Assembly (NCBI RefSeq): GCF_002571385.2
Contig: NW_019217922.1
Location: forward strand, 363,096-427,095
DNA length: 64,000 nucleotides
From: Stylophora pistillata
Taxonomy: Eukaryota
Direction of reading: 5' to 3'
Both the position numbers and the translations under genes were made by a program. The notes below the pieces were generated by a model that saw only the letters and a program-made list of their open reading frames with translations, did no database searches and was not told the DNA's origin. Shown one piece after another: positions 1 through 64,000 of this stretch (positions are counted from its first letter, which is position 1; the number at the start of each line of letters is the position of its first letter).

Positions 1-221
1 TTTTTTTTTTTTTTTTTTTTTTTAATATTTTGGTAGTTCGCAAATTTTCACTGAAAAGTAAACTTCATTCGGTCAACCTTTTGGTAGGAGTATACAAAAC
101 GGAAAACATGAAGAGAGGTGTGATCCCTAACACAGTCCTAATAGTGAATAACAATTCTCTTACCTTAAAACGGTTTTCTAAAGGGCATTTGGATGATGGC
201 GTCATTATTACTACAACAGGT

Positions 222-401
222 CTAGACTGTTCACAGTTCCCTATTTTTCCGTGAGACCATCGAGATGGAAGACTTTGCGTTACCTCCTAAAATCTCCGAC
301 ACCTGCATCCTCGGTACATATGAAACCAAGAAGGCCGCCAGTAACGCAAAGCGCTCGATCTCGACGGTCTTACAGAAAAATAGGGGACTGTGAACCGTCT
401 A
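222..401. mobile_element. MITE with TAG...CTA termini nested in an older palindromic MITE (about 183-574)
   Basis: TIRs TAGACTGTTCACAGTTCCCTATTTTT / AAAAATAGGGGACTGTGAACCGTCTA, inserted in a (CTA)n tract. Outer imperfect TIRs GGGCATTTGGATGATGGCGTCA / TACGTCATCACGCATATCGCCC. Confidence 0.6.
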
Positions 402-583
402 CAACTACTACTACTACTTGAATACATTTAGTTTTCCCTTTCATATTAAATTTGTTCATTCCAAAGCTTTATATAACAAATTTAACGCTCTAACTTGCAC
501 AAAACAGGAAAATCGTAAAGGATTCTGGTAGTAGTGGTAGTGGTAGTCAAAATACGTCATCACGCATATCGCCCAATTTCCGG

Positions 584-1277
584 TCAAGTGTAGGCCAGTC
601 TATCTGTAGCAGCATCGGACAAATACAACCGTCTTTCAGTACAATAGACGATTATTAAATCGAATAACTCTGCCAAATCGAGATCGTGCACCAAGGAGGA
701 AGTCTGCTGCGCTTCTGATTTCCCCTTGAAGAATTCCTTGAAGTACTGGCGCACTTTCATAAGTAGTTTCCTCAACTTCCTCATCACTGCTAGGATCGAA
801 CTCATCCACCAATTCCTCATCTGCTGTATCATCTTCTGCTGTTGGGGCATCCTCTCTTTCGGTGGCCTTGGCACCTGCATGTTGCGCAGAAGTGATGGTG
901 ACCGGGTTGTCTAATGCGACGCACTCTCTCTGATGCAGGAATTCTGGTAGAGTACCATTGTCATTGGATACAACAACAATCTCATTGTTAAATGTCACAA
1001 AATGACTCACAAATGGTGTAATAATTTACCATTAGGTCTAACGACTTCTAAATATTAACTTTTATTGACCTTTATGTCTTACTGTGTTTTGTTTTGCGTA
1101 TTGTATCGAAAGGAAAGCGCAAAAAACTCTACCGCAATACCGTAAACAATCATATTTCACCGAAAACCGTCATGAAATACCGCAAGGCTAGACGATACCG
1201 CAATACCGCACGGTAAAATTTAAATTACCGCATGAAAAGCCCAATACCGCAATACCGTAAACCCCATGTCCCCCTCA
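584..1277 (-). mobile_element. DNA-transposon remnant: acidic ORF fragment (636-1010) plus a terminus carrying repeated ATACCGCA motifs
   Basis: About eight ATACCG(C/T)A motifs at 1128-1260 ending in CCCCATGTCCCCCTC. The adjacent ORF has no recognisable host-gene context. Confidence 0.4.
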
Positions 1278-1769
1278 GAGAGGACTGTGCAGTTTCAGTG
1301 GAGAAGCTTTGCATGTGTGTGATATTACATTGTCTCTTACATGAAGGAATTAACAATCTGTTCTCGGGCGATCGGCCATCTTAAGTCCGGAGAGTTTGTT
1401 GATAGAGGTTTTGCCGAAAAAAAGAGAAGTCAGACTTGTGTTTTATTCAGCTTACGAGGAGGTAAAAGTGAACTTGTAGGCTTAAGAAAGATCTTTAATG
1501 CCTTATAATTATCCCATTGGGTGCTGAATCTCTATGATAGCCTAAAACATCTAAACAACCTTGAGGTCTCAATATCCGATCCTTTTTTAATTTTGAAAAA
1601 AGTCAACTCGATCTCTTGTTAGGTACTTTGCTAATCTTATCGCTGCTCTACTGCGACAATTAGTCTTTTTTGACTCATTGAAACGCATGCGTTTTATGTA
1701 GTTTATTCTTAATGTGTTCCATTTGGCGTTCTCTAACGGATTCCCTTATATTTCAGCTAAGATTTCAAG

Positions 1770-4700
1770 ATGTCTGAGAAGTATATGACGAGGTTTGATG
1801 AGAGGATGAAATCTCCAACATTTGACGAAATTGACTGCAGTGATCCTGTGGCGTTTTACAATGCACGAGAACGTTGGGCTTTAGAAAGGCTCATTGAGTT
1901 GGAAACTGTGAAGATATACCAAGAAAGAGTCAAGGAATGTTACAGAAGAGAGGAAGTCAATGCCAAACAATACTGCAGAAAAGTAGTCAATGACTATAGG
2001 AAAGCATTCAATGAGTACAAGAAGAAAGGTATGTTAATCTAACTCTTTCATGGATGAGCTGTGCAATGTAATCAAAATTTCACAAGTTAGATTGAGATAA
2101 ACCTTTTGTGACCAGTGATTCTATTAATTCTGCATTATGTGTCCCTGACCCTTGAATATCCCCTAGGACACGTTACATAAGGCATGTGTCCTACAGGATC
2201 AATTAAGAATGAAAGTCCAAAACTGAATAAAAAAAGTCATTAGTTGACCTGCAAATGAAATACAAGTAAAGAGTTGATCCTAGGGATGGTACAAAACATG
2301 AACCCCCCTTCTGGAACGCCTTCTGGAACGCCTTCTGGACCCCCTTCTGGACCCCTCTAACTAGATTAAGAAAGGATGAAAACAATAAATACCTGGAGCA
2401 ACTTAGGAGGTCATCATCAAAGTGGCATTTCTTACTACAAACATTTGCAATCTTCAAAAAGTGCCACTAGCAATGTTTAATTCTCCCGTGTGCCATTGTG
2501 GAATCCATTTTGTTTCTAAGTTAGAGTGGGGACCTCGACAGAAGGCTACAAAACTTCTGGTCTTTTCCTCTGATCAACGGATCAGATTATTCCATCATTT
2601 TGATTGCATCATCTCATGTCCTTGGCTACCACCCCTGACCACAAAAATTGTGGACACCATACACAGAGCTCTATGGTAGAATGTTGAAGGTAAGGTGTGG
2701 GATTGTTTGGCAAGAAAATGTCGTGATTGTCTATCACTGACTTCAGGAATGTCAAGATTGGATACAAAATGTGAAAAAATCCCATGCCTACCTTTAACAT
2801 TCCACCATAGAGCTCTGTGTATTGATGACCACAATTTTTTTGGTCAGCGGTGGTAGCCAAGGACATGAGATGACGCAATCAAAATGGCGGAAAAAATCTG
2901 ATCGGAGTGGTTGATCAGAGGAAACACTGGAAGTTTTGTAGCCTTGTGCCCAGGTCCCCACTCTAACTTATAAACAAAATGGCACCCACGATAGCACATG
3001 GGAGAATTAACATTTCTAGTAGCACTTTTTGAGGATTAAGGAAAATGGTTGTTACATGAAATGCCACTTTGATGACAACCTCCTAAGTCGCACCAGGTAT
3101 TTATTGTTTTCATCCTTTCTTAATCTAGTTGGGGGGTCCAAAAGGGGGGGTCCACGTTTTGTACTGTCCCATGATCTTAGCAGGAGAGTTCCAATTAAAC
3201 AAGGACCCTGACTATAAAAGGACTTTTGCCCTGGGCAAGCCGTCAGTCATTTCACCCCTGACACCGAACTGTCGACATCAACCAGTCCGTGACCGTGCGA
3301 TATCGGCAAAACTATTGTAACGGAAAGGTCACTTGCAGCCAGTGCATATCTCAAACTTCTACGAATTTTGCCATTTTCGTTTACGGCAAAGAAAAGATGA
3401 TCGGCTCCACACAGTTGGCTCCACGGAATGTACACCCGCTTGCGATGTCATTTCTGTAAGGAAGGCAAACGGCCAGAGGGCTAGCGGTGAGGACTAGCTT
3501 TTATGACCTTTATTATCTTTCACAAAAATCCTCTTCTCATACCGGTTTTGTATTGTTGTAATAAAGTGGTTAGTTTCTTCGACGTTTTGTCTACGGGATT
3601 TCATGTGACACTTATACAAGAACTCTGCAATTAAACAAGAGATCACGTTGGATAGAATTTTTATTTGAATCGCGCGCCATTTCTCCAACGGAATATGTGG
3701 TGTTGAAATACGAATCCCGTGGGTGCTCATATAAAATAATTTCGGTCACGGATTGGAAACATGTCTGGTTGACTGAAATCCGATGGAAAACAAATTATCA
3801 TCGGCTATATTGCCTAAACAGGCCTCAAGAACTATTGAAAACCTCGACCTTTTCATAAGTAGCTAGTGAAATAGGCTTCTCGTTGCAACACGCGTCTAAA
3901 ATGTTCAGGCAAAAAATATCCTACATAGTGCCGTGTCAAAATACTTAGAAAACTATGTTCCTTTCAAAGGGACCTATTCTTGAACTTCGCTCTATTTTTT
4001 TTTCCTTTTTTGAGGCTTTTTCTCTCCATAACTCAAAACGTGCAATAAAACATTGGACCCGTTTATGTCGGTTTGGGTGGCCGCGTCGCTGGCGAGATGA
4101 GAAGCCTGAGTGAACGAGCAAGATGTAAACAAAGAGGAGTGACTTTCACTTACCATACCTCTTTGTTCAGACCATTCGAATAAGTCTAAGAGTCGTTCCA
4201 TCAAAATAACATTTGCCATCGGTGTTCAACTCGCTAAATGAAGGCGTTCCTTCAACCGCTGAATTCTTGTCTTCACGCTTTCCAATCGCTCTTCCATTCC
4301 GGGTTCGACCGCCAGCTCCAGTGTATAACGGACTCGTAGACCTCACGCCGCTATTTTGGGTTTTTTTGATGGAAAATCCACCATGGCAAAATAAAATGCA
4401 ATTTTAAAGCTAAAGACTAGTTAGTGCGCGACTGTAGCAACCGTAAAATGGATCAATTCGAAGTGGAAGATGAGTTATGTCGCAACATACACCTACACAC
4501 ATTTTCATACATGTACATAAATGTATATATATGTACATGAAAACCACTCTCTCTGAGCATGTCACAGTACTAAGATCCTCTAGTCAATGATATCGACGGC
4601 TCAAGAAGTTGAGGCAAACGGAGGGGAGTCAGAGGGCCAGTACGACCATCTCGCAATAGGAGGAGCCGTTAGGAGCGCGAAATTCAAATTGCGATAGCCT

Positions 4701-7700
4701 AATTTTTTGAGTTTTGCAAATGAAGATCAGTATTTCTCCATTCGTCCCTTTTTAATCGCCAATAAAAACATTTTCAAGTGGAAATCAATTGAAACAAGAC
4801 AAGGATATCGGTCTTCGTGTACAAATCTCTTTTTCCCCCTTCACCTTCCATTAGTCAGCCATCTTCGATTAGCCATGGAAGCAAAGATTGCGTTACAAGA
4901 CGGGGGAGGAGCTATCCCTTTTATAGTCAGGGTCCTTGTTTAAAGAAATTGCAGAAGAAGCCTGAAAAAGTTGAGGCTTTGTCTTATGGTGATTTGAACT
5001 CCATGCCTTTTAGATACCAGAAGGCACCACTACCAACTGAGCTATACAGCCACATTTTTGGAGGAATATAAATTTCAGCAGGTTCTTTGTTCTCATGAAG
5101 GAGTCTGATTACAAACATATGACCCTGCAATTTCTGAAATTTCCCTAATTGCTACTCAACTGCAAGTATTATTTCTTCACTTGCAAAGTGAATCCTCTTA
5201 TCATCATAATAACCTCAAAAGGAAATTTAAGTTGAATTTCTTAAATGCAATAGGCCTTTGAGAAATGTTTGAAGGACATATGCAATAATGCATTCATCAA
5301 TCAGGATGAACAAGTTACTGTCTTAAAGAGATTACATGGAAAGCTAGATTGTTTCATATTCTATTCAAAGCTTGAATACTGATCTCTCAGTTGAACTCTA
5401 CTGAACCAAAGCTATTAACCAAATAAGCAGTACTCCCCTCTTGTCACATTGTCTCAAAACCCTTTACACCTTAACACCAGTATCCATATTTCCCATGCTC
5501 TTCTCTATACATTTCTGTTGGTACTGACAAGGGGAATTTGTTTAACAATCAAAGTTTTTAGGTTGAATGGTGATCATTTTCTTTACTCTCACCATTTTAA
5601 TGAATGATTCAGCAATATTACTGTATGGAGAAATTACACACTAGTCACTCCGAATTACAGTCAAGTCGCCGACGGTTCAACTCGCCAACGCCAACTCACT
5701 GACGTCTAAACTTAAGTAGAAATGTCGGCAAGTTGGTCTTCAACCCAGTATAACATATCAGAAGTCAAACATTTAGAAAAGTAAACGATCTTTAGTAAAA
5801 AAGCAATTTTTTTTCTTCCAACAAAGTTTATAAGGATCTCATGGCGAACAAGGAAAGGTCAACATCAGCAATTACTAGAACAGCTCCAGACGCAAATGAG
5901 TTATCATGTGACAACAGCACCGTAAAGACTCATCAGGTCGATTGGTCAACTTGGCTTTCTAGTCAAGATCTTTATTAAAAACAATTCTTTTTAATTTCAA
6001 CAAAGTTTATAAGGATCTCAAGGCGAATAAAACAAGATAAAGATCGGCAATAACTATAAAAGCTTCAGACGCGAATGAGTTATTGCGTGACAACACCATA
6101 AAGACCCATCATGTCAATCGGTCAGATTTTTCAAAGAACACTTGGCTTTTTAGACAAGATCTTTAATAAAAAGCAACTATTTTTATTTCCAACAAAGTTT
6201 ATAAGGATCTCAAGGCAATAAAAGTAAGACAAACATCTCCAATTAGTCTAACAGCTTCAGATGCAAACGAGTTGTTGTGTGACAACGACACTGTAGCGAC
6301 TCATCATGTCAATTGGTCAGACTTTCTAAACAAGATCTTTGTTAAAAAGCAATTCTTTTTATTCGCAACAGAGTTCATATGGATCTCAAGGCGAATAAAG
6401 CAAGGCGAACATCGCCAATGAACAAAAAAGCTTTAGACACAAACGAGTTAGTGTGTGACAATAACACGTACTGTAAAGGCTCATCATGTTAATAGGTCAG
6501 GTTTTTTTAAAAAAAACTTGACTTTCTAGGCAAGATCCTTAGTATACAACAATTATTTTTATTTGCAACGAACAAGTTATTGTGTGACAACAACACTGTA
6601 AAGACTCACTCGCCTCTACAGCTTTTTTGTTCATTGGCGATGTTCACTTTGCTTTATTCACCTTGAGATCCTTATAAATTTTGTTGGTAATAAAAATAAT
6701 TGTTTTTTTACTAAAGATCTTGTCTAGAAAGCCAAGTTTTCTTAGAAAATCTAACCAATTGACATGATAAGTCTTAATGGTGTTGTTGTCACACAACAAC
6801 TCGTTCACGTCTGAAGCTGTTTTATAACATAACCAAAGTAAAGCGCGCGCTCTGATTGGTCAATTTAGCGTCCCCCATTTGTCCATGGGTGTACGCTGCT
6901 GACATGAGCAAATGCAAAGACTATTTTTCCGCGCGCGCTTGTTTTTTCTGGTCGCGTAAGATTTGATAAATAAAAGGGAACTCTTTAGCTACAATGTATC
7001 AATGTTATGTGATAAAACAAATGGCAAACACCACAGGGTACACTATTGAGTTATGGATGCACTTGGGAGGTTTGCTAAGCACTCAAGAAGCTAGAGTCGC
7101 TCTCGGCTATCGCCTCGAGTGACTCTCTAGCTTCTTGAGTGCTTAGCAACCTCCCACGTGCATCCATAACTCAATAGTGTACGCTGTGATGTTTACCATT
7201 TGTTAAATAGCAATTGGTGATGTTTATCTTGCTTTATTTGCCTTGAGATCCTTAAAAACTTTATTGGAAATAAAAATAATTGCCTACTACTTAAGATCTT
7301 GTCTAGAAAGCCAAGTTTTCAAAAAAAATCTGACTGATTGACATGATGAGTCTTTACAGTGTTGTTGTCACAATAACTCGTTCGCATCTGAAGCTGTTAT
7401 AGTCATTGGTGATGTTTATCTTGTTTTATTCACCTTGAGATCCTTAAAAACTTTGTTGTAAATAAAAATAATTGTTTTTTACATAAGATCTTGTCTAGAA
7501 AGCCAAGTTTTCTTAAAAAATCTGACCAATTACATACACTTTATTGATGCTCCCTAAGTCAACTTTTCAGCCCAATTGACATGATGAGTCTTTAAAGTGT
7601 TGTTGTCACACAATAACTCGTTTGCATCTGAAGCTGTTAGTCATTGGCGAGGCTTATCTTGCTTTATTTGCCTTGAGATCCTTATAAACTTTGTTGGAAG

Positions 7701-8117
7701 AAAAAAAATGTTTTTTTACTGAAGATCGTTTACTTTTCTATAAGTTGTACTGGGTTGAAGACCAACTTGCCTATGTCTCTACTCGATTTTTATACATTGG
7801 CGAGTTAAACCTTCGGCGACTTGACTGGATACTGTCACTCCCATGGCTTAAAGGTTGAATAAAGTGCTACAATACTTTCACATGCTTTTCATTATATTAT
7901 GAACTGGGGTAATCTGACTTCTGATTTAATAACCTCATGGAATCCTGACTTAACTTTTTGTCAGTCTGCATCAAAAAATAAAAATATGTAGTAAACAGAA
8001 AAATAACAAAGAGTTTGTATGATGACCTTGGATGTCTGTTTATCTTCTATTACAGCTTGGTTCCATACTGAAGGTGGTGACTGGACCAAATACAAAGTGG
8101 AGATTAGTGGGGAATGA
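1770..8117 (+). CDS. NDUFB10: NADH:ubiquinone oxidoreductase subunit B10 (PDSW)-like, 2 coding exons (1770-2028, 8056-8117), 106 aa
   Basis: Exon 1770-2028 encodes ...VKIYQERVKECYRREEVNAKQYCRKVV, matching the NDUFB10 'C.RREG.N..Q.C' motif. The phase-1 donor G|GTATG at 2028 joins acceptor TACAG|CT at 8056 to give AWFHTEGGDWTKYKVEISGE*. A probable non-coding first exon ends at about 1461 (GAG|GTAAAA). Confidence 0.8.
2283..3170. mobile_element. Foldback/MITE, about 890 bp, with two ~420-bp inverted arms
   Basis: GGGATGGTACAAAACATGAACCCCCC pairs with GGGGGGTCCACGTTTTGTACTGTCCC. Complementarity continues inward to about 2705/2778. Confidence 0.85.
3199..4939 (-). mobile_element. Non-autonomous DNA transposon, 1.74 kb, perfect 23-bp TIRs, TTAA on both flanks, decayed internal ORF
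   Basis: ACAAGGACCCTGACTATAAAAGG (3199-3221) / CCTTTTATAGTCAGGGTCCTTGT (4917-4939). TTAA at 3195-3198 and 4940-4943. The minus-strand frame 4384-3992 is interrupted by two TGA stops. Confidence 0.85.
5652..7833. mobile_element. Foldback element with internal ~180-bp tandem units in opposite orientation in each arm and an 8-bp TSD
   Basis: TIRs CAGTCAAGTCGCCGACGGTTCAACTCGCCAA / TTGGCGAGTTAAACCTTCGGCGACTTGACTG. TSD GTCACTCC at 5644-5651 and 7834-7841. The unit contains CAACAAAGTTTATAAGGATCTCAAGGC. Confidence 0.85.
6822..7206 (+). mobile_element. TIR-less element ending in a ~190-bp hairpin, nested in the foldback
   Basis: It interrupts a repeat unit at CTGAAGCTGTT|ATAG. The start carries GCGCGCTCTGATTGGTC. 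7016-7204 is a near-perfect palindrome. Confidence 0.7.
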
Positions 8118-8322
8118 CATTTTATAATTATAATGTTTACATACTGATGGTAATGATGCTCTGTAACACCTGTGATACACTTTCAGTTCCTTAAATGGAG
8201 AAAAAGTGATTTGAAAGTCCCTATCTATGCCTTCTTCTTCTGTGTTTGCATTGATTTCAATTTTTCCAAGCATTTTGGTTCTATTGTAAATTGTATACAT
8301 TTAAAGGGTGAAGAATATCATC

Positions 8323-8497
8323 GAAAAAACCAGGAAAGATTTATTACTCGACGTTTCGGGGTCATCGTGACTCCATTATCAAGAGACTAGTTTAAAAACA
8401 TGCAAATAAGGAAAGGTACAAGAATAGCATAAATTAGACTGTAATAAATCTTTCCTGGTTTTTTCTATGCCTTTGCTTTAGCAAATCCCTGCTGATC
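8323..8497. mobile_element. 175-bp Penelope-like mini-insertion with 12-bp direct flanks and 25-bp inverted repeats, just downstream of NDUFB10
   Basis: AAGAATATCATC at 8311-8322 and 8498-8509. GAAAAAACCAGGAAAGATTTATTAC (8323-8347) is inverted at 8441-8465. Contains a hammerhead-like motif. Confidence 0.7.
8347..8385 (-). ncRNA. Minimal type I hammerhead-like motif (U3-A8 core variant)
   Basis: CUC-UUGAUAA-U-GGAGUCA(CGA)UGACCCC-GAAA-CG-UC-GAG. Confidence 0.55.
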
Positions 8498-9191
8498 AAG
8501 AATATCATCACAAGGTAAATTTAACCAGTTTAGATCCACAAAACAGTATAAACTGTTATCAATGTACTTGTAAAGGTTCTCAATAAAGCAGTTTTTGAGA
8601 AATTATTTGGATTTTTGCTTTTTGTCTCCTAAGAGAAAAAAACGTGGTACACATTAATTTGTGAAATTGATCCGACTCGTGTGCAGACTTCACCCACCTG
8701 TTTAGTTGAGCATGGCTCTGTAGACTACATCAATATAGGTCCATCACAGGTGAATGAAACTTGGCACAAAATTTGTGCTATGAGAGCATTCATGTTGAAA
8801 TCATATCTATTTTAAGACCATAAGGGCATGGGTAAAGTGTTAGAAAATCCATGAAAGGATTCTTTGGGGTACTGTGATGAAAAATACCCTGCTTTGAGTT
8901 GGTTTTTAAATTTACACATTCCACAGTGGCCACAATCTGGAGAGGACAGTTTTATTTTCTAATGATTGTAAACATGAAAACACTTATCAGAGTGATTACA
9001 CATTTGTGAATATCTTAAAAGAGAAAGCATTCATTCTGACTTAATGACATCAGTTTACCATTAGTTAATGTGGACTGTGCACTGTAATACCCATAGGCTA
9101 CTGTATAAAATTACACCCATGGACCATTTTGACTATCTCTCTAATATTTATGAGTTAGTTGGCCAAGCATAAGATCAAGGTGAAGGTCTTG

Positions 9192-10349
9192 TCACGGGCT
9201 CTTGATTTGACAATCAAATTCTTCCCAATGTGTCACTTGGCCATCTAACCCACAATGCGCTCCAAACCTACATCCACGGTTATTGGTACCTTCAAAGACA
9301 CCAGGTGGGTACCATTCCCCTTGATGGTAACAACCTTTGGACTGAGCTGGAGGTTTGGGTGCAGGTGTAGACTCTGTTGCACAATTAAAGTCATCCCACA
9401 TCTGGAGTTGACCATCATCTGTACAATACAGTCCGTAACACCAACCTTGGCCATCTGATCCTCGGCTGATCTCACTGCCTGGGGCATACCAGATACCATT
9501 TTGGAGGCAACCTAATTGTGTTGGTTGTGGAGGAATTGTAGTTGGAGCAGAGCTTGTTTCTTTAGTGGCACTAAGGCTACAGTCCCAGTTATCTGATGCG
9601 ATAATATTTCCATCATAGTTGCAATATGTTTCATAACACCATCCATTTCCATCCGAACCTTCACTGATTTTGCTGCCAGGTGGATACAAAGAACCTTCAT
9701 GGTTGCATCCAAATGGTGTAGTGTCAATGGGAGGAAGAGATGAAGGTTTTGTTGTTCTTTGGTGAGTCTTTGAAGGAAGCAAACTTGTTTCTCTGGTGGA
9801 GCTTGGAGGGGTTGTAGTAGGAGCAGAGCTTGTTTTTTTAGTGGAACTAGGGTTACAGTCCCAGTTATCCCAAGCAATAATGCTTCCATGGTAGTCACAA
9901 TATAATCCATAGCACCATCCATTTCCATCTGAACCTTCACTGATTTTGCTTCCGGGAGGATACAAAGAACCTCCGTGGTTGCATCCAAATGGTGTAGTGG
10001 TGAAGCTTGGAGGGAGGCTGGGTGGGGTTGTCATTGGAGGGGTGGGTGTGATTGTTGTTGGAGGTATAGTTGTAACTGGACCACAATCAAAGTCATCCCA
10101 TGCAAGAGCATGACCACCATTACATAACAGTCCGTAACACCATCCTTCCCCATCTGATAAATGAGTTATCTCTTCTTCGTGTGCATAGCATTTGGATTCA
10201 TACAGGCAATTTGGAGGTAAACACGTTGTAGTGGTAGGCTGGATGTCTTTGTTAAGTTCATCCAAAGGGCGTGACTGAATCCTGGCCAATGAGAGCACCA
10301 ATAGAACAAACAACATTTCAAGTGCGTGATGCATTATCCTGCAAAACAT
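9192..10349 (-). CDS. Secreted mucin-like protein with five ~43-aa 4-Cys modules separated by Thr/Pro/Ser-rich linkers (single exon, up to 385 aa)
   Basis: Uninterrupted ORF. Hydrophobic N-terminus (MLFVLLVLSLARIQS). Repeats C-x6-Y-x2-G..SDGxGWCY..xC..G....WD.xC. TATA-like TTTTATAAAA at 10381-10390. The true start may be a later ATG (M6 or M12). Confidence 0.85.
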   Translation of the reverse strand: MFCRIMHHALEMLFVLLVLSLARIQSRPLDELNKDIQPTTTTCLPPNCLYESKCYAHEEEITHLSDGEGWCYGLLCNGGHALAWDDFDCGPVTTIPPTTITPTPPMTTPPSLPPSFTTTPFGCNHGGSLYPPGSKISEGSDGNGWCYGLYCDYHGSIIAWDNWDCNPSSTKKTSSAPTTTPPSSTRETSLLPSKTHQRTTKPSSLPPIDTTPFGCNHEGSLYPPGSKISEGSDGNGWCYETYCNYDGNIIASDNWDCSLSATKETSSAPTTIPPQPTQLGCLQNGIWYAPGSEISRGSDGQGWCYGLYCTDDGQLQMWDDFNCATESTPAPKPPAQSKGCYHQGEWYPPGVFEGTNNRGCRFGAHCGLDGQVTHWEEFDCQIKSP

Positions 10350-10667
10350 TGTGTATTTGTAGTATAATTGGTAAGAGCGGTTTTATAAAAAAAGGAAAGA
10401 TGGGTGGAAAGCTTCGAGAGAAAATAAACAACAAAAGGAAAAACAACGCATGGTGGATGAAAGTAGAGAAGAATAACGTTATTGTCGAAATGATATCCGA
10501 GAATTCAATCTAAAGATGTTTACCGGAATTCTTCGCGACAGCAAAATGAATGAAGGTTCAAAGGGTATCAGTGAGGTAAGATGCATGCTGTAGTTGTATT
10601 CGATGACTTCCGTACCCCGTTCCCGCGTTCTTTTTGCGGAAAACGTGAAGTGTATCAAGGCGGACTA

Positions 10668-10870
10668 ACCGCCTTCTGGTTAGCTCAATTGGCTAGAGCG
10701 CCGGATCGTGTTGTGCGGGAGGTAGAGGGTTCGTGCCCTGGCCGGACCAATACTCAGGGTCTTAAAATAACTGAGGAGCATTTGCTACCTTTCTATAATA
10801 TCAAGAATTGGATAGATAGTCCAGTCTTCTTGGATAAGGACGAATAAACCGTAGGTCCCGTCTCCTGCAG
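10668..10870 (+). mobile_element. tRNA-derived SINE
   Basis: A-box TAGCTCAATTGG and B-box-like GGTTCGTGCC, followed by a non-tRNA body (CAATACTCAGGGTCTTAAAATAACTGAGGAG...GATAAGGACGAATAAACCGTAGG). No acceptor stem. Confidence 0.75.
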
Positions 10871-13306
10871 AGTTTAGGGGTAGGAGACGTTAATTTCCCA
10901 CGCACGAGGTTACTGTGTAGGGGATGTCCTCCCAAGCGGGGGGGATGCGTGGGTTTGTCTTACGTTTTCTACATGAGCCTCTGGGTCGGGCAATTGGGTA
11001 ACCATGCCTCACGCAAAGACAATAAACTTGAATTGACTACACCATCGCGCTCCCCACAGCAAAAAAAAAAAAAGAATGCTTGATCGCAAGCAAGCGTCTT
11101 GGTGTGCAGTCGGATAAAGGAAAAAGCCCAAGTCTTACTTCTTTCCTTTAAAATCATCTAGAGTTCATCTTACGCCGATATTTTACCTCGACGGAGTCAT
11201 AACTGTATTTGTTAATGGGAAAATTTTGGTTTCTTTACTGGTGATGTACCCCATGGAATGCAATGCGCGCTTACGTCATGAGGGAAAATGGAAGTTTTCA
11301 TTGTCATTGGATCTGACCTCTGTTAAAACTCGCGTTTTTATCTGATTGAGGAGCGCGACGAAAATTTGCTTGTATTGCCGAAAACCTATGAGACTTCATA
11401 AATAGATACTCAACAAAGCTTTTTTACGTCTTATGGAAATTTTCAGTTCAAACATGTTAGCCATCTGTTTTGTGTTTTTAGCAGCAATTCTGCAAACGAG
11501 AACTCTGATCCCTAAGCTATCTATCTATTCGTGTTGCATTTCACGATCCACGTAGCTGAACATTGTGCCTGTGTAAAGGAACACTCAGAAGAATTCTGCT
11601 CTTCCCGCGCTTTTTTCGTGTTGTTTAGGGGTTCAGTGTGTGAAAACTCGTAAGCGCGATCTTATGAAGAACATCTGAACAGGACAAACGTGTGCACACT
11701 CTGGATTAATCGTTTCAACAAGACTTTCATTTCAAGAGGTCTTAAGACACTGATCAGTCGTAATCTTGCAGGACGAATTGGATGCTCAATAAAGCTATAA
11801 AATCGAACTTACCGTACCTTTCCGTTCGCTTTTCCTTTGGTCACACGCGACAAAGATGCTAACCTCTGTCTTGAGTTTTCACGCCGGGAATTCGCGATTC
11901 TTCTAATTACAACATGACCCAACAATTTTTTTGCAGGGATCGGATTTCCTGAACAGACCTTTCATGGCCCTTTTCCCAGACTCCTGCGTTGTAAGCTGTA
12001 TTGCCCAGAAGTAACAGACTGCACTCATTTTAACAATTTGCATGACCTTCGAACAACTATTCCCTGACATTGTTTCACTTAAAAACAACTTTTAGTTTAA
12101 TCCTGCTCCCGCTCCTTCGAGAAAAAAAGATGTTGTCCTAATTATATACAATGATTAGGTGTTAACAAATCTCCAAATTGGCAATTGTTCAACCAACGTC
12201 GCAATTAAAATTACCACATACCGGTAATTGGCGAACGTAATATAACCATCGGCGTTTAGTAGTCAAAGAGAAAAGGCAGTTTGATATCCTGTTCAAGTTA
12301 GCGCGTTGGACCACAGGCTGTCTATCTCCGCGAATCGTTAAGAGATTACCCTTTCAACTCTATTTTTGCGTCAGGATTAAGCGAAGTGTATTGCTCATGC
12401 TTCGAGGGCGCGGTACTTCATCATTCACACTGCGCCTAATTCATATTTACCACCTCACACAATTCATGGATTATACAACATGTTTGGGCAAAAATTTAAA
12501 CTAAAGATAAAGGGTTAGTGTAAAATTGCTTTCGATGAATTGGCATGAAACAGGACCGCAGCGGGAGCATTTTACCCAGCCACTTAACATGAGCAGGGAA
12601 AGGATTCCGCTTTTGTAGAATCCTGGCTTGGCTTGTGAAGAATGTCTCCCTTTTTCATTCCTCACTGGTGTGAAACCACACTATTGCATACTTTCTGGCA
12701 ACTTTCCCAACCTAGATGTCCACACGGCGTTTTTTTTCATTTTTCAAGGGAAACCAACACACTTAAAATTCAATATATTCCTGAGCTTATTAATTATAAT
12801 TAAATACAGGCACAAAAATAGCCACGAGGATAGGGCACGGATGTGTCGTAATGAAGCGTGTGCAATGTTTGGACTTTTGTGTTTAAAAAACTGGGCGATG
12901 ACGGGCTTCTACTACTTTTCCTCGCGTGGATCCGCACTCGCAAGTATCGCTCTCAATCACTCACTACGCTGTACGGCTGCCTCCTGGTCGGGGAATTTAA
13001 AGCTAAGGATGTGATCAAAGCTAAGGATATGATCACCACATAAAAGACAGAGTTGATACCTAATAACCTTGAAAGAACTAAGGACAATTCATTTTTATTT
13101 AATCTATCAAACGTCTCGTTTTGGCTCTCGAGGGCCACTGCTGAGTTTACTAAATTTTAAAGATGTTGGATTGCAAGAGAGCGCACAAGTTCGTCACAAC
13201 TCAAGTGTTACAGTTCTTAGAAAGGGTTTGTTCCTCATTCTTGTGTCAAGCACGTTAAGACGCCCCAGATTTGAAGATTGAATTAAACACATGGAAAACA
13301 GGTGTT

Positions 13307-14908
13307 TTACATGGAAGACTGACATTCCAATTTCACAACACACTCAAGCATTTCAGTAAGCAGCGTCTCTGTAAATCCTACTAGGAAGTAAAACTTTGGC
13401 AGGTTCACAACGGCGGGCACAAGAAAAACAATGTTAATGCGATTTGCTCTTCGTTTGATGACAATCTCAGAAACCAAATATTCATGCATGACTCCTTCCA
13501 CAAGCTTGCGAATCATGATATCATCCATCATCCTCTCTGATGCCCACAAACTTCCCTTTAAATTTCCTGAAGAAAATAAATGAACTTGCTGTCAATTTGA
13601 AAATATTTCTTTCTTGTATTGTTTTTTTTTTCTTGGCATAATATTAATGATCGAGTTACAAGTGTAAAGAAAAGGAAAACTGACAAAAGGTGGTGATGAA
13701 GCCCTTGAGAAAACACAGGACTTTACATGATGGGCTCCCTCTAGCAAATATCAAAATCACAGTTTAGGGTAGGATAGTGAAGAATCAATGGCAGAGTAGA
13801 AATTGAGAAGGGCTTAAATGTTCTATTACCCCTTTCACCCCCAAGATCTCATTAGTAATTCTCCTTACTGTCTGCCATTAAATCTCATGATGTTAGTTTA
13901 GAGACTTTAGTATTGGATCAACTAATTATCCCCTAATTCATATTATTCTTTATTCTCATCACTTGCCTGCTTGATATTATAAGGAGAAAATGTGTCCTGG
14001 TCACTCACTGGGGTTACAGGGTTAACTTACCAATACAATATATAGAGAGCATGATTAGTCTAGGAAAGTGAAAGTGTGTCCTGGTCACTAACTGGGGTTA
14101 CAGGGTTAACTTACCAATACAATATACAGAGAGCATAATTAGTCTAGGAAAGTGAAAATGTGTCCTGGTCACTCACTGGGGTTAAAGGGTTAACTTACCA
14201 ATACAATATATATAGAGAGAGCATAATTAGTCTAGGAAAATGAAAATTGAAACAATAAAAGAAAGAGGAACAGAGGAAGTTTTGAAGTGAAGGAGATGTT
14301 AGTAGAAGCACTAATACTCTAGGTGAATATTTCTAAATTTTTGAAATTCTGCAATAAAAAATATCAATCCCTTGAATTGAATTTATCATTTATGAACTAA
14401 ATTGGGGTAATTTCCAGAACTCAGAAAAAATGAAAAAGAAGAATGTTTTTTCAGGAGTGTAGCTGAAGTTCACTAGCCATAATAAAACAGGTGTCTGAAT
14501 ACTTTAAGGGTTATATCACCTTAAGTAGGTTTTTATGGGGGTTAAAACAAGATCACAAAGAATGGATAACTAAAGATCAGCACATCTCTTGTAAAAGAGT
14601 TTTGTAGTCTCACCCATGGCAATACGAGATTCTCCTGGTACTGAGTGGGACAGACTGATATTACCCTTTTTTTAGACTTTTCAGTTATCTATCTTTTCAT
14701 TTTTAGCACTCTGTACGAGAACATGTTTTCTGGTCAAGGCTGTGTTCAAAGAAAAAGTGAAGAGAGCCCAGTGCTCTGAAACTGTGAAATCCAGGGTGCC
14801 TAGCATATGCTTTTTAGGAAAAAACTAAGATTCCTGAGTCACCCAACAACAAAAGTAAGGAGCCTGGGGCCAATAGGCGCTGCTAGACCACACCCCTGCT
14901 GGTACGAT

Positions 14909-14947
<39 letters not shown>

Positions 14948-17900
14948 GTAGTAATACTAATAACAATAATAATAATAATATTCAATATTTATATAATGCA
15001 AATTAACATACAGAAGGATATGATGATTGTATTTTAATATAATAACACCTGTATGATGTGAGTCTTGGCCTTTGGTGACTCCAATTCTGTAGCTTGGTAC
15101 AACATCTTCGTTTTTCTGTTGTCTTGCTTTTGGTTGATATGCATATCTGACACCAAGAATCTTAGTGACAGGGGGTGCTACCCCCATGGCAGGGAAACAT
15201 GTCACACCATGACTACCTAGAACTCCTCTTTGTCCAACATGGCAAACACCCTGTAACAATTCAAGAATAAAACCATCAATAGTCATTTAAATCAGTGAAG
15301 TTATGACAATTAGGATTCCCAAAGGAAACATGAGAAAACTATTATCAACGTCCTGGTTATCCCATGAGTGGGGTTACAAGAGAAGTGAGAATTAGAGTCA
15401 TTTTTTTGGTCTTTTAGTGTAAACTACATGAAGTATGTATTTCTTTGGTTGAAAAACCCACAGTGTTAGGGCAGAAACTAAAACAGACCTTTAAATATAA
15501 GGCTTAGCATATTTTGAATTAAAAGACTACCTGGACATAAACAAGTGACAAGGATATGCTATAGCAGCTTGAAACAAACCCATTTAGGTTGTAAATTGTT
15601 GTTGTCGCAAAAATGTTTTTGTAAATTCTTTGGCAAATTTCGGTAATAGCACACAATGATTTGAGAATGTACTTTAATTCTTACATAAAGTTGATGAAAT
15701 GATACATATTCAGTTTTACTTCTTGGCTAATTAGACACTCGATAACCCAGACTATTCAGCCTGGTTCCCACAAGTCCAGATTGTCAAGGTCCAACTGTAA
15801 CCAATTGCATTAATAAACAAGAATAACAAGGATAAGGGAGCTTATTAGAGAGTCTAGTTGTTTGAGATTTGAAGCTTTAGGCTCAGGCATAATTAGGTAG
15901 GCCCTCTCTATATTGTGGAGCTTCATTATGACGATGAAGCCATTGTCAAATAACCATCATTTTTGGATCAGACATGACGTACCCTGACAAAGCTATAAAT
16001 ATAAGGACTGGACTTGAGGACATTGAGCAAAAAAATTAAATGAAATTACTTGGAGTATTGATAGACAGTGATTTAAATTTTAGTAAACATATTGCCTAAG
16101 TATGTAGGAAGGCTAGTCAACAAATAGTTGTTCTATCTTGTCTGAAAAATTTAGTACCTGTTCCAGCAAAACTCACATTATTGAAATCGGCTATCCTCCC
16201 ACACCTCACATATTGTCAAAAAGTCTGGCACTTTGCCAGGGCTTCAGATAAACATCAATTAGAAAGGATACAGGAAGGGGCTTTACGCTTAATCTATCTA
16301 GACAAAACCTCATCTTATGAAGACCTTTTAAAAAGGGCTAGTCTAGATACATTAACCTATTGATGTCCAGTGCGCCCGTATGCGCCCATGCGGACCTACA
16401 CCCTTTCTACGCCTCGTGACATCATCACTTTTAACCCTGGAGCACGACTTTGAGCACGCACTTGAACAAGTTGAAAATATCTTACAAATGATACCAGAAT
16501 GAGCGCAATTGAGTGAAGGAGATTGGAGAAATAGCCAAAAAACCATGTAACTTTGACCTGAAAATCTGCACAAAAATCTTGTTCCATTACCCACCTACCT
16601 TTCTGAGCATGTGCTTTGAAAATAATGAGTAGTTTCCTAAAACTTCTCTACACCAAAATGAAGCCTACTAAATTTCCAGCAAGTGAGGAGAAACTTCAGG
16701 CAAGGAGAGGGGAAACAGAGGGCAGGAGAAAGAGAGAAAAGTAAAAGTCGTAAGTGGGGCATTACTTATCAACCCAAGAACTATGTCGAAATTTTGCTTT
16801 CTGCGCATGCCCGAGATTTTCAGGCCGCCATTTTGCATTTGGATCAAAAGGCCGTCGAGTGTACGAGCTGTCAAGGGGTTTTTGGTAAGTTTGAGCTTTT
16901 AAAACCACAACAGTAACCTGAAATCTGCTCAACTAGCTTCAAAACACAGTTTTCCACAAAAGCTGTGGCCATTAATGGGTTAAGGGCCTGTTTACATGGA
17001 GATAAGGTGACCCTCTTAGGAGGGTCATCCTTCTAGAAGGGGCAAAAGATAGTCCCCCTTTGCATGCAAAGTCTTGTCCCTAGGGCTACCACGATTAATT
17101 GAATTTGGCACCGAGGGAGACAACTGCACGGTTTCTAAGTACAAAACAACCTGTGACTTCTTTGATTTTTCACGTGGCAAGCCCTCTTCCATATCTTTCC
17201 GAGTCGAGCGGCTTTCCATGGTACTCTCATCGACAACTGGTTCATGATCATCAATGTCTTTTTTCAAAATGTCGACACTGTTGTCCTCGGACTGTTTTGA
17301 ACTCTGTTCAGATGATTTGGCCACCACAGAATGGTGAAAATATTCCTCGGGCTTATACGCGCGCAAAACCATTACAGAGTTTCACGGCAATCTGACAGTA
17401 AACCGAACCCACAAAAGTGGACCCCTCTAGGAGGGTGACCCTACCTCAAGTGTTTACAAGGCAAAAAGTTGGTCCTAGCAGGAGGGTTACCCTACCAAGC
17501 AGATAGGGTGACCCTACCCCTAGCGTGACCCTACCTTTCATGTAAACCAAACCGGAAAATGCAATAGGCAAGGGTTACCATTCTAAGAGGGTGCCCCTTC
17601 AAGAAGGGTCACCCTATCTCCATGTAAACAGGTCCTGAATGAAAGAAGGTTGAAGGACATACCATTTCTGACGTATAAGGTTAAGCACCAAATGGTGCCA
17701 GATTACCTTGAATATATTACAAAAAGAAATGATTTAAGGCCATACAGCCTCCGAAACTCAGACTATCCTCCCAAGATAAAATATTGTAAAGTATGGAAGG
17801 CACTCCATCAGGTACTTGGGCCCATTGTTATGGTCCAAGTTGTCTAGCTCTGAGAGAAATGCACCAACTCTTAAAGGCTTTAAACGAATGATAAGCTGTA

Positions 17901-19048
17901 AAGATATCTCTGCATTGGACAACAGTAGTTGTGCCTCTTGCTATTTATGTAATACCTAATATGATATGTAAATTTATATGATATTTTAAAAATTTTACAT
18001 TCTACGTCTTAATTATGACAACTTTACTTTATTTTAACTAGCTTTGTTTTCGTAAGTGTCCCCAATTAGTACTGTCCTGTACTAGAATTTTCATGACACT
18101 TAAATAAAGGTTCATCATCATAGTCATTTGAATTAAAGTAAACATTAAAAATTAATGCAGTAAATGGTTTGAACCCGGGGGTAACATGTGAAGGTGTAGT
18201 CTGATCGTCCGGGTGAGTGTAGTCCTGAGAAGGACTGTTGTCAGTGGTAGTGACTGACGTTTCGACAACCTGTGCGGAAGTCATCATCAGAGTCAAGTGA
18301 ATGATTGTTGTCAGTAGAATGTTCTTATTCCAGTTCATGTGAAATGACCGGTTGGTTTTGCCATGATGATATTGGCTGTAAGACTCAAGTGACGTAAGTC
18401 GGTCATGATTGGTCTGTTTTGATCTGTCGGTAAAGTTAGGTCGTTCTTTTTCGGTCGTTTGTGATGTTTATGTCGTGAATGAGTCGTTTGTATGGAGCGG
18501 GTAGTTGTTGACATCTGTTTAGGGGAGTCAGTCGTTGAAAATAATCAGTGCTGTAGGTTAGGCATTGCGCCCGTCTGTGTTCAGTCAGTCTTGTTTTGAG
18601 GTTTCTGCCAGTCTCACCGATGTAGGAGGCTTGGCAGTCGGAACAATTGATCTTATAAATCGTTCCCTGTCTGTTCCTCGGTTCGTCTTTGTCTTTAACG
18701 TTAGTTAGTGACTGACGTTGTGGGGTGATGGGTTTGTGGGCGACGCGGATATTGAAGGGTAGTAAGACGCGCGAGATGTTTTCAGACAAGACTTTTATGT
18801 ACGGTATGGTTGCTGTAGTCGTAGGGGTTGCGGTGTCGTTTGTTTCGGTAGTGGTAACAGGGTAACAGACGGATAGCTGTCTGCTGTGCGCGCAATAACA
18901 AGTTTTTATTTTCCAGTTAGATAGGTTTTGTAAGATCTGAATTTTATCTCTTGTGTATTAAGAGTTTTTTAAGAATCTTCTCTATTTGATATAGACCTAC
19001 CTGAATACTAGCCAGTCTCAGGAAGTTTCGACAGTTGTTAGCGGCCAT
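13307..19048 (-). CDS. MRPS24: Mitochondrial ribosomal protein S24 (uS3m), 3 exons (19048-19001, 15250-15049, 13566-13307), 169 aa
   Basis: All junctions are GT-AG and phase-compatible. The product MAANNCRNFLRLASIQ|GVCH...RIGVTKGQDSHHT|GNLKGSLWASERMMDDIMIRKL...IVIKRRAN...KFYFLVGFTETLL matches the MRPS24 motifs (HTGNL, KRR.N, YFLVGYSETLL). Confidence 0.9.
13828..14245 (+). repeat. MITE copy whose 3' end plus flank (~84 bp) is tandemly triplicated
   Basis: TGTGTCCTGGTCAC..CTGGGGTTA.AGGGTTAACTTACCAATACAATATA..GAGAGCAT.ATTAGTCTAGGAAA.TGAAA occurs three times between about 13990 and 14245. Confidence 0.8.
14910..14981. repeat. (AAT)n microsatellite
   Basis: Direct reading of the sequence. Confidence 0.95.
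16356..16979. mobile_element. TTAA-flanked (piggyBac-like) non-autonomous element
   Basis: TTAA at 16352-16355 and 16980-16983. Termini CCTATTGATG / CATTAATGGG. Confidence 0.65.
16984..17635. mobile_element. PIF/Harbinger-like MITE
   Basis: TIRs GGGCCTGTTTACATGGAGATAAGGTGACCC / GGGTCACCCTATCTCCATGTAAACAGGTCC. 3-bp flanks TAA/TGA. Confidence 0.75.
18150..18862 (-). mobile_element. Penelope-like element 3' fragment (GIY-YIG endonuclease remnant plus terminal repeat)
   Basis: GTIYKINCSDCQASYIGETGRNLKTRLTEH. Downstream terminal repeat with a hammerhead motif. Confidence 0.85.
18251..18295 (-). ncRNA. Minimal type I hammerhead ribozyme motif with an intact-looking core
   Basis: UGACU-CUGAUGA-U-GAC(UUCCGCACAGGUU)GUC-GAAA-CG-UC-AGUCA: 5-bp stem I, CUGANGA, stem II, GAAA, palindromic ACGU and a GUC triplet. 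Confidence 0.7.
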
Positions 19049-19321
19049 ATCAAGCTAGCTTTTCATATAATCTTCCCAATTTTTTACCAGCTACTCATTA
19101 CGAGCTTCTTTGATCGTGTCCGCCATGATCAATTCTTCTGCCCACAATGCTTCACATTCGGCCCCAGTGTACACCTTCGTGATGATGTCAGTGGTAAACA
19201 ACATGGCGGTCGCATTCATACGTGGATAGTGTTTTAAACATTTCTTTTTTGTCTCCTTGGAAATATTTCAAAATTATCCCTTAGACAAGATGTATAGCTG
19301 TAAGAACTCTAGACTATAGCC
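19049..19321. promoter_or_regulatory. Bidirectional promoter region MRPS24/TMF1
   Basis: Divergent start codons about 270 bp apart. CATGGCGG (YY1-like) motifs on both strands (about 19120-19127 minus, about 19202-19209 plus). Confidence 0.6.
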
Positions 19322-22300
19322 ATGAGCTGGTTTGATGCTTCGGGGTTTTCATCTTTCGCTAAAACAGCTTTATCTCAAGCACAAAAATCCATTGATAAGG
19401 TCCTCGATATCGAACAAGATGAAACTAGCAGTGCTGCTTCAAAATCTTCGGGTAAGTTTATCCTTTATTATTTATTTGATAAGCTTGCATATGCATTTTA
19501 TATTGCTATTGGAGTGTTTAAGTTTGGGCCCAATGCTATCCTATACTCGGGGAGTTAGAGTTAACGACTTGCATAATGCAATTTGTTGAATGATGTCATT
19601 TTGAGTTATATTATCACACAGGTCTGATTATCACATTTGGTTGATAAAGGCAAATTATATTGTGATCAGTCGTAAGTCTCTAATCGAGAACATTGCTTAA
19701 TTGTCATACAATTGAATTTGACGTTACCGTAGTAAAAGTATACTTGTTTACTTGAGGTAGGTCAGAGTGACGTTAGTGCAGAATTACCGAGTAAGGAATG
19801 ATTAGCCCTTTGGGGAAACAGTGTGCTTTGTTTTACTGAGACCTTAACTGTTTGCTTTAGGGTCAAGGGAAAAAAACTCCATGAATGCTATGGAACCAGT
19901 CAATACAAGTTTTTTCTACCTCCCAGCTAAAAAAATAAGACAAATTGTGTACCAGTATCACTTTTTGACCCAATTGCAAAATGCAACAATCTTATTTGAA
20001 AAGGAAAAATTTTAAGTATCATGAATGTGAAAAATTTCAGTGAAAAATCATGACTACACCTCTGTTTAATCAGTACATTTTGGGTTGTTGTCCTGAATAA
20101 TCTGTGATTAAACTTCAGAATAACCAGCCACTCAATATGCATCTTTGAATAGGTCCTCCTGCACTCCCAAAGTCACCAAATTAAATAGAACCCACTCAAA
20201 TATACATTCTTTGTTCATCAGTAAACTGAAATCCAAATTGTAATTGAGAATCATATCATAATTCCTCGTTCTTCAAGTGTCATTCAAATTGGATATCACC
20301 GCGCATTTCAACTTCAGTGGTGAATGAACTGACAAATTCAAATATATAATCTTCATTCCTAAATCGAACCAGCATCAGGAGTGTGGGACAGCAGGAGCAC
20401 TAGTTTAACTGCCCTATTTCTTAATTATTCTTTGAAATCAGGATCACAGGACTGTGGGAGCACTAGTTTAACTGACCTCTGTTGATTATTCTTTGACTTC
20501 AAGAGGGTGGAATTGCGTGAGCACTAGTTTAACTGCCCTCTCATTTGATTATTTTTTAACTTCAGAAGCGCTACTTTAACTGCCCTCTCTTTTGATTATT
20601 TTTTGACTTTGGGAGCACTACTTTAACTGCCCTCTCTTTTAATCAATTTTTGACGTAAGGAGCATGGGAGCAATCAATTTGTTAATGCTAAAAAGTGGCC
20701 AGGTATTTTGAAGTTGCTCTGAATCTGATGAATTTCTTTTTCAGTTCTTGTTTGAAAATTTGTAGCCAGGAAAATATTTTTTCTTAGTGCAGGCTGACAC
20801 ACTCCTGTGAGTTGAAAGTTCAAGTTTTTTTTCCCATGGGAGTTAGTGATTTTGGTCCCTTGGTATACTATATGTTTTCCTCCGATCAGATGAAAGATTT
20901 TAGTTTCGAGGTGCAGCAGTGAATTCTATTTTCTTGTCTAAAAGCTATGTTCCAATTTAAGTCATCAGAAAGAAAATTTGTTAAATTGCTTGTCTAATCT
21001 ACATAGTTTTCATTGTTTCAATACAGCTCTGAGTGCACCAAAGTCTACCCTGCCGTCATCCTTAGGCACATCTCCAAAGGATACTTTAACACCTAAAAAA
21101 TCATCTTCCTCTTTATCTGGGAATTCTACTTCAAAATCAGCCAGGAAACCATCTTCAGGTGCGAACAATTCAAAGGACAGTGATAATGATGGAAATTCAT
21201 TTTGGTCATCCTTTCTTGGTGATTCCTTTTCATCAGCAACATCAAAAACATCAAATCGTAGAGCTAGTGGACAGAAACTTGGTTCCCAAATAAGTGGTGG
21301 AAAAATGAAAAACAATGATGACAGACTGGACACTGAGGATGCTAAAATGTTGAAAGGCGAAGACAAAGTCTCATCTCCAAGAGCACTAAAACAGCAGAGA
21401 AAGAAAGACATCAACATGACTGACAGTAGCACAAGGTCAAGTGATCAATCCCAAGTACCCCAGACTTTATTACCTCTGAAGGAAGATTTGACAAATGCTG
21501 AGGATATTTCTGAAAAGAATGAAAATAGCACTGTTGTTGTATATCCTCAAGAGGCTAAGGATCTTACAGATAGTCCTAGAAAGGAAGAGTTGAACACACA
21601 TGAATCATCTGTTGTACCTGCTCTAAAAGGGACCAACTTGAAATCACAGCATTTGAAATATTCATCTACCAGTAAGGGTAGGAAGGAGAATAAAGAAGTG
21701 CTTAGCACTGAAAATAATGTGTGCAAAAAAAATGTTGAAAATGTTGAGCTAGATGCTTTGATTGTTGCGCACGACAAAACACCTGACGACAAGTTAGAGT
21801 CTGTTCATGAGCACCTTAATACAGAAACTGGGCAGTCTGTTCCAGATAAAAGTATTGCAGATTCACCAGATACAGATGAGGAGAAATTGGACTGCTCTAA
21901 AAAGACATATGGTTTTATGACCTCAAATGAAACTGGGGAAATAGCTCCTGATTTAGGTAACAAATTGGAAAGCCATGACTTTTCTAAGTCATTGCTAAAA
22001 GATTCAACAGGAAGCAATATTGTGGTAGAAATTAAACAAGAGGAAGTTGCGCAAAATATACCAAGTGTTCAACCTGTGGCCAGTTCAACACCAAAACATG
22101 TTGCCAAGGAGCAGAAATGTACACCACTAGATATGGCAATGAAACCTGAAATGGAACCTACTGATGAAAATGAAGAAGCTTCAAATGACAAAGGAGACTT
22201 ACAAGCTCATGTGTGTGATCCAGAAATTCTAATTTTACAGAGCAAAGAATGCGAGGCATTGTCAGAAAATGTTGTAGAACTGTTTGCAGAGGCTGCATCT

Positions 22301-25300
22301 GTTGTTCAAGACAAAAGATCAGTGGATGACAAATCACAACAGGAAGTTAAAGAGCATACTTGCATACATTCACATACAGGAAAGATGGTTGATATGTTGT
22401 CATTACAACAGTCAAGTGGAAATGATGGTGAGTGTTACGAGAATTTTAGTGGTTTCTTTCTCTTCTCTGTTGTGATTACAGATTATTGATTACACAAGAC
22501 ACAATGGTGAGTACATCAGGTGCACAGGGTTCGTACGCGTCTTGAAAACCCTTGAATTTAAGGAGGCCGATTTCAAGGCCTTGAAAGTACTTGAATTTCG
22601 TTTTGGGTCCTTGAAAGTCCTTGATTTTTATTGAACAACATCGAAAAATATCTGCTTTTGTTTTGCACCATCGGTAAACCCAAAACATAGATATTAACAG
22701 AAACATTTTTCTTGGTTTTGAGGTAAAATTGTCATTACAAAAAGTCCTTGAAATTTCTAAGTAGGGTCCTGGAAAGTCCTTGAAAAGTCCTTGAATCTTT
22801 GGCCTAAAAAAGTGTACGAACCCTGGGTGCACCTTTGAACTGAAAATTAGGACTAGCTCGTTTAGGGCTCTCTGTAGGTTAGAGGTACATCATAGGTGTA
22901 AATGGAAAGGTTTATTAATATCTTTATTTAATTTTTTTTTACCTAGTAGGTAGTTTACATGAACTTCAAAGGAGGAAGAGAACATCTTTTATTTGTTTTT
23001 GTTGCTTCTCAATGGAGATGAGCACCAGTGTGGATTTAAACTCAACATTGTTGACCTATGTTTGCCAAATGTTAAATTTCCAAGCGATCAAAATTCCTCT
23101 TTGCTCTTACAATTGTTCATTAATTTTGGTAAATATAGAAAAAACAGGCTTGTTACTTACTGGTGATATACAATCTAACACCATGACAACACTATTCGTT
23201 TGCTGTTATTTTTTAATTCCAGATGAAACAAGGCAAAAGAAAATGAATTCAATGGGAGATGATCCAAATTCTACTGAAAGCTCAGAAGACACAAAGAGGA
23301 AGATAGAAGAACTGCAAAAGGTGAGTGAACAACAGGATGGTTCAGACTTTGTTAATATGGGCAGTTTAGTTAAATACTCTATTACTAGCAGTCTAATATT
23401 CTTTTATTAGAAAATTATTATTATAATTATTAGAGTCTAGTTAACTCAATTTCTAGTAGTCTAATGTGGGCATTTTACTTAATAAAATAATACTCTTATG
23501 CCTGCAGTCTAGCTTAATTGTTAATGATAGCTTTAGTCTGCTTCCCAGCAAGATACCTTTGATGAAATTAGAATAATTTTTCAAGGATGAAAGATGATAT
23601 TTAATAATCCCCAATCCTGGATCTGTGTTGAACCTTTTTCTTGTGGCCATTTACAGGAAATTTCTGGCCTCAAACATGTGATTGAAGTACGTGAGAATAA
23701 GCTGATTGAAGTTAGTAAAGAAAATATAGACCTGCAAGAGACATGTGCTGTTCTGAGGAGGTTTGTATTACTATTACTGTATAAAATACTTAACGATAAC
23801 AATACTTAAAATTAAGGGAAAAGATTGTTAGTAGAATGTTGAGGATTTCCAGCAGTGATTGAATAACAAGTGGAAACGATTGTCAATTTGATCCAGTAAT
23901 GAGTTCTAAAAGGTCTCATGAGTTGGGCTATAGCTGCCTGCTAAATTCTTTTTGAGAGTTTGTTGGTGGGTCATACTTAATTCCAGTTATTTTGGATTAA
24001 ACAATTAATCATTTCAGCTGAGTGTTCTCAACATGGAGTGATGCAAGAACTAGAGTAGGACTAGCATTAAAGCCCAAGTACAATAGTTGCAAGAAACCAA
24101 GCATATCATACACAAATAATTGTAAACTATGCATTGCAAGTTTTAATTTTGTTTCATTATGGCTAATACACTTGTTCTTTGGTTTAAGTTTATTCTTGTT
24201 TTCGCCATTTTGCAAAGCCAATTGAAAGTTTAAAGCTAATGCTCATGTGTGTCAAGTTAGACCAGGCTTTAGGTTAAAGATAAATTTGCAGGAGATGCAG
24301 TGTATATTATGGGTTGCAAATGCTGATTAAAAATCAAAGACTTACTGAGATACAAGATATTCTTCTCTTGCACCCTGGACTAATTGGCAATGTTCCTGGG
24401 AAAGAAAACTGGAAACTGTTATGATTGTATATACTTCCACCACACATGAACTTCCGGTGCACATATCATACAGTGATCCTTTTCAATCTTCAATGCTTTT
24501 TCCTCCACCATCTTGTAAAACCCATACGAATAAAGAAGTGTTGCATTAATGAGAGTACTCGCAAGTCATTCAACTACAAGAAATCATTATAGAAACAAAA
24601 GACACCATGATGTTAATGAAAGTCTTCCAAGAGGAATATTCCACTAACCCAGCAACTCCTAGAAGTGATTAGTATGTAACTTCTCCCTATAATATCCATT
24701 CATTGTCAAGCAGACAGGTACCAGTAATAGAAATACTCAAACTCACTACTCAAGTTGTACCTGATCCATTGATCTATCTTTTTATCTATTGTTAAAATTT
24801 GCATATAGCTAGGTAGGTAAGAGGATGTACTCTAAGACAAATGAATGTATTTCTTACCTTCAGTCAGCTGAAACAAGCTGAAGATGCATTTAAGGGAGAG
24901 AATGAGGAAATTGAGGAAGTGAAAAAAGAGTTTACTGTTCGTGTTGCTGCTACAGAGAAGAAATTTCAAGCTGCAGCAAAGGTACCATGACTGCTCAATC
25001 TTAAGAACTGTTTACTTCAGTGCTAATGTTCCTTCACTGATCAGTTAAATGTTTTCTTGACCATCATTGCATAATGCAGTTCATTTTGTTTCATTTCACC
25101 TCCTTTTCTATCAAAATAAAGTGCTTGCAATGGTGTATTCATGTCCATATATACACAGGCAGCCCAAGCTCACTACTAGAAAAGCGGACGTGACTCTTAC
25201 CGTGTTGCGCAACATTTTATATTTATAAAGGTTTGTATGGGATGCTATCGGTTTTCCTTAAAAGAGAGAAAAAAATGTCTTGTTTTGAAATAAAATTGGC

Positions 25301-28300
25301 TTACCTTATTGCGTTGTTGTTTTTGATAATTCTAGCGTCTCAGGCCATTTTCAAGCGTTTTCGGCGAGTTAGCGCTATGTTGGTGTTCAACTGCTAAAAG
25401 AACTTCTTATATAACATCCCATACAAACCTTTATAAATATAAAACATTGCGCAACACGGTAAGAGTCGCGTCTGCTTTTCTAGTAGTGAGCTTGGGCTGC
25501 CTGTGTTATATACTGAACTTGTGTGTTAATGCATGTCATGTTAGTAGCTAATGGTTCAATGTGTTTTCTTTGATTTGTTATCAGGAAAGGGATCATTTGA
25601 GGGCACTTTTAGAGGAGACTGAACATTCTCTTTCCTCCAAGTCAGTTAAGCTTTCAACTAATATATATTTTCAATCTACATGCAGTTGAACCTCCCTTTG
25701 TGACCATCCCTCATGAGTGACCACCTCTCGTTAGTGACCACTTCTCAAAATACCAAAAGTTTCCAAGTCAAGTCACTAGTAATGGAACCTTTTGAAAGTG
25801 ACCACCTCTCACAAGTGACCACTTTTAAAGATTCTTGTTTTCATTTTCAGTTGTTTTTAACCTCCCATAGGCAACCACTTGACAGACAACCATCTTTATC
25901 TCTCACAAGAGGAAACTGAAAATTGTTTCAACAGATCTTGTTAAGGGGCATGTACTAAAACACAGACAATAGACAATAGATGATAGACAGTAGATGGTAG
26001 ATGGTAGATGATAGTCATAAATGCAACTGAATGACAATCTTGAATTTCATGATTATGTTCCATCACAAAACCATTGTCTATTGTGTACTCTCTAACTAGT
26101 TTTGTCTATTGTCTATCATCTATGTTCTATGTCTATTGTCTGTCATCTATCGTCTATCATCTACCATCTAATGTCAACATGCCTTGTAAAATTGGAGCCA
26201 CTTGAGGTGTTTCCCAAAATAGCTTTTCCATGTAAATTTTTGCTTGTGTTCTGTTTCTGTAAATATTTGGACAGCACCACTTGGAAAAACAAACAAGCCA
26301 AGTTTCTTTCCAGTGAATTGTTCCAAACATGCTGTATTAAATAGTTTTTGCAATACTAAATAATCATGAATAAACTTGCTAAATGGTAATACTAGAGGTT
26401 TTAGTAAACGCTCTCAAAAGAGTCCAGTCACGACATATGCAAATTCCCCAAAATATGGACCCCCTGTGGCCTGACCTCTGGTAAGTGCCACCTCCCATAA
26501 GTGACCACCTCCTGTATGAGACCACCTAGACTTGACACTAGGTGTGGTCACTAACAGGAGGTTCAACTGTACTGATAATACAGGGATTATTATTTTTTTT
26601 GGTTTGTTCTACAGGAATTGAACAATCATCTGACTTATAAATGGTTCAAAATTTGTCATAATTGAGTAGTAGCTTGCATTGCTGGTGGCTTTGTGTGTGC
26701 ATTTGTGTGTGCGTATGTTTTCTTTTTTAAAGGGATCAGTGAGGAAATGAGCAAATTAGCAGCCAAGCAACCTGTTTTTTCTTTGTTTGTTTGTTTGTTT
26801 TTTTTTTCTAGACTCAGCCTTTAATGCTTCAAAGCCCCACACTAAACTGTGGCACACTGGGTTTAAACATTTTCAAACCAGTTTTGTTTCCATTTGCCTT
26901 CCTCTTTAATTCACAGTGACAATCCAAAATGAAGATAATGACAGATCAAACAGGACTTGAGAATTGTAATTCAATAACAATATTGAACCACAACATATGC
27001 ACTTATTGCTAAAGCTTTATGTTGGCTTTGTGAAATAGGAATGAACGACAGTCTGAAGAGTTTACAACTCTACTCAAGGAAAAAGATGATCAAATTGCTC
27101 AGTTACTAGAAGAAGGTAATAATTACTCACCAAATTGTAGCTGGTACAATGTATTTGTGGTGAGAAGCAGGTAGTTACCAATAGGTAAATGGGCAAGTGA
27201 GCAACAGGGCAGACATGAGAGTGAGGAAATCAGTAAGGAAAAAATTGAAAACCTCTCTCCCTTTGCATGATAACTCTGACAGGTACTGTACTTGTATAAC
27301 CCTCAGCCCTGCCCAACCACCCACTATTCAAGTCTTACCTGGTGGTGACCATAATGATGATACTTCATTTCACCATTAATGCTCAAGTGTCTCTAATTCA
27401 AAGCTTGTTTCTGGTTTCAACCAAATCATTTGAATCTGGACACATTCGTGGTGATGGTTTTCACAAAAATTCAGACACAGAGGTTCACAAGCTTTTGAAA
27501 CCATCAAGATATTTTATGAATCATGGGTCTGGTTCAAGACATAATAAATTTTTTGAATTGTTTTTGTTCGATTAATTGTAGCTGTTGTTTTTAATTGTTT
27601 TTTTTTTTTCTCCTCAGCTAACATTTAGACAAAAGACACTGTTATCCAATGTTTGCATCTTGCAATCAGTTGTTGATGAGGACTATTCTCTGGATTTTCA
27701 ACAGGTGAAAAGTTGTCTAAACAGCAACTTCAAAGCAACAATATTGTCAAGAAGCTTAGAAGTAAGGAAAAGGAGAATGATGCTTTAATCAAGAAAAATA
27801 GGTAAACAGGTGTACTTCATTGATCTCATCAACAATCCTGGGGGGAGGATGTAAAGATAAAGACGAGGAATGGCTGCTTATACTCCTGTTGTAACCCTTC
27901 ATTTCTGCATGAACCTTTCACCAAACTATTCAGTCTTCTAGTCTAGACAAGCTTGGTCAAGGATATTTGCAAGAGTTGCAAAAGTGTCTGTCAAAATTTG
28001 TATTTGAGCACCCACTTGGCTGAGTTCCTCATTTAGAAGGTTTATCCAAAGACATATTCATGTGGACAATAAAGCAATTTTGCACTTAATCATTATTAAG
28101 TGCAAAATTGTGCCCAAATTTTAACTCTAACATTGTCTTTCAATGTTTTGTTTACAGCAAGTTATTGGAGGAAATGACAGCTGAAAATACCAGGCTGACT
28201 GAAATCCTGAAAGTCAAAGAAGAAACAGAGAGAAAACAAGCAGGTACCACATGTGTCTAGTGACACTTTTCACCTCTCTGAACTGCCTTAACTTTATCTA

Positions 28301-31300
28301 TCAGTGTGCCATTTTAGCCGTTCTGAATAAGAAATCATTCCATGAAAGGTCTTTAGTTTCTTAGAGCAATGTCTAATAGATTTCACTCTAAGCCTTGTAT
28401 TTCTGTTTTTCAGATGCTATAACACAACTTAATAGCTATGTTGAAAAGCAAGACACTCAAATGAGTAAACTGAAGGTGAGCATTCCATCAAAGTCATTGT
28501 AATGCAATAGTAAAATCGAAAATGTTGTAGAGGGAGGAACTCCCACATAAATGGAAGGAGAAATTCATCATTGCATGAATGGGTGAAAATATATTTAGCC
28601 TTTAAGATATTGGGGAAGGTTTTAGACACACAGAGAGAAGAATAACCATCTTCATTTGCATTATCTTTGGGAAAGAACAGTATTGTTCTGGTTTTAAGAG
28701 CAATAAGAAAAACATTTTCTGCTGTCTCAGCTGCAATTCTTTTATATTTTTCTCATATGTGATTTCTTTTCCACAAAGCATATTACTTATAATTCAAATT
28801 CAATGATAGTTCTTAAGTAGTAAAGAAATATTAATAAAATAAATTACAGGGAAACCTATTAAAAACTAACAAGACTTATAAGCACAGAAAAGATTTCCTT
28901 CCATGAAAAATCAGAGGTATAATCCAGACTACACGTATCATACAGAAATCCCCTTGGGCATGGCAATGACTGTGATGTCCCCAATTGCTCTCTTTTTGTT
29001 CATTATAGTCTGAATTAGATGATTCAGCTGAGAAGATAAGAAGCATGCAGGCTGCACTGGACAATGCATACAAGTTAGTGCTATGAAAACAACAGGCTTG
29101 ATAATTCTTATTATGTCCCTCATGCAAACCTGTCTTGTTCAACCCACTTTCCCCCCCTTACCCCATGTTTAGGGGAGGCTATGTAAGCATGGTAAGAGTC
29201 TTCGCTAAAAAAAAAACCAACACTTACCAGAATAAGAGATTCTTAGCTTGGACCCTTTGAAAATCTCAAACCTTTTTTAAGATTGAGAAACGTGTGTCTT
29301 TTTCCAACATCTGGAAGAAATCTAAAAACAAAAGCTGAGTTTGGATCATAACTTTCAAAGACCCATGATTTGCCAGACATCAAGAATTTTTAGAATTAAA
29401 GTATCGTACCGTTTGGAAGCCCCTAATTCAATTCTAGAAACTTTTTAGGGACTCATAATGGGGACACGAATGGATTTTTGTTTAATGTTTTTTTTTTCGG
29501 TGATACATCATGTCAAAATACTGCACAAATATTTTCTTGTTAAAACGGACAGGGGGGGTATAGAGCTGCGATCATATTTTTGCGCTTCCAGCAACTTGTG
29601 CTTATTTTCCCTGCAGACAATTGGCAGACCTACACAAAGAAAATGCTTCTAAAGATAGCGCCGTGCAGGTAGGTGGCACATTAGCTTCTTGTCTGAGTCC
29701 ACAGGTTCACATTAATTTTTATTTCAAGCATTCTTTACTTCAAATGAGCAAGTCTCAGGAATATAAAAAGGTCATATCAGAACTACAAGAGTAAGAAATG
29801 TTATCTTAAGCGTTTTGGCCTGAAAACTGATCGATAGGTAATGTTTGCTATGTTTCAGTCTGTTGTTTGTGTAGTGTAATCAGACAAATGATGGTTTCAT
29901 GAAACGAGTGCTGTACCTGCACACCAGCATCAGTTGTTGATCTCCAAACTGAAGATCTGAGTTAAAAAGTTGATTTTCGTATCATAAGTAATGCACAGAT
30001 AACCATAATGCCCTTTTCAAATGACGTTAGTTTGTGGTTTGTACTCTCAGGAAGCTGCTCTCAGTGCTGAAATGACTGCCAAAGAAGGACTGAGGATTGC
30101 AATGGAGAAAAAAGAAAGACAGTTCAAGAGTGAAACTGAGGCATTAGAATTCCAGGTATTCAAATCATATCTGTCAAGATGAATTCTTGATTGATGGCTT
30201 GGTTGATCAATTCATCCATCAATTGGTTTTTGACTGGTCCACTGGTTGGCTGACTGGTCCACTTGTTAGCTGACTGGTCCACTGGTTAGCTGACTGGTCC
30301 ACTGGTTAGCTGACTGGTCCACTGGTTGGCTGACTAGTCCACTGGTTGGCTGACTGGTCCACTGATTGGCTGACTGGTCCGCTGGTTGGCTGACTGGTCC
30401 GCTGGTTGGCTGACTGGTCCACTGGTTGGCTGACTGGTCCACTGGTTGGCTGACTGGTCCACTGGTTGGCTGACTGGTCCACTGGTTGGCTGACTGGTCC
30501 ACTGGTTGGCTGACTGACCGATTGGTCAAGTGACCGACGGACTGAATGACTGCATGGCTGACGGAAAGACGGATGGAAGGACGGACAGACGGACCATTTA
30601 TACCGGCTAACGGACCAACTAAAGGATAGACCGACGACAGACCAACGTACAGCCCAAGCCATAGACTCACCGACTGACTGACCGACCCACTCACTAATTC
30701 ATTCGCTCCCTAACAACTGAGTAATAGATTGATTTATTGACTCACTAACTGACTACCTGCTTTCCGCTCTGACGAAGGGCTAACGCCGCTCGAACCGTCA
30801 ACTTCGAAACTCTTTACGGCGGCCAATTTACATTAACAGCTCAGTTGATAAAACCAAATTAACTAAATTATTCTTTCGTTGTTGCTATTTTAGATCAGCG
30901 ACCTTCAAACTGGGTTCCGTCGGGCTGAACAACAGGCCAGTAGAAGGGAAGACAATCTACGTCAAGAAATAAGTGATCTACAACAGGTTAGATTTGATAA
31001 GAATGGCAACGACAAACGATATGATCCGAGACCTACGAAGACGTCTTTAGCCTTGTTTGAGCTCAAATAATGAGAACTACTTGAACGGTAATGAAATAAG
31101 GCCTGAAAAAAATTCAGGTCTGTACGGGATGTGAACCCATAACCTCTGCGATACCGGTGCATTGCTCTACCAACTGAGCTAACAAGCGAACTGGGAACTG
31201 GTCATTATGATGGTTCGTAATAGACCCGTGAAGTGAGGAATAAATGATTGTGAATAACGTAACCGTTGCGCGGACTATATTTTCACATGCTGAAATGGAA

Positions 31301-34300
31301 GAAAGTGAAAATGGAGTTCGTGAGATGTTCACGGAAGTGTAAAAGGTTGGCGTATATTTGTTTTCAATTGTCAGCTAAGGTAAAAAAAAATGGTTTTGAT
31401 CGCAACTTGGTTGTCAGTGCAACTAAGCAAACTAGTCAGTTGAAGCATACAATTTTCTGGAGTCGCGCTCATTCCAAGACAATTCAAATAAGTGATACTC
31501 ACATGTAACTTTGGTCCTGGTTAATTTATGGACTTTTGGGATAATTGCCCAAATTTCATGTTATTAATGATCTTGACCAAAAGGACCGTTGCGACTGACT
31601 TATTGCATAGCCTTTATGAGGATCTTAATTGGATTCAAATTTCCGAGAACGGTGATGTTATAAGTATCTATGTGCAGTCCGTCATCTTGAAGAGAAAATA
31701 TGGATTGGATGAAGTGGGTGTTTATTTGAACGACGTGGTGTGGTGATTTGTATTTCTTGTCATAATTATTTCCTGTTGAAAATGACTAGAACAGTCAATT
31801 TTTCTATCTTACAGAGGTTGCAAGAAGCAGAAGCTCGTAACCAGGAACTCACAGAAAGTGTCACTTACGGTAATTTCAATGTGATTGATTAGTAAAAGAC
31901 AAGATAATTCTTCTCATTATATCTGCTTAAAAACTTTGGGAGAGAGGAGGAAGTAAAACCATGAAGATCAAACTGATACCAATTTTAAGTTCTTTCTTTT
32001 GACTGACCTACCCACAGCCACAAGACCACTGTTAAGGCAGATAGAAAACCTGCAGAGCAGCTATGGAAATCACACGCAAACTTGGGAAAGAGTAGAAAGG
32101 AACTTAACAGAGAGGCTGAGTAAGTTAACCGTTTACTTCTAAACCGTCACTTATCATATCATTGTTAACGCGTTAAAAGTTGGACCGAAAGGTTGGTACA
32201 TTACTCCTTAACACGCAAAGCTCTCGAGTATGAATATTTTATGCTTCCAGTACATGTTACGTTTTCTGTAAAAACAAGAGCCTTTCAAAAAAGAAATTAT
32301 AAACACAATTTTTTGAGTATAGTCGTTTCCATGAAAGAGGCTTTGCGTTTTTCTGACTATTCTCTAACAATTGCTTTTCTTGTCAGATGAGGCGCAAGTT
32401 CAACTGGTTGAGGCTCAGGAAAAGGAGCGCGTTGCCACAGAGCATGCGCTGGAGTTGAACTCCCGCTTGACAGCTGTGGAGTCACAGCTGGCGACATACA
32501 GGCAGGAGAAGACGCGACTGGAGGCTACACTGGAGATGGAACGAGCGAGACTGGAAACTGCTGAGGAAGCGAAGAGCAGGTACTGCTGAGAAGGTTGCAA
32601 ACTGTGTAACCTGGTAACTTCCTCTTACAGTAAACAAATGTAATTTTTGTCACGAAGTGTATTTCAGAAGTCCTGAGTTGCATTTCCAGGGATGAAATAA
32701 ACCAGTATACCAACCTCGGTAAACCTATAAGATGTTTTTGTTTTATTAATCTTAGTGATTCTTCAAGAGTTGTTAGAGTGTGTTTCCCGAGAGTCATGTT
32801 GTTTCGTGTAATTTACAGTGCTTTCTTTTGATTTCAGAATTGTTCATGCTAAACTTTGTGTTTATATGTTCAGGGAAACTGCTAAGATAGAGACATTGGA
32901 GATCAAATATAGAAAAATGATGGAAGACAATAACTTGGAGAAGGTAAGAATCGCTGGCAGTTCTTAGCCATTGCTGTGCCACTTATGCTGAGCTTTTCTC
33001 GTTATGACTTGCTCAAATTATTTTGAATGTGTGTCATGTTTGTTCTTCAGGCTTTACTTGAACAACAACTCGCCGTAGAGAAAGGCAAGATGGAAACCGA
33101 AAAGAAGAAGTTTCAACACGCCATGGAAGAAAAAGTAAGTCTTGTACTTTACGAATTGGAGTTCAAATGTTCAACTGCTGAGTTACAAGGAAGTCTAGGT
33201 TGATATGTGGCGAACTGTTCGCATCAGCATTATCGAAAGCGTCCTGTCTTTTAAAAAAGGAAAATCGAGAGGAATATGTAAGGATTTTTCGCGTATTTCA
33301 TTGTGTGTTACTGTACTTCTATAAAAGTGGGTCTTAATTCCGTAAAATGTGTACTTCCTTGACATGTCTGACTAGTGAAAACATTAGAGATATGTTGTAT
33401 GGACCTTGACTGTCAGTCGCTTGCTTTTTCTCGCAAGTTAAGGAGATCTGCAGCTTCTCTTTCCATTACTAAACAAGGTTTCGTATGCAATCCTTTTTCT
33501 AGGAGAGAAGTTTACTTCGACAATCCAGTGTTTCGGAAGCACCTCCATCTCCTACTGCCAGAGACTACTCTTCACAGGTTTGTAAACTTACTAAAGGAAG
33601 AATTTAAGAGTTCTGTAATGTCTTCCCCGGTAAGCGTAATCAATTCACCCTCACGAGTTTCCAGGTAGCATGCATTGACTGTCCATAAGTGATTTGGAGA
33701 CCCTTTTTTTCTACCCGCGCGAAAGTGACCAGTTGTGAATTCCTCTTTTTCGGTAACTGCGAAACATCACCTTTGATTACTTTCTTAGATTACTCACTCA
33801 AGAACTTTTAAGTTCCTTTAAAATTGGAAGTTTTTTCGAAAGAGAATTTCTTATCATAAACTAATTTGCCACAGCACACGTCATGTTGTTGTGTTTTATT
33901 CTTTAGGACGAAAATATCGATAATCCCCATCACAGGCCACTTGGACGTCAGGGTAGCACCAGTGGTATCATTGATGGCATCTCAAGGGGAATCATGGGAG
34001 CTGGCACCGCCATGGTCGAGAGACTGCAGGCTCAGGTCAAACAAAAAGATGGTGAAATTCTGCTTTTACAGGTATCGTTTTGTATGCAACCTTTTATTGT
34101 CTTTGACTCGGCGACTGTAATCTGAAATTGCCCTAAAGACGAGACACTACTCGCCATTATTAACTCTGACTTCACAAACTTTATTACCTCGCTTCGTCGA
34201 TAGCTGTTAACGGTCATGTGTCGAAAGCAAGCTACGTAATTTGAAAAGTGCAGAGAACGCAACAAGTCAATAAGAATTTCAATGCTTGGGAATTAGGCAT

Positions 34301-35367
34301 CCAGAGTCATGCGCAGTTAAACATGACATTTAGATCAGGCGAGTTATATCAGTTCTTGAGTCAATTGTAAGCCATCTGACGCAAGTTCATGCAGTACAGT
34401 ATATGAGGGTCTATTTTAAACTAACAAAGGGGAACTTCTCTTATTACAGGAAGAGAGAACTACGCTACAAAAAACACGCGATGCCGTCACTGAAGAACTA
34501 GCAACACTCACTTCTAAAATGGAGGGTATGGAGGAAGACAGTAGACTTTTAGCTGATCTACAAACACGATACAAAGTAGGTTGTCTTTACCAAATGTAAT
34601 TCATACGTCCCCTCCCATCCTATCCACACTACTGTGTGTTGATCCGCTCATGGGCACTAGGAATCCATGAAGATATACTCGTGTAAAACATTTTGTATGT
34701 AGAAAGCAAACGGTCGTTTGTAATTCTGTTATCATACTTGGTATTTACCTAGGAGCTAGAACAGCGTCATAACGCTGTGCTTCAAATGTACGGTGAGAAA
34801 GCTGAGCAGGCTGAAGAACTGAAAATGGACTTGGAAGATGTCAAATCCATGTACAAGCAGCAGGTAAACATGCACAATTTAACACTGACTCCAGTGATCT
34901 GTTGTAAATGCAACTTACGAACCGTCGGAGCGTACATGACGAGTATTACTGATATGGAGAAAACACTCTTCTGTGCCAGGAAGGTTTTCCCCTTTGATCA
35001 TTTTTCTTGTGATCTGTATTTGATCTCGAGTTCTATAACCTTCAAGTGATGCCCGAAGTCGTTATGTTACATTTTTCAACCAAGAAAAAAATATTGCCTG
35101 ACCTCTGTCCATTGAGGAATACGCATACTGACGAGAACTTTTGGTCTGACTTGGAAAAAAGCTTTGGTTGGTGTATGAAGAACTCTTTTCTCATCCTTGG
35201 GAAGTAGCAAGAATTCAAAATCCTTTCTTCTTATTCAAACGAGATTAAAGGTTTTGGTCATTATCAGCGTAGAGCTCTATTAAATGTTCTTTCGACTTTA
35301 AAAACACAGTTTAAGCAAGAATTACTTTTATTTTCAGATTCAGGAACTCCTTGGAGCCGCAAGATGA
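19322..35367 (+). CDS. TMF1: TATA element modulatory factor 1 (golgin TMF/ARA160), 24 coding exons
   Basis: N-terminus MSWFDASGFSSFAKTALSQAQKSIDKVLDI. Further motifs EEGEKLSKQQL, LQEAEARNQELTESV, ATRPLLRQIENLQ and LQMYGEKAEQAEELKMDLEDVKSMYKQQI. Exons: 19322-19451, 21027-22427, 23223-23320, 23657-23760, 24864-24981, 25585-25640, 27039-27115, 27705-27801, 28158-28243, 28414-28475, 29009-29073, 29617-29668, 30051-30155, 30894-30986, 31815-31869, 32018-32119, 32387-32579, 32874-32943, 33051-33134, 33503-33577, 33907-34071, 34450-34575, 34753-34863, 35338-35367. Confidence 0.92.
20393..20672 (+). repeat. Degenerate 40-65-bp tandem repeat (5 units)
   Basis: Recurring GAGCACTAGTTTAACTGCCCT...TTGATTATT..TGACTT. 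Confidence 0.75.
22525..22825. mobile_element. hAT-like MITE with 6-bp TSD
   Basis: TIRs CAGGGTTCGTAC / GTACGAACCCTG. GGTGCA at 22519-22524 and 22826-22831. Internal CCTTGAA repeats. Confidence 0.85.
25154..25505. mobile_element. MITE with ~95-bp near-perfect TIRs (CACAG termini)
   Basis: CACAGGCAGCCCAAGCTCACTACTAGAAAAGC... / ...GCTTTTCTAGTAGTGAGCTTGGGCTGCCTGTG. Confidence 0.85.
25683..26569. mobile_element. Tc1/mariner-like MITE with a nested palindromic element (about 25944-26185)
   Basis: CAGTTGAACCTCC / GGAGGTTCAACTG followed by TA. GTGACCACCT sub-terminal repeats. The inner element has inverted TAGATGA/TAGACAA arrays. Confidence 0.7.
30231..30515. repeat. 20-bp minisatellite (TGACTGGTCCACTGGTTGGC) x ~14, grading into 4-bp-period repeats to about 30750
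   Basis: Direct reading of the sequence. Confidence 0.95.
31065..31265 (-). mobile_element. tRNA-derived SINE-like repeat
   Basis: The minus strand reads TAGCTCAGTTGGTAGAGCAATGCACCGGTATCGCAGAGGTTATGGGTTCACATCCCGTACAGACCTGAATTTTTTTCAGG. Confidence 0.7.
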
Positions 35368-37387
35368 CACTATGAAGTAGCGGGTTCATCTACGATAAGT
35401 CCGGCACTCTGTCGAAGACGAAAAATCACATCATACTAAAGTGCGTTTAGTTGGAATCAGTCTGGGTTGAGAATTATTGAGATATTGTTAGGAAACATTA
35501 GTTTTGGAGTTTTCTCGCTTCGAAATACTTTGATTTTCATCTTAGCTATTCGGCCAAGTCACATATTAATCGCTACATTTATAGTAATGGGAACAAGAGT
35601 ATCATCATTTACGGGCTAATTCATCTAGGGTAGGGTAGGTAAACCATACGCGTACTGTTCACATCTTATTTTAATCCCAGTAGTTTTCTGCGCAAGAGAT
35701 CTCCTCTAATTCTTAAACAATATATTACTGACAACCGAAAGTACGATGAGAATTCCCTGGTATTGTTGGTAAATTACTTTCGGTGCTTGTATTAGTGAGT
35801 TGAAAACATGTTTTATAGCGAGGGCGTTCCTAGAGACCGTAAAATTTTTCTGAAATTTTTTTCTTTGGTTTCCAAAAGTAACGCAAAACTGAGGTAAAAT
35901 AAAAAAAAAAGTTTTTTTGCAGACTAGAAAACTGTAGCAGAACAAAGCAATCAGAAAGACAGAAAAAGTGCCCTTGAAGTTGAAAATTGTCATGAATTTT
36001 ACCAGCAACTTAAGTGTTTGTTGAATAAGGTATAATTATTGAGTAATGACATGTATTCAGCGTCAAATGAACACACCCGCGGCTTTTGGACTCGAAATAA
36101 ACTCGGAATAAATGAGAAATTCAAACTCGTCGATGAATGCTGTCACTCATTTGATAGCCTGTTTGGCGTTTATTGGCTGTCAAGTTACAAAGAAATCGTG
36201 AATGCTTAATAAAGTCGTGAAAGTTCAAAAGTGTTCTGGATTGATCCAACGACAATTTTTAGTGGAATAAGCGGCTGTAACAGTGAAACAGTTCCTCAGT
36301 CTGTTGTCCACTGAGCGAGGTAAATGAATCGAAATACATTTTAAAAGTAAAAATAAATACGTCAGTAGAAGAATTTTAAAAAGTTATTTTAGTTCTTAAA
36401 GGATTGGGAAGGAAGGATAAAAATCGTTGGTTACAGGCCACTAACACACTTTGGCGAACCAATTAAAATCCAGAATTTTGCACAGCACACGAAGTGTGAA
36501 TAATACTGGGGTTCCAGGTGCGATCAACAGCAGGAAATACGCAGGACTAGGGTAGGAAACCTGTACTGCAAGCACGAGCGAATTTTACTTGAGTCTGAAG
36601 GTGGCATATTTTGGAGAAAAGTGTACAATATCTCGCTGGGAATAATTAAATAGATTTTAAATTGCAATAGGTGGAAGGCACTTTTTGTAGAATAAACACT
36701 GATAACTGTGGATATATGAGTAGTCGTGAATTCTTGTGTTCTTTTCTCTCTTTTTCTGTACACCATATCAAAATCAAGACTCTTACGTTATCATTCGTAA
36801 CTTCTTTCGAGGGAGATTTTACAAATGATAAGTAGTAAATTACAGCATTCTTCTCGGTCTTAGTATTCGAATTAGTGGGAGGTCCCATTGTAGAGAATGG
36901 ACTATGTTAACAAGAATCATGGAAATGCTCAATAGAAGCCTTTGAATAGGCTCCTATTGAAAGGACCGATAACAGTGGACTCCCACTTCCAACTCCATTC
37001 GTCTCTTCGTTCTTTTTGTTCCCCCTTTTCGTGACGACCTATTCTCGACTGGCGAGTACGTTCACAGGCTACACGTACCCAGCCGACCCCATTGCCTGGA
37101 AAGTAGTATGCAGTTCAAAGGTGGAGGTCCACTAGCGGCTACATCTTGAAGCAAATGATAAAACTTTATCCCGTGTGTATTATCTACGACAAATAACCAC
37201 CTACTTTCATGTGAGTGATAAGTTTTTAGATCGCGCAGCAAATATTGATTCTAAGCTACGAGACTGGAAATTTGACCGGAAGTAGTGACCCTCAGGAAAA
37301 TCATTCTCCGGAAGTTGACTGAGGAAACGGTGTATCTTATCATTTCCAGTCTCTCTCCGTAATTAACAAAGAGCTAAGGTGTTTAAA

Positions 37388-49287
<11,900 letters not shown>

Positions 49288-50668
49288 TACTTGGGTTTTA
49301 AATATAATTATTCAGGAGAAGTTTGTCTTGTTTGAAAATATCCATTCCAGAAGATATCTCTTGGCCCATGACCATTGCTAAGAGGATTTTGTCTGCTATA
49401 GAAGCTGACAATGAACTGGTACTTGATTGTGAAAAATAAAAGATCAACAACTCCTGGGTGTTCAAACAGCAAAGGCAAAACATGAATCTAACATTGCAAG
49501 TACAAATAGTCAATTTCCTCCTAACAGCTTTGGCTTATGAAATCCTGTGATATGTTAACCGGAGAACCTTCCTTTGGCTAGGTATGAATATTTTTTTCAA
49601 CCACAAAGGCACATTTTTGGCCTTTTGTTGGTTTGAGAACAATCTGTCAAAGGAAATTTGAAAGCAATAACAAACAGTTCCCAAGGGGAAATAATGACAG
49701 GAAATAAATCTCTTTATTTTTGTTCATGATCAACAGCTGCAATTATAGTCTTCCACATCTTAAGCTAATGTTATAGTATCTCATCTTTTTCCACTGTTCA
49801 TTTATAATGAGAAACTTTCCCATGAGAGGAGTAATTAGATAATGCAGTCTAATGATGTATAGAAGCCAAATGGGCCCATGTTAAGACGATGTCAAAAAAA
49901 GAGGTTAACGTCAACATAGAAAAGTACCTTTGAGCCAGCATCCATGATATTGATATTTATTGTAAAACAAACATTTCAAAGAGTTACTTTTATTGTATCT
50001 CAATTCATATACCAAAGTAATGTTTTATGCCTCCTTACAGTGAGCCACAAGAAAGAGTTACTAAAAATATTGAGGGAAATTATTTTCAATTTGTAATTAC
50101 ATTGTATACAACACGAATTTATCATTCAACTATAAAGTTATGAAATGAATTTAAATAAAGTACATTTAGCCTATAAAAGATAGAAATTATTAAATATACC
50201 TTGCCACAATTTCTCAGACTGTTTTCAAATTAAGGTTACTTCAAATGGATATTGTCTTCAGTGGTAAAAATACATGTATGAACAAGGTAACATCAGAAAT
50301 TACCTTAAATTTGCAACTGGAGTTAAATTTCCTTGTACAATAAAGATTATTTTGCATTACATATGACAGTCTTATTTTTGATTTGTTTATAACTTTAATT
50401 TAATAATACTTGAGTTATTTTAAAATCTGTGTTTTACAAGTATTCTTTTACGAAGTACAAGATCATATTTCACCTTGCATTTTCATTGTAATGATTTTCC
50501 CTAAAAAATAATGCAAAATTGACTGGTAAATTGTCAGTAATGATAAGTTCTCTACTAGCTTTGAAGCCAACATGAGATACTTAGAGAATTTAATCATTAA
50601 GAGTTTGTTCAATTATTCTTCAAGGTAATTTTTAAAATGGTCATCTTCCATCCTTTCTGTACATCAGA

Positions 50669-53008
50669 TTACTCTATAAGTCCAAGATCTTTAAGAATCT
50701 GGGAAACTGTACTTGTCTTCAGCGCATACATGGCAGATGCAACACTGAATTTGCCTGTGGCTATTAGCACAGCCACTGGTACCACCTGATCCATAACAGT
50801 TCCTCTGGCTACATGCTCAGAAATGTGTAGACTGAAAACATCATTGATGGAATCCCTTCTGTATATTGCCTTGAGAACAGCATGCAAAGCACATTCCTGG
50901 TCAGTTCTAGCAAAAGTAGAAACAATAGATTTTGCTCGATGGAATAACTTGCTGTTACTAACTTTTACATCAATCATGAGACCTCTTAGGACCTTTCCTT
51001 TCAACACATGGGCTCCTGTTGAAATTGCATTGAGAATCCATTTAATAGAAATCTCTTGGAGACACTGGTTCAAAAATTCACTGAGTAATACTGTATTTGA
51101 TGAACTCTTTTCATTGAGGCATCCTGTTGGATGATTTAGCTCCACATGGATGACATGCTTGAAAAGATTCCACAATTCACTTTTTTTCTTATGCATGATG
51201 CCAATTAATTGTGTGCCTTTCCCTTTAATCAGATGAATCAATTGAGTAACTTGCCGAAAGGCCTTGTTATCAGAAGAAATTAATACTACTGTGTCATTTA
51301 TGGTCAGTTCAGGTAAAAAAATGCTTTGAAAATCCTCCAGGGAGATGCAAAGCTTTTTGGAACCATTAAGCATTAGCTCTCCTTCTCTGTTGTTCAGAGC
51401 ATTGTACCCTTCTGCTATGAAGCCTCTCACATCATCAAAGTTAGCACTAAATGTAGGGACACACTCAGAGGCATCCAAAAGACCCATAAATCCTTCTGAT
51501 CCCCATCCAATATAGAAAACATGGCCATTAGACTTGAGGCTCTCTGCAGCTAGCTCAAGAGCACGTGCAATACTAGAACAATTTAAGTAAGTTCTTCTGT
51601 ACATGTTCTCATACATCAGAAGAATTTCAGGCAGTGTGTTGAGCATTGATCTTGGCTGGGAGACTGAGGCGTGTGCTTTAACTAAAATCGACTCCAAAAG
51701 TATCTTAGTGGCCCTTCCTCCTTTCATACGCGATGACCCTGTAATGGCTTCTGGGCCAACAACTGGATTAACAATGATCCCTTTGTCATTGGCTGTGAAC
51801 ATAATTAACCAAATTTGATCAATACTGACAACACAACATATAACTGGTTATGCAAAGCAGTTGCTGAGATAATGTTTTGTCTAGATGTGTTTAAGCAAGC
51901 CACGTTCATTATTGGAAAAGTATGCCATGCCTTACATTAGTATTAAATTTTAGTTTCACCCTTTAACTCTTAAGAGCAACTGGCTTTTCTTTTCTACCAA
52001 CAATATCACCCCTTGATCAAACATGAAGGTCGCAAGAATGAAGTTAAAAAAAATGATGACTACCAACTAAAGCAGCTCTTGATTGTTAAACAAGTTCTCA
52101 GTACCTTCCAAAATGTATAGAGAACAGTATGGAGAATATGCATATTGATGTTAGGGTGTAGAGGGTAAAGCCTTAAGCCTAAAACTCCACAACACCTTAA
52201 CAATGCTTAGGCAGTGCAATACTACATTGTGTGAGGCTGAAAATTGACAGGGTACAGGCACTGCTTTAGTTCATAAGGTAACCGTAATTCTCCAACTATT
52301 AAATGTGCAGAAGGGGAGCTGGAGGAGAAGAATCGAAGAATCGTCGGGAATCTCCTCACCTTCTAATGCATTGGCAACATCGAAAAACGACTTATCCCAT
52401 TGTTCTATTGGGTTTTTCCTTGCCTGGTGTACAGGATTGAATCCCAAAAGAACGGGAATAAAGATATCACTGTGTCTCATGCAGCACTCTAACTGTCCAG
52501 CTACATAAGGCGCAGAAAGACCACATGTTATACCGATAAACAATACTCGTTTCTTATGACGAGACAACTGTATCAAATCTTCTTCGCCTTTTTTCCAGTC
52601 ATCTTCTGGCGCTTCTTGTGATGTAAACAGGGAAATGTCGCCACCTGCAATAAGATAATCGTAACACGCTGAGATCTGCTGGGCTTTGGCGAGCTGGGAA
52701 AATTTGTGAGCCAGAAAATAGGCTAGCCTTCCAGATGTACCACAACCGCTAAGAACTATGGCTTTGTCGCCACTGCTGTCTTGTATAATCTCTTTCGCTT
52801 TCTCCGCAACTTTATCCATCGCATATATAGTATTCTCGTCAAAGACACTTGGAAAGTCTTTCCAGCCGGAAAATATCTGAGCGTCGCATTGACGAAGAGT
52901 TCTTGCAATGTCACTTGCAGTGCCAACATCGATGTCAATTGCAAGCTCATTTCGGAGTTCAGTGATTGGTATTATACCCTCTTTAGAATATTCCTTTCTT
53001 ACACTCAT
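50669..53008 (-). CDS. GCKR: Glucokinase regulatory protein-like (tandem SIS domains, MurQ-related), 2 exons (53008-52360, 51792-50669), 590 aa
   Basis: Motifs PITE..N, LRQCDAQIF, VLSGCGTSGRLA, LIAGGD, EAPEDD, IGITCGLSAPYVAGQL, PVLLGFNP, VGPEAITGSSRMKGG, KWILNAISTGAHVLKGKV and MIDVKVSNSKLFHRA. A phase-1 GT-AG intron joins the two long ORFs. Confidence 0.9.
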
Positions 53009-53499
53009 CTTTACTTGCTAAAGGAGTTTATTCAAGATCTCCCACAAAAAAAAATTTAGAATGATTAAAAAGGAGATCAGCTGACTTTTTCGCGGATTTC
53101 GAAAGCTATCGGTAAGAAGTGTTACGCTCTACAAGAACCAAATCAGTCAAGCATTGTCAGCAGCCTTGGGTCTTTACCCAGGGAGGAGTGGTAGAATCAG
53201 TGGTTTAAAATGCAAGTTGTAGAGAAAGGTGAAATTTGAACAAGGATTTTCATTACTCTTTTCCGTGCCTTCACATCAATTTTCAAAATTTTAAAAAAAA
53301 AACTACTTTAAAGGAAGGAAAAAAGTCAACCTATAAAAGTCATCTTCTGCCAGCAAGAAGTACTACCCCTCCTACCCCTCGAGCCCTGGAGGTTTTGGAC
53401 CGCGACTTCTATCCCAGACAGCATTTCAAGCACACATTGTACAGCGGCCATCTTGGATCGTCGTCTACCCGGTTCGTCAGTCTGAAGTTTTATCGCGAA
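53009..53499. promoter_or_regulatory. Bidirectional promoter region GCKR/ATP5PD
   Basis: Divergent start codons about 490 bp apart. GCGGCCATCTTG (YY1-like) at about 53444-53455. Confidence 0.55.
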
Positions 53500-56400
53500 A
53501 TGGCAGCAAGAAGGATTGGGAAGTATGTTCCAGACTGGATTAAACTGGCGACAAAATGCCCCGAGGAAGGGAAACCTGTTTTCAATAGAATGAGAACCAA
53601 ATATGAGAATTTAAAAACACGGTGAGTTGTTACAACCAATACAATATGTCTTGCCTAACTTTTGCAGTATGAGGTACATTGAACAAGCTTTGAAGAGTAA
53701 AGTTGACATCGACGTTAATTGGTATTAGAAGAGTCAGGAAGACCTAAAAAGTTTGACTGTTGTGTTAAATTTTATTTAAAACACAACGTACCCTTGCAAA
53801 TAGGCCATAATGCCATTTTCACATACATGTCATGGCTTGAATAATATTGTTAGACTGAGCCTTGGCAAACGGTACTTGATATTGCCTCGAGATCACAATT
53901 AAAAGACATTTTAGGAAGAAATTTCCAAAAATTGCAAAAAACAAAAACAAAAACAAAGCAAAATACAGAATGCAAAATACAGAAAGCAAAATACAGAATG
54001 CAAAATACAGAACGTATTTAATTAGTATCTATTGGAGTTCTCTCTCTCTCTCTTGGCCCCCACAGAATTGATACAGTTGCACCTAAACCAGAGCCAATTC
54101 ACTGGGACTGGTATGCCAAGAATATAACTAAACCAGGAATGGTTGAAGCCTTCAGGAAAGCTGTAAGTAACATTAAAATCAATATAAGGGTTAAGAGAGG
54201 CTGACAAGGATATAATTTGTTATAATTCATCCACATTTCCAAGCCCTGGTCATCATCTGCCATCTTCAGAAATACTTTCATTGAACTGAATATTTAGGAA
54301 AGCTATGAATGTTGAAGAACAGTTTGTGTTGAAAGGATAAAGTAAAGTGTGTGGATTTACAAATTTGTACATTTTTTATACTGGTGGTATCTGTTTGATA
54401 TATATATATATATACATTAGTTGAAGAATCAAAGAGGTCACATTGATTCTCTGTTACTCTGAGTTTCGCGCCGAAGCACTTGTCAGACAGAATTTTATTC
54501 AATAAAGAACATACCTCCTTATATATAGTAGTTAATTAATTCGCTGGTGCAATGAAATAAATGAATGAATAACTATTCTCTGGGGCTATTGTTGGCGGCT
54601 TGTGAAATTTGATAAGTAAAATTTATTCTCATGTCGGCATTTAGAAATAAGTTCTGTTCTTTTGTTTAATAAAGACAGCTTCTTAGCTCTAATTAGATAA
54701 AGTTCCTCTGTGAGGCACAAGTGGCACCACTTGCTTTTGTTGTTGTAGGCCGGGGCGGTTGCTAAAATACTCCAGTTAATTGTGAAGTTGGTGTTGCTGT
54801 CTTTGAGTGTCCAGATATACTTTCATAACTCCGTGCTGCTTGATTATTTTCTGTTTCGAAAAGAAAGCTTGTGCTGCGTGTAGCGTTGTTTAAAGGTTCC
54901 TTCTGTTGGTCCAATGTAATTCTTTCCGGTTGTCATTTTCAGTTGATACGTTGACGTTGTAGATGACACTTGAAGTGAGGCAGTTGTTTTTCAGAGGGCA
55001 GTCGTTTTTTTTCCTGCAGTTACAGTTGTTTTCTGTAGGGGGTGTCTTGCTTGTCTCAAGGATTTTCCTGTTGTGTTTCTTAATTATGGTTTGTAGGTTG
55101 TCAGTGCAGTTATAGCTAACTTTTATGCTGTTTTTGTTGAAGATACATACATACATACATACATACATACATACGTACATACATACATACTTGATTGTAA
55201 CTCCCTAAAAAGGGTTTTTCAGTCACGAGGCTAGAAAATCTTGTTGTACCGGTGATTTTTTGGAAAATGCTTGCTGATGAGGTTCAGAAATTCTCTGCCG
55301 ATGTTTGTTTGCACTTCATGCTGTAGGGCAGATTAAACCAAATTATGTTTCTTTGTCTGCTTTTGTGGTTGCAAGTTTTAGGTTTCTTGTGTTGGTGTAG
55401 GTTAGTTTTTAGCCATGTCTGCTTTGTTTGAGTGCACTTTCATAGTGTGGCTTGGTTTTATTGAAGAGTTCTTTACTTGAGGAGATGTCGGAGATGCATC
55501 GGCCGATTGCTGCAGGTATGTGTTTTATTATTGTTGGCGGGTGGTTTGAATTGGTGTTGATGTTAAGGGTTTCGTTATTGGGCTTTTTGTATGGATAGTG
55601 GCTTCTGTCCACGAGGTTTAGGGTGACATCAAGGAAGTTGCAGATTTTGAGGTTTGTGCTTATGTTGATGTTCAGGCCTAGTTTCTGGAATTCACGTGTG
55701 ATGTCCTTTCTGGTCCTTTCAGATTGTGGTCCACTTGTGTTTCTTAGAAGCACCAGCCCATCATCTCTGTTGAGTCCTACGTTGTTCTTGCTGTATTTTT
55801 CGCCAGGGTTGTTCAGGAGGAAAAGTTCGATAAGCTCGCAAATTTCAGCTCCGTCAAAGCTGCCCATGGTGACGTCGAACATGCTGCTATGGTTTTTTTT
55901 GGTCCAGGTGGTCTTGTTGTCAAATAAAAGCGATTTTCAGCAGTGCATGATTATTTCAATGTCTTTGTCGCTAATTGTGGTGTAATTCTTGGCAAAAGAA
56001 ATTGCGCTAGAGAGAAGAGATTCTGTGATGGATGGGTAGAAGCTGTCGATGTCGAATGAGGTGAACGAATGCTTTTGCTTGCTGGGTATGCCTGTGAACC
56101 AATTAATTACATCTGATGTGTTTTTTTACTGGTTGAGCTTCATTGTTTTTCTGATTTTTGAGTTGATGTTGGGGAGAGTTTGTTTGCTGACTTTTCCCAG
56201 TTCACTTTTTGCGGGGTTTATGAGGCTGCATGTAGGGTGGCTGGCGAAGTTGTCTTTCTGATCTTTTAGGGTGATAAAAGCTTGTAGTTTTGCGATCTGT
56301 TCTGCGCAGTTATTGATTTTGAGCTCTTGGGCGATGGATTTTGCTTGTGAGTCAGTGACGTTAGCGGTGTCGGTGCTGGCTTTCTTGTAGGTGGTTGTGA

Positions 56401-59400
56401 TGCTGTCCCTCAGGAGTTTGTAGTGATGCGTCTTGTCAAGCTTGTAAAAGTTTGAGGTCTTATCCGCAGGGCTGAAGGCTTTAGTTGATTTCTTGATTTT
56501 GTTGATGTCTTGGTTGAGATTGTTCTGGAATTTGTTATTGACGTTTCTAAACTTTATACATATGATGCACGATCCTCGCAGTAGATAGCGCTATTTAAGC
56601 AAAAGCGAAAATCAGACCTGAAAAAAATCAGGCCTGTANAAAATCAATCTTTCAGCATGATGACTGTGCACTCATTGGGGGGTCTTTTCAATGTGATCAG
56701 GGAAGAAGAGATTGCTGAAGACAGAATCCTGTTGTGTAGTCCTGCCTTTTCTTTCTGTTTTGTTTTGCTTTTGTTGTTGTCTAGCTGTTTTCCAATTGTC
56801 TGCTCTCATGACCAAACTAAAAGTCCAAACTTATTAAACTTATTAAACTTATTAATGAAACTTATTAATGAAAGGAGGTTATCTTTCATATAATTTGAAT
56901 AGCAGGGGTATTTTGTGGCAAGCAAGTGTTAAATATTGAAATGAAATGTTAAAGCCACCTTACTGGATAGGTAAGAACAAAGAGAGCCTGAAGGGAACAA
57001 ACCAGTGAAGTGGAAAGGAGGTCAGGAAGTAGTGAAAGTTTTTCACTCTTGCTGAAACCTAATAGATATAGAACATATTTTTGCAATAAATCCAAGCTTC
57101 CCTCAATCATAGACATCTAATATGGTGGCTTCAACAGTAATATGGAATATGTATTCATCAATTGCTGGAAAATATATATGTAAACAAGTCATTGGTAATA
57201 TAATTTTTATTATTAACATTATTCTCATTAATAAGTAGTTTCTCAGAAATCGACTTTGAAATAAAAGATAGCGCTAAGAAGTCACGATCTTTCGACCTCT
57301 CTGAGGTCATTTTCAAGTGAGTAAGTTTTCCAAATCAGCATAAATATGTAGAAGCAAGTTGAAGATGATAAAATGTGGCGAACACTAAAATTATGAAAAA
57401 GTGTAAACAATATATAATGGAAGAGAATAAAATACACATGTTGACACTTACACCAACGAATTGAAGAACACAAAGGATCGGCAATGGGACACCACCTCAG
57501 AGAGCAGCACGACCTGGAGCCAGAAGACATCACACAGAGTTTTTGAATTTTAAGGAAGTGTCAGAACAAATTTGACTGTCTTGTTTTTGAAATGTTTTTT
57601 AACAAAGAACTGAAACCAACACTAAACAAACAGTGGGATTTAATTCGCGCTAAACTATTTGTTTAGAACAATTGGTGCTACAATTATTTTATTCTTTTAT
57701 TCCTTTATTCTTTTATTCTCTTCCATTGTATATTGTTTACACTTTTTCACATATTTTAGTGTTCACCACATTTTATCGTCTTCAACTTGCTTCTACATAT
57801 TTATGCTGATTTGGAAAACTTACTCACTTGAAAATGACCTCAGAGAGGTCAAAACGTTGTGACTTCTTAGTGCTAGCTATTATTCTCATTCTCATCATTG
57901 TCATCATCATTTTTTATTAGGTTTGTTTCATAGTTTTATTAGTTGAATAATTATTTTTTTATTTGACAGGAGGAATATTACATTGAAGGTAGGAAGGAAG
58001 CAGATGAATTGATTGCAGAGTGTGAGGCTGAGGTATGTTTATAAGTGAATAAAGGCTGATAGTTTCGAAAGAAACTGTTTGGGGTTGCCTCGGTGGGGTA
58101 ACGAAATAATTTGGATATATCAACAAAGTTGAAATGGTAAATTGGCCACCGTAATGATTACAAAAGCTGACGTTTCGAGTGTTAGCCCTTCGTCGGAGCG
58201 AATAGAGGAATTGTGGGTTGTGTGTGCTTTTAAAGGCAGAAAATGGAGCTACGTTATTGGTGCCTTTAAAAGCACACACAACCCACAATTCCTCTATTCG
58301 CTCCGACAAAGGGCTAATGCTCAAAACGTCAGCTTTTGTAATCGTTACAGTGGACAATTTACCATTTCAACTTTGTTGAAATATCCAAATTATATATGAT
58401 TATAAGTGTTTCGATAAACACTTAATTTTTTTAAATCAAAAATTAACTTTCAGTTGATATGAGCAATAAATTTCTTAACACTTTCCAAAAAGTGTTATTT
58501 TGGTTTTGCTTCAATGGAAAATGGGGAAAATCCTGTTTTACCTTAAGTGAAAAAAAAATTGGCAAAAAAAATAAACAAATTCCCCCAAACTAAAATTCAA
58601 GCATGTTTAAGGACTCACGAGTCTCAAGGACAATGTAAATCTAATGAAAGTAACCCTGGTAGCTACTCTTTCAGTGATGAACCACATTTTTCATTGGATT
58701 GGCAGCTAGTACACCAAGCGGAGTGTTGGGAGTGTTCTCCCAACATCCCAAGTGGAGTCTTTAGCTGGTAAAGTGATAGAAGGTGGGAAGAATACTTCAA
58801 TTTGAATGGGAAAAATGCTATTGTTGTGGCCAGAATTGGCTTACCATTGTGATTAAGATCTGATTATCTGTGAGGGAATTTTTTTAAAGTGTGCCATCCT
58901 AGGAAGCAGTTTTCATATTATCTCAAGGTTTTCAGGGAAATGAAGGTCAGTTGTAAAATTGCAACTGGTGACATTTATTTTGATTGTGTGTTAACAGTAA
59001 ATTCTTTAACAACAGTATTTGGAGTGGCAAAATCAAAAGACAATTAAATGAAAGCTGAAATTGCAGATAACAAAGAGAATTGCAATGAATCTTGAGTATA
59101 CATTCACTTTGCCAGTGCTTTTTTCTCTCAACAGTGGGTAAGATTTTCAGTAAATATCTAAATGAAAATCCTGTCAGAAAATCACAATTTTCTTGCAGCA
59201 AAAACATGCCAACTTTTTCTTCTTGGCAAGCAACTTGGGGAATTCTAGAAGAGAATTTCTGAAGTTCTCTCACTTAAACAGCCCGGTGAAAAATAAACGC
59301 TTAAAAGAGAGCAACCAGTTTGTCAAACTGAGTTTGATCATGTTAGAACAATAAAATCTTTGTTGTGGTTTTTGGCATTCAAAGTGTCGTACATAGATTC

Positions 59401-60968
59401 ATCACCTTTATTTCACCTCAAATTTACAAGAGTAGCCATATAGCTAATTTCTCCAAGAAAGAGAAAGAAAATTAAGTAAATAAGTAAATAAAATAAATAA
59501 AAACAAATAGTGTCTTATATTATATACAGTACATTACACTACTATTTACTTAAGTAACAATTACATTTATGTTTGAAGGAAATTTAATGTTCGAAAGAAA
59601 TTTGAAATATTTTTTTAGTTCTGAACTCATTCAACCACGTCAGTGACCTCAGGTTCTCTGTTAGTTTGTTCCACATGTTTGCAGAGTTGTATCTGAAGGA
59701 GTGGAGACCATAAGTGGTGGTAGTGACATATGGGATAACAAGTTTCCTTGATCCTTGGAGGTTGTATTCAGCACTCCTCATTTGAAAAAGACCACTTATG
59801 TACTTCGGCATCGTTTCGAACTGAATTGTCTTAAAAACTGTTCTCATCATGTCTTGGCACCTAATACTATACAAATCACCAAAGGCCTCTACCAAATTAA
59901 AATCTGGGAATTTGCCTTGTGTGGTGCCATTTCACAGGACAGGAAGGTGTTTTAGTTTTCCATGGGTATACAGGCAAATATACAGTAGATCTTTGACCAG
60001 TCAGAGTGTACGTTGCGTCCAAGTTATGTCATAATTACATATTGATTTAGGCCATCCTTCAAAATTAGTTTCACAATGAATTCAACATACTTTTCATATT
60101 TTTTTTATTTTTATATTCAGCTTGCAAAAATCAGGAACATGAAACCCTTTGAGGAGATGTCTGTAAGTCCAGTAACTTTACCTTACGAGGGTTCGCTTTT
60201 GTCAGCTGTAAACAATCTATGTTACATTGAAATTAGTTTAGGATTGAATGGGTTCAGAACTGAGGTCGTACAGTATTTCACGATAGGGTTAGGCAGCTTT
60301 CTCAAGTCCAGTTTTTGGGGGAAAGTGAACTCATTCAATAGCCATGTATATTGAGCCCAGGTGGGACAAGCTGGACCAATGTTTGTCATCTGTACATTGT
60401 GGTGCATGTGTAAATCCCTTTTATTATCTAAACTGCAGTGTTCTACAAGGATCTCCAGTCCTAAGAAAAGCCGTCACTGCACACATGTAAAATTGTGATA
60501 ATTGGTTATGTGTGTTTGATATTGCCAGTCATCAGCTGACCTATCACTCGCTTTCCATGCCAGTTTGTTAGGTTGTTGAATTCAGCTCAATATCTCACGC
60601 ATTCACCGCACTTGTGAAATATTGAATCAAATGCTCAAAGAAAAATTCCAAAGTTATGGGTGCGCATATATTACTCTCTATTTACCTAATGACCTAAAAA
60701 AACCTGCAATTATACTTCAATTCCACATTTTGGAGGGGAAAGAGGCATATCTAACGACATGGTTGATACTAAATATGTTGACAAATCTATCTGTATTTGA
60801 TCATTATCACTATCATTATTATTATTGATATTACTATTATAATTATTACTTATTGTTATTTTTTGTTTTTGCTCACAGATTGATGAGTTTTTAGATCTGC
60901 ATCCAGAGATCAAGAAAGAAGTAGAAGCAATGGAGAAAAGTGGTGAATGGCCTGACAGGACAATGTGA
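53500..60968 (+). CDS. ATP5PD: ATP synthase peripheral stalk subunit d; exons 53500-53621, 54066-54162, [one exon not found], 57970-58032, 60121-60162, 60879-60968
   Basis: MAARRIGKYVPDWIKLA...PEPIHWDWYAKNITKPGMVEAFRKA...LAKIRNMKPFEEMSIDEF matches subunit d (IDW, P.IDW.YY, PFDQMT). All junctions are GT-AG and phase-compatible. Confidence 0.85.
54380..56556 (-). mobile_element. Decayed Penelope-like retroelement (RT plus GIY-YIG) in ATP5PD intron 2
   Basis: SFDIDSFYPSI, FDVTMGSFDGAEICEL, GLNRDDGL, NFLDVTL, SNHPPTIIKHIP, CNCRKKNDCPL..NCL...VIY and a YIG..EGTFK.R-like segment. Many stops and frameshifts. Confidence 0.9.
54451..54490 (-). ncRNA. Type I hammerhead motif at the Penelope 3' end (G8 to A, probably inactive)
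   Basis: CUGU-CUGACAA-GUGC(UUCG)GCGC-GAA-ACUC(A)GAGU-A-ACAG: all three stems are present. Confidence 0.65.
56557..56638. mobile_element. SINE-like fragment truncated at the single N (56639)
   Basis: GATCCTCGCAGT...CTATTTAAGC...CCTGAAAAAAATCAGGCCTGTA shares its core with the repeat at about 31100. Confidence 0.5.
57269..57875 (+). mobile_element. Penelope-like 3' end with inverted terminal repeats (~165-bp arms) around a GIY-YIG C-terminal remnant
   Basis: Arms 57269-57432 / 57711-57875. The interior reads HLHQRIEEHKGSAMGHHLREQH...ILRKCQNKFDCLVFEMFF.KELKPTLNKQ. Each arm carries a hammerhead-like motif. Confidence 0.8.
58106..58392. mobile_element. Hairpin of two inverted Penelope-type terminal repeats (~132-bp arms, 22-nt loop)
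   Basis: Near-perfect palindrome containing GCTCCGACGAAGGGCTAACACTCGAAACGTCAGC. Confidence 0.75.
59480..59860 (-). mobile_element. LINE 3' end fragment
   Basis: PKYISGLF...YNLQGSRKLVIP...TTYGLHSFRY.SANMWNKL is a typical L2/CR1 ORF2 C-terminus. Confidence 0.7.
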
Positions 60969-63900
60969 TAGCTGGCTTGAATTGGGTGTCCATGATTTCT
61001 GAATCTTGCCATTTATAACTGTTATGGTTGAGCTTTAGATGGAAATGTCAACTGAGTTTGTATTTTTATCATTGTTAACAAGTAAAATTTATGTGGTAAT
61101 TCTGCAATGGTTTGTTTTTAGCTTTATTTTTCCCCTGATAGCCATTTTCGCTCACAGGCTAATCTGATGATCTTTGCCATTAGACAATAATAGAATCCCC
61201 ATAATTATGTATGTACTAAGTACAGTCAATTATCGCTCGCTCAGTGTCTTTCAAATTTAAACCTTGCACCCACCCAAACCAAGATCGATTTGGAGTAGAA
61301 TTCTGTCATACATTTACATAACTAATTGGCTTCGGTAATTCTAACCCTCACTAATTTGTACTTCTGTTAACTGAAACCAGTCTCGTTTCCCTGCAAGACA
61401 GTTTCCATATGATTTTACCCTCAAAACTCGAACCATATTTTTCATAACCAGACAAGTGAAAAAAGCAGTGCTGTAGTCCAAAATATTGAATGACTTTGAA
61501 GCATCTCCTTTTTCCCCTTTTATTTTGCACTGATCAAAACCTGGAAGTCCAACTTTGATTTAGTTGGGTCAGGGTTCATTCAGCTGCAGCTTCTTGTGTT
61601 TTATGACTGTGCTGTTCGCGAAAACCTAATAACGTTCCATTTTTAACCGTCCTGTTTATCTCGCGGAATATGCCGAACAGCTCAACAGACACTGATAAGG
61701 AGGGGCGGATACCTATACCAAATATTCGATACCGGTGATACCGAGGTTAGATCGGAGAAAAGCGATACTAGTGAAAAGTATCGTGCTCTCGATACCTGCA
61801 CGCGCTTTGTCATACGCCAGACGACCAACCGCTGACAAGAAGCTAGAAAGACTCTGACCTCGAGATTGGGCAATGGCCACCGCAGTGTACCAATCTTAGT
61901 GGCCCTTGGGCGTTACAAGAGTGAACTCTTTGACGACCATGAGTCTCGACTTAAGTACGTCGTTAATCCAATTTTAATTTTTGACTGTCTATAGAGCAGA
62001 TAACACTGCATTAAACAGTGTGAGAAGACACTATTTCGTCGGTCAAATCACATGACTTACCAGTTAAGAACCTTCTAAAACAACGTCTTCATAAGAACTT
62101 TAATAATAATCTTAGCTTTGTGAAAGAAGCATGTATGGTCTCCCATAAAGAATCAAGAGTTCAAATATTTTTAGTATTGTAATGTTGATCCAATTTGATA
62201 GTAGTATACCTAGATAGCCTTAGCTGAATTCCGTTGATAATAGGTACTGCCTCTGGCTGCCTTTAATTTAAGAATCAAGGTTTTAAATACTTTTAGTAGA
62301 TGCTTTTTCTCCTACAATCTACACTAAAACTTCTGAAAAATTCTGGTGAAAATGAAGGATTATCGGTATGGTTTGATCCGAACAATAGGATGATGCTTCG
62401 TTTTGAGGAAGAGTTTGTGGGAAAGCTGATCGACGGTAAAAATCTTGTATTTTTTGACGGTTGACGAATGACCACATTGAGACCGTCTTGAAGGGGGGAC
62501 GAAAGTTCTCAGTTCCATTTCAGACGAGTAAGCCTTTTTTCAAGAAGAACGAGCGGGTATATAAGTATAGGGAATCGCATGGGGCCGAGTAAAAGTTAGG
62601 ATTAATATCACGCGTGTTTTCGAAAGTTGCTGAAATTGCCCGAGTCGGGCAATTAGGTTTAGTTAGGTTTCTACAACTGATGTCAATACTAGCGAACTTT
62701 GGTACATATCTAGCGAACTTCTGTACATATCTAGGGCCTGCTATTTGTCCGGTCAAATGAACTGTTAATAAGTTGTATTGCACAGCAAAATTTGAAGATG
62801 AAGAATCAGGCTTAGCAGTTAAAATTTCAACTTACCAGGACTTGTTAATAGAGCCAGAACTCCCAAACCTATCAGTGTGGAATAAATTTTGTAAACTATT
62901 GTAAACTTTGTGTTGTGATCTTTTTATCCCCTATGATTAGACACAACTCGAAAGCTATGGAGAAGGGTGGAGGGGGGGAGCTAGAGCCCTAAATACGAAG
63001 GTAAGATTACCTTTAATAAATTGAATCAGTGACTAATCTCTATTATAAGCTGAATTTAGAACCGTGCTTTAAAGCGTCACCCTCTTACAGAGAATAGTTG
63101 TCAAGAATACTCCATTCCCATTTTCTGGGACGAAAAATAAGCCCAATCCACAATCTCAAAACAAAATTGAAAATTTCAAAAAAGATGGTTTTTTTCGAAA
63201 TCATTAATGTTCAGAATGTATTGGATACAAAAAATAAACATTATATGTTTCATTATACCAGGTCATTTAAACAAAGTGTAGCTGTTGTTGAACAAAACTC
63301 CATTCTAAACTATTTTGAATCTAGCTGAATCTTTTCTATGAACATTTATTCTTGGAACAGCGTCACAAGGGCCAAAAGCTAACAGTGGAAGGACATTTAT
63401 TTGAAAACAACCCCTTTTACAGAGAATATGTAAAGCCCTCCACTGCTTGTATAAAACCACTGTTTGGTTGAGACCTGTTTTAAATAACCGGTCCTAAAAT
63501 TTTTGCTCTCAATATCCAAAATCAACTCCTTCACACTGCCTGCCATACATTAGCTTCTAATTCTAAAGTAGATAGATGAAAACAGAGCTGTAATGCGACA
63601 AAGCTTCCATCAGCATTTTAACCCCTTTAGTGCTAACGATGGACGAAAATGATTCAAAACCTGTCAAAATGTATTTCAGTCGAACAATGCATTCGTGTGG
63701 ACTGGTGAGAATAAAAAAAAACCAAGGGAGGAGGATAACATTTTTGCTTCTTTGTGACTCTGACGGAAAACATTACTTAAAAAACGGGAGATTTGTTTGA
63801 AAGTTTGGTTCATTGGACTAGGGGGAGTCTTAAAATATATAACTGACGCCGTTAAGGTAAATTAAAGTCGTTAAACTAAAGTTAGCCTGATCATGGTCTA

Positions 63901-64000
63901 TCATCACCGTCAACTCTGGCAGCAAGACGTTAAGACGCTAATGCAACCTTTAAAGTTGGGAAAGGATTCAGCTTGAGTGCTCCCAAACATAAACCTTGCA

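What the first reader, a model, noticed from the sequence alone, without database searches (positions are those of the whole stretch)
50669..53008. Cnidarian GCKR-like protein keeps a MurQ-type composite active site: regulator or still an enzyme?
Seen: SIS domain 1 has the phosphate loop GCGTSGR and EAPED. SIS domain 2 reads GLLDASECVPTF, and SNSKL follows later. Known: GKRP derives from a duplicated MurQ (MurNAc-6-phosphate etherase). As I recall them, E. coli MurQ reads GILDASECPPTY and EGAED at its two catalytic glutamates, while mammalian GKRP has diverged to DGVECIHTF. Inference: one cross-domain site here looks more MurQ-like than in mammals. The protein could be an ancestral sugar-phosphate enzyme or sensor, acting for example on bacterial cell-wall sugars or on symbiont-derived hexoses, in an animal with no liver-type glucokinase system described.
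Basis: partly seen in the sequence, partly recalled or inferred. Interest (0 to 1): 0.75.

Follow-up and report, generated by a model that had tools for sequence, protein, structure and literature searches.

The report
Coral GKRP-family protein, probable MurNAc-6-phosphate etherase
This is an expressed, two-exon coral gene for a glucokinase-regulatory-protein relative that keeps the full bacterial MurQ-type active site, so it is most likely a peptidoglycan-sugar enzyme, a conclusion already published for other non-mammalian animals.

Summary
A minus-strand gene with two coding exons (53008-52360 and 51792-50669) encodes about 590 aa with GKRP_SIS_N, GKRP_SIS_2 and GKRP lid domains. All four quoted motifs are present.

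Against E. coli K-12 MurQ, the DASEC Glu aligns with Glu83. The second Glu of EAPED aligns with Glu114, and SNSKL aligns with TNEKL. Human GKRP does read DGVECIHTF.

The feature is not special to cnidarians. DASEC occurs in 107 of the 120 best homologues, including sharks, teleosts, molluscs, hemichordates and a sponge. At 25 tabulated site positions the window protein matches a Branchiostoma GKRP-like protein at 24.

A 2026 preprint reports MurNAc-6-P etherase activity for lancelet GKRP and resurrected ancestors, and cites Naegleria and weak frog activity. Glucokinase inhibition arose only in jawed vertebrates.

The window protein lacks the gnathostome N-terminal extension and a vertebrate-only insert. 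PolyA RNA contigs confirm expression and the intron. The gene is single-copy.

Verdict: a new member of a known kind, probably an active etherase. Interest is low to moderate.

The parts
52360..53008 (-). Coding exon 1: 216 full codons plus the first base of a split Ala codon. It encodes the N-terminus and most of SIS domain 1.
   Evidence: Pfam GKRP_SIS_N scores 1.2e-44. Xenopus GKRP 3w0l_B scores 1.1e-53. RNA contig X10 record 8 covers 52360-53123.
51793..52359 (-). Intron of 567 nt, GT..AG on the minus strand. It holds a dispersed short repeat at about 52045-52166.
   Evidence: One polyA-RNA contig in X10 joins 51792 to 52360, skipping 567 bases with ends CT..AC on the + strand. In X8 and X9, low-depth contigs run through the intron, which fits pre-mRNA or DNA carry-over. 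Repeat copies were found.
50669..51792 (-). Coding exon 2: the last two bases of the split codon, 373 codons and the stop. It encodes the end of SIS-1 (TGSSRMKGG), SIS domain 2 and the C-terminal lid.
   Evidence: Pfam GKRP_SIS_2 scores 3.2e-34 and GKRP-like_C scores 7.2e-24. Xenopus GKRP scores 1e-69 and MurQ 4s12 scores 8.4e-24. RNA contigs cover 50400-51794.
52727..52747 (-). GCGTSGR, the phosphate-binding loop of SIS-1. It corresponds to human G106-R112 and to MurQ GAGTSGR.
   Evidence: Thr109 and Ser110 are listed as F1P/F6P contacts in the PMC4109836 figure legend.
52601..52615 (-). EAPED. Its second Glu (exon-1 aa 135) aligns with E. coli MurQ Glu114 and human GKRP Glu153.
   Evidence: BLASTP, HMMER alignment, contact list.
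51449..51484 (-). GLLDASECVPTF in SIS-2. Its Glu aligns with MurQ Glu83 and human Glu348. Its Pro sits where human has His351, as in MurQ.
50945..50959 (-). SNSKL in the lid. Asn, Lys and Leu correspond to human N512, K514 and L515, and to MurQ TNEKL.
53009..53123 (-). 5' UTR, minimum extent.
   Evidence: X10 contig record 8 reaches 53123. X8 and X9 contigs cover 53026-53161.
50400..50668 (-). 3' UTR. It extends beyond the stretch that was laid.
   Evidence: X8 and X9 contigs run continuously over 50400-51222 and continue past 50400. In X23 the first mates lie on + only.

Best explanation
The locus is the single-copy coral orthologue of the metazoan GKRP gene. It encodes a cytosolic pseudo-dimeric MurQ-type enzyme.

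SIS-1 supplies the phosphate loop (GCGTSGR, TGSSR) and one acid/base Glu (EAPED). SIS-2 supplies the second Glu (DASEC). The lid supplies Asn, Lys and Arg (SNSKLFHR). Together these form one active site.

The protein most likely cleaves the D-lactyl ether of MurNAc-6-phosphate, giving GlcNAc-6-phosphate and D-lactate. This would let the animal use muramic acid from digested or resident bacteria. It is unlikely to inhibit a hexokinase.

Shown here: gene structure, expression, splicing, domain content, residue conservation, orthology within Hexacorallia, and absence of two vertebrate-only segments.

Inferred: catalysis, by analogy with assayed orthologues. Also inferred: the source of the substrate. 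An animal GlcNAc kinase is the likely source, because mammalian NagK phosphorylates free MurNAc.
For: Family and site:
- All three GKRP domains pass the Pfam cut-offs.
- MurQ Glu83, Glu114 and the lid Lys align with conserved residues.
- Of the 19 human F1P/F6P contact residues listed in the PMC4109836 legend, 15 are the same by my hand count. Three of the four differences (G107C, V180C, H351P) are the common non-mammalian state, also seen in Xenopus; S179T is seen in most invertebrates, lamprey and lancelet.
- 24 of 25 tabulated site positions equal a Branchiostoma belcheri GKRP-like protein.

Published assays:
- Lancelet GKRP has etherase kcat/Km of 1493 M-1 s-1, against 3140 for E. coli MurQ.
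- Chordate, vertebrate and gnathostome ancestors are active, and rat is not (preprint 10.64898/2026.05.08.723886, Results read).
- Tunicate and cephalochordate GKRP do not inhibit their glucokinases (passages of 10.64898/2026.05.05.723016).

This locus:
- The window protein lacks the roughly 18-aa gnathostome N-terminal extension and the 4-6 aa vertebrate insert.
- DASEC and the lid SN.KL motif are kept in relatives from 98% down to about 45% identity. Two caecilian GKRPs have lost the Glu, so retention is not automatic.
- The gene is expressed and spliced in polyA RNA.
- It has one copy in the 397.6-Mb assembly.
- It nests with Nematostella and Actinia in a 22-row clade with SH-aLRT 99 (quick tree).
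Against: - No cnidarian GKRP has been assayed in anything I read.
- The catalytic roles of MurQ Glu83 and Glu114 are recalled (Hadi et al. 2008), not confirmed by any search. One search found nothing useful.
- The substrate supply is not shown. No AnmK match was found in the genome, nor a BcrAD_BadFG/NAGK-type match. Six-frame profile searches on an intron-rich genome are weak, so these blanks prove little.
- The only Amidase_2 (PGRP-type) match lies on a 1582-bp contig and has stops inside it.
- I could not model the joined protein, so site geometry rests on homology to 4BB9 and to MurQ structures.
- The assayed lancelet species may not be the one I aligned.
Confidence: 0.7

Rival explanations
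1. The protein is an enzyme or binding protein for a different phosphosugar. Candidates are another 3-O-substituted or N-modified hexosamine-6-phosphate, or fructose or sorbitol phosphates. In this reading MurNAc-6-P is not the physiological ligand in corals.
For: [quoted passage not shown] No MurNAc-6-P-producing kinase was found in this genome. The surface loop before the lid is specific to this lineage.
Against: Every tabulated site residue equals the consensus of invertebrate GKRPs, and 24 of 25 equal the lancelet genus, whose protein turns over MurNAc-6-P. No residue change suggests a new specificity.
Confidence: 0.18
2. The protein is a non-catalytic, sugar-phosphate-sensing regulator of a coral hexokinase, a vertebrate-type GKRP function.
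For: It belongs to the GKRP family, with best PDB hits to Xenopus and human GKRP. A GCKR transcript changed with immune challenge and heat history in Exaiptasia (one passage of 10.1101/2025.04.21.649845), so it is regulated.
Against: The inhibitory interaction is reported to have arisen in jawed vertebrates by a loop insertion, and it is absent in tunicate and lancelet pairs. The window protein lacks the gnathostome N-terminal extension and the vertebrate insert. It does not carry the ILFLEY-type stretch that Xenopus shows before the lid. That this stretch contacts glucokinase is my recollection only.
Confidence: 0.07
3. The locus is a decaying or contaminant sequence with no function in the coral.
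For: Low-depth RNA contigs run through the intron in X8 and X9.
Against: Both exons are open, the splice is confirmed, and the strand-specific signal is on the correct strand. The gene sits on a 64-kb eukaryotic window with retroelement debris and a spliced neighbour. It clusters with anthozoans.
Confidence: 0.02

Closest known systems
Invertebrate and early-chordate GKRP orthologues with etherase activity (lancelet GKRP; Naegleria gruberi GKRP-like protein)
   Same: The architecture is the same: two SIS domains plus a lid. There is one intact MurQ-type site and one degenerate site. 24 of 25 tabulated site residues match a Branchiostoma protein. There is no gnathostome N-terminal extension or vertebrate insert.
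   Different: It is a cnidarian lineage with only two coding exons. Exon 2 is one 1.1-kb exon, and relatives down to about 45% identity appear as the same stand-alone ORF. The loop before the lid is lineage-specific. It has not been assayed.
Bacterial MurQ (MurNAc-6-phosphate etherase), E. coli b2428; PDB 4lzj, 1nri, 4s12
   Same: The SIS fold, the GxGTSGR phosphate loop, Glu83 and Glu114 equivalents, TGSSRMK and the lid N-x-K-L motif are all present.
   Different: MurQ is a 298-aa homodimer with two sites. Here two diverged repeats are fused in one chain, only one site is kept, and the first repeat's lid is lost. Identity is only 27-32% over the local alignments. NCBIfam MurQ models score below their cut-offs: 130 bits against a cut-off of 168, and 124 against 302.
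Vertebrate glucokinase regulatory protein (human 4BB9/4LC9, Xenopus 3W0L)
   Same: It is the same Pfam family and the best PDB match (1e-69 and 1e-53). 15 of 19 ligand-contact residues are shared with human.
   Different: Human reads DGVEC-IH-TF where the window reads DASEC-VP-TF. The window lacks the roughly 18-aa N-terminal extension that the preprint links to control of the glucokinase interface. It also lacks the vertebrate insert after CDAEIF.

Membership tests
GKRP family (Pfam GKRP_SIS_N + GKRP_SIS_2 + GKRP-like_C) | All three domains are present, in order, above the gathering score. | tested here: met
   One search gives 151.1, 118.8 and 84.7 bits against cut-offs of 27, 27 and 27.7. 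The domains are spread over the two exons in the expected order.
GKRP family (metazoan orthologue) | A single locus placed with other animals of the same phylum. | tested here: met
   There is one match in the 397.6-Mb assembly. The quick ML tree places it in a 22-row clade with Nematostella and Actinia at SH-aLRT 99. The careful tree search did not finish.
MurQ-type MurNAc-6-P etherase (functional class) | A phosphate-binding loop GxGTSGR and the SSR segment. | tested here: met
   GCGTSGR and TGSSRMK align to MurQ GAGTSGR and TGSSRMK.
MurQ-type MurNAc-6-P etherase (functional class) | Two acid/base glutamates, E. coli Glu83 and Glu114. Their catalytic role is recalled, not confirmed here. | tested here: met
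   Glu83 aligns with the Glu of DASEC in exon 2. Glu114 aligns with the second Glu of EAPED in exon 1.
MurQ-type MurNAc-6-P etherase (functional class) | Full-length match to curated MurQ models. | tested here: not met
   NCBIfam NF003915 scores 130.2 bits against a cut-off of 168. TIGR00274 scores 124.2 against 302. This is expected for a fused, diverged eukaryotic form searched exon by exon. It is not a bacterial-type MurQ.
MurQ-type MurNAc-6-P etherase (functional class) | Conversion of MurNAc-6-P to GlcNAc-6-P and D-lactate. | not testable with these tools
   The activity is known for lancelet GKRP, ancestral GKRPs and Naegleria. It has not been tested for any cnidarian.
Glucokinase-inhibiting GKRP (gnathostome type) | An N-terminal extension (human residues 1-30) that modulates the glucokinase interface. 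| tested here: not met
   The roughly 18 extra N-terminal residues seen in 6 of 6 gnathostomes are absent from the window protein, lamprey, lancelet and 10 of the other 11 invertebrates aligned; the starfish row has residues of its own there.
Glucokinase-inhibiting GKRP (gnathostome type) | The six-residue loop insertion that created the glucokinase interaction. | tested here: inconclusive
   The position of the loop is given only in a supplementary figure that I could not open. Apart from the N-terminal extension (row above), the only vertebrate-rich, invertebrate-poor insert I found within the window's exons is 4-6 aa after CDAEIF. The window protein lacks it.

The most novel reading that the evidence does not exclude
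In corals the GKRP-type etherase is more than a nutritional salvage enzyme. It may be part of how the host handles peptidoglycan signals. Animal GlcNAc kinase makes 6-phospho-muramyl compounds, which in mammals are the active NOD2 ligands (title and abstract listing of PMC9477735). An etherase acting downstream would remove the muramyl-6-phosphate pool. That would couple bacterial load, immunity and amino-sugar metabolism in a holobiont. The divergent response of a GCKR transcript to immune challenge after heat stress in Exaiptasia hints at such a link.
Probability: 0.1. Interest if true: 0.6.

Novelty: new member of a known kind. Interest (0 to 1): 0.25.

Why it matters
The locus shows that the GKRP gene in a reef-building coral keeps the full ancestral etherase site and is transcribed. 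This extends to Cnidaria the published picture that animal GKRPs were peptidoglycan-sugar enzymes long before they became glucokinase regulators.

For coral biology it marks a host gene that may process bacterial cell-wall sugar, which bears on heterotrophic feeding on bacteria and on host-microbiome interaction. It also warns annotators that the label 'glucokinase regulatory protein' on invertebrate genes is probably a misnomer. The concept itself is not new.

Tried and rejected
- **Upstream pathway.** I searched the window's own genome in six frames. AnmK (PF03702) gave no match. BcrAD_BadFG/NAGK (PF01869) gave no match. Amidase_2 (PF01510) gave one match with internal stops on a 1582-bp contig. 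These blanks are weak for an intron-rich genome, so I do not read them as absence.
- **Catalytic glutamates in print.** I looked for an open paper stating the catalytic role of MurQ Glu83 and Glu114 (searches; find in PMC13041923) and found none. That role stays recalled.
- **Veiga-da-Cunha 2009.** I tried it by a recalled DOI. It is not held, so I know its content only as cited.
- **Cnidarian reports.** One search (the phrase 'glucokinase regulatory protein' with 'coral' and 'symbio', at least 2 of 3 terms) listed only one paper among the 15 shown that holds the GKRP phrase, an Exaiptasia preprint with a single mention. I found no cnidarian assay. That is a statement about these searches only.
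- **Neighbouring genes.** ORFs from 36 to 64 kb show retroelement debris and an apparent ATP synthase subunit d first exon. Nothing is pathway-related.
- **Structure prediction.** I did not run it. Geometry therefore rests on homology to 4BB9 and its published contact list.
- **HGT or contamination.** Rejected on intron, polyA RNA, tree position and eukaryotic context.
- **Supplements closed.** The closed files may hold the loop position (Fig. [quoted passage not shown] S5 of 10.64898/2026.05.08.723886), and which lancelet species was assayed.
Full report
**What is there.** The finding's coordinates hold a minus-strand gene with two coding exons.
- Exon 1 starts at the ATG at 53008. It runs for 216 full codons to 52361, plus one more base at 52360, before a GTGAGG donor.
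- Exon 2 starts at 51792, after a ...ttcacAG acceptor. Its first two bases complete a GCC (Ala) codon. 373 codons then follow to a stop at 50671-50669.
- The predicted product is therefore 216 + 1 + 373 = 590 residues.

**Expression and splicing.**
- Seven runs on record as polyA RNA-seq, labelled coral metagenome or 'organism A', hold about 0.63-0.68 of the sampled words of window 50400-53300. That is roughly what the exons and UTRs make up.
- One X10 contig joins 51792 to 52360, skipping 567 bases with CT..AC ends on the + strand, which is GT..AG on the minus strand. This is exactly the predicted intron.
- X8 and X9 also hold low-depth contigs running through the intron. These fit pre-mRNA or DNA carry-over.
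- In the raw-read run X23, first mates lie on the + strand over the exons. That fits a minus-strand transcript in a usual stranded library.
- The 5' UTR reaches at least 53123, and the 3' UTR extends beyond 50400.

**Family.**
- Pfam finds GKRP_SIS_N (1.2e-44) in exon 1, and GKRP_SIS_2 (3.2e-34) and the GKRP lid (7.2e-24) in exon 2.
- The best solved relatives are Xenopus GKRP 3w0l_B (1e-69 and 1.1e-53) and human GKRP 4bb9. MurQ structures 4s12, 4lzj and 1nri follow more weakly.
- Curated bacterial MurQ models hit both exons but stay under their cut-offs.
- The assembly (397.6 Mb, 5513 contigs) has one copy.
- In a quick maximum-likelihood tree of 46 rows, the window protein sits inside a 22-row clade (SH-aLRT 99) with Nematostella, Actinia and unnamed relatives. 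Its closest relatives are at 98%, 84% and 74% identity. The careful search did not finish.
- Together with the run labels, this supports a hexacorallian (coral) host gene inherited vertically.

**The active site.** I fetched E. coli K-12 murQ (b2428) from an annotated record.
- BLASTP aligns MurQ GILDASECPPTY with the window's GLLDASECVPTF, so Glu83 pairs with the DASEC Glu.
- VEGAED aligns with QEAPED, so Glu114 pairs with the second Glu of EAPED.
- TGSSRMK aligns with TGSSRMK, and TNEKL with SNSKL.
- Human GKRP reads MDGVECIHTF at the same place.

A figure legend in PMC4109836 (passage seen) lists 19 residues of human GKRP that contact F1P/F6P in 4BB9. They come from SIS-1 (including Thr109, Ser110 and Glu153), SIS-2 (Glu348 and His351) and the lid (Asn512, Lys514, Leu515 and Arg518).
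- The two Glu and the Lys therefore do converge on one pocket in a solved relative.
- By hand count on the alignments, the window protein has the same residue at 15 of the 19 positions. At position 178 the 4bb9 chain has Ile where the paper writes Leu, and the window also has Ile.
- The four differences are G107C, S179T, V180C and H351P.
- The mirror-image site is degenerate. It has GWGSEGF for the phosphate loop, Lys for Glu83 in SIS-1, and a gap at the SIS-2 counterpart of Glu114. 'One cross-domain site' is the right description.

**Is it special?** It is not.
- Among the 120 best homologues of exon 2, 107 read DASEC, 5 DAAEC, 2 DAVEC (frogs), 1 DATEC and 1 DACEC. Four gave no match.
- Two of those four are C-terminal fragments. 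The other two are caecilians that read MEAVGC, so they have lost the Glu.
- Over all 182 proteins fetched, 159 carry DASEC within the stricter pattern.
- DASEC carriers include sharks, sturgeon, teleosts, lamprey, lancelet, hemichordates, molluscs, a brachiopod, echinoderms, an octocoral relative (DAAEC) and a sponge.
- In a table of 25 site positions, the window protein equals a Branchiostoma belcheri GKRP-like protein at 24 (Ser versus Thr at human 258). It equals the invertebrate consensus throughout. The Cys, Cys and Pro at human 107, 180 and 351 are also found in Xenopus.
- The derived state is the mammalian one.

**What is known.** A 2026 preprint (10.64898/2026.05.08.723886) is directly relevant. 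I read its introduction, results, conclusions, methods and reference list. It reports the following:
- GKRP is a single locus in Metazoa.
- Lancelet GKRP is an active MurNAc-6-P etherase, with kcat/Km of 1493 M-1 s-1 against 3140 for E. coli MurQ.
- Resurrected chordate, vertebrate and gnathostome ancestors are active, and rat GKRP is not.
- Enzymatic activity and glucokinase binding are not mutually exclusive.

The preprint cites Veiga-da-Cunha et al. 2009 for etherase activity of the Naegleria protein and weak activity of frog GKRP. I could not open that paper. A companion preprint (10.64898/2026.05.05.723016, passages only) reports that tunicate and cephalochordate GKRPs do not inhibit their glucokinases. 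It also reports that inhibition arose in the jawed-vertebrate ancestor through a six-residue loop insertion. The position of that loop is in a supplement I could not see.

**Vertebrate-only features.** I scanned alignments of each exon with 6 gnathostome, 1 lamprey and 12 invertebrate proteins for vertebrate-rich, invertebrate-poor columns. Two runs appeared, both in the part covered by exon 1.
- One is an N-terminal extension of about 18 residues, seen in gnathostomes only.
- The other is a 4-6 residue insert after the CDAEIF helix, seen in all vertebrates including lamprey.
- The window protein lacks both.
- The preprint links the N-terminus (human residues 1-30) to control of the glucokinase interface.
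- The loop before the lid, where Xenopus reads TWPILFLEYEG, is highly variable among invertebrates. It reads NHPTGCLNEKSSSNTVLLSE in the window. That this loop touches glucokinase is my recollection only.

**Mechanism proposed.** The protein is most likely an active, single-site, pseudo-dimeric MurNAc-6-P etherase feeding GlcNAc-6-P into amino-sugar metabolism (confidence about 0.7).
- The substrate would come from bacterial peptidoglycan. The phosphorylating step is not identified here.
- Mammalian NagK phosphorylates free MurNAc with kcat/Km of 1.9e3 M-1 s-1 (PMC11716661, passages), and muramyl peptides as well (PMC9477735, listing only). An animal GlcNAc kinase is therefore a plausible source.
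- My six-frame profile searches of the coral genome found no AnmK and no BcrAD_BadFG-type kinase. That is weak negative evidence in an intron-rich genome.

Rivals, with rough confidence:
- A different phosphosugar ligand (0.18).
- A hexokinase regulator (0.07).
- A non-functional locus (0.02).

**Verdict.** The enzyme reading is the best one, but it is the expected, already published state of non-mammalian GKRPs, not a cnidarian peculiarity, and nothing points to symbiont hexoses. This is a new member of a known kind, with interest of 0.25.

The boldest reading not excluded is that the enzyme helps set the level of phosphorylated muramyl signals in the coral holobiont. A GCKR transcript did respond divergently to immune challenge after heat stress in Exaiptasia (one passage). 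I give that reading about 0.1.

Noticed in passing
window 52045-52166 (inside the intron); also 5459-5585 and 38814-38885: A short dispersed repeat. RNA-seq contig depth over 52049-52242 is about 3e4, against 4-80 on the exons, and many loose ends and 'goes back' joints occur there. The reads therefore come from many copies elsewhere. Copies within the window are 77-86% alike.
   Followed up: partly
proteins P0085 and P0092 (caecilian GKRPs): They read MEAVGC where other GKRPs read (I/L/M)DASEC, so Gly replaces the MurQ Glu83 equivalent. Their phosphate loops read GCGSSGR and GCGNSGR. This looks like an independent loss of the etherase site in a tetrapod lineage.
   Followed up: partly
protein P0114 (625 aa, named as a Candidatus Sumerlaeia MAG protein): A bacterial record carries a fused two-SIS GKRP-type protein with GAGTSGR and DASECPPTF. 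It groups with a sponge GKRP in the quick tree (SH-aLRT 91). Its letter make-up is flagged as unlike the rest. This could be transfer or contamination.
   Followed up: no
window 53490-53625 (+), head-to-head with the GKRP-like gene: A first exon begins MAARRIGKYVPDWIKLATKC and ends at a GTGAG donor. It looks like mitochondrial ATP synthase subunit d, which is a recalled resemblance and was not tested. Its start codon lies about 480 bp from that of the GKRP-like gene, so the two may share a bidirectional promoter.
   Followed up: no
window 47024-48625 (-) and 55409-55882 (-): ORFs here have reverse-transcriptase-like sequence. This is retroelement debris flanking the gene. It was not searched against families.
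   Followed up: no
hits P0001-P0035: Dozens of unnamed 350-400 aa ORF calls start just upstream of the NPVVGPEAITGSS segment. Exon 2 therefore seems to be a single large exon, with the same intron position, across relatives down to about 45% identity. [quoted passage not shown]
   Followed up: partly
G000:C3754:741-1089 (L003): This is the only Amidase_2 (PGRP-type amidase) match in the assembly. It lies on a 1582-bp contig and has two TAA stops inside the match. It may be a fragment, a pseudogene or a contaminant.
   Followed up: no
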